DNA of 64,000 nt from Zygnema circumcarinatum SAG 698-1b. Lineage: Eukaryota > Plantae > Zygnematophyceae. The notes beneath the pieces are model-generated. The model was not told the DNA's origin. It worked only from the letters and a program-made list of their open reading frames with translations, and searched no databases. The translations under genes were made by a program, and so were the position numbers. Shown here piece by piece: positions 1 through 64,000 of this stretch (position 1 is the stretch's first letter; each line of letters starts with the position of its first letter). The stretch spans positions 1,302,001 through 1,366,000 of the forward strand of contig CM074807.1 in NCBI GenBank assembly GCA_037447605.1. Direction: 5' to 3'.

Positions 1-3000
1 TGTCATTCTTCACTTGCTGGACATTCCTCCGGCTGCCGAGGCTCTCGAGGGTGTAAGAATGGAGCTGGTCGATGCAGCATTTCCACTTCTTCAAGGTGAT
101 TACAGCTGGTGGCTAGGCCAAATTTTTCCACACTTTCGTTTTTCAGCCATATTTTAAGCAGGAAAAGGTGATTAAGCTCGTTGATCCAGTGGAAATGAGT
201 ATACTGTGTGTTTCTCTTTTGTGATCCGTCTGTGGTGGTTGGATTTTTTTTAGTGTTTGTCAAAAATAACACCCGCTACTGTGAGCTGTTGTTTTTTCTC
301 CAGGAGTTCTTGCCACCACGGATGTTGCTGCGGCCTGCAAAGGTGTGAAGATTGCAGTGATGGTGGGAGGGTTTCCCAGAAAGGAGGGAATGGAGAGGAA
401 GGACGTCATGTCGAAGAATGTTTCTATCTATAAGAGTCAGGCTGCTGCACTGGAGGAGAACGCAGATAAAGACGTCAAGGTATAACCGTTCAGCTGCAAG
501 CATCGTGTTTATCTCCTTGGCAGTTGTCTCATTGGCGTGCCGATCCATTGGGTTTGTTGGTCGTGCTAAGGCCTTTTTGAGATTCATAGAAGTCTTTTCG
601 GATAGAGATACTACCTCCACTGCTTTCAGACTTTCCTTATGATATGTTAATAGATCTGAAACAATTGAACTAAAACTCCCGTTCTTGCACATTTTGTTTG
701 TATTTTTCCTCGCCCTCAGGTGGTCGTTGTGGCTAATCCAGCAAACACCAATGCCCTCATTCTGAAGGAGTTCGCCCCAAAGATAGATGCAAAGAATATT
801 TCTGCCCTTACAAGGTTGGACCACAACAGGGCCCTTGGTCAGGTTTCAGAGAGGACAGGCATTCCCGTGTCCAAGGTCAGGAACACTATCATTTGGGGAA
901 ATCACTCGTCAACTCAGTATCCTGATGTCAACCACGCCACAGTTCTGACCGAGGAGGGTTGGAAGCCTGTTCGAGAAGTCGTGAAAGATGACGATTGGTA
1001 CTACTTCTCACAATTGCGCTATTGTTTCTGCCTTTGTTCCTTTTGTTGCTCTAAAAGAGATTAACTTAATATTATTGGGCTTTTTTGCTTTTTTTGTTTC
1101 ATGCTTGTTGCAGAACTGGCAATTTATTCTTATATTCTTATTCGTTTGAACTGATGAATGTGCAATAGAAGAATCCACTATTAAGTTTACATTTGCAGAA
1201 GAAAATGCGGCTGTCAATTAAAAGGATTCTTTATTTCTGGATGGTTGTGTGCGCAGGCTTAATGGAGAGTTCATCAAGACTGTGCAGCAAAGGGGTGCAG
1301 CCATCATTAAGGCTCGCAAGCTGTCCAGTGCCCTGTCTGCCGCCAGCTCAGCTTGCGACCACATTCGCGACTGGGTTCTCGGAACCCCAGAAGTATGTGC
1401 AAGCGTCACAGGGAGCTTTGGATGGGTCAAGCCTTAGTGTTTTCTCTCTAAAATTTTACTTGGAGTTTATTCTTGTTGTGTGAGCAAAGGGGACGAGCAT
1501 GGGATGTTGACAAAAACAGTATGGGCTTTAGGCTTTGGCTTTAAATTTTGTCTTTTGATCAATGTCTGTCTCACATGGCTTGCTCTGGTGAGTTGTCTAG
1601 GTCTACAGGGAAGGGTTGTTCGGAGTACATTCTTCAGAAAATATTCATGTGACTAAAGATTCTCTTAAGACTACCTAGTAGAATGTGATGATTATCAGGG
1701 CACTGAGGCGAATGCAGCTGTGATGAATAGTTCGTAAACGAAGTGAGGAAAAGCACGTTGTGGCCAACTGTCGTATTTTGCTGCACGGTAGCTGTGTGTG
1801 TGAGTGAACTTCTAGCGAGTACTGTATACTTTGTCAGCAGCCTCTCATTTGCTCAACAACTCTGTCTTGTGTGCAGGGGACTTGGGTGTCGATGGGAGTC
1901 ATCTCTGATGGGTCGTATGGAGCCCCTGTAGGCGTCAACTACTCCTTCCCGGTCACCTGTGCTAATGGAGAGTGGACAATTGTTCAAGGTAAGTGATACC
2001 TCTCAATCCCTTACATATCAGAACCTTTCAGGCCTTACTGTTTTCGTGATAAATTTTACTGTTAAGAATGGGCTTCGATGAAGCAAAAGTGGGTTTTTGT
2101 GGGCTTAATTATCGGCACTCTTTGCTGTAAGGAACGAGATTTAGTTTTTTATCCTAAACTAATCCCTCGTTAGCCGAAAGCCAATCGTGTCTTATTCATG
2201 TGTAAGTGAATGTTGACGAAGGTTTGGATGTCGTTGGATGTCGAGGTATTTAGATGATCGACCACCTTGGCTGAGGAACTGATAAAACCAGGAATTTAAC
2301 ACACTTGAACTGGCTTTCGAAGCGGGCTGATAGCTTAATCTTCACAGAATCGCAAGAGCATGCAGTGTCACTTTACTTGGACTGGCACCATGTTTTAGTA
2401 GCGTATTGTTCCGGCTAGTCCTGGCAATTGCTCTAGAACTATATTTAGACCATGGTTGACTGCAACTTTGTTTTTCATCAATTGTGCGGAGGTATATTCG
2501 TAAAAAAAAAATTTGTACAGAAGCCATCCAGCTCTAGTATTTAGTTTTGGCAGGCGATGTCATCAGTTAAGCATAAATGATGGGTTCGGTATAATTCACT
2601 TTCTTGAAGAAGAATGGCCGAGCAAGGCTGTAGCTTCAATGAATTCGCTTAATCTCTGGCATAAGGAGAGACTTTGCAGAGCCTGGCAGTTAGCTTTGAG
2701 CTGACTGACTTTTGCTTGCTTGTTTTTGTGGCAATGCGGTAGCAGGTCTCTAAAGTCATCCTGTTTGCATCCCAGGGTCGAGTCTTAGTGCCATTTTCTT
2801 AGCATATTAGGTTCGTGCCGACTGCGATTGTGGCTGAGTAGGTCCTTGCCCTCTGCGTTTACTTTATTGTCAGTTCGAATTGATGGTAATCCATTTAAGG
2901 GGCTTTAAATTGAATCGCTTTGAATGATGCAGGCCTTCCCATTGACGATAACTCACGAGCCAAGATGGATGCCACTGGAGCAGAGCTGGTGGAAGAGAAG

Positions 3001-3024
3001 GAGATGGCATACTCCTGTCTGTAG
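1..3024 (+). CDS. MDH: Cytosolic NAD-dependent malate dehydrogenase, 5'-partial, 6 visible exons (<1-95, 304-479, 720-997, 1257-1392, 1877-1988, 2933-3024)
   Basis: Spliced translation gives [154 protein letters not shown]. All introns are GT-AG and phase-compatible. Confidence 0.97.
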
Positions 3025-4766
3025 AGCCGAAATATTGTGTAGTTTTAGGAACGTCAAAGCTGAATGCTTTACGTGGTTTTGGGCTCGGAAGAGCATGAGA
3101 GATTCTGTAAAAAAACACGGGCGGTGTGCTCAATGGACAATGTGTGCATGCAATGTGCATCACAACCGTTCCAATGTACCATTTCAGTTGTCGTTGGCCA
3201 AGTAGGATTTCCCTCATTATCATCACCGTCGTACTTTGCAACTTCCTGCCATTCGGTGTTCCTGTGGTTGCTTCACACATGTGACTGCCTTCCGTGTTTG
3301 ACTTAGACAAGCAGGTTGTCCACAGAGCATTAGTAAATTATGAAGACGATGATGAATATTCTGATGTGATACGTAGATACGTGAGCTGCAAAATCAATGT
3401 AAACCCACGTGCCTTTCCATGTCTTCGCTGCACTGTACAAGGTGGTCGATGCAAAACGTCCGCTTGGCAAGAATAGCAAGCGAAGGACCGTCCCGCACAA
3501 ACCCCGTGGAGCAGGCGGCGACTCGTCTGGATTCCAGAGGACCCTCCTCACGCGCCCCCTTAGATCACCTCCAATCTCCTCGTCCTTAAGGAGAGCGAGC
3601 CAGCTGGGCGTCGGCGACGTTCACGGCCACGTTCTCCGGCGGCCGCTCAAGAGGGGCCGCGCCCGCCCGGGGGCCGCGGACCGCTCAGCCCCGTCAGTCG
3701 CTGGACCTACCGGTACGGTACTGTACTCCCAAAAATCGCGGCGCAAGAAATCGGTCCATGTGAAGGCTCCTCGATTTTAGGGTGTTCTAGCGATTGGGAT
3801 GGACTTGGACAATTGGCAATTGGCACGAGGGCATGGAATACGACCAGTAGTTCCTCGTGGTTCCCCATGCTGCTTTTGTCCATGTACATTTGAGGGCATC
3901 ATCGCCATCGTGAGATCAATGCCACATCCTCCCCTTTCATGGGGGCATGGTGGTCTTTGATACACCCCATCATCGTTGTCGATGAAGTGACGTCAGCATA
4001 TCCACGACAATACCGTATCCATGGCGTCATCGACTTTCACGAGCACAGGCCGCGGGCCAAACCGGGGATTCGTACGGACCAAGTTTGGCCACAAAAAAGG
4101 CGGTCCCAAAATTTCAGCGGGGCAGAGGAGCAACGTGTTTCACGGTTCTACGTTGTCCGTACAAAAATGTGTCCTGCCCGCTGTGCGAGGGCCGCCCTGA
4201 TATTTCACCGCGGGCGACCGCCACGTGGCAGCATGGAAACCACAAGCGAGGGGTAGCGCTATAAAACAAGAAACTGTACGAACATGTCGTGTTTTCAGAT
4301 GTTCGTACGGTACGAACCCCACTCGCCAGACAAAACGGACAAAAGAGCGTGCCGGATCGTCGTCGTCGTCTGGATTCTGGAAGGCTCCCCGCTGTACGGT
4401 ATAGCGCCGACACTGTACGGCCAATCGTCCGTACAGCAGCCCATTCAAGTTCGTACGACGCCTGGTCGGCCATGATTCGCCGACGGCTGTCTGGGCCTGC
4501 CCCCATTGGCCCCTCCAGCCACGTGGCCGCCCGGGACCGAAGTCGTCGGACAGAATTGAAACACTTTTATGCCCGGCTCTTTTTTTTTGCACACTCCGAC
4601 CAATGAGCGTACGCCGCGTGGAATTTGGGCAGAAAAATCCGCTGGTCGGGCAGGTCCAGCTGCCCGCGCCGAGTTTTCGCTGAAGCAGCCCCCAAGGGCT
4701 CTCTGGTCGGTACTTGGGTCCCGCAAGAAAAGGTCTCTGCTATCGCCCACATTCACCCCCCTCTAC

Positions 4767-4858
4767 CTCTCTCTCCCTCTTCCCCTCTCTCTGTCTCTGT
4801 CTCTCTCTCTTTCTCTCCCTCTCTCTCTCTCCCTGTCCTCGCGCTTCCTTTCTCTCTC
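4767..4858. repeat. (CT)n-rich microsatellite immediately upstream of the amidase ATG (5' UTR/promoter)
   Basis: Imperfect CT/CTC run ending a few nt before the ATG at 4862. Confidence 0.9.
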
Positions 4859-4861
4859 ACC

Positions 4862-6948
4862 ATGCCGCAGGGCTCCATCTCTTCGTCCAAGGACGCGGTG
4901 GGCGTGGCCGTGGTGAACTACAAGGTGCCGGTGTGCGAGTCGCGCGAAGACGTGCTCGCGAATTGCCAGCGCATCGCCGACAAGATCAAGGGCGCCAAGG
5001 CGGGCTACCCTGGGCTTGACCTCATCATTTTCCCGGAATACTCCACGCAGGTACGTCTCACTGCAGGCGCAGCACGTGGTCGTTTTTCCGAGCTGAAATT
5101 ATGTTAAAGTTTGTCTCACCGGATAAGCTTGCGTTTCTTTGCAAGCTCTGACAGTCGACAAGTCAATAAGTTTGGTCACCTTGTCCTCGCTGAGCCTCGG
5201 GTCCTTCTGATATTATAGCGAAAGAAGGCTTGGCTCGCCCACCCACCCCCCCCCCACCCTTCCCCCCCTCCCCATTTGGCCGGAAAAGATCTCATTCTTT
5301 TTTTGTGTTATGACGTGTGCAGGGATTTCATCCGACCAAGTGGGCGGAGTTCACCAGCACCATTGATGGACCGGAGGTTGCTATCTTCAAGGAGGCTTGC
5401 ATGTGAGCGCGTCAGAGTTTCCAAAGCTGCCCTTTACTCTCAGCTAGTCTGGCGTGATCAACAAGGAGAGAGATTTTTCTTCCCTGTTTCTAATGACGGC
5501 CGCCGTGTTGGTGCAGTGCCAATGGCGTGTGGGGCATCTTCTCCCTCACAGGAGAGAAGCATGAAACACCTGGCATGAACCCATACAACACCCTCATTAT
5601 GATTAGCGATAAGGGCGAGGTGGTGCTCAAGTGAGCTTCTGCCCCTCCAGAAAACATGCTGCTGGTGAAAAAAATGCTTCCACTTCACTCTCGTGGTCCT
5701 CCGCATTATCCTGACAGACCCACCATTTGCATTGTCCGTACAGATACCGCAAGATGTTCCCGTGGGTGCCCAAGGAGCCCTGGACTGCGGGCCATGAGAC
5801 TGCGGTTGCAGAGGGGCCGAAGGGGCTCATTGTGGGAGGGACAATCTGCTATGACTGCAACCTGCCAGAAATCTGCCGGGACACAGTCGCCAAGGGAGCA
5901 GAGCTTCTTGTGCGCATTCAGGTGAGCAGAAACGGTGTGAAGTGTTGTACTGCTCTGTTCATGAAAAGGATAATGCTTCCCTCCGGACATGGACTTTGGC
6001 TGTTGACTTGTTGCTAAGTAATGCTTCTTCTCGGATTGCCCCATCGTGCAGGGTTACATGTATCCCTCCATGGAGCAGCAGCGCATGGTGGCTCGCGTGC
6101 GTGCTTGGGAGAACAACTGTTATGTGGCAGTGGCTAACATGGCGGGGAGCGACCTCGTGTATTCTTACTTTGGTCATTCCAATATTGTGGACTTTGATGG
6201 GCATGTGCTCGCAGAGGCGGGCTTTGACGCGGACGCTTTGACTTATGCCACCCTCTCCCTCACTGCCATTCGCGATGCTCGCAGGTGGGTGTGTTACTTG
6301 GAGAGTTACCACAGCTTGTGCAGGATTAGGGCAGTGACCGGTCTATGGGTATCCCACTAATCGTTGAACAGAGGTTGGGAAAGATCTTCTTCACTTTTTC
6401 TGAATGTTTAGCTTTACTCATACGCTGTCTCGTTTCTCTGCAGGAACTGGACAGCTGAGAACCACTTGTACAATTTGGTGCACCGTGGATACACATCTGA
6501 ACCTGGGGGACATGCAGCCTGCCCTTTCGGTTTCTACAAGAACTGGGTGAACCAGCCGGAGGTAAGAGCTCGTCAAGCTCATAGAGCCCTATCTTCAAAA
6601 AGTGGAAAATCTGCACCTATTTTGGAACTGTGTAATCTACACCTGGTGGAACAGACGCCAGCAACGAGAGAGAGGGAGATGAAAGTCCTACCATTTAGAA
6701 GCTTTTACAATGTATTCGTGATTGATTGTGACAAGTGTGTAGAATGTGTAAGATAGACTCTGGTGGTCCTGACTGCTTGGAGTGTGCGGGGGCTGCAGGT
6801 TGCGAAGAGGACCATGGAGGCCCTCACTCGAGATGCGGACAGTCCAAAGTTGGCTTCTGGTAAAGATGTGGAGCCACCCCCTCAGAGCGCTCTGTGGAAG
6901 GCAGGAGGACCCTCTGCAGTCAAGGGGCCTTTGGCCAATGGCGCATAA
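4862..6948 (+). CDS. Nitrilase-superfamily aliphatic amidase (AmiE/AmiF-like), 7 exons (4862-5050, 5323-5402, 5517-5630, 5744-5921, 6052-6284, 6444-6561, 6799-6948)
   Basis: [32 protein letters not shown] (catalytic Glu), [25 protein letters not shown] (Lys), EGPKG..TICYD (Cys), [63 protein letters not shown]. Collinear with bacterial AmiE; GT-AG introns in matching phase. Confidence 0.95.
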
Positions 6949-6962
6949 GCTCCATTGCTGGC

Positions 6963-7032
6963 AGAGAGGAGAGAGGAAAGAGGAGAGAGAGAGGGGGGAG
7001 AGAGCGAGAGAGAGAGAGAGAGGGAAGGGGAG
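6963..7032. repeat. (GA)n-rich microsatellite in amidase 3' UTR
   Basis: agagaggagagaggaaagaggagagagagagggggagagagcgagagagagagagag just after the stop codon. Confidence 0.9.
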
Positions 7033-9377
7033 ATCACTCCCAATAGCCTTTTCAAGGATGTATTTATAAGTAGAGAATGGAAGAATTCATTATGAATAAC
7101 GGGTAATGGCTCCGTAGGGAGTATAGAATAGGCGTTACTGATCGAGCTCACCGAGCTATGTTTCTGGTGAGGCTGATCACATGCCTTCAGAAAAATATGC
7201 CTGCGGAGGATTCTCGCGGCATACAATCAATCTTCAAATGATTATTATAATGTCAACCATAGATTGAATATACTTTATTCTAGTTATTTGTTCTAGTGTC
7301 TGAAGTTTTCGATTGAGTGAAAAAACCAACACTCGTGCAGGGAACGCTATGTGCAGAGGTGAACCCTATGCGCCGGCTGTCGGCAAAGGTAGGGTCGCCC
7401 TAAAGCTAACCACTTTGAGCATTCAAGTTATGTTGCGAAGATTCCTAGCCGGAATCTCATTACCTAATCGACCTCAATTATTTTGGTGTTGAACAAATGG
7501 CTCTCCTTTCCTTGGTTCAAATGAATGTTGAGTTCAAAACTGCTTCAGCATTTGAACGATTAAAAATTTAGAACTGACGGCTCCATTATCTGAATCGTAA
7601 GCCGCGATATATCGGAACCAGTACAGGTGAGTGAGCTATTTGAACATCTGAAAGTTTTGAAGGAACTCTAACCCCGAATTGAAGCCAAAAAAAAAAAAAA
7701 ATCAAACCTCCGAATCGCATGTACAACCATGTTCCACGGAAGAGTCTCCCTTTATGCTATAAAACTCCAACTTCTAGCAAGCTGTTACCGAAGACGACAA
7801 AAGAAGACACTCAGTTTTTGACACGTGGCGGTGTACTGGACGAAAAGAACAGACAATGCGACGCGTGGAGGTGTGGCGGTGCGCGTGGAAGAAAACGACG
7901 AAAAAGGCAGGAGAATCGAACAATAACACGTGGCGCGGATCGAGGGAATGTACGGTAGGGCATGTCGTCATGATCAACGTGCGACCATGTCATGTCATGT
8001 CGAAAAGGAGGAGGAGCAAACTCGATGTCATCCCCAGCGTACATGCATGCCCGCATGGGAGCAGGGGGGGTCGGTTCAAGGGGATCCTTGTGGAAGCAGG
8101 CACGGCAGCCCTCCGCAGGCTTTGTAAAAAGAAAAAATCGCTTAGAGTGGGCGATGAGAGGGATGCACGAGCATAGCAAAGATTTGTTAGATCAAATAAA
8201 TGAAATGATTACGTATAACAGGTCGTTCGAGCAACAAATGTAAAATAACAGTAGCTTTAAGGTCAGTTGATAAATGGAACAATGGTCACTAGAAAAAACT
8301 CGCATTTTAGTTTTTAGATTTATTGTAGTGTAATGCATAGACGCGGGAGTGGGCGGTGCGAGTGTTGGTGATGGAAACAGACCAATCAGCCTCTGCTTCA
8401 TCCGGTCCATGTGGAAGAACTAACCCCTTACAAGAACGTCAAAAAAGCAAATGATGAATCTAAAAAAACCACACACAAGGTAAGGGCGAAGCATGAAGAG
8501 CAACAGCGGGCGCTTGCAGAACTCTGCAACCGACCTCAAGTTCCAGAGAAATTGCAGCCAACAAGTACATAGAAATACTGCTACTGCCCATCCCACGAGG
8601 ACCTTATTAATGGCAGGGGACCCTCCCTGTGCGTTCCAAGCACAGGGAGGCACAAACACAAGCAGCGCAGGCACTTCAAGTTGCATCTTCAGACGAGTTG
8701 CAAAACGAGTACGACCAGAGGTTCATTCAGAACGTATCTGAGTACGCCAAAGTCACATTGAAAGTTATTACATTTGACAGTCTTTGCTTCCTTCGCATAC
8801 CAGCCACCACAGAGGTGAAGCTTCACTAGAAACTTGGCCAGGACATGGGAGCCAACACCTTGCCGCGGCTTACCAAATATCTACAATGCGAAAGTCACAT
8901 TCAGAGACAAGCTGGAAATGTGCCAGTTCCTTCCCTTGAATGCTTACATGCCCCAAAAGGGCCTTGCCATGTCCTCCTCATATTAAACGACGAGAGCGGG
9001 CAGGGCAGGTTCTCAGTTGAACACCGGAAGCGAAGCTATTGTACACGTCATCGTGCTGCAGCCTCCCTACCAAAATCTGCCCCCTTGACCAGGTGAAAAT
9101 GACCCCCGGCAGCATCCTAGCAGCTGCCACAACCTAAAGTACCTTCCTTGTACACTTTGGGTCAGTGGTGGAGATTTGGGAACTAGTGCCATTACCAGCA
9201 TGCACTTCACATCCTGATGGGCCAATGTACAAACGTTCGTAACCCCCTCTTCGGGTGAGCTTCGTAACAGCCTAAAAAGAGAGCCCCGGGGGATACATTC
9301 CATAGGGTAGATATATCCTCTGCGCTCCATAGTGTGATAGGGCGGGCACACCAGTTTCAAAGGCTATTCCCTTACCT

Positions 9378-11926
9378 TCAGACTCCACGTTTGGTGCCTA
9401 TGTACCCGATACCCATCTGGAAAAAGGCAGCAGCTTGCAGAAAGGTCCACGCTGTTATGAAGATGCGTAGCCAGGATGCTTCCTCCTTGTACGCTACACT
9501 AAGTGAAGCAGAGATAAAAAGCAGCAAACTGCAAACTAGCTCTGCATTGTATATCCTGCATGGCACAAGCATGAAAATTCATATCAGTTTACATCAGGAG
9601 TTACCAGCGACCGCCACGGAAGAAAAAGTACTGACTATTCACGAATAGCATTCCCTTATCAAAAGCTATTTGCTTATTCACCTAAACAGGAATAATGCTT
9701 TTCAGGATCCCTCCAAATGCGACCAATAAATGAACTATATATCCAGCCGGCAGGAGCATCCACAACGTACCGTCCACTCCATCCCCCAAACAGGATGTGT
9801 TCCGCGTTCTTCATAGACCATGCATGGCTTCTCTGCAAATTTCCATCCTCTTCCAAAAGCCCGTTCGAAGGCTGAGGGGCATTTCCTTCTCCCAATGATT
9901 CTCCATCAAATTGAAGCACACCGTGGGATCTTTCTCTCGATCCTTCGGATTTGAAGTTTTCAGACGTTGGAAAGAGTGCCCGGGGGGATATCCACCCTCG
10001 CTGTCCAGGAGGTGCATTTTTAGCACTCACACTCCTGCATATCTGGAGGTATAATCGCGATATCCCGTTCTCAGGTTGTGCCGAATGGACCGTGGACGAC
10101 CCAAAAGGAGAGAATTGTCCGTTAGGAGCAGCCGAGGGGGGCATAGAACGTGAGCGTTTGAGAGCATAGTCAGGACTGGAAGCCATGGATGCTATAAAGC
10201 GTCTAATGCGCTGCATTTGAGCCGGAGCAAGTGCAATAATATGGTTAGCCACCCGAGCTGCTCCTGTTTTATGGGTGACTACCCACTCGTGAACACTTGA
10301 GAGATCAAACAGACCAGCAAAGATGGCCCGAAGTCGGAGGAGAGCCATACTGTTGGCAAAGAGGGCATATCCAGGCAAGAGGAGGATGTATCTGCAGCCA
10401 TGTCATAGCACGAGGGAGAAAGATAGAGGATGCTGAGATTGTTATGTTAGGCTCCGAATGGTTCAAATGGGTCCAAACTGCACATGGTTTCAGAGTGCAA
10501 GGTGTAAGTGGGCTGCAACATACTCGGGGGAGACGATGAAGAGGCAGACGTTATAGATGACCACATGGGCGATGAGACCGTAGGGAGGAAACTCGATAAG
10601 GGACTCCGGAAGAATAAGGGCGAGCGGAAATACTACTCCCACACTCAGGAAAATAACTGCTGATCGTAGGGCCTTCCGCAGGCCAATGAAGACAAACATC
10701 ACGTATAATTTATGCCAAAAGCGCATTTTCTGCACAACCCTCCCAAAGACTTCGTACTGGGGTGAGAATAATATCCGCACAAAGCTCCGGCCTAATGGGG
10801 AAGGTAACTCTAAACTTCAAAGCATCTCCCCTTCCCCCAAACTTTCAGCTAGTTAATGAGCTATAGGTTCATCCATCCGCCCATCCATCCATCCATCCAT
10901 CCATCTATTCATCCATCCAACATTACACACTCGTCGCTATAATATACTCAGTCACCAATTTACTTGTCCTGAAATCTGCAAAGTTTTCGGCCTAGAGGAT
11001 TACAACTGTTTTACCTTGGATGCCCAAATGGCTCCAATTCTCTTCTTGGCCAAGTCCACGGGGCCACTGCTCCATCGCCGCTGCTGCTTGCGGTATGCCT
11101 CACACGTGGCAGGGAGCTCGCTCGGACACTGCGACCAAAGTAACAAAATAAGTTTCATTATCTGGTGAAGCACGAAAAGCTTTCACGTTGGGGCAACATT
11201 TCAAATGAGACCGCTTAACTAACTAACAAATTCACACACTGTCGCAAGCAGAGGACTTGGTAATAGACCTTAATCACATGGCGGGGACGACAACTAGAGG
11301 TAGGTTTTACTCTAAAAGAGAAGTTTTACACTTTAACAGCATTCATTCATAAATTGGATTTATAACTCAAGAGCACGCTTCCAACGGCATCCTACAAACC
11401 ATTCATGGCCAACAATCTGGTTCACTCCTTCGCTCACTTAAAATTTCGACTATAAGCTAAATTAGAGTCGATTCCACAACGCCCAGCGGTATACAGGTAC
11501 ACTTGTACACGATATAAGCAGCATTTCTGTTTAGAACCTTCACGCACTCCTATCTAACGGGAGAAGTATACCAATGGTTTTCCAAAGAGGCGAGAGATTA
11601 TCGCATGAGGGACGAGACTGCCCTCACCATCTAGTTGGGGCAACGCAACGATTTCAGAAAAGTAGTTCAAGGGAGCACACAAGCATGTAGGAGGGCCTTG
11701 AGAAGGAAGGGCGCTGGAGGGTTCAGAAGTGTGAGGGTGAGTGAGGGAGTGTGAGGGAGGGAGTGGGAGTGTGACCGTGACATGCGGCAGGAAGAGGAAG
11801 TGCCATCCGAGCATGGTGGTGCAGAAGGCCATGTCCATGTCCTCCACAGTCGTGTCATCCCGCCAGTTGCCGGCCTCCATGATGGCAGCCAAACGCCAGA
11901 TTCCCGCTGTGCCTGAACCCCATCCC

Positions 11927-11958
<32 letters not shown>

Positions 11959-14360
11959 CCCAATCTCATCATCATCATTCATCATTCATCATTCGTTTGA
12001 AAGCATCAAAGGACCCCTGTACACGTGTATCATTAAAAGATAAAGATAAAAATAAGCAAATACGGTTATTGCTAACGTCGTTATAGAGAGACCCCGTCAT
12101 AGAAGAACAGCGCCTAGGACGTCCGAAACAGCATAGAATGAGACCCTCACAAGTTTTGCTGGAAGAGGGAGTGGCTTCACATAGCTCAGTTACAAACAGC
12201 AAGGTGTAGATTGATCATCGCATACCATTAAAGCCGAAGAAATTGTGGAAGTATGATCCCGTAAGCTGCTCTGTGAGGAAGTGCCATTTAAGCTCCACCT
12301 CTTGGTAGCGAGTCAGATCACACTCCTGTGCATTCAGAAAGGTCCACCTGCAGTAAACCCCTCTTTCTTTCTGTCGTTAGCACAACCTGTGCCAGTCAGG
12401 AAAATCACTTCAAATACAATCTTGCCACTTTCTTACACCAGACCTCACACGTGCAGGCCATGCAGCATCTTCACTGTATGACCTATACACATGCGATGAT
12501 ATATGATGGCTGCATCCATCACTTACCTTGTCTGTACAAGGGCCAACTCCGGGTGCTCCTGCTTCCCATTCCATATCCCCGTGGCAGTTTAGAGAAAGGA
12601 TTTTCGCGCAGAGGTGTTTATCTGACGTTCAATTTGAGTTCCAAACTCTTTCCTAAAATACCCTAGTCCAAGCTGTGCCATTCCAGATCTTTCCAAAAGC
12701 GCATAGCACGTATGAATCAATCAGCCAGCCACCACATACAACATGAATAAAAGGCTTATCCGTTCCACCATCAGTAGGCGAATCAACATGGCTGTGATCG
12801 ACGCTTCCTTCCAGAGCTTCATGCACAACTCTTATCTTTGCAAAGCGACTTCAAAGTTTCAAGAGCGAGAAGTTGCTCAAATTCTTGTTGAATCCTTATT
12901 CATTGAACGACCTCAGTCTTACCACAAAGCAACTTTACAAGCATGCTCGGACCCATGCTCAAAACAAGTGACGCAAAGCTTACCTTGAGGTGATGGACTG
13001 TCTTCAGGAGCCAATCAGCCGCAGGTTCAAAGTCGGCATCGAATACAGCGACAAACTCGTAATCTTTAATATACTCTTCCTGCAGTCCTTCACGAAGATT
13101 TCCTGCCTTGAAACCTTTCCTCTTCATGCGTTTCTTGTACACAACATTAACTCCCCGCTTTTGCCACATGTCCACGGCACGCTTCATGCTTTCAGACACA
13201 TCGCGCATGGTACTATCATCCAGCACCTGCATTCAGAATCTTTATATGTCAGAATGCCAATCGCTTGAATCTCTTCCACAGAGGCAGAGTCGGAATAGGC
13301 AAACTGCAGAGAGACAAATCTTAAAAAAGGACCTGAAAAAATCACAAAACATGCAAGCCTTCAAGCACAACCTACGGGGCGTTTTGGAAAAGTGCAATAG
13401 CTAATACAACAGTACACTTTAGGGGGCTCTGCAGACACTACTTGCAAGTGTGACAAGGAAGCCTGACTGACTGACCTGAACGAGAAGGCAATCTGCAGGC
13501 CATGTTAGAGAGCACGCGGCTGCTATTGCTCGAGCATACACCTGTTCAATGGCCCGTAAAATCATCCCGGATAAAGGGGGGAAAGTCAATGTCTGCCAGG
13601 CTTATGCAACATGCAAATTTGAATTTGTTTAAGAATTTGAGAAAGCCTTCTAGGTGGTAAGGTCTTCGTAGTGGGACTCGCAAAGAAAACGGCCTTCGAT
13701 CCTTCCTCCAACATCAGCTTTCACATGGGCAAAATCTATCATACGACCTTGTAAACCTCACCAAGCTCAATCACAGTGAACAAACCCGGGTCGGGTGATG
13801 TCTGATCTTTATCAATCAAGCTTCCAAAGCTTGAGTTTGAGGACAACGGTTGAGACTTCAAAAGTATTTGTGACTCAAAAAACACGAAAATAGCTGCTTG
13901 CTTCCTGCCCATCAAATTGTCCACAAATTGATCCTTGCAAGGTCATGATACCCACCTGCCGTTCGTTATACATGGGTAGCTGCACTACCACTTTCGGATA
14001 TATACTATGGTCAACAACAGCTGTTGGATCAATCGGAAGAGGCTTGGCTACCCATCGGGTGTTTTCCGGAAGCCATTGTCGACCACAGCCGTACAGCCAA
14101 AGACCGGAAATTGTAAGGAACAGGATCTCCGCCCCCGCCACAAAACAGAGAGGATCTAAAATTCTGTGCGTCAAAAAAAAGAGAGGCGGCCCAATGTATT
14201 CCAACACCAAGGCAGCCCACCAGAGCTCAAGAATGCTCCAGTCAGGTTCCATATCCCAAGGGTCATGGAGTGGCTGCTCTCCACTTGACAAAAATAATAC
14301 TGCTGAATCGCCATGTGCCCGTAGAGCCCACACGAACACTAAAAGAGTGATAAGCTGCAT
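9378..14360 (-). CDS. Cellulose synthase-like GT2 glycosyltransferase (CSLA/CSLC-like). Exons: ~14360-13956, 13541-13476, 13226-12984, 12558-12527, 12347-12226, 11912-11776, 11128-11015, 10729-10524, 10391-9771, 9555-9378. Start uncertain.
   Basis: YPKVVVQLPMYNERQVY, QVLDDST, KGFKAGNL, VAVFDADFEP, LALVQTRWTFLN, WHFLTEQ, FFGFNGTAGIWR, TTVEDMD, SELP..YRKQQRRWSSGP (D,D,D,QxxRW intact), EWVVTHKTG, C-terminal FLQAAAFFQMGIGYIGT. The frame is open upstream of the first in-frame ATG (14360) to at least 14468, so an extra 5' exon is possible. Confidence 0.92.
11921..11992. repeat. (CAT)n/(GAT)n microsatellite inside a CSL intron
   Basis: About 10 perfect CAT units plus a degenerate tail. Confidence 0.9.
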
Positions 14361-16189
14361 GGAAATAAGTAAGCCATGCCACCTATTCAGTAAAATCTTC
14401 AAGCCTTTTTTCGTAGTTTTTTTCGCAGCCACAGAGGTGGCTGCTTCTGCTTTTATAAGAAAGAACAAAGATGTTTTTGCCGAGTCTTGTCTCCGACATT
14501 CAACTTCTTTTGCCAGAGAAAAAACATGAAATGGCTAAAGTTGAAAGAGATTGTGGATTATGCCTTCTGCAATGCGGACAAAGTAGGAGCATGTTCAAGG
14601 GAAAGAAGAAGCGAGTGAGGACCAACCATAACGAGGAGCCGCCAGGACTGCAGCAGTGTAAACAGCATAGACGATAGAAGTTGCAACGTACTGCGTGACT
14701 TGAATGAATCAAGCACCAGAATTTCAGCCGCTTCTTCATCTCGAGACTTTGACGGTCCTATGTCCGCTTGCTGAACGCAAAAAAGAGAAAACTTTCAAGA
14801 AAGTTAGGCCATGAAATTCATGAACCTCAACCTGTCTCAGCTGCAACTTGGTTTCTGTACAAGCTTTCAAATCATTGCCATGGAGCTTGGCAGCCAGCAG
14901 TTTATGGCCTAAGTGTCATGTTTTAAGTAGAGGGACAACTTAACTGTTTCTTCATTCATTGGTAGTTCTTTGACGAGGATTCAAAATGAATTCAGATATT
15001 CTCAGGGATAATAGAAGCACATGCTGTGAGAATGTTGAGAGAAATTCATTCTAGGCTACCAAATTATATTAAATTTTGTCCAGAATCTAGAGAGGTTCTG
15101 ATAGAAGGGATGTCCATCGTGGAACAAATAAAGTTCTGACTGCGGTATGATCGTGGAGCAGTGTGTTTAGTCTACTTTAGTCAAATATCTGTAAGCTTGA
15201 GCGTCCGTCAGCTGAATTAAAAAACCGCCTGCTCCCATTGCTTTCAAATGCTCGGAAACTCATTTGCAGCCACTGCAGTAAGACTGCCGATGGGATTCAA
15301 TGGTGAAAGGAGGGCCATTCCCGACATTTCACACGGATTTACCTTATAACAGCCGTTTCTGCTTAATGGGAGCTTATCATCTGCAACAGGCATGGCTGAA
15401 GTTCTTCTCACCCTCCTGTTCACTTGTAAGCTATGCATGCACGCGGAAAGTGTCCTGCGTACAATGCTCCTTGTCTCAGCCCGCCTTGAAATATCTCCAC
15501 GATTGACCATTCACTTCAACTGCCAGGCCATGTTTTCCGGGAACTGTCCCCCAACTCATAGACTGCGATTTTTTAATAGATCATCCATCAAAAGACTAGT
15601 ATAAGCCCTCTCTCCTCTGCTGCGCGTCCGCAGCACAAACGCTAACAGCCAGTAGCACACCCTCGTCCGTTCACAGAATGCTCTCCCACGCAGCCCACAC
15701 CATGTGACAGCACCAAGCTGCACCTGCACCCGCTGCAGCTCCAACGCCTCCTTCCGTTGTTCCAGATGCCCTGCTTTCAGCACCATTGATCGAGCTTCTG
15801 CAATCCTGCAAGCAGGCTGCGCTGCCTCCCACCCGCCAGGCCTCGTCCAAGGAGGCAGGCAGCCAGGCAGCTGCGATGAGGACCTACACTGCACTACCCT
15901 GCCTTAGGGAGGGGGGGGGAGGGGGCGGTCTACTCCTCTGCTGGCCTGCCACGTGGACACGTCCCGTCACCCCCGCCAATCAGCGTGACGGAAAAAGCCG
16001 TTTGTTTACCAACGTGGCAGGTGGGGGCCAATAGGATGTCGCGGGAGGTGCTGCGGTTCGACAACTGGAAGGTTTGCAACTGGAAACTGAGTTTGAGAGG
16101 GGTTTGCGGCCCGTGATATGACGTCATGCACATATCAGTGATTCTGTACGGTTTATCCATCGTACCGTACGAACACATCATTTCCCGGC

Positions 16190-16919
16190 TAGTGCTAAAT
16201 TCACACCTTTTCTGTCTACAGACTCTACGCACAGACCTTTTTCGAAGGGCAGATTTTAAAATAGACAAAAAGGGATTAAAAACGGAAAATGCTTTTTTCA
16301 TACCTTTCTGGGATCGATACAACCTTTTTCCGTTGGGCAGATTCTATTTCACAAAAAAAATCCCAAAAAAAAAGCCGGAGAGCTCCGCAAAATTTTGAGC
16401 TGGCTGGCCGGCCAGCGGCGGCTCAGATTTGACAACCGGAAGCCAATCACCACCTGCCACGTGTCCTTGCATATTACGTGTAAATTGTGTTTGGTCCGGG
16501 CTCTCAATTTTAAAAAAATGTAAGGTATTTCGCCTTTCCTCGAAGCTGCTACCGTACAGCCTTGGTACGGAACCCAATTTGGGCCGGCTTTGGCGAAACA
16601 CGTGAGCACGTGCCATTCGCTGGGACCGAGGTAGGTGGCAGATCTAACGGTGATCTGCCACGGTGCGATCTGCGAGTTAATCGACGGCAGAGATATACCG
16701 CACGTGTGAAGGACGCACATCCGCGAACGATCTCGTGGTATCATTTTTCCTTTTTTGTTAAGTAAAATCTGCCCGACGGAAAAAGGTGTGTATCGATTCC
16801 AAAAAGGTGTGAGAAAAGCAATTTCCGTTTTTAGTCCTTTTTTGTCTATTTTTAAATCTGCCAGGCGAAAAAAGGTCTGTGTTTGCTGTCTAGACAAAAA
16901 TGTTTTGAATTTAGCACTA
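16190..16919. mobile_element. Non-autonomous foldback/MITE-like element with ~170-bp imperfect inverted repeats (hAT-like TAGTG termini)
   Basis: TAGTGCTAAATTC at 16190 and GAATTTAGCACTA ending 16919. Arms 16190-16360 and ~16750-16919 are reverse complements (e.g. gcagattttaaaatagacaaaaaggg vs ccttttttgtctatttttaaatctgc). No 8-bp TSD found. Confidence 0.75.
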
Positions 16920-17009
16920 CAGTAGACCCCCCCAATATTTTCGCCCCTCTTATTTTCGCTACCCAATATTTTCGCCCTGATTTTGCCAAAACCACTTTTT
17001 TGTACGGTG

Positions 17010-17170
17010 TTAGCCTACTGACCGTACTGACCGTACTAGTCAAACTGTACTAGGCTTACGATTCGTACTAGCCGTATTGACCGTACTGTACTAGGCTTAA
17101 GAGCCGTACTAGCCGTATTAGCCGTACTGTACTAACCTTACTAGCCGTACTAGCTGTACTAGCCGTTACG
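17010..17170. repeat. 9-bp minisatellite ([a/g][g/a]ccgtact-like) inside MITE copy 1
   Basis: Repeated tagccgtac / tgaccgtac units. Confidence 0.85.
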
Positions 17171-17764
17171 GGCTCAACGACTCTTCCCGCACGGGCCGCC
17201 GTAAGAGGCGCTCGCTCCTCTCCTCTTCTTCTGGGCTTCGATACGGTACAATACGATACGATACGTACGAACAAACAGTAACTCTAACCTAATACCGCCC
17301 GCCTATTGTTAACACGGACACCCTTATATTTTCGCAACCCAATATTTTCGCCCAATATTTGCCGAAACCATGGCGAAAATATTGGGGGGGTGTAGCGTAA
17401 CGGAGCTGCGTTCGACGGATCTGCGTCAGTTCAATTGTACTTGACATATGCCTCTTCCGTGTCACGAATCAGCGGAATCCAGGAGCTGCCAACGGAGATT
17501 GAGAGAAGGCGGCGCCATGCGTTGGCGGCCCACGGAACGGCACACTATCCAGCAAGGCGCACTCGGGAACACCGCCTAAGGCCGCCGATTATCATTCGTT
17601 GNNNNNNNNNNAGCACGGACGCGCGAGTGGCCGTACAGCACCTGCAACTAGCTCAGCAGTCTTCTCTTAACCCCACTTATCTTGGTATCAGAGCTGAAGG
17701 TTTTGCAGATCCACGTACCTTGATACGTGAGGCTGCCGATCCCGTGACCCGTGTCACAGCCGCT

Positions 17765-19430
17765 ATGGATGAAGAGCTGCAACAAGAGGGACAAGCAGAT
17801 CTTCATGAGTATTCAGATGGAGACTTGGGACCTCAAGAAGAACAGGCGATCCGAAATCCAAGGACGGATTCAGACTCAGAGGAAGAAGCAGTCAGAGAGA
17901 GACTGAAGATGGGCATCACCGAAGAGAACCTGTATCCCAGTCTGGCTTACCTTGAGCATATCGAGTCGATTGAAGAGCTGCAGCGACTCCATCTAGGCAG
18001 TGATGGCCACAAACTTCGCTGGCAATATGCACGCCGGATGATTAAGCTTGCAGCCTGCCCAGTCGCTGTCACAGCCGCAGATGCCGTGAAGAGAGGAGTG
18101 CCGTTCGAACCTGATGTCCCCACCGCGGCCCACCAGAGACAGATGCCACGGGAGCTCAGTCGGATAACTACTGCACCAGGAGTCCCTTCAAGCACAGCAG
18201 CGGCACGCAGTCCGACAGCAGAGCAAGGGATTCCCCAGAAGACACCCTCACCTCCGGCGTTCACAACTTACCCATCCGGCAGCCCCAGGCGAGCGGCTTC
18301 AGGGGCAAGGGCAGGACGATTGCAAGGACCCTCCAGCTTTCGCACCAACCTGCAGAGAAGCACACGAGTCAGGTCTGAGTTTCCCAGCAAGATGGAAGAG
18401 ATGATGACCAAATTGATAGCAATGATTCCTGAAAAGAGTGAGGTGAGGGATACCACGGGCATCATCACAAGAGGCTTCACCGGCAAGTAGGAAGATGCAG
18501 AAGCATGGTTGAGACACCTTGAGGAGAAGGCAGCGCAAGCAGACCTGAAGGAGGACCAATGGATCAAGCTGGCCCTTGGAGCGCTGGAAGGAGAGGNNNN
18601 NNNNNNCCATCAGCGAGAAGGATCTCCATCTGGATCGTGAGCTGCGCGATAACCCACCAGCAGATGCCCAGGCCTTGTTAGAAGGGCAGAGCGAATTCAG
18701 AAGGATCAAGAGAGAGGCAACCGACATGTACGACCACATTACATGAACGCTACAGATCCACGACAAGATCGACTCTACCAGCAGTTCCTGAAGACACAGA
18801 ATCAGCAGTTGTATGATCCCTACGCTACATCTACTCGGAACAAGCCATCTTTCTCCGGCATCCCTGCTCAGGACGTCCGGGCAGCCCCTATGGTGCAGCC
18901 TCTGGCTATAGCCAGCGCGACCAAGCCCCTTCCCCTTTCCCCATACCCTCATGATCCGGCGCATCCCATTGAGCCGGCGGTGAATCCTCACATACCAGAT
19001 GTTTCTCGTCCAGGATATCGGGCTCCTTATTCCGATCGCACACCCGAAGAGAGAGAAGCTGCCAGGGCCGATCTGCGCCGTCGGATGACAGAGGCAGGGG
19101 TTCCAGAGGGCGTCTGTCTTGCCTGCGGCCTGAATCATAATCCGCGGCTGCGTTGCGGACCATGGACCTGCACCTTCTGCCAGATCACGGGACATGATGC
19201 CCGTGTGTGCATGCGGAGACTCTCAAGTGAGAAGGCCCGAAAGGGGAAAGAGGCAGCAGCAGGGAGCTCACCTGCAGAGATCACCTTCATGGATATGCTC
19301 CCGGCTGCTCCCACACCACCGAGAACTCCGGCTCCCTTTCGCCCGCCTCCACCTCCTTCACCCGCTTACACCATCCTGCAACGTCCGCCCATCCACCTGC
19401 ACCCCATGGACTCCCCTTCACGACAAAGCG
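17765..19430 (+). pseudogene. Family A gag (in-frame stop at 18488-18490, assembly gap, truncated by the family B insertion)
   Basis: MDEELQQ... FTGK*EDAEAWLRHLEE..W..LALGALEG capsid-like segment; Cys/His knuckles CLACGLNHNPRLRC and CTFCQITGHDARVC. Confidence 0.8.
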
Positions 19431-21580
19431 TAGCCCAGCTTCTGATCACCCACGGAGGTGTACCCAGAAGCGCTCCGTCTAGTACTCTCACCCGAGCTGA
19501 GCCGAGTAGCCCAAGTCGGGGACCTACAAGACGGGGAAGGGTCACAAGGATGAACGCTGCGAAGGTTACGAGGTTGATGCGGTATGACATCTTGAACGCT
19601 CCTTATGTATCAGCGTCGCCCGATGTGATGAGGATCACGGAATCCGACCACATCTTCCTTACGATTTTGGAGCGTAGCTGCCGTCGTCGTACAATTACGG
19701 GTTACCGTTGATGCGAACCCGATTTGTCGGACCCAGCGCGCCCGCGCTGGCGCGAGGATCGACCGTGCACCGGCGATGCGGCGGCGCCCGCGCGTCGCGG
19801 CGTACGCCGCGTCTGATGGCGTTCGTCGTTGTACACCTCGACCCATTCGTGTCGAGAGAGGACGATAGCGATCTGCCATTGGACAGCCATGCTTCCAATC
19901 CTCCATCTTTGGTAGGAGGAGGTCCAGCGGGGAAGCGTAAGGGGGCGAGGGTGACATCGTCACCCAGCGAGCATGCCGGCATTCGGTTGCACCTGCCGGG
20001 GCTGCGCCACTCTCTGAAGCTTTCTCTCTCTTGCTCTCTCTCTCGCTGAACTCGGAGTGCTGGTGTGTGATTCCGCGCAGACTGAAGAGGCGGTTTTCAG
20101 TCGTTACATTTGGTATCTGAGCCGCGTTGCGGCCTTCTCTTTGACAGAGAACCTGCGGGTCATGGTGACCACTCGCCGGGCCGGAGGGGACCCGGGGCCC
20201 TCGGGGCCACCACCTCCACCTTTCCCGGGGCGGGTGATGGAGAGAACTTCGAGCTGCGGCCACTCCCAGGGCCCAGTCGAAACTGAATGACCAAAGGTCA
20301 TCCGTGGCTAACTACCCTCCCTCCCGCTCCACGGGCCGTGGCTCAGCGAGGCGATCACGATCCCATGATGGGGCCCACATCACGGTGGGCGTCCACAAAG
20401 ATGAAGAAGAGGATCGGCCAGGCGGATGTAGGCGGCGGCCGTCGCCGCATGCTTTGTACGAGGCAGTGGGCGACATAGAGCTCACCAGTCCGCCGCTTTG
20501 GTGAACCACGCTCCAAATAGGTTCAGGCCTTTGGACAGGCTCGGAGGATGAAGGTATGCCCGGAGCCCTGTTTGTAGAAGCGTGGATGCGTGAGTCACGG
20601 GGAAGGGGTTAGGCAAACCACTCGGTAGCGTCGTCTGTCAGAGCGCCCCAACCCATAGCTGATGCGTCGAGATCGGACCCACGGTTTTTCCGCAGTCCTG
20701 CAGGGTGGCGAACCACCAGCTGATGGGAGACCCGTGAAGAGCTGTGCTGAGGCGGAGGAAGATCGATCTCGGATTGCTCTCCCGCAACCTCTTGAGGATG
20801 CCAGCGGAATGTCCGGGCCGTTGGCCAGCTTTCCTTTTTAGGCCCGGGAACATCCTACCCACACGGACTGCCGATTGGCGAGTGGTTGCGTCAGCGAAGG
20901 GATTACCTTCTTGCGACCAAGCTGTCCCCCCACCTCCAGGTGGGTAAGCTTTAACACTACAGCACTCGAAGGAAACGCGCTCTGTGAGTGTGTATGAGGG
21001 CCTCTCACGATGAATTGGGGACGATTGGGATAAGTTGAGGAGATGAACTTATCCAAACGCACAGGGCCTTGGATCGGCTTGGAGGCCGGGGATAAGTTTG
21101 AACATGGTCCAAACCCGGCGTCAGCAATTTGGGGCCAGGCCGGTGATGGAATACACCACTCGAAGCACAGACCCAGGCTGAGTTCTTTCCCGCCGAAGGA
21201 ATGGCTTGAAGCCACGAGGAAAGCGACTAGAACCAACCCCACGGACTGCGAGCCGTGGGACCCGTGACTTCACGGTACGTACTTTGATGCAGCCATTGAT
21301 TTGGACACACTGCGGGCGTCGCGAGGCCCTTCCCGACCCGGAGGTGGGCGGCGTTCTGAGGGTGCGTGGAAGGCGGGACCCTCGGCTCTGCCAAACTGGC
21401 GAGGAAAGATATAGCGAGCGGCCGGAAGTAGCTGCCCGCCCACTAACTACTGCGGCCTTGAAGTTGACTCGGAGGAAATGGAAGAAGATGCGGCGGAGAA
21501 CAAGTGTTTCATTTGCCGCGGGAGGGGCATAAGGCCCGGGATTGCCCTCTCAACACCAAGGACAAGAAGGGCAAGGGGCC

Positions 21581-21624
21581 GGAAAACCCCAACCCACCAG
21601 CAGCTTAGGGGTCGTTGCTGGTGG
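21581..21624 (+). promoter_or_regulatory. Putative -1 ribosomal frameshift signal (G GAA AAC + spacer + hairpin) at the family B gag/pol junction
   Basis: GGAAAAC at 21581-21587, then the stem CCACCAGCAGC / GTTGCTGGTGG with the gag TAG in the loop. The -1 frame is open to 22141. The same arrangement occurs at 45255-45299. Confidence 0.7.
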
Positions 21625-24600
21625 ACATGCTAGGCTAGGGGGAGGGAATGGGGCTGCCATCAAGGATAAAAGACTCTTGTTTCTTAGAACCCTGGACATT
21701 CTTAACTTGGTGGGCAGGCCTTTGGGAGTGCAAGATCTCTTTGTGTTTGATGTACTCCCTTCTTCCATTTCTCTTTCCCCTGCCACTGTAGTGACTCCTT
21801 CTGGGTTTATGGATGTAGTGATGAATGGTGATTGGCATGTCTTTATCCTCAATGTCATGGGCGATGATGTTCTCATGCAATGTGCCATGGATGCTTTGCA
21901 TGTCATGGGAAACACCTCCCATATCCTTGGGCTGCGTAATGCTGGTTCCTCGGCACTTGGCGGTCGCGCGCACTTTCCCAAGCCACTGGCGGTTGGTGGC
22001 AGTGAGAAGAGGCATAAGCTAGTGCGGGGCGATGGAAGGATCCACGGTTCAGTTGGATCCCCTGCTGGTGTGGAGGGCTGTCGTCCTCACCCTACTTTAT
22101 ATAGTGCGATCCATGTTCCATCTTGCCCTTCGTCGCGGTGACCTTCATCGGGTCGACCAGCCAGCCCACCCAGTTCTCTTGCTAGATCTTGGGAGCAGAT
22201 GCCCCAACTTTGTGGTCTGTATTCACCAGCTGATTTAGGTTGACCAATACGGATCCCCATTCGAGAAAGTGTTACTTTGGGGATGGGCCATAAGGAGCGA
22301 GATCTCACGGTAGCGTCACACACTCAAGATCAAGCTCAATCCTACTGCAGAGGCGTGAAGTGCCTTACGACACAAGCCCAGCCCTTTGGAGCGGATGTTA
22401 TTTTAGGGAGTGCTTGATTTAACCATGGTCAAAGCCCAATTGGACTTTTTCCAACCCTGCTTGTATTACATGCGGTGGGATAGAAGCGCATCACCTTTGC
22501 ACCACGGCAAACCCACATCCCACTTCTTGATCAGCGGGTGATAATCATATCTCACACTTTCATTGCTCTGATTAGCTAAGCAGTGGGGAGAACGCACCTT
22601 GTTCATGTGGTGCATGTCATGGCGCCGGATGTTCATGGCAGCGAAGATCAAGAATGGCGGATCCATCTCTGGATGTGCTCTCTCATTTGTTCGTCTCCGG
22701 ATCCAACCTCTGTTGGATGAGTTCAGGGATGTCTTCCCTGACGACCTTCCAAGAGGGTTGCCCCCATCGAGAGGGGTGGGGCACACAATCCCTCTTGAGC
22801 CTGAGCAAAAGCCGCCTTGGCGGCCGATCTATCGGTTAAGTCGAAAGAAACCGAAGGAAATAAATGCTTGATTGACTACTTACACACTGCGGGACAAGAG
22901 GCTGGATAGAGCCCGGCCAAGAAGCCCTTTGAGCCCATCTTGTTGTAGGCAAGAAAAGTGGTTGGGTGAGGATGTGCATTGATTATCGCGCACTCAACAA
23001 GATCACTGTAAAGAATCGATTTGCTTTACCACGTATCGACGATCTGTTGGATCGTCTTCACGGCGCCAAAGTGTTCACATCACTTGATCTTGCTCAGGGG
23101 TATCATCAGATCCGCGTCACGGAAGCTGATGTGCCAAAAACTGCGTTCCGGACGCCCATTGGTCATTTCCAATATAAGGTGTTGCCCTTTGGATTGACTA
23201 ATGCTCAGGCAACTTTCCAGGCTCTCATGAACGAGATGTTCATCAACATGGACGAATTTGTTTTGGTTTTACGCACCGATGATATCGCTTGTCTTGGTAA
23301 GGCAGAGGAGGAACATCTGAACCGTTAGGAAGAAGTGTTTGAGACCAGGAAACACGATTTTTGTATACCAAGAGAAAAAGTGTCACTTCATGCAGCGCGA
23401 GTTGCTTTATCTTGGGCATATCCTCAATGATCAGGGTCTTCGACCTGATCCTGCCAAAGTTTCAGCGGTAGAAACTTGGGCACCACCGACTGACTTGCAT
23501 CAGTTAAGGTCTTTTCTGGGCTTTGCGAATTATTTTCGTAAATTCATCCAAGGGTTTAGTAAGTTGGTTACTCCCTTGACTAATTTGACACGTTCCGGTG
23601 TCCCCTTTACATGGACCCCTGAATGCCAGGATGCATTCGAAGGTGTGCGCCATGCACTTGTTACCGCACCCACTCTCCGTTTAGCGGACCCGTCCAAGCC
23701 TTATGAAGTGGTTTGTGATGCTTCGGGATTCGCCTTGGGTGCCGTCTTGTTTCAAGATGGCCAACCTTTAGCGTATGAAAGCCGCAAAATGAATCCCGCT
23801 GAGCGCAACTATTCTGCAACAGAACAGGAACTGCTTGCAGTGGTCCACGCCCTGAGGACATGGCGGTGCTATTTAGAGGCTGGCAGTCCCAGTCACTTGA
23901 CCACACGCCCCTTCACGTTCCTCGACCGCCAGACTACGTATGCAGGCGGCGAACACGCTGATGCGAAGTTCCTCAAGAGTTTTATTTGCCGATGGGTTTT
24001 ATGGGAAAGTACGAATATGGAACCCACTGAGTAGGCAGCCACCGGCCTCTTGCACGGATGATAGTGCGCTCGTCATTTCGAGTGTTGGTGGAGCGAGATG
24101 GCCAAGGAGTGAGAGGCGGCCAACCCCAGAAGTCTCCGTCTCGGTATGCTTTGTCATAGATCCCTCCACCAGTGNCGNNNTNNNCNNTCCNGNTNTCNNN
24201 GNNNTNNNNNNNNNNNNNNNNNNNNNNTNTNNNNNTNNNNNTNNNNNNNNNNNTNGCCAAGGTAATGGCTATAAGGACAAAGTGGTGTCTAAGGACGGAT
24301 TCTGGTACCACGGCCAGCGGTTGGTCGTGCCCAAGGCGGGGCATGCGGCTGACTCTTTTAGGTGAGCTACACTTGATCCTCCGTGCGAGGTCACATGGGG
24401 TTGCCAAAGCAGAGGTGACACTACTCCGAGAGTTACGGTGGCTGGACTCTCGGGGATGTAGAAAGCATTAATAGCCTTTCGCTTGTCCCACTTGTCCAGC
24501 GAAACAAACCCGCCTTTGGCGGGGATCCACGGCCGCATCCCCCTCACACCTCCTTTTCGGAAATGGGACAGTGTGGGTATGGACTTGATCACAGATCTTC

Positions 24601-25186
24601 CTGTGACACCTCGGGGGCATGACTCCATCCTCGTCTTTGTCGATCGGCTCAGCAAGATGGTGCATTTTGCACCAACTACTAAGACCGCTGGGGCCGACGA
24701 GATTGCACGGTTGTATGTTGACAAAGTGTGGAGCCTGCATGGACTTCAGTCAGAGATTGTGTCTGACCGTGACCCACGATTTACCGGCCATTTTTGGACG
24801 GAGGTGCTTAAAATCGTTGGGACCAAACAGGCACTGAGTACAGCTTTCCACCCGCAAACCGATGGCCAGACGGAACGGGTGAACCGGATCCTGGAGGATT
24901 ATCTCCGGCATTATGTGCGACCCACTCCGGATGAGTGGGACGAACTGCTCCCAGTGGCTGAGTACGCCATCAATAATGCTTACCAGGAATCCATTGGTAC
25001 CACCCCTTTCTTCACGAACTTTTAGGCTGACATCCTAAATCCCACAGCAAGGATCATCCCACGTCCAGTGGAACATGAGCGTCCTGAAACCCCCGATCCT
25101 TATGGAGAGGGGCCGATGGGACTCAGCCTCCCTTGATGATCTTTTGTCAAACTAATGTCTGAGGAGCGCTCTGAGAAATTTTGACA

Positions 25187-26058
25187 TGTTAGTGTAAAAT
25201 GTGGGGCTTGTTGCACTAAGTTGTTGGTACTAAGTTCTAAGAGGGGTGTGCTCAAAAGTGTGTGTGTCCACATTATGCGGAGGGGCGTCTAGGCCGTACA
25301 CAAGTCTTTAAGGGGTAATGCGTGTAGCCTTCAGCAGTGTCGATTTGGCAGGCAAGGCATCCGGAGATAACCGTTGGAGCCAATCGGTGGTACGATTTGT
25401 AGGCGAGGACCTGAGATATGCGGACATTGAGGAGGCCGGTGGCGAGGCCTTGGCGTGGCGGAGTCAGATGTGGCGTGGTAGCGGCGACAAATCAGAGAAT
25501 GGCCTTGGCGAATCAGCGGGCGAGGCGACAGATGCAATTCGGCAATGTCTCATTTGGAGGGCCGATGGCGAATCCGGAAGAGCCGTGTCGGGATAAAGGG
25601 AAGGCCTGTACACGGCCTATAGGTGGGGTGGCGCTCGTGGGCTTACGGGGTCCCACATGGCGCCGAGTAAATGAGTCAGAATCCTACGATTGGAGGACTT
25701 CGGATGGAATAAAATTTGGCCCGGATCGGCGGCATTGATGTCTTTGGATCGGGTGCAATTTGAGGAGGATCGACGGCCGAGATTAGGATCGGGATAAGGG
25801 TCTTGCAAGGCGTAGCATGTGCGGCCGTGACGTGACAATGTCACTATTGGCGCCATATTATATTGTCAAGTTTTATTTCATCTTTATCTTAAGGAGTTTT
25901 AGGCTGGTGGCTTTCTCCTTACATTTTCATATTTCCGCTGAGTTGTTCTCTTGCATTTAGCGTGCTTTGTGTGATTGAGCAATTCATTGAAGATGTCGAG
26001 TTCTACCCAAGGTAGAGGAGAAGTGGCAGCCCCACCAAGGGAGGGCGCTGCAACAACA
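25187..26058 (+). mobile_element. Probable solo LTR (family D) inserted in the family B integrase
   Basis: Interrupts INT between the core and the GPF module and is absent from the other B copy. Shares blocks with 40544-41969 (aaggcctgta..ggcctatagg, gggtcccacat, ggataagg..cttgcaa, ttaaggagttttagg..gctttctcctta). Ends approximate. Confidence 0.65.
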
Positions 26059-26382
26059 CGGCAGACCCTGCTAGCGGCCCAGTCGCGACAAAAGGCCTAT
26101 GCTAACCGTCACCGTACCCAACTCACCTTCAACGAAGGCGATGAGGTGTTGCTAAGTACAGCGAACTTGAGACTCAAAGCTTATGGCGGAACACGTAAGC
26201 CGTGGCCCCGTTTCATAGGACCTTTTAAGGTCGTGAAGCGAATCAATGATGTCGCTTACAGGTTGGATTTACCATCCCACATGAAGGTGCATCCGGTCTT
26301 TCATGTGGGTTTGCTAAAGGCCTACCGTAGCGATGGGAGGATCCAACCACCTCCCCCACCAGTGGAACTTGAAGGTGAACTT

Positions 26383-26500
26383 GAGTATGAAGTTGAAACC
26401 ATTCAAGCCCACCGTATTGTGGGAAAGGGTCGCTCTTCCCGTCACGAATACCTCGTGAAGTGGTTGGGCTATGGGGTTGAACATAGCACATGGGAGGCGA
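26383..26500 (+). other. Chromodomain at the integrase C-terminus (family B)
   Basis: EYEVETIQAHR..EYLVKWLGYGVEHSTWE. A degraded second copy lies at ~31410-31530 on the minus strand. Confidence 0.9.
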
Positions 26501-27471
26501 GGCAACTTAACGGTGCGGGGGCACAAATCCCAACTTGTCTTTGGGGTAGGGCCGCGAGGGAGGCAGGCGAGGGCGGCGTGAGGCCCCTGGGGCGTCCCAC
26601 AGCTTCCGGAAGAGGACTTGACCCGGGGATTGTCAGTGAGGCCACCAGGTTATCCGCGTGAAGTTTGGCGATGTAGTTGAAGCTTCTGTTGCCTTCTTAC
26701 CCAGCTGGCCTTGGCGTGAGCGAGGGCGTTACATTCTCTGTGAGGGGGTAATGTATGAAACCTTCTGATCGCCCCGAGGGGGTTGCTTAGAGGCGTGGCT
26801 CTATGTTTCCATCCAATCACGATTACCTAGCGGTTGGGGCATGCGGATACCCTATGGGGCGGCCGGAGGTCTGGGATTACGAGAGCGTAGGCTGGTTCAC
26901 CGTGGGGCAGCACATAATCTCTATGGGCTGGCGTGGTAGAAGCCAAGGCCCCTCACTCTGGCGTAGAGAGGAGGATCACGGAGCTAACGGCACCCGCAGG
27001 ACCAACCGGTCGCGGTGGATCTCAGGCAGCGGCGGTCCCAGACTTCTCCCGGATTGTCCAAGTACAATAGCGGTTGCGTTGAAATACGGACCAATTTGTC
27101 AGTCGGACCGTAGCGCCAGGATCCAGCAGGTATGAAGCATCTGGCGTCGCGCCGCGCCAGCGGCGCGCGCCCGGCGGGGAATGCGGTGAGAGCGATGCGT
27201 CACGTTACAGCACCTCGACCCATTCGAGTGAGGGGAACCGCGACAGCGATACGCCCATGGGGCGAAGCCGCTTTCCAATCACTCCATCTTTGGTAGGAGG
27301 TTCAGCGGGGAAGCGTAAAGGCGAGGGCTGTCGTCACCCAACCAACATACCGGCATTCGGTTGCACGCCCATCCCGGGCTGCTCCCCACTCTGAAGCTTT
27401 CTCTCTCTCTCTGCTGAACTCTGAAGTGCAATTCCGCGCACGGCTGAAAGGGCGAGATTTCAGTCGTGACA

Positions 27472-30400
27472 CGGGGACGCGCGATGAGGGCATAACCCTT
27501 AATGAACCGGCGATAGAAGGAGGTGAGTCCCAAGAAAGACTTGAGCTGAGTGAGATTCTGTGGAATGGGCATAAGGTCAATTCTTCAATTTTGTCAGTGA
27601 TGGTTTTGGGCCATTGATGCGGCGGTGCCAGAGATAGGTAGATCTCTGGTATTCCATTTGCACTTCTTGGGTGCAATCTTCAGACGCGCACTGATGAGCC
27701 GTTGCAGGACTTGGTCAATGTGTTGCAGGTGGGAGGACCAGTCCTTGCTGTGGATAGAAGCATCATCCACGTAAGGTTCGCAGAAGGCACGACAGGGGCC
27801 GAACACCTGGTTGGCCAGGCGCTGGTGAGTCTGGCTGGAATTCTTGAGCCCAAAGGGAAGCACCGTCCACTGCACGAAGCGCGTGGCTGTGCGAAGCCCG
27901 GTCTTGCAGCGATCGGCCTGTCGCAGGGGGATCTGCCAGAAGGATTTCTGCATGTCAAGTGCCGAGAACCACCGGTCATCAGGGGAGACGCCGTGGAGAA
28001 TCAGGTCCACATCCGGTAATGTATAGGGATCCCACTTCGTTATGGCATTCAGTTTCCGATAGTCTCCACAGAAGCGGAGTGTGCCATCCGGCTTTGGGGG
28101 CAGAACGGTCGGGCTGGCCCAAGGCCCTTCTCCAGGTTCCATCAAGCCGGCAGCCACGTTCTCATCGATCTATCGTTCGACATCGGCCTGCTGGCGGCGG
28201 AAGCGGTGAGTCATGGTCATCCGCGGTGCATCCCCGTATCGATGTAGTGCACTATCCGGTGGGTCTTACGATGTCGGCGAAGATGTAGATAGAAACTAGA
28301 TGATTCGGTAGCAGCGCCAAGCGTAGTGAATGCTGATCGGGTCACCAGAGAGGACTGCTGGTGTAACAAACCCGCCCTCGGCAGGGTTCGAACACAGGAC
28401 CTCCCGGTACCCACACCAGTGCTTTACCATTAAAAGGCAACCGCGGATGTAAGTACTAGGCCATACAACCCATGTATAGCGTTTCGCTACATTCCTCCCC
28501 ACCTAAACCGGGCTCGTCCTCGAGCTCACTCAAGGGTTTTCACGAGCAGCGTTCAAGCTCCTTCAACACATGGACTACGGCCTTAGCCCCTCAGGCCACT
28601 AAGGAACGGGTTCCGTACCATGCTCAGAGATCACGGTGTTTTTAGGGTGGATTGCAAATACCGGGCCCTTGGCTCTGATACCACTGTAACAAACCCGCCC
28701 TCGGCAGGGTTCGAACACAGGACCTCCCGGTACCCACACCAGTGCTTTACCATTAAAAGGCAACCGCGGATGTAAGTACTAGGTCATACACCCCATGTAT
28801 ACCGTTCGTTACATTCCTCCCCACCTAAACCGGGCTCGTCCTCGAGCGCACTCAAGGGTTTTCACGAGCAGCGTTCAAGCTCCTTCAACACATGGACTAC
28901 GGCCTCAGTCCCGAAGGCCACTGAGGAACGGGTTCCGTACCATGCTCAGAGATCACGGTGTTTTTAGGGTGGATTGCAAATACCGGGCCCTTGGCTCTGA
29001 TACCACTGTAACAAACCCGCCCTCGGCAGGGTTCGAACACAGGACCTCCCGGTACCCACACCAGTGCTTTACCATTAAAAGGCAACCGCGGATGTAAGTA
29101 CTAGGCCATACAACCCATGTATAGCGTTTCGCTACAGCTGGCCCCAATCGCATCTGACCCTCTATTTCCAGCCACTCCTCATCACCAATGATCTCGTGGG
29201 GGGGAAAGCTGGGTGCAGCTATCACCGGCGGCAAAAGTTCTTCCGTCGGCGCCCAGAGAGCTAGACTCGGAGGAGCAGGAGGGGGAGTCTTGCATCGGTA
29301 TCAGAATTGGCCGATCCATAGGAAGAATGGGGGCTGCCGACCGCATGGTACATGGTGATCTCTGGGTAGGAGACCTGCGCCGTGGCGTGGCGTTTGGGGA
29401 AGGCGGAGGTGGCAAGGGACTCGAGGATGATGGGGAAGGAGCAGTCTGTCCCGCCAACAGATAAGTACAGCTGACACGTAGCAAAGTCGATTCGTGCTCC
29501 CATCGCAATGAGCCAATCTGAGCCCAGCAGGATAGAATAGTGCTCAGCGGCCGTGATGACCGCATTCACCGTGGCTCCCATCTCGCCAAGGCTGATGATC
29601 ACTTGGGCACTGCCCAATCCTTCATGTAGGCTCCCCTCAACCCCCACATATCGGGGAATGGGCTCGAGCGTCTTGTCCAACTTAACCCCTGCGGCCTTCA
29701 TTCGCGGCCCAGGCCGAACGTCGCGCATAGCTCTGTGTCGATCATGGCAAGCTTTCTTTGGGATGACCGTTGTATACATTGACAATAATACGCCCGTTAG
29801 GTGTTGGGATCGGAGGAGGATGCGGGCTCTGGCGAGGATGGCGGGGAGAAGCGGGCGGAGTGGAGGAGGCAGGTAGCCATGTAGTGTATATGCGGCAAGG
29901 GGATGTGGGAGGAGAGGTGCCATGGTAACGTGGGAGGCCCGCAGGGGTGGCCTGTGCTGTCGGCCAACTGCGAACTCTGGTACGCAGCACGGAACCCGGT
30001 TGCATCAAGCTGGCCCAGCCAGGTAATGCCGATCTTATGCCCTCCCCATGGTGATGAACCATGCGTTTGTCGAGGGATAAGCCGTCTGTCGGGGGTGAGT
30101 GGAGTGGGTGTTTGCACAGGGGTAAAACAGGCTGCCCAGGGCGATGGGAGGGATGGCGTGCATCTCTTACGTCGCTGGCAGTGCTCACCGACAGGCTGCC
30201 TTGCGTATGCGGCTCCCTCCTCATGAATGGTCAATTTCCTCCTCGGCGTGGATCCCAATGGATGACCCGTGGAAGGAGGAGGACTGAGATTCTTAGGGGG
30301 TGGCGACGGTGGAGCCGTGCGAAGGAGAGCTGGCGCGTTGACATCGGCGAGGAGGAATGGCGAGGGGGATGTGATTGCCAGAGATCACTTTGGTTGTGAG

Positions 30401-30540
30401 GAGCACTGCGCGAGCATTGCACAATCTCGGCGATCGGGCAGACACCCTCGCCGAGAAGTGATGGGGATTCGGACCAAACCCGGTTAATGCGGCGGCAATC
30501 TGGGCGGTCGCGTGGCGGCGGGCAGGATCGGTTTCCAGCG
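27472..30540 (-). pseudogene. Inverted central segment of A1 (gag 3' end, protease, reverse transcriptase)
   Basis: RT PWASPTVLPPKPDGTLRFCGDYRKLN..PFGLKN..YVDD (27594-28157), LKSFLGLTSFYRRFIKGYALIARP, protease YSILLGSDWL..GARIDF. Homologous to 57700-59890 (+) of copy A2 but in the opposite orientation to the rest of A1. Confidence 0.88.
28362..29136 (-). mobile_element. Tandem-array TRIM with three ~130-bp tRNA-like LTRs (28362-28491, 28685-28813, 29007-29136)
   Basis: TG...CA LTRs, PBS TGGTATCAGAGCC, PPT aggtggggaggaa, ~193-bp non-coding internal region, 5-bp TSD GCTGG on both sides. Confidence 0.95.
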
Positions 30541-30550
30541 CAATGGTTTA

Positions 30551-33500
30551 TTAACGGTGAAAACCGCCTCTTGATGCAGCGCGATCACACCCGGCACTCC
30601 GAGTTGTGAGAGAGCAAGAAGCGAGAGTAGGCCGCAGGCTGAGGTGCGGCGAATGCCCGATACGTTCGTTGGGTGTGACGGTCAACCTCGCTTGCCGCTT
30701 CCCGTTGAACCTCCTACCCGGCATGGAGGATTAGGCGAGAGCGTAATGGCGGTGCGTGTGCCACACGACGATAGGGCGGGGTATTTGCTTATCTGGTAAC
30801 TCACCGCATTTCGCGGCGCCGCGCTCACGTCGATTGCAATTGGTGTTCGAGATCACAGCAGCGGCCCAGCGAGTCGGCCGGCTTGATCCGTCCGTACCTT
30901 GTTAACACGTAATTATGCGTGAGGGCGGCAGTTACGTTCCCAAAAACGGCAAGGAAGATGTAGTGGAGATTCCGTCCGACCGCCCGGCTAGCGACTCCCA
31001 TATATGTCTCAGTATACGCGCGCCAGGGCACGGCACTTACAAGTTCGATCCTAGGACCCTCCGGTCTAGAGTGGTCCCGGCTGCTGCCCAGCACTGAAGC
31101 GCGCCGGTGAAATTACTAGGAGCGGGCTGGCGCCCTGGCCTGCGTGGGTATTTGTAAAGCGTTGCATTACTCCCCACTGGCCGGATCTGAAACGCGCCCT
31201 GAACGTTCACGTGGTGTGGGAAGTGAAAATAGGCAGCTCGTGAACAGCGGCCTTGTCCGAACTCACGTGATGGGGAGGCTCGAGTAATCCGGTCAAGTCC
31301 CTTTCGGGATTTGGGGCTTTCGGGAACCCCGTGCGCCCTAAGCCACATCTCCTGCCCGGCTGCGCCTCGGTACAAGTTGATGAGCTCACGGCGATTGGTT
31401 AAGTTCTTTTCGGCTTCCCCATGGCCGCATGTTCAACCCCATAGCCAACCACTTCACGAGGTATTGATGACGGGAAGAAACGACCCTTTCTCACAATCAC
31501 AGGTGAGCGGAATGGTTACCACTTCATACACCAGTTCACCTTCAAGTTCCACTGGTGGGGGAGGTGGCTGGATCCTCCCATCGCTACGGTAGACCTTTAG
31601 CAAGCCCACATGAAAGACCGGATGCACCTTCATGTGGGATGGTAAATCCAACAAGTAAGCGACATCATTGATACGCTTCACGACCTTAAAAGTTCCGACG
31701 AACCGGGGCAACAGCTTACGTGTTCCGCCATAAGCTTTTGAGTCTGGATTCGCCCGTGCCAGCAACACCTCATCTCCTTAGTTGAAGGTGGGTTGGGATA
31801 CCTGACGGTCGACATAGGCACGCATTTGGGTAGCGCGAGGTGTACGCGTACCCTGAGCTGCTGAGACGTGGTAGGTTAAATCACGGCGGGAGGTTGATCC
31901 CATCGGTCCACTCTGAAGCCAAGGTCCGGGGGTTGTGGGCAGCCCATGTTCCCGCGGATCGGGGCTGATCCGCGGTGCGAGGGATTTAAGAGGATTGCTG
32001 GCCAAAGTTCAAAGAAAGGTGATACCGATGGACTCTGAAGAAGCATTATTGATGGCGTACTTTTCTGCCCGCGCTGGGGTGATTACGTCCCACCCATCGG
32101 GGTAGGTCCACACCGTACGAGAGGTAATCCTCGAGATCACGATACCGTTAAATTACGGCCATGGAACACGCGGAATTGACTGTACTCAACGCCTGCTTGG
32201 TCCCAACGATTTTGAGCACTTCCGTCCAAAAATGGCCGGTGAATCGTGGATCACGGTCAGACACAATTTCTGTAACAAACCCGCCTCCAGCAGGGTTCGA
32301 ACTCAGGACCTCCCGGTATTCACCTAAGTGCTTTACCATTAAAAGGCAACCGCGGATGTAAGTACTAGGTCATACACCCCATGTATACCGTTCGTTACAT
32401 TCCTCCCCACCTAAACCGTGCTCGTCCTCGAGCACAACACTCAAGGGTTTTCACGAGCGCGTTCAAGCTCCTTCATCACATGGCAGTATGTACGGTTCAG
32501 ACCCTCTGGCCAACCGTACCATGCTCAGAGATCACGGTGTTTTTAGGGTGGATTGCAAATGCAGATGTAGGCTCTGATAAATATGTAGCATTCTGCGGCG
32601 GAGTTGAGCTTCCGGAAACCTCCGCGTACCTAAAGTCGCTTTTTACCATTAAAGAGGCAACCTTGGATGTAAGTACTAGGTCACTTTTTACCCCATGTAT
32701 CACAGATTAGATTTACAATTCGTGAGGCCATGGCGGCTTCCACTTTGTCAACACTCTGAAGCCGTGCAATCTCATTAAAAGTACATTGACAGCCGTAGTT
32801 GGTGCAAAATGCACCATCTTTGAAACCAGAGCGAGCAAAGGCGAGGATGGAGTCATGCCCGAGGTGTCCGCGGGGAAGATCATGATCAAGTCCATACCCA
32901 CAACTGTCCCATTTCGAGAAGGGTGGGGGTTGCGGTGGCGAGGTTGTCGCACCGGTCTTGGGGGTTTGTTGGATTAAACTAAGTTGGACAAAGCGTGCAT
33001 GCAGCTTTCACATCCTCAGTGGGCACGGAGAACTCTGGGCGGTGCCTCACGAGGTTTTGCTTAACTCCCATGTGACCTCGATACGGAGGATCATGCTTTT
33101 GTGCAGCAGCTCACCGAGAATGAGCTGCGTCACGGTCAAAGGCCTTGGGCTTACGACCAACTGCTGGCGTGACGCAGAATCCGTCCTTAGACACCACTTT
33201 TGTCATATGGCCGTACCTTGGCCAGGGGTGGATGCCAGCGCCTGGATCATCGTGCGAGTTGGAGAGAAGCGGGGAGGGTTGGCTGAATCAGCGGTGGAGG
33301 ATCTGTGACAAAGCATCTTGGAGGCTGAGACTTCGGGGTTGGCCCGGCCCCTCACCTCACGATATCACGAACACCAACACTGCGAGGTCGGCCCGAGCGC
33401 ACCATCCGGGCAAGTGCAGGCTGCCTGGGTGGTGCTGAAAATTCTGACCTTAGGGCGTGGGCACAGGTCAAACCTTTGGAGGAACTCAGGCCAGTGCTGC

Positions 33501-36500
33501 CCGCTGGGCAGAGTGTTGGGTTGAGAGAGCGTCGTGAGGACGTGGTCTTGACCCGGCGTGACGCTTTCGCCCCTCTAAATAGCACAGCCATGTCACCAGG
33601 CGTGGACCCGCTACCAGCAGTTCTTGTTACATTCTTGAGAATAGTTGCGCTTCAGCCGGGATTCATTTCTGCGACTTTCATACATGAAGTTGACCATCTT
33701 GAAACAAGGCGGCACCCAAGGCGAATCAGCATACGAAGCCGCTACATAAGGTTTTGGGCGGGTCGCTAAGGAGAGTGGAGTGCGGTAACAAGTGCATAAG
33801 CGCGCACGCAACCGGGCCATGCAGCCGAGGGGTCCACATGTAAAGGGGACACGGAGCGTGTCAAATTAGTCAAAGGGGTAACGGAGTTTACTAAACCGCC
33901 GGATGAACTTCTGAAAATAATTAGCGGCAGAAAGACCTCAACGTGCGGGTCGGTCGGTGGCGCCAAGTTTCTACAGCGGAAACTTTACGGCGGGGATCAG
34001 ACCACAGTCATTGAGGATATGCCAAGATAAAGCAACTCCGTTGCATGAAGTGACACTTCTTCCTCTTGGCATAAAATTGGGGCGCTCTCGAGTTTCGAAC
34101 ACTTTCGAGCGATGTTCAAGATGTTCTCCTCGTCTTACTAAAGACAAGGGTATCATCGGTAAACCAAAAACTAAGCTGAAGTCCATGCCGATGAACATTT
34201 CGTTCATCACAGCCTGGAAAGTCGCCGGAGCATTAGTCAATCCAAAGGGCAACACCTTATATTGGAAGTGAATCACGGCGTCCGGAGCCTTGATTTTGGC
34301 ACATCGGCTTAGTGGCGGATCGATGCGGCACCCACGAACAAGATCAGTGAAGTGGCTGCGTGAAAGGCGACCAACTTCGGTCATCAGCCAAAGTGGTAAA
34401 AAACAAAAGCGGGTTCTTCACGGTTGATCTTGTTACGTCTTGAGATAATCAATACACATACTGGCGAGCCGCATCTTTCTTCCCAGCAGCAAGATGGGCG
34501 CCCCAAAGGGGCTGACTGTTCTATCCAGCCCTTTTTCACGTAATTTTGGCTGCTTTAGCATCACTACTCCGTTTCTTTTGGAGGGCTTAACCACGATAGA
34601 TGCGCCAAAGCGGCTTTACTCGAGCTCAAGAGAGTTGTGTGCCCACTCCTACAGATGGTGGCAGCGCCCTCTTGGAAGGTCGTGAGAAAACATCACGAAC
34701 TCATAACAAAGGTTGGTTTTGAATTAGGCTTGACGAGAGCACATCACGTAGATGTGATCGCCATTCGTTCTGTGTGAGCTGTCGATTCGGCGGGCCATGA
34801 CATGCACCATGAACAAGGTGCAGCTGGCCCCATACTTGCTTTGGCCCGTTAGGCGACCTGGATAAGGAGTAGCGATAGCGGCGAATGTGGCTACGCCGGA
34901 GAGTGCGGGGTAAGCCGCGCACTGTCACCCTTGTCGCGAGGAGGAGATGCAGTATGGGGACGAAAATCCATTTGACGCTTTGACCATGATTTGGCAAAGC
35001 ACTCCCAAATAACACATCGATTACCGAGGGGCGGTTGTGTTAGAAGACACTTGACTGCCCCGGAGTAGGATTGGAGCTTGATCTTGAGTGTGACGCTACC
35101 AGAGATCTGGCCCTTGCGTCCATCCCCGAAAGTAACACTTTCTGAATGGGGATCTGTGGTCAACCCAAATCTCTGGGTGAATGCAGAACTAACAAAGTTA
35201 GCATCTGCCCCAGTATCTAGCAGTATCACTGCAGGGTGGCCATTGGCTGACCCGATGAAGGTCATTGCACGATGGGCAAGATGGAACATGGATCGCACTA
35301 TATGCGAGGGGTGAGGACGAGCCGTCCTCCACACCAAGGTGTAGGGGGATCCAACCAGTGAACTGGTGGATCCTTCCATCGTCTGCACTAGCTTATGCGC
35401 CTTTCACCAATTTGTTTCACCAACGCCCGGTGGCGTTGGGAAAAATCGCGAAGCGCCAGAATCAGCAGAACCAGCACATGCGGCCAGAAGTTAATGGGAA
35501 GTATCCGCCAGAAAGCAAATCCATGGCACATCTAACCAGACATCATTCCCCATAACATTGAGGGAATTGAAACATGCCCGATTGGCCCGCATCATATATC
35601 CATAAACCTAGAGGGTCACGGTCCTGGCGGGGAAAGGGACATGGGTCGGGGGCCCCGCATGACTTTTACAACGGATCGTGCGCACCCAAAGGTCTGCTAG
35701 CAGGATATGATGATTACTCTAAGCCACAAAGTCCTTAACATTGTGAGCGTATATTTATCCCCTAACTTGTTTACTCCACCAGCGTGACTCCTAAAGCTAA
35801 TTTGGTAGGTTGTTTTCGGCCCCTTGCCCTTCTTGTCCTTGGTGTTGAGAGGGCAATCCCGGGCCTTATGCCCCTCCTTGCGGCAGCGGAAACACTTGTT
35901 TTCCCGCTGCATCTTCTCCATTTCACGGAGTTAACCGCGGCGATGCGGTGGGTGGTGAGCCACTTCGAGCTGCTTCGCTTGTTTCTTTCATATCTTAGCT
36001 GAGTCTTTGAAGAATATGCACTTCCTGGAAGCACACATGCAGCTACGACCCTCTGCTGCAAATTAGGAAGGGCTACATGCTCTTGGAGCGATCCAAGCCC
36101 CAGATAGCTGCATCAAAGCCATTTCGAGTGTGGTAGGTCCCACCGGGTTCCGAGTCCGTGGGTTAGTTCTTCATTTGCTTCCTCCGGGTGTGGCTTCAAG
36201 CCACGTCTTGAAGTGGAAAAGGCTTCGGCCTGCCAGGGCTTGCGAGGTGATGATCTGGGGCACAGATCTCATGGCGGCGGCGGCAGTTTGGTGCATGTTG
36301 CGAAGCCTCACGGGCTCAAGCGGGATCAAGGCCCAAAGTGTTTGATAAGTTCATGCAGACTTATCCCAATCCGTCTGATACTCATCGGAAGGCCCTCATA
36401 CACGGTGTAAACTCTCTGGCGAGTCGTAAGCAAAGCTTACGGAGAGACGGTTGAGGTAAACCAAAAGGTAACCCTTCGTTTGACCCACCACTGCTCCATC

Positions 36501-37950
36501 AGCGGCGATCCCGTGGTAGGATATTGCGCCCCAAAGGGAAGGGGCGCGGCTGATTCGCGTCCCGGGCATCCTCGAAACGGTTGCGGGAAGCGATCCGGTA
36601 GGATCTCCTCCGCCCCGGCAATTTGCCACGGCGAAGTCCCCGCTATTTGGTGGTTGCCCACCCGTGGAAATGACTTCCCCGTGGAAAAACCGGGGGTCGG
36701 ACTCTGCCGGTATTTGCTCCGGCGGACCAGGCGGTCCGGGGCGAGCGACGCCACGGAATGGATGCTAACCCCGCTTTCCCCGGGACTTGCGCATCTCTGA
36801 AACTGGGGGTTGGGGGCACCCTGCTACAGTGCACCCAGGGCATAAAGGCTCGAACTCCATTTGGAGCGTGTCACCAAGCGGCCCGGACCGTGAGCTCCAC
36901 ATCTCGTCCACTGCCTGTGGGGCCATGGTGGCGGCGCCTGGCCTGCCACATCCGCTCCGGTTAAAATTCGATCTTCTTCTTCATCTTGAGGGGAAGCGCT
37001 TCCACGTGGGCCCCGATCATGGATCGGCCCGGATCGCCGCGAGCGGCGGCTCGTGGCTGCATGAGAAAGTGATGCGGACAAACCTTAGTCATCATTGTTC
37101 AGGCTAGGCCTCCATAGGATGGCGCGATCCAGATTCTCTCCGCTCACTCGTCCGAAGGACGGTAGTGGAGGTGGCGGCAGGGCCCAGTCCCCTCCGGCGG
37201 CGAGTGTGGTCACCACCATGACCGCGAGTTCCTTCCCAAAAGAAAGCGGCTTTTACTCACGATACCAATCATCACGGCGAAATCTCGCCCACTTTCGGCC
37301 GTCTTGTGGGCTCCCGCCGAGTTGTGAGAGAGAAAGCTTGAGTGGGCTTGACCGGGACGGGCGTGCGGCGATATGCGGGCCATATTTGGTTGTTTGGGTG
37401 GCGGCGATCCCAGCCCCTTCACAGCTTGCAGGTTGACCTCCACTACCCGGCATGGAGGATTGGAAGCGAAATTTGTCCCATAGCGAGACTACGTGTCCCT
37501 CGGCTGAATAGATTGAGAGAGGTGGCCCTAACGTACGAAATCGCCGCATTCGTAGCGCGCAGCATAGCGGCGCATGCGTACGTGGGTACGGGTGGGATGT
37601 CTCGCGGCGCGGTCCGGCGGCAGTCGTCGTACCAGCGGTGGCGTGTATGCGGACGGTGGAGAATCAAAAAGGGGATCGGGCGCTGACCCCGAGATCAATC
37701 GGCGGGTAGATTTGACCACGTGGTGCGTTCTTGCGTGATCCTCACCGGAGGGGCCTTGGCTTGTGGCGGTGAGGGCCCATAGAGATTATGTAGCGGCCGG
37801 GTGGAGCTTGGAATTCACTGGGTTTGAGCTGGGGCCTCAAGTGATACTACAGGTATCGTACTACTTAAGATTAGAGTCTTGCGTGGATGAAGCATAAGTA
37901 CTTGCCGGACTCCTAAGCAGCCGCGGGAGTGGTATGGCGTTTGCTTGCGG
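30551..37950 (-). mobile_element. Chromovirus family B right copy, inverted (3' LTR ~30551-31166, 5' LTR ~37270-37950)
   Basis: gag RENKCFRCRKEGHKARDC (35697-35921), protease [56 protein letters not shown]-like ttggtatcgtgag at ~37256-37268, PPT tggggagtaa. Confidence 0.88.
32271..32717 (-). mobile_element. TRIM copy 2, inserted in the family B integrase
   Basis: LTR 32271-32399 is clearly the same family; the second LTR is degraded; it interrupts the EIVSDRD motif. TSD approximately ATTTC. Confidence 0.8.
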
Positions 37951-39079
37951 GCACTCACGCGGAAGCAGATCCCTGGAATGGGCCAGCGAGATCGCGCCTG
38001 GGCGCTCAGGCCGCCTCCTTCATCTTCCTTGTCTGCGCTCGATTCGACCCTGCCGCATTGTGGTCGTGAAGCAGGCGGTGGCGGTCAGCATTCGGATAGG
38101 AACACCGATTAGTTATGCTAGCAGGTTTTGAAGCGAGAGACCAAGTACAGCCCCTCTTGAGGGTGAGGCCTTGAAGCTATCCTCTGGGCACTCGAGATTC
38201 AAGCTCTTCACTGACCTACCAGCGTATGCATGGGACTGACCATGCCCCACTAAAACGCACATCACATAGCTACCCTAAGCCCTAAGTTTTTACGATCGGG
38301 TGATGAAGTTGGAGGGTAAATGTGCTTAAGGTCACTCACGTCGGTAAATCACTGACAATGCTGGCGACCTCGATCGCAATCCCTCGGCTCCCCTCCTCTG
38401 TCACGATCCGGCCGTTCCTGAACCCATCCCTCCACCCACCCTCTTGAACCCTGAGCACCTTCCCATTGAGATTTTCATTGCAGATCAAGACTTACATGAT
38501 GTCTATTCGGATGGGCTGATGATAACTACGGCCCCGTACACTACCCTCCATCGGCGGGGAGGACCACGACCTTCACCACGGCCACCCCCATGTACGGTCA
38601 GGTAGGGAACTCACCATGGTGTGATGGCGGCGCTCCCTTACTTCCTCCCCATTCCCAGCGTAATGGCGTCATTGAGACTCCTCCGCTGCGCTACATCGCA
38701 GCCGCACATTGCCCCTTTTATCACGCGGGCACCGAGAGAATTTCGGTATTTGCTTCACGCTTTGAACTCTGGTGATTGTGAAGGTGGATTCTCTACCTCC
38801 CCTCCGGCCTTCCTGTTCCTTTCCCCAATGAACGTATGGAGATTCTGGATGTCGCCCACGATTCCCAGCCCGGCGGATTCCACCTCGGCCAGATGAAGAT
38901 GGTCGCCCTGCTGCAGGAGCGCTATTATTGGCCAGGCCTCCATGGCGCGGTGAGCCGCTACATCGAAACCTGCACCCGTTGCCAACGCGGCAAGCGCTCT
39001 GCTTGTTGATGCAGGGACTCCTCCACTGCTGCCGGCTTCTCCACTCGCATCACCTTCCATCGGAGTTCGCGTTCCAATC

Positions 39080-39975
39080 GATGATGACATTTCCCAAAGT
39101 CTCACATTCACTCATAGCCCATTTTACTCTGAGTGAACCTCCTGAGAATATGCGGAATTCTGAGGAAAAGGATAGGAGCTCTGGCTCTAAAACTCGCCTT
39201 CAGCTTATCAACACAAGGTAGGGGCCCTCTCCAAATGGCCCAATAAACTCAAAAAGCACCACCTCGCGGCACAAGCAAGTGTAGTGTTAAGCAACACGAG
39301 CATCAGCTTCTCACAGTCTACAATAGCTACGTTGATAATCCAGAAGTTGAAGAGTACCAACCAAACAAACGGCACACCATATACTATGTCACAACATCAT
39401 TGACACTACCAGCCTCTGAAGCCCACAACATCGGCCAGCGCAAGGTATCAGTGTCTGTCTGCCGTGTCGGATCCTGCAAAATGGCTTTCACCCGCGTCCG
39501 TCACGTTTCCTCCGTCGGATCGACTTCGGCCTCTAGCTAATCCACGTCTTCTTTGTAGGGTCGACCTTGCCTCCAAGATTGATGGCCAGCGTCAAACTCC
39601 AGCGTGTGCGCGCCACCGACACTCTGGCGTTGCTCGGCACAGCGGTGGTCGGCGTGCCGAGCGATACGGCGCGCGCTCGATAAACCGAATAAATCCAATC
39701 AAAGGTTGGCCAGCGCCAGCGTGTCGCGCTTCCAGGCTGGCAGCGTCGCCAATTCTTCAATTCGCTCCGCGGCAGCGTCGCATCTTACGTCGCTTCTTGA
39801 TTAGTAGCGTGGCGCCTCGTCACTTCGACTCCGGCCAGCGGCGCCTCTTCCACCCGACCAAATGTCTAAGTAGCGGCCTACAAACTTGGCACACCGCCCC
39901 GTAAGGAAACACACAACCACGAACACACAAAATAATGTTCCAGCACAGCATGCTAACTATCATACACTAACTTTT
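39080..39975 (-). mobile_element. Possible family D-related solo LTR in the A1 integrase
   Basis: About 0.9 kb absent from copy A2. The reverse complement contains gagttttagagccagagctcctatcctt, resembling the family D block. Ends uncertain. Confidence 0.45.
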
Positions 39976-40543
39976 TGAACCACACGACCGCCCAACCCGG
40001 AATGGGTAGGATACCTGCAATGGCGAAGATTAGGTTTTATTATTTTTCCATCCTGACTGAAGCTTTCAATACATTTGGTCTTCCCTAATAGGGCGGGGTA
40101 CGCAGTGGTGGAGGATATAATGCGACGAATCACAGCAATTCCATCGCCATGCACTACGGCGGCCATCATTCACCGCCACTCTCTACCCTACTCTGTCCAC
40201 TCTGACAATGGCACCGAATACAAGGGGGCATTTGCCAAGCTCATGCAGGACTTCCGCATCATTCACCGAACCTCTAGCCCCTACTCCCCTTGGCAGAATG
40301 GGCTCGCGGAACGTACCATTCAGACCGTCAAGGATGCGTGTGTTCGCGGCTGCGCGGAGCTGGAGGCGGACTGGCGCGAGGTCATCCCCTCCCTGGTCTT
40401 CACGTACAACACCTATGTTCACTCCTCCACGGGTTTCTCTCCCTACGAGCTCCTCTATGGCCGTAAGCCCCGCATTCCCCTTGACCTCCTCTCTGCTGAG
40501 CCCCTCTTCCACGATGACGCGCCTCCCCCGGATCGGGTCGCCC

Positions 40544-41969
40544 TGTTGATGTATAGGTACATCAAGGTGTTGGTACTTAGTTCCTAGCATGGATGTTGTC
40601 CAGGAGATCATGTGTTGATGTACGGACGCTATGCAGGGCGGCCTTGGAAATGTTGGGGCAGAGAGGTCTTTGCAGTGCGAGAGCGGATCTGCACTAGCGA
40701 CATGATTGAAATTGGCGCCAGAAGTGCAGATCGCGGCCTTATCCAGCGGGACATGACTCATAATTAGTATGTGCGCTTTGGAGTGCGGATTATGGTCGGT
40801 GCTGAGACACGGCCTTGGCCCAGTCAGAAGTGGCGTGGCGCGACGCGGCAGATTCGAAAGTGACAAGCGACATCAGGAGATATGCGGCGCGGTGAATCAG
40901 AGGTGAGGAGGCGCTGCATCAGCGGTGTCTCATAATGAGACAGTGGCCTTTGTCGGGCGCACGTGTGTCAGAAGTTCGGGAGGTAAAGGCCTGTAGGGCC
41001 TAGGTCGGTGGCGACCGTGGAAACTACGAGGGTCCCACATACAGTTGAGTTAGTGAGGAGTCAGATGCGTGCGGTGGGGCCGAGGGGGATCAAGATGAGG
41101 CTGAGTTGAGATCCGGCGGGCTGAGGCTGGATCGTGTGAGCCAGGAGAGGATCCAGCCCAGACACGATTGAGATCAGGATAAGGCCCTTGCAAAGGCTGC
41201 ATGGGTGGCCGTGACGCCAGCGGCGTCACGTGACAAAGGCGCCGCATGGTATATGAGGGATCAAGCTTGGCTTCCTACTTACTCACTCACTCACTCTGAA
41301 CGTTATGCTGCTCAACCTTCGTGTTAGGAAGAGTAGGCGAAGGCGGAGGCCTTGAGGAGTCCGGCCTTGTGTAGGGGGTCGTGAAAGAACTATCTCTCAT
41401 CATGGTTAACTCTAGTGAAAGAGTTAGAGATGTGTCCCCTCGGGTTGAGGTAGAGGAGTAGTTCAAGCAAGCATATAGTGCGTAGCTACTGCAGTTGGGG
41501 TGTAAGCTGCCTATCAGAGGATAGGGTGGTGCTCATAAGAGGAGGAGAATCGAGCATAAGGTTATGTGTAGATTTCCTAAGAGAGCTTGTATTACACCTA
41601 TGAATGTTAAGGAGTTTTAGGGCCGAGGGCTTTCTCCTTATACTTGTGTCATCTGTCACATGTGAGTCCTTGTGTTGGATTGGCGTGATGAATGAGTGGA
41701 GGCGACCATTGTAGGCGTGTGTGCATCTGCGTGGAGACCATTGGAGGCGATGGAGCTGAAGAGCGAGACCATGGAGGAGATGAAGAAGTGTTCTTGTAGG
41801 TGGCGTGTTTTGTTATCCGCTGTGCGCACGTGGTGAGGGGAGGAAGAGAAGGCATATCGTGGCGGAAGCGGTATGTGGCCTTAGTAGAAGTGGAAGAAGT
41901 TTTGGAGATTACTCAAGCATGTTTTGTCCTTCCACTGGGTCACCTAGCCACTTTTCACACACCAACACA
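40544..41969 (+). mobile_element. Solo LTR, family D
   Basis: Starts TGTTG, ends CAACA(CA), 5-bp TSD CGCCC, absent from the equivalent site in A2. Confidence 0.8.
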
Positions 41970-42960
41970 CGCCCGGCTTGACTCGGCCCTCGCTTCAGAG
42001 ACCCTAGAATTTAGCTGGCCTCCCCACCACCTGAGCAGCGCACGCTCACCAACTTTGGGGCGCCCGGCGGCTGCTCTCCCTTGTCGGAGTAGCGCCACGT
42101 CGGCTCATTTGGCTCGGGGAGATCTTGCCAAACCCGACTCGCGGGCTTTTCATTGGTTGGGCCCCTTCATTTAGTAATGGTCCGTCGAGAGATCGGTTGG
42201 GCCATCATTTTGAGGAAGGCCACGACTCTGATGAACGCGCCCGGCTGGCGTTCCTGCTTGGATGGAAGCATTAAGTCGCCCGCGTCGGCGGTTCACCTCC
42301 CCGCGATGGTACGACGTTAGCGACATTGCTTGGCGGCCTCCCTCGCGTACCCCCCTTGCCGCTGGCGACTCCTCATTGGTCCATTTCTAATTCCGTTAAT
42401 TACGCGCTTCAGCCACTTTTACTCCTTTATTTTAAGCCCGGCAGTGGGTCTCTTCGATCTGATTTGCTCCGATACCTCCCCATTTAGATATGCGGCGGAA
42501 GCTACTCCCGGACGACGCCCGACTAGCCTCCTGTAGCGGCCCGGAGTCCGTCATCGTGACCGCACCCATGCCCTTTGTCGCTTCTTCATTGTAGCCCACA
42601 GCGGCGTCGTATTTCCACACAGGCATGTCTTCTACCGGATGTAGCGTAGCGGTGCGTTAAGGCGGGATATAAAATTCGATTCAATTGTACTTGACATATG
42701 CCTCTTAGGTATCACCGGATCGGCCGGAATCGAGGCTGCCAGCGGAGATTGAAGGCGGCGCCATGGTTAGCGTGCAGGCGGCACACTATCCGGCCGCAAA
42801 GGCGCGCACAAAGAACCTGCAGCCTAAGGCCGCCCGATTATCATTCGTTGACTATCGAAGGCTCCACGCACGTAGTGATCCCGGCCTCTCGGTGGGGCGG
42901 AGTTGTATCCGAGTACATCCTTTACCTAAGGCTCAAGATCTATTGTCGGTGTTAAGTAGA

Positions 42961-45900
42961 TGTAATAGCCTTCTGACCCTGGAGAGGCGTGCTCATAGTG
43001 ATACTATGACTATCCCTTCATCTGGCCTAGCCGGATAGGTTAGGGCAGTACGCGAGCCGCTGAGGAGGTCTTGGGCTGCGATCACTGTGGCGTCTGAAAG
43101 GGATCTCTTTTGGATAGATGCTTGGTGGAGTAAAGTGCGGATGTCACGGACGCACCCGGCTGCAGTCAGCGGCGAAGATCTGGCAGCGGCAGCGCCACTA
43201 CGTCGGCGCCCGCCGCCAGCAGCGCGCTGACCCGCGAATCTTGGCGGCATCTTTACGGCAAAGTACGCGTCCCGTGCTTTATGCGGACGAGTGACGAAAC
43301 CGACTCTGTCGGTCTTAGCCCGTCTTGCCCATTTTACCCGGCAGCGCGCCGCGGCAGCGTAGCGCCCGTGAGATCTTGTGAGACCCTGAGCTTGTCCTGG
43401 CCGATAGCACAAGCTGAGATCACCGCCCTTGCTTGAGCTCGGTGGGCAGTCAGCAGGTCCCTCCCATCTTTGGTAGGGGTTGAAGAGCGAAGAGGCTGCG
43501 CCGGTCAGGGAGCCATCCGAGCTCTTTGTACCAGCATTGAGCTCACGCTCTTCTCTCTCTCTCTTCCTCTCCTGACACTTAGACTCTCAGAGCAGCCTGC
43601 CAGGGGGCAGGGTGTTACATTGGTATCAGAGCCGAGTTTAGAGCCTCGGGAACTTCTTTTGGGAGGGGGCCAGCACGCGCCGCGCAGTCATGCCGAAAGC
43701 GCGGCCGAAACAGATGGCGTCGCGCCATTCACCTCCCCTTCTCGGGTCCGGAGGGGAGGGCGTGGACATGGCGCGAGGCAGTGTTGGCTGACCCCGCTGG
43801 ACCACGAGCCACAGGCCTTGGCCCCACCTCGGCTGCCCCTTTAGCCTGGCCTCGCGGGGCGGGAACTTCGGCTGACCAACGGCTGCCGGGAAGGAGAAGC
43901 CGGCGCCCGGTCGCCCGCCCGCCCGAGGCGGCGGCGCCTCCACACGAAGCGCCCCGGCGAAATGCGGCGAGGGGCTTCCCCGCCGGTGAACACGAGCACC
44001 CGTGGTATGGGGTGCCCATCCCGTGGATGGGGATGAAGTCCTCAGCCGGCGGAAGGCAGTATGAGATTTTTTCATGGCCCCAGAGGCGCTTTAGCACCGG
44101 ATGGCGAGCCCGGCCGGGGCCCGTTCAGTGACGTGGGGCGCCTCGAGATCTTTGGCGGGCGGCGAACCGTGGACCCTCCCCACGTGCTTGGTAAGCCCAC
44201 AACCCCTCCCTCACGCCCAGCATTCTTTGTCGATTACAGGAGAGGCAGCGACTCGAGGGAAATAAGAGAGGCTGCGGCGCGTGGGTGATACCAGGACCCT
44301 CGGCTGCGTCCGGCTACTTGCAGCGGTAGTAGCCAGGTCACGGGGCGCTCGGCCACGGTGGGGCTTCGCGCCAGCGCCCGCTGCTTCCCAGCGCCGGCGG
44401 GGCGGCCCGGCGGCATTCCCTTTGAAGGAGAGGCGGACCGCCCGAGCCCGGCAATCCTGCCGAGGCGGTGCCTAATGGCGGGGTGTGACTAGGACCTCGA
44501 GAAATGAGGCCGAGGTCCCTCCGATCTCCTTATGGGGATGACGCATGCCAGCCTTGGTGATTGATCATTGGGTGGGGCAGTGCGTGGAGCCTGGCGCTGT
44601 GCCCTCCCGATCAATGAATTTGAACTTTTGCTTCACCGCTTTGAGGGCGTGGCATGGGCGTCCCCGTATGCGACGCAAAGGCGTTAGCCGGCGAACTTTG
44701 AAGTTCGAGTCAGACTTCTCAAACGGTTTTAACATCGGATCAGTCTTTATTTGCGCGCGGGGCGGAGTTGTCGCTCATGCGAGGCGGAAAGCGTGGCTAA
44801 TTCACGAGATTGCGTGCAGCTTGAGCTGATTACCAAGTTCCCACGGTTGAGAGTTTGCCGGTTGACCATGGATTGGCTTAAATGCGTTAGGAAGCGGCTT
44901 GGTGAATCCTGCGTACCTTGGAACCTTGGAACTATGGATGATGAGAGTATTTTGCGGTACGAAGTCCAAAGCGGCGTTAGCACAAGTAGTGCGGGAGCCT
45001 TCCGTCGCGGCGTGCGGTGCCGCGATTAACGGCCGCGCGAAGCAGTGCGCCCGAGGCGGCCCGACCTAAAGAAATGGCGAGAGGAAATTTCCTTCCTCTC
45101 ATCAGCAGCACCAGCGGCCACAGCCGCAAAAACTTGCTCCACAGGAGATGGAGGCTTTGCGCGCGGAAAACAAGTGTTTCCGTTGCAGGAAGGTGGGGCA
45201 TAGGTCTTATGACTGCCCATCTTTCAAGAAGGATAGGAAGGGGAAAGGGCCGGCGGAAAACAGCTCCCCACCGGCAGCTTAGGGGTCTCTGCTGGTGGGC
45301 TTGACAGTGGGGGGGGCAGCGCATTAGCTGCCATCACTAGTGTAGAATGTTGTATTCCAAGGGCGGATGACATTCTTAAAGTGATTGGGGGAGTTTTCAG
45401 CGGGAATCTGTTGTTTGTGTGCGATGCATTCCCACTGGCGATTATTCGTACCACTGTATGCTTGTGAGCTTTCCTTAGCATTTCGAATCTTGTCTTGATG
45501 AAAAGAATGGCATAATAAATAAATGTACTTGAATGCCATAGAGGCATTGATGCCTTAGTGCAATGTGCATTTGATGCCTTGCGCTTGCTGCGGTCGAAAA
45601 ACCATGTACTCAGTTTACGAGTACTGCTCCCACAACACGTGGCAGTGAAGGCATATCCACAGACTGAGTGGAAAGTGGTAAAGCTTTGGAAGAAGGGCTT
45701 CTCCCTTCTTAGGTGGGTGATTGGAGCTCCTACCACTGTGCTGGGGAAGTCTCCTCATCCCCTTGTGTGGCGGTTAGCTCGCCCCCACGCACCGAATGTG
45801 CTACGGTCCATTTTCCACTTGTCTCATCGTGCTATGACCTTCCAGGGTTCGGCCGATGGACACTCAGCAGTGGTTTTGCTGGACACTGGCGCGGACGCTA

Positions 45901-46729
45901 ACTTTGTTAGCGCAGCCTTTGTCAGGACTGCAGGGTTTGCAGTCCAGCCTCATTCCGATAGTGTAACTTTCNNNNNNNNNNCGTAAGTTTATCCAAGGCT
46001 TTAGTAAATTGGTGACACCTCTGACCAATTTGACACGTTCCGGTGTCGCGTATGCATGGACACCAGAGTGCCAGACGGCATTTGATGGTGTGAGACATGC
46101 GCTTGTGACAGCACCTACGTTGAGGTTGGCTGATCCGCGGTTGCCATATGAAGTGGTATGTGACGCTTCGGGGTTCGCTTTGGGTGCGGTCTTGTTCCAA
46201 GACGACCAACCTCTTGCTTACGAAAGTCGCAAGATGAACCCAGCTGAGCGAAACTACTCAGCCACAGAGCAGGAGCTCTTGGCCGTTGTTCACGCCCTGA
46301 GGACATGGCGTTGCTATTTGGAGGCCGGTGGCGATCACGCGGTCCGCGGTGCCGTCCAGCGGCGTTTCGGCAAACTCTTTTCGTGGCCCGAGCACCTGCC
46401 GGCCAGTGCGAGATTCCTCCAGCGGTTCATTTGCAGTGGGTATACGGGCACAGGAGGCTAAATGTAGCGGACCCACTGAGCAGGCAACCCATTCATCTAG
46501 CCTGGATGATGCGCTCGTCGACTCGAGTGTTGGTGGTACGAGATGGTGGAGACGAAGGGCCGGCCAACCCAGCGTTTACATCTCCAGTATGTTTTGTCAT
46601 AAACCCCTCCACCAGTGACGCAGTCAACCCTCCTGCTCTCTCTGATTTCAGACAGATGATCCAGGAGGGGTACACTGGTGATCCTTTGTTCCTGGACGGC
46701 CAAGGCAATGGCTATAAGAACAAGCTCGT
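42961..46729 (+). mobile_element. Third family B-related gypsy element, inserted in the A1 3' LTR (5' LTR 42961-43619, PBS 43621-43633); 3' part lost in assembly gaps
   Basis: TGTAAT...GTTACA, PBS TGGTATCAGAGCC, gag RAENKCFRCRKVGHRSYDC, protease VLLDTGADANFVS, RH segment 46009-46330 near-identical in protein to the left B copy. Confidence 0.85.
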
Positions 46730-47374
46730 NNNNNNNNNNGTGACTTTCCAAAATACAACCTTTATCTAAGTTGAGTACTGTTTTCCCTTTGCTGTCACTA
46801 TGCCAAGCTACCATCTTGTTCTATTCTGCCTTACACTCATCCCAATGACCGATGATAACTAGAAGCCTAGCTAAGAGAATAGCCGAGGAGAGGACAGGGG
46901 AAGAGAGCCCCCAAGGAAGGGCCCTTTGCGCATCGAGTCCAGCCGCCGGTGGGAACATCTTCAGGATCCCTACGTCTTCCGCTGCGCGTACCTCTGAATC
47001 TCCCGGATCCTGGCTCTATGCTGCAGGCAGACCCACAGCACCAGCCCAACCCTTCATTAGTTTCAGCACGGACGCGCGAGTGGCCGTACAGCACCTGCAA
47101 CTAGCTCAGCAGTCTTCTCTTAACCCCACGTATCTTGTGCTACAGGGGTCTACTGTATGTACCCTTTCCAATGAGGCAGTACGGACTCGAGTTTGGACTT
47201 TTCCGAGGCCGGTACCAGGTACCGTACGGTAGGCCTGCGCAGGTCGGACCGTACCATACCCATACCTATGGAAGCCTGGCGGCCGCGCCCCCAACCCTAA
47301 CAAGGAGGAAGGGAGGGAGGCCCGGAGGAGGAGGAGGAGGAGGGGGCCTGCAAGATAGGTAGATAGATAGATAG

Positions 47375-48463
47375 ATGGCGCGGGAGGGCGGCTACGGCGT
47401 CGCGACAGACAAACCGACTCGGAAGCGAAAAAGTCGCAATCGTGGTGAGAAAAAGGGGGCGGGAGAGAGTAGCATTGGGGATGCTCTGAGACTAGATGCA
47501 CAATTGTTCAAGCATGCATGGAACGGCATTGACACGGTAGAGCACGATTGGGAAGATGAATTAAACGCGACAAATTTTTATAGTGATCTTCAATTTAAGA
47601 AAAAAATACTAGCGCATCTGAAAGTGATTGAGAATGACAGGGTAGTTTATCATCTAGTGGTTAAAAATGGCATCAAAAATATCTACTGCATCACCATTCC
47701 TCCCAATTTCATAAAGTCTTTTTTAAGTTTGCCTTTGTGGGAGGACATTCAAGACGCGGCACCATGGGTTTCCCAAATGGTGGGGGGGATAGTTCGGAAT
47801 GAGTCACACCGTGCCAACAGCAAACTATACATAGTTGGTGTGCGCAAGTGTCCTCGGGGTAAATCTTATAAAGGCTGTGAGTATTTCGGAAGATATATTA
47901 GGAGGCAAAAGTCAGAGGTTGTGAACAGAGAGTATGAGCGGGTGAGAGAGATAGTAGACCGCTACCAAAAAAGGGTTGGCGAACTGACAAAGCTTCTGTG
48001 GCCCTCTGCTTCTGCGGCAATGTCAGAAGCCATGAGAGAGTCAGGTTTAGGGCAGGTCTGCCCTTCCATTTTTAGTGCGGTTTCTATGTCTTTGGACTAC
48101 TCTTCAGTTCTGCACAAGGACGGACAAGACAAAGGTGCAACGCACCTTCAGTGGTTCAATCAGTCCTCCAAGATAGATTCTTTGATCACACGATTTGTGC
48201 TCCCAAGCATCAGGTGCATATATGAGGCCACACATGGTGCAAGCATTTTGTTCTTGGGAGCAGCTCAGCATGGAACGGAAGGCATCAGGTCCGTCAAAGG
48301 TGTGCGGGGAATCGCTTGTTACACAAACAACGAAGTGTTGAGAGCGGCGACTGCTGCAAAGAAGGCGTACACCAATCGAGGAATAACGCTGCCTTTAGAC
48401 CGTTTTGGGTCAAAAATTGGTAGCGACGGCTCATTCTTGCGAATAGAAGGGAACAGATTTTGA
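47375..48463 (+). CDS. TET/JBP-family (Tet-like) Fe(II)-dependent nucleic-acid base dioxygenase, 362 aa, intronless
   Basis: FSAVSMSLDYSSVLHKDGQD (H247-x-D249; compare metazoan TET FSGVTACLDFCAHAHRD), FVLP, ATHGASILF (compare TET PTHGSILIE), QHGTE (H299), VRGIACY (R311..Y316), upstream IVGVRK..FGRY, basic NLS-like RKRKSRNR. The ORF is uninterrupted. Family assigned by motif recognition only. Confidence 0.85.
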   Translation: MAREGGYGVATDKPTRKRKSRNRGEKKGAGESSIGDALRLDAQLFKHAWNGIDTVEHDWEDELNATNFYSDLQFKKKILAHLKVIENDRVVYHLVVKNGIKNIYCITIPPNFIKSFLSLPLWEDIQDAAPWVSQMVGGIVRNESHRANSKLYIVGVRKCPRGKSYKGCEYFGRYIRRQKSEVVNREYERVREIVDRYQKRVGELTKLLWPSASAAMSEAMRESGLGQVCPSIFSAVSMSLDYSSVLHKDGQDKGATHLQWFNQSSKIDSLITRFVLPSIRCIYEATHGASILFLGAAQHGTEGIRSVKGVRGIACYTNNEVLRAATAAKKAYTNRGITLPLDRFGSKIGSDGSFLRIEGNRF

Positions 48464-48873
48464 TGCAAAGGTGCATTCAAAAATCTATCGTTCACACTAC
48501 ACCAACATGTCATATACTTTGGTTTGAGCTCAAAGACAAGAAGCATCTTACTTGTGGCTGCTTTTTGCAGGGCACGGAAGGCCCTTTCATACCGTAACCC
48601 TTCTCTCCTTCGGCCTTTTCTCTCTCCTTTCCCCCACTTCCTCCTTTAAATGCACGCTTGAAAAAGAATGACATTAGATTAAATAAGGCCCTGCATGTTT
48701 CTATAAAGCCGGCCTTCCTCTCACAGGCCTCCAGGCTGCATACTGTAATCGTCTTAATCGTTTTCAAAGTGCTTCACTTTTTAGGGTTCCTGTGGGCTGT
48801 CCATTCGCCCCAACTGTTGCTTCGCATGATGTGCATCACAACAGGTCGGTTCTCGCACTACGCTGCAGTCCAC

Positions 48874-49050
48874 GGATTAGGGTTTCTGCAGAGGCTTGTC
48901 ACTGGATAGAGGAGGCCATAAGGTGGTGTTTCTGCCGAGACTGCTCACTAGAGAGAGGAGGCCATGGATTAGGGTTTGCAGAGCTCGCTCACTGGATAGA
49001 GGAGGCCATGGATTAAGGTTTCTGCAGGAGTTTCTCAACAAGGAGAGGAC
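48874..49050. repeat. ~45-bp tandem repeat x4 containing a telo-box-like TTAGGGTTT
   Basis: Units like ggattagggtttctgcagaggcttgtcactggatagaggaggccat starting near 48874, 48921, 48966 and 49010. Confidence 0.8.
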
Positions 49051-50465
49051 ATCGGCTAGTGTAGCAGTCTATTTGCAGCTCCATGGAGCCGGTTAGCGTA
49101 TTAGAGAGCCTGGGAGCAGAAATAACGGCCATAGTGACTCCAGTATCCGCATGCATGCATGCTGCTCGTGCTGCTCATGGTGCGTGGCCTCACTCCAAAC
49201 GGCTCTCCAGAGAGCGGCCGGCTATTGGTGCTCTCATTTATCACGAAAGGAGGTGTGTTTTCAACTCCTCTGTTCATTTTTCTGCTTTTGGATGCTGACT
49301 ATTTGCCCTCCATGTTTTCCATCCCACATTCATTGGCACTAGCATTTATTCCGAATCTGGAATTCAAATTCTTGTTTCTCATAAAAGCGCAGGGGGAGGG
49401 CTCGCATTTATCCTCCATTCATGTCTGACTAAAGTGACTTATGCTTTTCTATATCAGTGAATAGAGACCGAGCCGGGCACATAAAATGCTCATTATTCAG
49501 TCTTTAGTGTTTTCAATTTCGAACCAGCGACTAAAGTCCTGCACCAATACATACTCCATCATGCACATCAGCCAGCTGCTGCTCCTGCTGAATGTTTTTG
49601 TGTCATTCTAGATCAATTTCAGTAGTGATTGTGCCAACTTAAGAGCAATATAGAGCAGGTCATATCAATGGGCATATAAACATCAAGAAACAGGGTAGGC
49701 ACAGGAAATGAAGATGTAGAACGACCCATAGAAAGCTTACTTCTCGCAATGGTGAAGTCGATGAATGTTTGATGCAGCGTTTGCGTACTATAGAACGTGA
49801 ATGTTTCATTTTTTTCTATTAATTCTTGCATGTTTTTTTCCTTTAAGCCTTGATACCGTCCCTCTGAGTGTTGCCGATAAGTCCGATGGGTCCTCAGTGT
49901 TTTATTCGCACAATGAAGCTGCATTGAGCTTGTGTTAAATTTGAGATCTGCCTTGTTTGATCTGCTTTGTGCAGCTGGGTGGCTCCGTGGCAGTGCTAAT
50001 TATCCAGGCAAGCTACCAGGGCTTTTGAGCGCGGCCTATTTTGACTGTGGTACGGAATCATCTGATCACCTTCTAGATTGCAGAATTGTTTTTTGATTAC
50101 TCCTGTGAATGTCGCAGTTCGTATAGCGTGGGTAATCGCATTGCATCTTGAGCTCATTCAAGGTTAATGCTGGGCATCAGAACGTCAATGGCATTTGACA
50201 ACTAATCAAGCATAGTAGGATTTGCAAATAAATTCCGTTTTAGTGGTCCACCTAATCCATGAGGCGAAGCTAGTTTGACCTCAACATATGAGGAGCTGCA
50301 GCCGAATTGCGTCATTTCAAATACTTCAGAATCCATTACATGGTTGGTGTATGTTCACAGTCTCCTATGAGTCTGTAGCTATTGCAGAAGATCAGCGGAG
50401 CCCTTCCTTGTCAAGAATTACATCATGCTAAGAACTGCAATCTGATCTGACCTACTCGTCTGTGA

Positions 50466-50710
50466 CTCGTGCTCTGTCAGACCCTCTCCATTCCCATTGA
50501 CATCATCACCTTCAGCATCATTCTTCACTGAACTTCTCCATTGTGGGAGTCCTCGCCGGCTTCTTCTTCCTCCTCATGCACTCGTATCTGGTTATCAAAG
50601 GGGCGGTGGTTCACCCACCTGCCGGAATGGACGACGTGGCTACTCCTTTTGGCAATGGCCGTATACGACCTTATAGCGGTCCTCATGCCAGGTGGGCCAA
50701 TAGCATCCTG
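50466..50710 (+). pseudogene. Presenilin gene fragment (TM4-TM6) with frameshifts
   Basis: LSIPIDIITFSII / [15 protein letters not shown] / [31 protein letters not shown], read across two frameshifts and followed by a stop. It matches the plant presenilin LPEWTTW..YD..AVL.PGGP signature. Confidence 0.85.
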
Positions 50711-52379
50711 ACACCTGTAACCTTTCTGCTTATCTAATGTCACTTGCTACTTCCCCAAATAAAGCCAACCAGGAAGAGAAGCAGAAGCTTTGACATGCTT
50801 TCTAACAGCAGATGGCACGTGGAGTGTGCAGAAGGAAGAGAAAATTTCGTCGAGACAAGCTGCCGCAGGACGGAACCCGCCCCTGCAGCATTGTCGTGCG
50901 CGGGAGGACGCTTTGATAGCTTACAGAAACGCACTCTACGCCTCTCCCTCTCTCTCCCTCTCGCTCTCTCTCCTCCCTCTCTCCTACCTCGCCTCTCTCG
51001 CCTCTCCTCTCTCCTGACGATTACGGCAGCCATAGCCGCACTGCACTCCTTCCAAACTGCACTCCTTCCAAAGGGGGCCCCCTTGGAGGGGGCCGCTGAG
51101 TCCTTTGCAGGAGCCTCTCAGCGCAAAGCCTTCAACAGAGTATGACATGAGAAGATGAGCAGCTGCAACAGTCAGCATCTAGTGCACTTTAGGGATAATC
51201 TTTTGAAAGGTTGACGGTTTTCCACTGTCCTACTTTATCACCAAATGGATGCCATCTCCGCTCCTGTGCTGGCCACTCATGCAGTGGGGAAATGTTGCAC
51301 ATCAGATTCAGGTTTGGTTTGTGAGGAAGGCTATCGGTCAATTCAACCATTCATTCCATTTCGCCTCTGCTTTTTAATCAAAGTTTAAATTCCATGCATT
51401 TTAAATCCTAACTTATCTTTCGTGGAAGCCGGGAGTCGAACCGTGCAGACTACAATGAAATCCTGTGCTTAACGCTTTAATTCCGTTTCCAATATCTGTG
51501 AAAATGCAAGTACATTGAAAGCCCACACGTAAAGCTGAATTGAAGTGGAAGTATTTATTATTTCAAGCATCAAGCAGAAATTTTGCCACTCTGGACAATC
51601 TGATATCCAGAAAACTTAAAAAACTGAAACATTGGCTAAAACCCCTGAGTGACTGATCGGATGAAGGTTAAACCCTCGTCACGCCTTAGCTTTGTACTGT
51701 CGAATTCTTGGTTCTCAATTGAACTTGTAAACTTCTCTGGCTAAAGGGAGGCCTGTGAGTTGACGTAGCCTTTCAAACTAGATGGAAGATCATCTTTCAC
51801 AGAGGAAAAATTCTTGTCCATAACAGATAAACGTTGAGAAACCATGCAGAAACGAGGGTTTTTTAAGATGAGAGCCTTACATGAAGTGAAAAATAATATC
51901 AATTGCGCTGAAAGGGAATCATTAATTATGTAATTAGTACACAAGCTAGTCGTGGAGTTGTTCCTATGCAGTCACCCTAAACGAGTATCTGAGCAAACAA
52001 GCGCATTGCTGCTGAGAATATCTGAGCCTCAAAGTGGCGAGGATGCTGCCTGCAGGAAGGAAGCAGGATGTTACTTTTGATGGAAGCCCTGCACCAGCGA
52101 CTGGTGGAACAGCGTTTTTTTTTTTTTTTTTTTGAAGTAATTTGAAGGTACAGGCTCACACGGCACAGGCTCCTCAGAGAATGGCAATCAACCCTGGCCT
52201 GGAACACAACTCAGCCAGAATTCGTCGAGCAAGAGAATATGAGCAGGAGTAGAAAGATGGGATTCCGGGGAAGGGGATTCTTTGTTGTTGAAACAAGCTA
52301 GATACAATACAGTACGACGCCGTATCGTACTGTACAGTACAGTGGAGGGTCCTCGTATTTACCGCCCGAAGGAGTGCGT

Positions 52380-54549
52380 TGTAGCAAGATAAGTGGGGTT
52401 AAACAAAGATTGCTGAGCTAGCTGCAGGTGCTGTACGGCCACACGCGCGTCCGTGCTGAAACTAATGAAGGGTTGGGTTGGTTCTGTGGGTCTGCCTGCA
52501 GCATAGAGCCAGGATCCGGGGGATTCAGAGGTACGCGCAGCGGAAGACGTAGGGATCCTGAAGATGTTCCCACCGGCTGCTGGACTCGATGCGCGAAGAG
52601 CCCTTCCTTGGGGGCTCTCTTCCTGTAACAAACCTGCCAACTGCAAGGTTTGAACACAAGACCTCCCGGTATCCACACCAGTGCTTTACCATTAAAAGGC
52701 AACCGCGGATGTAAGTACTAGGCCATACAACCCATGTATAGCGTTTCGCTACATTCCTCCCCACCTAAACCGGGCTCGTCCTCGAGCGCACTCAAGGGTT
52801 TTCACGAGCAGCGTTCAAGCTCCTTCAACACATGCGCCACGACGGTCTCAGCCCCTCAGGCCACTAAGGAGCGCTTTCCGTACCATGCTCAGAGATCACG
52901 GTGTTTTTAGGGTGGATTACAAATACCGGGCACTGGCTCTGATACCAATGTAACAAACCTGCCAACTGCAAGGTTTGAACACAAGACCTCCCGGTATCCA
53001 CACCAGTGCTTTACCATTAAAAGGCAACCGCGGATGTAAGTACTAGGCCATACAACCCATGTATAGCGTTTCGCTACACTTCCCCTATCCTCTCCTTGGC
53101 CAGTCTCTTAGCTAGGCTTCTAGTTATCATCGGTCATTGGGATAAGCGTAAGGCAGATTAGGACAAGATGGCAGCTTTGCATAGTGACAGCAAAGGGAAA
53201 ACAGTGCTCAACTTAGATAAAGGTTACATTTTGGAAACTCACCCCAGCCAGCGGTTGGCTGGGGAATGTCATTACAATGAAATTGTCTTCTCACTGAAAT
53301 CTTTGTCTAGCTGGGCTGAATGGGACGTCTAAATGCTATCAGCAAGAAGAGTCTCTCTCTCTCTCTCTCTCTCTATCTATGGCATGGGACTCTCTCTCTC
53401 TCTCTCTCTCTTACTTAGCATCTGTTGCTGTAACTGAAGAGGAAGGAAAAGAAGAAAGAAGAACAAGAAGACAAACCACACAGCAAATACATAGCAAGTA
53501 GGATGAAGATAAGTGGGGTTAAACAAAAATTCTTTGAGAAATTTGGCTACTTGGTCTTTAATACTGAGGCTTGTAGCAGCGGAGTCTTGAAGCTAATGAA
53601 GGGTTGGGTTGGTTACATTAGATTACACTTGCTTGTGGCCATGGGGAGGCAGGTCAGGGGATTGAGGAGAATGCCAGCCTTGGTATGAGCGTAAAGGGAT
53701 CCACGAAGATCAGGCCCCACGGTTCTGGCTGAGGGCTACGATCTTGTGAAGAGCCCTTCCTTGGGGGCTCTCTTCCCCTATCCTCTCCTTGGCCAGTCTC
53801 TTAGCTAGGCTTCTAGTTATCATCGGTCATTGGGATAAGCGTAAGGCAGATTAGGACAAGATGGCAGCTTTGCATAGTGACAGCAAAGGGAAAACAGTGC
53901 TCAACTTAGATAAAGGTTACATTTTGGAAACTCACCCCAGCCAGCGGTTGACTGGGGAATGTCATTACAATGAAATTGTCTTCTCACTGAAATCTTTGTC
54001 TAGCTGGGCTGAATGGGACGTCTAAATGCTATCAGCAAGAAGAGTCTCTCTCTCTCTCTCTCTCTATCTATGGCATGGGACTCTCTCTCTCTCTCTCTCT
54101 CTTACTTAGCATCTGTTGCTGTAACTGAAGAGGAAGGAAAAGAAGAAGGAAGAACAAGAAGACAAACCACACAGCAAATACAAATACTAAGCCCAGCACT
54201 AAAAGACAAAACAGCATCACCGACATCCCATCTACTTAACAGCGACAATAGATCTTGAGTCCTAGCGTTGTGACCTGCGATTGGCTGGCACTGCCGCCTT
54301 GAGCACGGCCCGGCTTCGTGGAGCCTTGGATAGGTCCAGCGAATGATTATGGCTGACACTCATGGGTGATTCCCGGTGCGCCTTGGCGGATGGTGTGCTG
54401 TTCCGTGGCCCGCCAGCGCGTAAAGCTACGCCTTCTCTCAATCTCCGTTGGCAGCTCCTGGATTCCGTTGATCCATGACACGGAAGATGCATACGTCAAG
54501 TACAATCGAACTGACGCCAAGCCGTCGAACGCAGCTCCGTTACGCTACA
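52380..54549 (-). mobile_element. Family A solo LTR with a partial internal duplication and a TRIM insertion
   Basis: Reverse complement starts TGTAGCGTAACGGAGCTGCG and ends CTTATCTTGCTACA; 4-bp TSD GCGT; 53079-53490 is repeated at 53773-54181. Confidence 0.9.
52624..53078 (-). mobile_element. TRIM copy 3 (LTRs 52624-52753 and 52949-53078)
   Basis: Two apparently identical 130-bp LTRs, PBS TGGTATCAGAGCC, PPT, 5-bp TSD CTTCC. Confidence 0.95.
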
Positions 54550-54709
54550 GCGTCCTCAATATTTTCGCCCCGATTTTGCCGAAACCACCTTTTTGTACGG
54601 TAACTTGTGTTAGCCGTACTTTTCGTACTTTTCGTACTTTTCATACTTTTCGTACTTTTCGTACTCTTGATGCTGTTAAATTTACTATACGTACTAAGCG
54701 GGTTACGGG

Positions 54710-57700
54710 TGTAGCGTAAACGAGCTGCGTTCGGCAGTTTCGCGTCGATCCGATTATTGTCATAGTATGCCTCTTAGTGTCGCGGTCAGCCCGGAATCGG
54801 GGGTACATAGCGGAGATTTAGAAGCTGGCGCCATGCGTTAGCTGACCCGCGGAACAGCACACCATCCGACAGCGCACGGGAGCGCCGCAAAGATGCCGCC
54901 GATTATCATTTGTTGACCTATCCTAAGGCTCCAATTTAGTCGGCCAGCCTCTCGCGGGCAGTTGGCCAATCGAGAGGTATCACTACTAAGACTCAAGATC
55001 TATTGTCGGTGTTAAGTAGATGGGATGTCGTTGATGTTGTTTTGTCTTTTAGTGCTGGGCTTAGTATTTGTATTTGCTGTGTGGTTTGTTGTCTTGTTCT
55101 TCTTTCTTCTTTTCCTTCTCTTGATTCTGGCCAACCAGAATCTTAGAAGTAGAGAGAGAGAAAGTTCATACCATAGATAGAGAGAAAAAGACTCTTCTTG
55201 TGATAGCAATTTCAGGCATCCATTCAGCATTGAACAAAGATTTCGATGAGAAGACAATTACATTGTAATGACATTCCCGACCAACCCATTTGGGGTGAGA
55301 TTTCCAAGATCTGACCTTTATCTAAGTTGGTACTTGTTTTCCGCCTAGCTGTCCAGCTATGCTGTGCCATCTTGTCCTATCACGGCTTATCCCCGATGGC
55401 CAGATGATAGCTAGAAGCCTAGCTAAGAACTGTAGGAGAGGGGCGAGGGGAAGGGAAGGCCCCCGAGGGAAGGGGCTCTTGGCCTCGAGTCCGGCGGCCC
55501 GGTGGGAACATCTTCGGGATCCCTCGTCTTGCATTTGCGTACCTCTGAATCCCAGGATCGGCACCATCTTTGCCGGCGAGACCCGCAGGAACCAACCCAA
55601 CCCTTTAAATTGGTTTGGCCGGGCCTTGAGTGGCGTCACGGCACCTAACATTGCTTCGGCAATCTTTGTTAACCCCAACATCTTAGTATCGGAAGCGAGG
55701 AAGGTTTTGAATCAGCGTGCGCGTCACGTGAGGCTGCGGAATCTGTGACCGTGTCACAGCCATATAGATGAAGAGCTGCGGCCAGAGGGCAAGCAGATCT
55801 TCATGATGAGGAGGAAGACTTTTGGCACCTCGAAGAAACGGCGATGAAATCCGAGGGCCCGGATTAGACTTCAGAGGAAGAAGCGGTCGAGAGGAAGCGG
55901 CCCGAAGATGGAGCATCACGAAGGAACCCTTGCTCCCGATTAAACACCTTGGCGAGATAGAGTGATTGAAGAGGCTGCCAGCGACTCCGTCTAAGCGGCG
56001 ATGGCCACAAACTCCGGTAGCGTATGCAGCGCGCCAGTCGAGGCGCTGCGCGGTTCTTTGTCTGCAGCGTGGCCGGATCGCAGTGAAGAGATCTTGGATT
56101 TGAACCTGCGGTCCCACGCGGCCGAAGCGAGAACCCACGGGATCTCGGTCGGGATAACTCTTTTGCACCGGGGAGTCCCTTGACCTTCAATTTGCGCGGA
56201 TCACAACGAGCAAAGGGAATGGTGAGGAAGACACCCTCACCTCCGGCTTTCCTGACTTTTACCCATCCCGTGACCGGGCGGCGGCAGAACGAAGAGGCGG
56301 GGCGATGCGCGCTGGAATTTTCGGCACCGAACCAGCACAGAGAAGCACCGGTGGGGCGTCACGAAGGTTCACGGCCCGAGATGGAAGAGATGATGACAAA
56401 AGCCCGATAGCCTTGATTCTGAAAAAAGAGTAGTGAGGATACAGCGAGGGCATCATCCGCAAGGCTTCACCGGCAGCGAGGAAGATCTTGAAGCATGGGT
56501 GAACGCATGAGGAGAAGCGTATGGCCCGGTTTGAAGGAGGACCCGATGGATCAATTTGGCCTTGGAAGGCTGGAAGGAGAAGTCGAAATTTGGAAAGAAA
56601 CTGTCCCGAAGCGCACAAAGCGGATGTATTAAGCCACCGTGAGGACACATTCAAGCAAACTTTGGGGCAAACGGCCCGGATTCCGGATCCGATCAGCGTG
56701 GCTGGACCGACTTATTTACATAGAATGCTACGATTGATGGTACATTTGAATTCGCTGACGCTTTGTCGCGTAGCAATCTGATCGAGAACTTACTGCGACT
56801 TTTTCGAGATGCTCGATTGGTTACGCCGAAAACCATCGGCCCGAAGGATCTCCACGGATAGGTGAGGCTGAGACAACCCTGGCCGGATGCCGGGCATTGT
56901 TAGGCGAGGCGAGCGAGGCCGGAAGGATCAAGAGGCAGCGACATGTCACGACCACATTACATGAGCGCTCTGAGATCCTCACGGCGGGATGACTCTGCCG
57001 GCGTGATTCTTGAGAGCCTTCCGAGAATCAGCGGTTGTTGATCCTACGCTACGCCCTGCTGAACGAAGCCTTCGCTTCTCGTACGTCCTTTGCTGGGGCG
57101 TCAGGACAGCACAATGATGCGGCCTACGGCCGCCAGCCCGGCCTGGCAACCCCTTCCCTTTCCCCGTACCCTCATGATCCGGTATCCCGTTGGCCCGGCG
57201 GTGAGATCCTCACATACCCGAGATGTTTCTCGTCGGGGATATCCGGGGCTCGCCCATTCCGATCGCGCGAAGAAGAGGCTGCCGAGGCGTCTGCGTAGTC
57301 GGACCGTGAAGGCGAGGGTTCGGAGAAGCGTCTGTCTTTACTGCGGCACAGATCATAATCGCGGCTGGGTGCGGACCATGGACCTACACTGCTGTCCGGA
57401 TCCGCGGGACATGATGCGTGTGTGCATCGGAACTCTCGAGTGAAGGCCGCCCAAGAGGCGGTGAAGGGCTCACTGCGAGATCTGCCGTGGATATGCTCGG
57501 TACACTTTGCTGCAGAGCTCGGAAACCGCTAAGCGCCTCCATCTCCTTCGCTGCACCATCACAGGCGACCGCATCCATGCGCACCCCATGGATTCCCCCT
57601 CCACGTGAAGCGTGTTGGGTCTTGAGCGATCCTGTTGCCCGATCACTTGCTTGCCGAGTTCTTGCTTGGCATTTTCGGCCGACGCTTGTCGAGATCCCCA

Positions 57701-60700
57701 TCATATACGGCGGATGCCAGGCGGTCGTAGGATTGCAGCGCCAGGGGCTCAAATTCGGCCAGGCGATCACCATTCTCATCCCCGCCATTCCTCCCGCGTG
57801 CTCAGCGGCGCCCGGTTCCTCCGAATGCGGCTGCGAGTACGCCACCTGTCAGAACTGATCATCCCTCCGCCGCGAGATTATATCCGGGGTCCACTGCACG
57901 AGAAGTGAAGATCTGATGAAGAGGAGCGGCAATGGCCCAGCGGCAGAGCCGCGCCGCCCGCCGTATGCGAAAGAGATGCCGCGTCAACCCTCCACATCGT
58001 CCTCGAGCGACCGTTTACTGCCCCAGCGGCGATGCGTCGACCACCCGTGAGCCGGCTATCCACGATTGAGCGCATGGTGCATCGGCTCATGGGAGACAAG
58101 GTAAGATAGGCATTACGCATCCTGATTGATGCAGCTTATGCAGTCTTTTGGCAAGTAGTTGAAAGCTGGCGGCCTTGTGCGAGACGCACTACGGCCTCCC
58201 CGCGATTCTATGGCCTCCTCAGGGCGTCCCTGCATGCGGCGGAGGTATCCACCATGGCTCACGGCCTCTGGCAGGACCCGGGGCCTCCCTTTCGCCATCC
58301 TCGTGGTCGGATCCTCCACTCTCATCCCAGCCCGCGTCGCGGATCATTGTCGATGTATGGCTCAGGTCATCAGCCAAAGCCATGATGCGGCAGAACCCAC
58401 GTCGCAGCGATTACATCCAAGCTTTGTGATGAAGAGTTAAGGATTGGACGAGCGAAGCCGAGCCCCGTTCCACGATAATGTGGGGAGTTGGAAGGGAGCT
58501 TACATGAAGGATTAGGCCCGGCGCCCGAAGTGGTCATCGATCTTGGCGAGATGAGAACCCCTTGATGAATCACGGTCATGGCCATTGAACCATTATCTGC
58601 TTTGGGCTCAGTTGGCTCATCAGCGATGGGAGCACAAATCGACTTTGCCTGTGTTGCACGCCTCTGGCTGGCGGGGACGGTTGCTCCTTCCCCATCATCC
58701 TCCCGGAGTCCCTTACCGCCTCCTTCCCCGAAGCGCCACGCCCAGCGGCCTTGAGGTCTCACTGCAGGAGATCACCATGTACCATTAGGTCAGCTCGACC
58801 CCATTCTTCTTATGGATAAGCCGAATTACGTCTGGAGTAGCCAGAGACTCCCCCCCTCCTGCTCCTCCCGGAGTCTACAGCTCGGTGTATGAGACGAAGC
58901 TGACTGCCTTGATGAGATACACCGCACCCGGCTTTCCCCCGCATGAGACCGCCGATGAGTGGTTGGAAATAGAGGCGGGAATCGATTAGGGCACTGCGGT
59001 CCTCTGAACCCGTCAAGCATTCTCGGCTTCGCCAAGTCTTTGCCTTGAGAAATCACCTAGTTTTGTGACATTCACTTTCGGCATCGGCCAAGACTCACTT
59101 GATTGAGCACCACGTGATCACGGGGGATCGTCTCCGTGATGACCCGCGACTCCTGCAGCTTCTGTGCGCCTGGCCGAGCGATGTGGCACAACAGTCGGCG
59201 AAGCAGTAGGCTGGGATTGATGGAACACGGAGAAGAGAGCGCGTGGAGCGGTACGGCGATTCTGCCCCAATAGGATGGCACACTCGGCACCGTGAGGATG
59301 CGAATGCAATATGAAGTGGGATCCACACATTGCAGGATGTGGACGATTCTCCGCGGCGTCTCCCACGATGGCCGGTGGTTCTCATTACCGCTTGACATCG
59401 CGAGAAATCATACAGCGAGATCCCCCGCCGGCGGGCCCACGTCGTTGCAAAACGAGGCCGCTGCGACCCGCGCGCTTTGTGCGATTAGCCGGTCTTCCAT
59501 TGAACTCCAGAATTCGGTCGAGACTCACCCGGCTGGCCAGCCAGGTGTTACGGCCTGTCGTGCCTTACTGCGAGCCTTCGTCGATGATGCTTGATCCACA
59601 GCCGAAAGAATAGTCCTCCGCACGCGCATTGACCAAGTCTACCTTGGCTGACTCATCGGTCGCGGCGTCACGAAGATTGCACCCAAGAAGTGCAAATGGG
59701 GCCACCGGAGATCACTCATCTCGGGCACCTTTCGGCATCCAATGGCGCGAGAGCCATCACCGATAAGATTGGCGATTGCCGCATCGCGGAATTCCGCAGA
59801 CCACTCCCTTTCGGCTCGGAAAGTCTTTCTTGGGGAACCACCTCGATACATCATGGAGTTCATCCGAAACATGCCACTTATCGCCCGTCCCACACATGCC
59901 TTGGAGAAGCCGCGGAGTCAATCTGGGAATGGAGCCGGCGCGGGGATTTGGCCTTCCCGCGGCGGCTCAAGAGTGCTCTCCTTAGGAATACTTGCACGCA
60001 TCAATTTGACCCAGCCCCTTCCCACCATTATTGGCGCCCGGTGGAGTGAGGGCAGGGCTTTAGGTGGCGATCAAAGCACATTCGGATAGAACGCACCGGT
60101 GGAGTTTTGCAAGCGGGGTGCGTTGAAAGCGAGACCAAGTATAGCCTAGAGGGAGAAGCGGCGGTATCCTCACAGGCACTCCGAAATTCAAGCTCTTAGC
60201 ATTTTACCAGCGTTATCATTGATTTGACCGCATACCCTGCTTTGGGCGCACATTATGGCTACCCTGCATGCAGGTTTGCGATGGGTGATGAAGTTAGATG
60301 CAAATGTCCTCAAAGTCACTCACCGTCCCGGCCGTAGTCACGGCAATGCGGACGGCCTCAGTCGCAATCCTTCGGCTCCCCTCCTCTGTCACGATCCGGC
60401 CGTTCCTGAACCCATCCCTCCACCCACCCTCTTGAACCACGAGCATCTTCCATTGAGATTTTTGTGCGGTTTCCGAAGCCTGCGTGATGTCTGTCCTTGA
60501 GATAAATTTGTCGATATTCGGCCACGCCACCACCCTCCATCATTTGGGAGGACCACGACTTCACCCACAGCCCACCCCGTGCGGTCCAGAGTGGGAAATC
60601 CTGCATGGATGGCGATGGCGGCGCTCCCTTACTTCCTCCCGAATTTCGGTGCAGTAAGCGTCCGTTCGGACTCACTCCCATACGCGCTCGTCGCGGCCAA

Positions 60701-63299
60701 CTACTGGCTGCCCCCTTTGTCCGCGGACCGCAGGGGCTTTCATCTACCAGCTCGGAAATTCTCATCGATGATGGCGGACGATTCTCACCCCTCCCCTCAG
60801 AGCCTTCTGTTCCATTCACTAACGGCGTATGGAAATTCTCGGCGTCGCGCCACGATTCCCAACTGCGATTCCATCTCCGGACTGAGAAGAAGATGGTGGC
60901 CCGATTCTTGAGGCGTCGCAGTAGCCCGACCTCCATGGCCTTGGTGGCCCAAGTACATTGAAACGCACCCCATTTCGCACCCCAGCGGCAGCTCTGCTCC
61001 CAGGCCGCCCAGCCCTCGAGATGGGTGAGATCCCAATACTGTAGCGTCGGGATTGGAACATTGACTTACGCACCCCATCCCCGGCTCGGCACCCCCTCAC
61101 ACAGCTACATTCGAGTGCTTCTAGCGGGTAGGCAGAATACCGTAAGTGGGTAGAGGTTCCGCGGCCTACTTGAGAATCTAAGCATTGTCCCACTACGCTT
61201 TCGCCTCGGCGGCCGCCATTCACGCCACTCTACACCTACTTCATCCCTTTCGACCTTGGCCTTAGAATACAAGGAGCATTTGCCAAGCTTCATGCGGGGC
61301 CGCATGTTCACACCACACCTCCGGCCCGTATTCCCCGGGGAATGGAAGCTGCCGAGCGGCCTGATGGGGCGGTCAGGATGCGTCGCGTGTCCGGCTGACT
61401 GCGGTAGGCGGGCCCAGCTGGCGAGGCATCCCACTCCACGATAACCGCATTATAACGCCTCGTCCGCTCCTCGCGGAAAAGCCTGCTCCTACGAGCTCCC
61501 TCATGGTAGTAAGCCCCGCATTCCCACTTGACCTCTCTCTCTTGAGCCCTGCTTCTCTGATGGCCAGCGCCTCCCGGTCCGGGTCGCCCAGCTCGGCTCC
61601 TGTCAGCTTAAACCCTAGATTCATGGCCTCCCACCACCTCGAGCAGCGCCTGAGGCGGCAAACTCACAGAGCTTTGGGAAGCTGTAGGCGTCTTCTTTCT
61701 CTCCTTGTCGAGGTAGCGCCGTCAGCTCATTTGGCTCGAGGAATCTTTACCCGGAAACCGACTCAGCGGGCTTTAAAGGTGGTTGGGCCCACTGCATTTG
61801 TGTCGATTAAAGTGGAGATCGGGATTGCCCAGGCCGTCATTGGAAAGGCCACGGCTGAGTGAAACGCCCGGCCAGCGTTACTTGCTTGGTCGGCGATGCG
61901 TCTGCCACGTCGTGGTTCCTCACGCTGATAGGCGTTAGCGACCGGCAATAGCGGCCTCCTCCCGATACCCCCTGCCATGGCTGACTCACTACTCCTTGGT
62001 CCATTTCTAATTCATACACTTTTTCAAACTTAAGCCCGCATTCTTTGTCGGCCCGTAACTTTTCGATTTCAATTTGATAGCCTCCTCATCCACCTCGACT
62101 CCCGTAGATACTCCCCCATTTCCGAATGTACGCGGAAGCTTCTCCAGACGGCCGCCGACTCGCCTCGCGCGGCCCCCCGTCCACGTCATCATGGTCCCCT
62201 CCCCTGCCCTTTGTCTCTTCTTCCTTGCGCTTGATGCGCGATGGCTGTTTTCCCGGCGTATGCTTCTGAGATGTATCGCGAATTTACTTGCGTTAAGCGG
62301 ATTTGCGTCGATCCGATTAGCCGCGGCGTATGCCTCTTAAAGTGTCCTTGGGATCAGCGGAATCGAGGGCGCCAGCGGAGATTTAGAAGCTGGCGCCAAA
62401 TGCGTTGGCGGCCAGCGGAGCGGCACACCATCCGTAGCGCACCGGAGCGCTTACGCCAAGATACGCCCGATTATCATTAAGTTGACTATCGAAGGCTCCA
62501 TTAGTGGTCGGGCCTCTCGATTAGGCCGATTATTATCGAGAAGGCTATCCTTCACTTAGGCTAAAGATCATTGTCGATGTTAAGTAGATGGGATGTCGAT
62601 GATCTTTGTTTGTCTTTTAGTCTTTGGGCTTGATACTTTGTATTTCTTTGTGTGGTTTGTTGTCTTGTTTTGCTTTCTTCTTTTCCTGGCCTACACTCTT
62701 GATTCTGGTGTGAGATCTTGTAGTAAAGAGAGAGAGAGAAGGGATTCCGTGCCATAGATAGAGAGAGAGAGAAAGACTCTTCTTCGGCATTAGCATTTAG
62801 GCGTCCCCATTAGGCCGGCTAGACAAAGATTTGATTGAGAAAACGATTACGTTATATAATGGCATTCCCGACCAACCGGCGGTACGGGGTGAGTTCAAAG
62901 ATCTGACCTTTATCTAAGTTGAGCAACTTTGTTTTTCCCTTCTTTGTCACTATGCCAAAATTTGCCATCTTGTCCTAATCTCTGCCTTAAGCTTATCCCA
63001 ATGACGATGATAGCGAAACTGGTACAAGAGACTAGCCAGGAAGACGGGGAAGGAAAACCCCAAGGGAGATAGCCGGCATCGAATCGGCCGCGTTGGGAAC
63101 ATCTTCGGGATCCCCTCTACGTCTTAAAAGCTGCGGCGTACCTCCCCGAATCCCGGATCACGGCTCTATCTTTGCCGAGCGGACCCACAGAACCAACCCA
63201 ACCCTTCATTAGTTTCGCCCTTGCGGGCTGGCGGTAAACGTCACGCTGCGACTAGCTCGGCTGGCCAGTCTGTTTAGCCCCACTTATCTTTCATCTTTA
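54710..63299 (+). mobile_element. Family A full-length copy A2 (5' LTR 54710-55683, 3' LTR ~62272-63299), un-nested but very indel-rich
   Basis: Starts TGTAGCGTAA; TSD CGGG; nucleotide collinearity with the A1 gag, AP, RT, RH (RWVMKLDANVLKVTHRPGRSHGNADGLSR at 60255-60370) and INT. Confidence 0.82.
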
Positions 63300-64000
63300 C
63301 GGGCTTTACTAAAACTCACCTAATCTCGCTCGTCTTGCCGAAGTAAGGCATCGCTCTTCTCCCGTCTTAGCGACCCGGATGTATGGCGTCGTCTGATGCT
63401 AAATGATACGGTATGATATGATGCGATGCGATACGTGCGGTCCAACATGAACTCTAACATAATGCGCCCGTCTACATTAAGTACTTACTTGAACATATAT
63501 ATGTCACAAATTAATATTTTCGCCTCATATTGGCGGAACCGGGGTGATATAGGGAACCCCACTACTTTGTGGTGCTAGGAAAATGATGTTTGATTGAACT
63601 CACGATGGCAAGGCCATCAAATGTACATGGAGAAAATCGACATAAGGAACCAAAAGAAGCGGTCACAATGGACATAAGGACCAAGTGAAAGCCTTGGAAA
63701 CGGAAATGAACTTCTAGCGCCAACAACCGGCACTAGAAGCGGCGGAGTCGCCAATGTGTGGGGCGTCGTGCGGGAAGAGGCGAGGAAGACCACCGGGGTG
63801 GCGGAGTCCCAACAGATAGCGACACGTCGAAGGATGATGGAAACAAGACACGGTATGTAAGGCGGCAGGCTCGTTAATGCGATAAAAAGTTATGAATCGG
63901 GGAGGCTTCGGGGGTGCATCTGAAGAGGCGATGAGCACTAAGCGAAGGAAGACTTCAACCCGAGCATCAAAGGCTGACCAAAAATTTGAGCCGCCAATGG

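Follow-up and report, generated by a model that had tools for sequence, protein, structure and literature searches.

The streptophyte alga Zygnema circumcarinatum appears, from its sequence, to carry a real, expressed, single-copy and divergent TET/JBP gene whose predicted pocket leans toward that of CMD1, the enzyme that uses ascorbate (vitamin C) to write glyceryl-5-methylcytosine (5gmC) in Chlamydomonas reinhardtii. The 362-aa open reading frame (ORF) is located at positions 47375-48463 (+) of the window, i.e., the whole stretch of 64,000 nt that was analyzed. The preferred reading, to which we give a probability of roughly 0.45, is that the ORF encodes a TET/JBP modifier of 5-methylcytosine (5mC) that has a CMD1-type pocket, does not use 2-oxoglutarate (2OG) and is probably ascorbate-dependent. 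The gene is the most direct candidate found in this analysis for vitamin-C-type 5mC chemistry in a streptophyte.

The ORF itself is established. Its frame runs in the translated window from ATG to TGA without interruption, as compared to a longest stop-free frame of 203 aa in 200 shuffles of the 5.2-kb segment, which bears out the clean 362-aa ORF described in the initial annotation. DNA contigs and RNA contigs agree with the assembly over 47389-48919, with zero differences in the listed pieces, and the ORF is therefore not an assembly artefact. Contamination as a source was ruled out by the continuity with nuclear long terminal repeats (LTRs), by splicing and by the presence of the stretch in sequencing runs of eight studies. 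The encoded protein is strongly basic (pI 9.6, net charge about +18). The residues H247, D249, H299, R311 and Y316 of the reported HxD...HxT...R..Y pattern were found in the translated ORF where they had been placed, as was a basic N-terminal stretch of Lys and Arg (residues 14-27, 47414-47455, +), which by its composition resembles a nuclear localization signal and suggests that the protein would be nuclear.

Kinship of the ORF product with the TET/JBP family, as a divergent member, had been proposed in the initial annotation and is supported by several sequence comparisons. Tet_JBP was the family in 24 of 30 ESM Atlas feature matches (top score 0.97), all named Atlas neighbors were Tet_JBP, and the nearest clusters were ordinary Tet_JBP clusters of phages and basidiomycetes, the top clusters being largely viral. 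The Pfam check that had been suggested returned the expected Tet_JBP and Tet-like families, but only as sub-threshold matches (E 0.05-0.15) far under the curated cut-off. A phmmer search of 1.84 billion proteins identified three credible relatives, P0001 (E 3.6e-8), P0002 and P0004, at 26-33% identity; P0003, a repeat protein, and P0005 were judged to be chance matches and were excluded from the family. P0002 matches Pfam Tet_JBP at E 0.002, and a profile of the three relatives alone gave the query 72 bits, versus 7 or less for shuffles. Word-indexed protein searches found either no relatives or P0001 only, and none were found in IMG/VR, JGI metagenomes, GTDB genomes, annotated phages or PHROGs; searches of protein and genome databases did not find close homologues.

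Family profiles built from the query and its three distant relatives (four proteins) were then searched against the PDB, and CMD1 (7CY4, one of the structures 7CY4-7CY8) was the top match for every family profile and the sole match at E<0.1 (E 7e-4 to 3e-3). CMD1 still ranked first with the query-free profile (E 0.046); the query sequence alone had no CMD1 match in the PDB. In the same search NgTET1, CcTET and TET2 were unmatched by the family profile at E<=10, and weak matches to non-nucleic-acid oxygenases were found at E 0.3-0.7; PDB matches to ribosomal L16 and GAPN were put down to chance. By manual count from the printed alignment, about 18 of 66 positions are identical between the query and CMD1, including the motif FVLPS. 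A double-stranded beta-helix fold would be expected from these matches; AlphaFold models from two runs reached a pLDDT of 33-34, and fold searches from these models were meaningless.

Residue matches to CMD1 are established over CMD1 residues 334-407, and the roles of these residues in CMD1 are taken from its structure paper (PMC7854593). The iron triad H247, D249 and H299 aligns with H345, D347 and H397 of CMD1, with the same 52-residue spacing between the two His; P0002 has an HxE variant of the iron motif. D252, at H+5, aligns with CMD1 D350, which reads N4 of 5mC (PMC7854593), and Asp is also found here in P0001 and P0004. S237, S239, L258, W260, F274 and T301 align with S335, T337, I356, W358, F371 and T399 of the CMD1 ascorbate pocket, the hydroxyl contacts to ascorbate (S335, T337 and T399) being matched by S237, S239 and T301. 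Residues S237 to W260 are encoded at 48083-48154 (+) and H299-G-T301 at 48269-48277 (+). T337, W358 and T399 have been shown to be essential in CMD1, where W358 fills the site of the 2OG-binding Arg of TET2 and NgTET1 (PMC7854593); in the four family proteins the corresponding residues are S/T, W and T/S. W260 (H+13), which is invariant in the four proteins, matches this Trp that blocks 2OG in CMD1. The unrelated oxygenase 3W20 (E 0.34) weakly aligns a Trp in the same place, and a Trp at this position is therefore not diagnostic when taken alone.

The last core strand, V310-R-G312-I-A314-C-Y316-T-N318 (48302-48328, +), carries Y316 as the putative base-stacking aromatic. The position of the canonical 2OG Arg, six residues before this aromatic, is V310 and reads V, V, V and L across the four proteins; the Arg that binds the 2OG C5 carboxylate, by which a canonical 2OG TET would be recognized, thus appears to be absent from all four and not to be shifted. 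The Ser position two residues further on is an invariant Gly in the family (G312, in a register counted from Y316). The initial annotation had considered R311 as this Arg shifted by one residue, a claim that does not stand, as R311 is L, Y and M in the relatives. Its hunch that co-substrate use may be atypical is now better founded: CMD1 is the nearest structure, the Arg-x-Ser for 2OG is missing in the family and the CMD1 Trp is invariant. Further upstream, R157 of a GVR-type motif (47843-47845, +), followed by K at +1 and G at +5, is invariant in four homologous segments and represents a candidate, proposed without direct alignment, for the equivalent of CMD1 R244 and TET2 R1261.

Several CMD1 residues are unmatched. 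V342 is replaced by Ser, and S414 and R418 of the last strand have no counterparts in the ORF product, where Ala (A314) and Asn (N318) are found in a register inferred from residue spacing to the aromatic; F245 and H249 correspond, also by inferred register, to Lys and Gly. F245, H249 and R418 are essential in CMD1 (PMC7854593). The ORF product would therefore most plausibly work like CMD1, yet it lacks part of what defines a CMD1-type protein; with H249, F245, S414 and R418 unmatched, formation of 5gmC is a candidate activity only, and the partial match leaves room for a new product.

Transcription and splicing of the gene are established from contigs of public sequencing runs. The stretch is present in 20 runs from eight studies, and contigs were compared over 47000-52500. 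Three runs, from three studies, were treated as RNA by their behavior, none being registered as RNA: their depth is zero at 47184-47367 and 51416-52150, their cover of 47389-48919 is unbroken, and their contigs contain three GT-AG joints 3' of the stop codon that a DNA run does not have. The initial annotation had called the gene intronless, which is correct for the coding part, yet the 3' UTR has three introns. Exon 1 (47310-49252, +; 5' end approximate) contains a short 5' UTR, the whole ORF and 789 nt of 3' UTR, and is followed by intron 1 (49253-49974, 722 nt), exon 2 (49975-50049), intron 2 (50050-50480, 431 nt), exon 3 (50481-50691), intron 3 (50692-50831, 140 nt) and exon 4 (50832-51290, end approximate). 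The orientation of the intron ends places transcription on the + strand. Although contigs do not demonstrate that these pieces belong to one molecule, they are most simply read as one transcript that spans about 47310 to about 51290, carries the ORF wholly in exon 1 and has a spliced 3' UTR of 1.5 kb, and the suggested check for expression was thus answered with a spliced transcript in all three studies. A coding role of the downstream exons was dismissed, since none of them, taken singly, has a long open frame or a Pfam match, and Rfam found no structured RNA. A GTAC-rich tract at 47177-47260, just 5' of the gene and without RNA contig cover, represents a putative promoter; a similar tract is found upstream of a host gene near 4250-4460.

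Nonsense-mediated decay is known to be set off by introns that lie far 3' of a stop codon, and a long spliced 3' UTR such as this one is typical of its targets; protein output of the ORF is therefore putative. The 3' UTR apparently extends across a duplicated part of another locus, because the DNA run contains a second, diverged genomic copy of the region 3' of about 48.9 kb (48900-52300; roughly 90-95% identity) and RNA contigs connect part of 50699-50744 to unrelated sequence. Positions 51057-51146, which have CT..AC ends, are missing from one DNA contig, as would be seen if the second copy lacked a minus-strand intron. Within the 3' UTR, a 44-46 bp unit is present three to four times at 48867-49037, and a 116-nt back-jump found in all four runs suggests that the assembly has collapsed one unit.

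The setting between two transposon nests that had been described for this gene was confirmed: the ORF sits between LTR ends at 46740-47143 and from 52380 onward, and remnants of gypsy-type reverse transcriptase, RNase H, integrase and protease are found in the same window. The left LTR (46740-47143, +), of a gypsy-type family, has its 3' end toward the gene and starts at an assembly gap (46730-46739), across which the TET segment is joined to the left nest and to the host genes by scaffolding. The right LTR (52380-52623, -), of the same family and about 94% identical, is inverted and is interrupted by a TRIM-like insertion at 52624. A composite element formed by two inverted LTRs was rejected: both LTRs point inward with their 3' ends and are best read as separate insertions. 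No terminal inverted repeats and no convincing terminal hairpin were found in 47144-52379, and termini of the inverted-repeat or Helentron type, considered as candidates around the gene, were rejected; the limits of an element could still lie farther out, past the LTR nests or the gap at 46730. No transposase was found in the segment, and the ORFs scanned nearby have LTR-retrotransposon domains only. DNA depth over the ORF is 65-74, versus 60-62 at single-copy neighbors, with zero listed differences; assessed at 90% likeness, the TET-like gene is single-copy, and the window contains no second TET copy.

Taken together, the preferred reading would have the ORF product act in the nucleus as a TET/JBP-type Fe(II) dioxygenase that binds DNA by its basic surface and flips 5mC into its pocket. 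There, D252 would select C against T and A by reading the N4 amine, the base ring would be stacked by Y316 and probably by R157, and iron would be held by H247, D249 and H299. The Arg-x-Ser that anchors 2OG would be replaced by Val-x-Gly, with W260 filling the vacated space, and the co-substrate is therefore probably not 2OG. The best candidate is ascorbate, which S239, W260 and T301 would hold; glyceryl-5mC or a related adduct would then be formed, and 5mC thereby removed or masked. Like CMD1, the gene was most likely brought in as cargo of a transposon or virus; it would now be stranded, with a host-type promoter driving its transcription. If the enzyme alters methylation, it would do so in trans across the genome and not specifically at the flanking nests. 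A more far-reaching form of this reading can be put forward tentatively, namely that the protein is the first member seen of a small non-2OG TET family, distinct from CMD1 proper, that uses ascorbate or another metabolite to form 5gmC or an undescribed 5mC adduct in streptophyte nuclear DNA.

The alternative that deserves most attention, even though we consider it doubtful, is a dead or fading relic, i.e., a TET/JBP cargo of an old transposon or virus whose frame is still open and whose transcription reads through into a duplicated host segment, which loses most of its mRNA to nonsense-mediated decay and whose product at most binds 5mC DNA without modifying it. Loss of the 2OG Arg together with several unmatched CMD1-essential residues would fit such a relic, as would the three introns 3' of the stop, where the genome has another, diverged copy of the region, the failure of database searches to find close homologues and the damaged look of two relatives (a frameshift in P0002; a start past an in-frame stop in P0001). 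However, the 362-aa frame is intact although the elements around it have decayed, relatives of no more than 24-29% identity retain the Fe triad, D252, W260 and T301, and in all three RNA-like runs the depth of spliced contigs is near that of ORF contigs (34 vs 31, 40 vs 42 and 102 vs 132). Mobility is a separate question. The initial annotation had regarded the gene as recently acquired or mobile and as a possible anti-silencing factor for neighboring transposons, and cargo of a still-mobile element within or bounded by the flanking nests has precedents: CMD1 lies in DNA-1_cRei, a transposon without recognizable transposase, other Chlamydomonas TET/JBP genes are carried by Helitron2 elements, and fungal transposons have repeatedly captured TET/JBP genes, many of them carrying such genes. 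In the present case, ORF depth is at the single-copy level, which was the copy-number check suggested for mobility, terminal inverted repeats, a convincing hairpin, a transposase and a second TET copy are lacking from the segment or window, the inverted repeats represent the 3' ends of two LTRs and splicing is host-like; continued mobility is thus improbable, and anti-silencing of neighboring elements lacks local support on the same evidence. An older origin as transposon or virus cargo is plausible, because of these CMD1, Helitron2 and fungal precedents and the two damaged-looking relatives.

A conventional 2OG TET that converts 5mC to 5hmC, 5fC and 5caC would have to hold the 2OG carboxylate with another basic residue, such as R305, R311 or a lysine. 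Such an arrangement could be accommodated by the Arg that all four family proteins have 4-6 residues past the second His, by the ordinary Tet_JBP clusters nearest in the Atlas and by literature reports that 2OG-binding residues are subfamily-specific. It is nevertheless unlikely, as the Arg six residues before the aromatic has been called strictly conserved in 2OG users and CcTET loses activity without it, as V, V, V and L occupy this position in a family with an invariant CMD1 blocking Trp, and as R311 is unconserved and out of register. The chances of another substrate (thymine as in JBP, RNA bases or 6mA), or of a small-molecule oxygenase of the same fold, are slim: D252 at H+5 disfavors T and 6mA, since the H+5 Asp excludes T in CMD1 (PMC7854593) and an acid at H+5 blocks 6mA in TETs other than CcTET (PMC11040006), the protein is strongly basic and all named Atlas neighbors are Tet_JBP, even though N318 stands in for the His or Arg that reads the cytosine edge and the weak matches to non-nucleic-acid oxygenases would point the other way. 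Moreover, on a metagenome contig, an ORF with a C5 cytosine methyltransferase domain lies about 550 nt downstream of the relative P0007 and in the same orientation, a pairing with TET/JBP genes known from phages; by analogy, this linkage, seen at one locus, supports 5mC as the likely substrate. No methyltransferase or glycosyltransferase remnant was found near the gene in the window.

Among known systems, CMD1 has the most in common with the ORF product. In addition to being the best PDB profile match, CMD1 shares the HxD...H spacing of 52, the H+5 Asp, the S335/T337/W358/T399/F371 positions, the FVLPS strand, the lack of a functional 2OG Arg, a green-lineage host and a transposon-rich setting. 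CMD1 has a length of about 530 aa, and the ORF product is shorter (362 aa); it also differs in a coding region without introns, a streptophyte host, a Val in place of the turned-away Arg410, the unmatched H249, F245, V342, S414 and R418, and in that no enclosing transposon was found around the ORF. Canonical TETs (human TET2, Naegleria NgTET1 and Coprinopsis CcTET) share the HxD...H triad, a stacking aromatic near the end of the last strand, an H+5 Asp or Asn (TET2 and NgTET1) and a likely N-terminal Arg; by contrast, their Arg for the 2OG C5 carboxylate (R1896, R289 and R385, respectively) is missing here and none of them was matched by the family profile. The TET/JBP proteins of fungal transposons (AG, PU and PE types; PMC12730594) are also compact, very divergent and found mainly by profile or structure comparison, the PE type being closest to CMD1 by HHpred (PMC12730594), and the HxE variant found here in P0002 occurs among them; unlike the present gene, which is single-copy and for which no element boundaries were found, they are multi-copy in defined DNA transposons. 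Phage and virus pairs of a C5 methyltransferase and a TET/JBP gene resemble the P0007 locus, and the top Atlas clusters are largely viral, but searches of phages, IMG/VR and prokaryotic genomes gave no match and methyltransferase or glycosyltransferase remnants are missing near the gene. Finally, the gene differs from TET-carrying DNA transposons (KDZ, CMCT, Helitron and DNA-1_cRei) in that 47144-52379 has no terminal repeats or hairpin with a target-site duplication, in its single-copy depth at 90% likeness and in the lack of a second copy in the window.

Both green algae and transposons are already known to carry TET/JBP genes. In the literature searched, which did not include the Iyer and Aravind surveys, no report was found that a streptophyte alga has a TET/JBP or CMD1-like gene. 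These surveys are said to mention plant-lineage TET/JBP examples. [quoted passage not shown] Both the range of 5gmC and the question of co-substrates could be tested with this gene, as the alga is cultured and many public sequencing runs exist. If active, the enzyme would show that TET-type chemistry exists in the plant lineage, in which glycosylases are held responsible for demethylation, and would tie the ascorbate pool to DNA methylation. The lineage that gave rise to land plants would then have a TET-type demethylation route linked to a redox metabolite besides the DME/ROS1 glycosylases, and bisulfite methylomes of such algae may conceal a modified base.

A number of further observations were made on the relatives and on the window. 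The P0001 frame (L001:346-1707) is immediately preceded by an in-frame TAG, which closes a 79-aa frame upstream and may be a nonsense lesion or be read through, and in P0002 (L002:1-893, 75% GC) a frameshift splits the N-terminal part (1-348) from the core; by sequence, both relatives thus look damaged. P0002 and P0001 come from the same run (ERR12684107), and their GC contents (75% vs 52%) therefore possibly reflect two source organisms. The methyltransferase ORF downstream of P0007 (L003:1322-2695, +), uncalled on a JGI metagenome contig of 60% GC, matches Pfam at E 7e-28 and PHROG at E 3e-36. The TRIM-like element in the right-hand LTR (52624-53078) has LTRs of about 135 bp, a 322-bp period and a Met-type primer site, and is also found as a tandem at 28362-29136. 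GTAC-rich tracts are present at 4250-4460, 17020-17160, 47177-47260, 52300-52345 and 54590-54700, 5' of genes and adjoining family-A LTR ends, and family-A LTRs may favor promoter-like sites.
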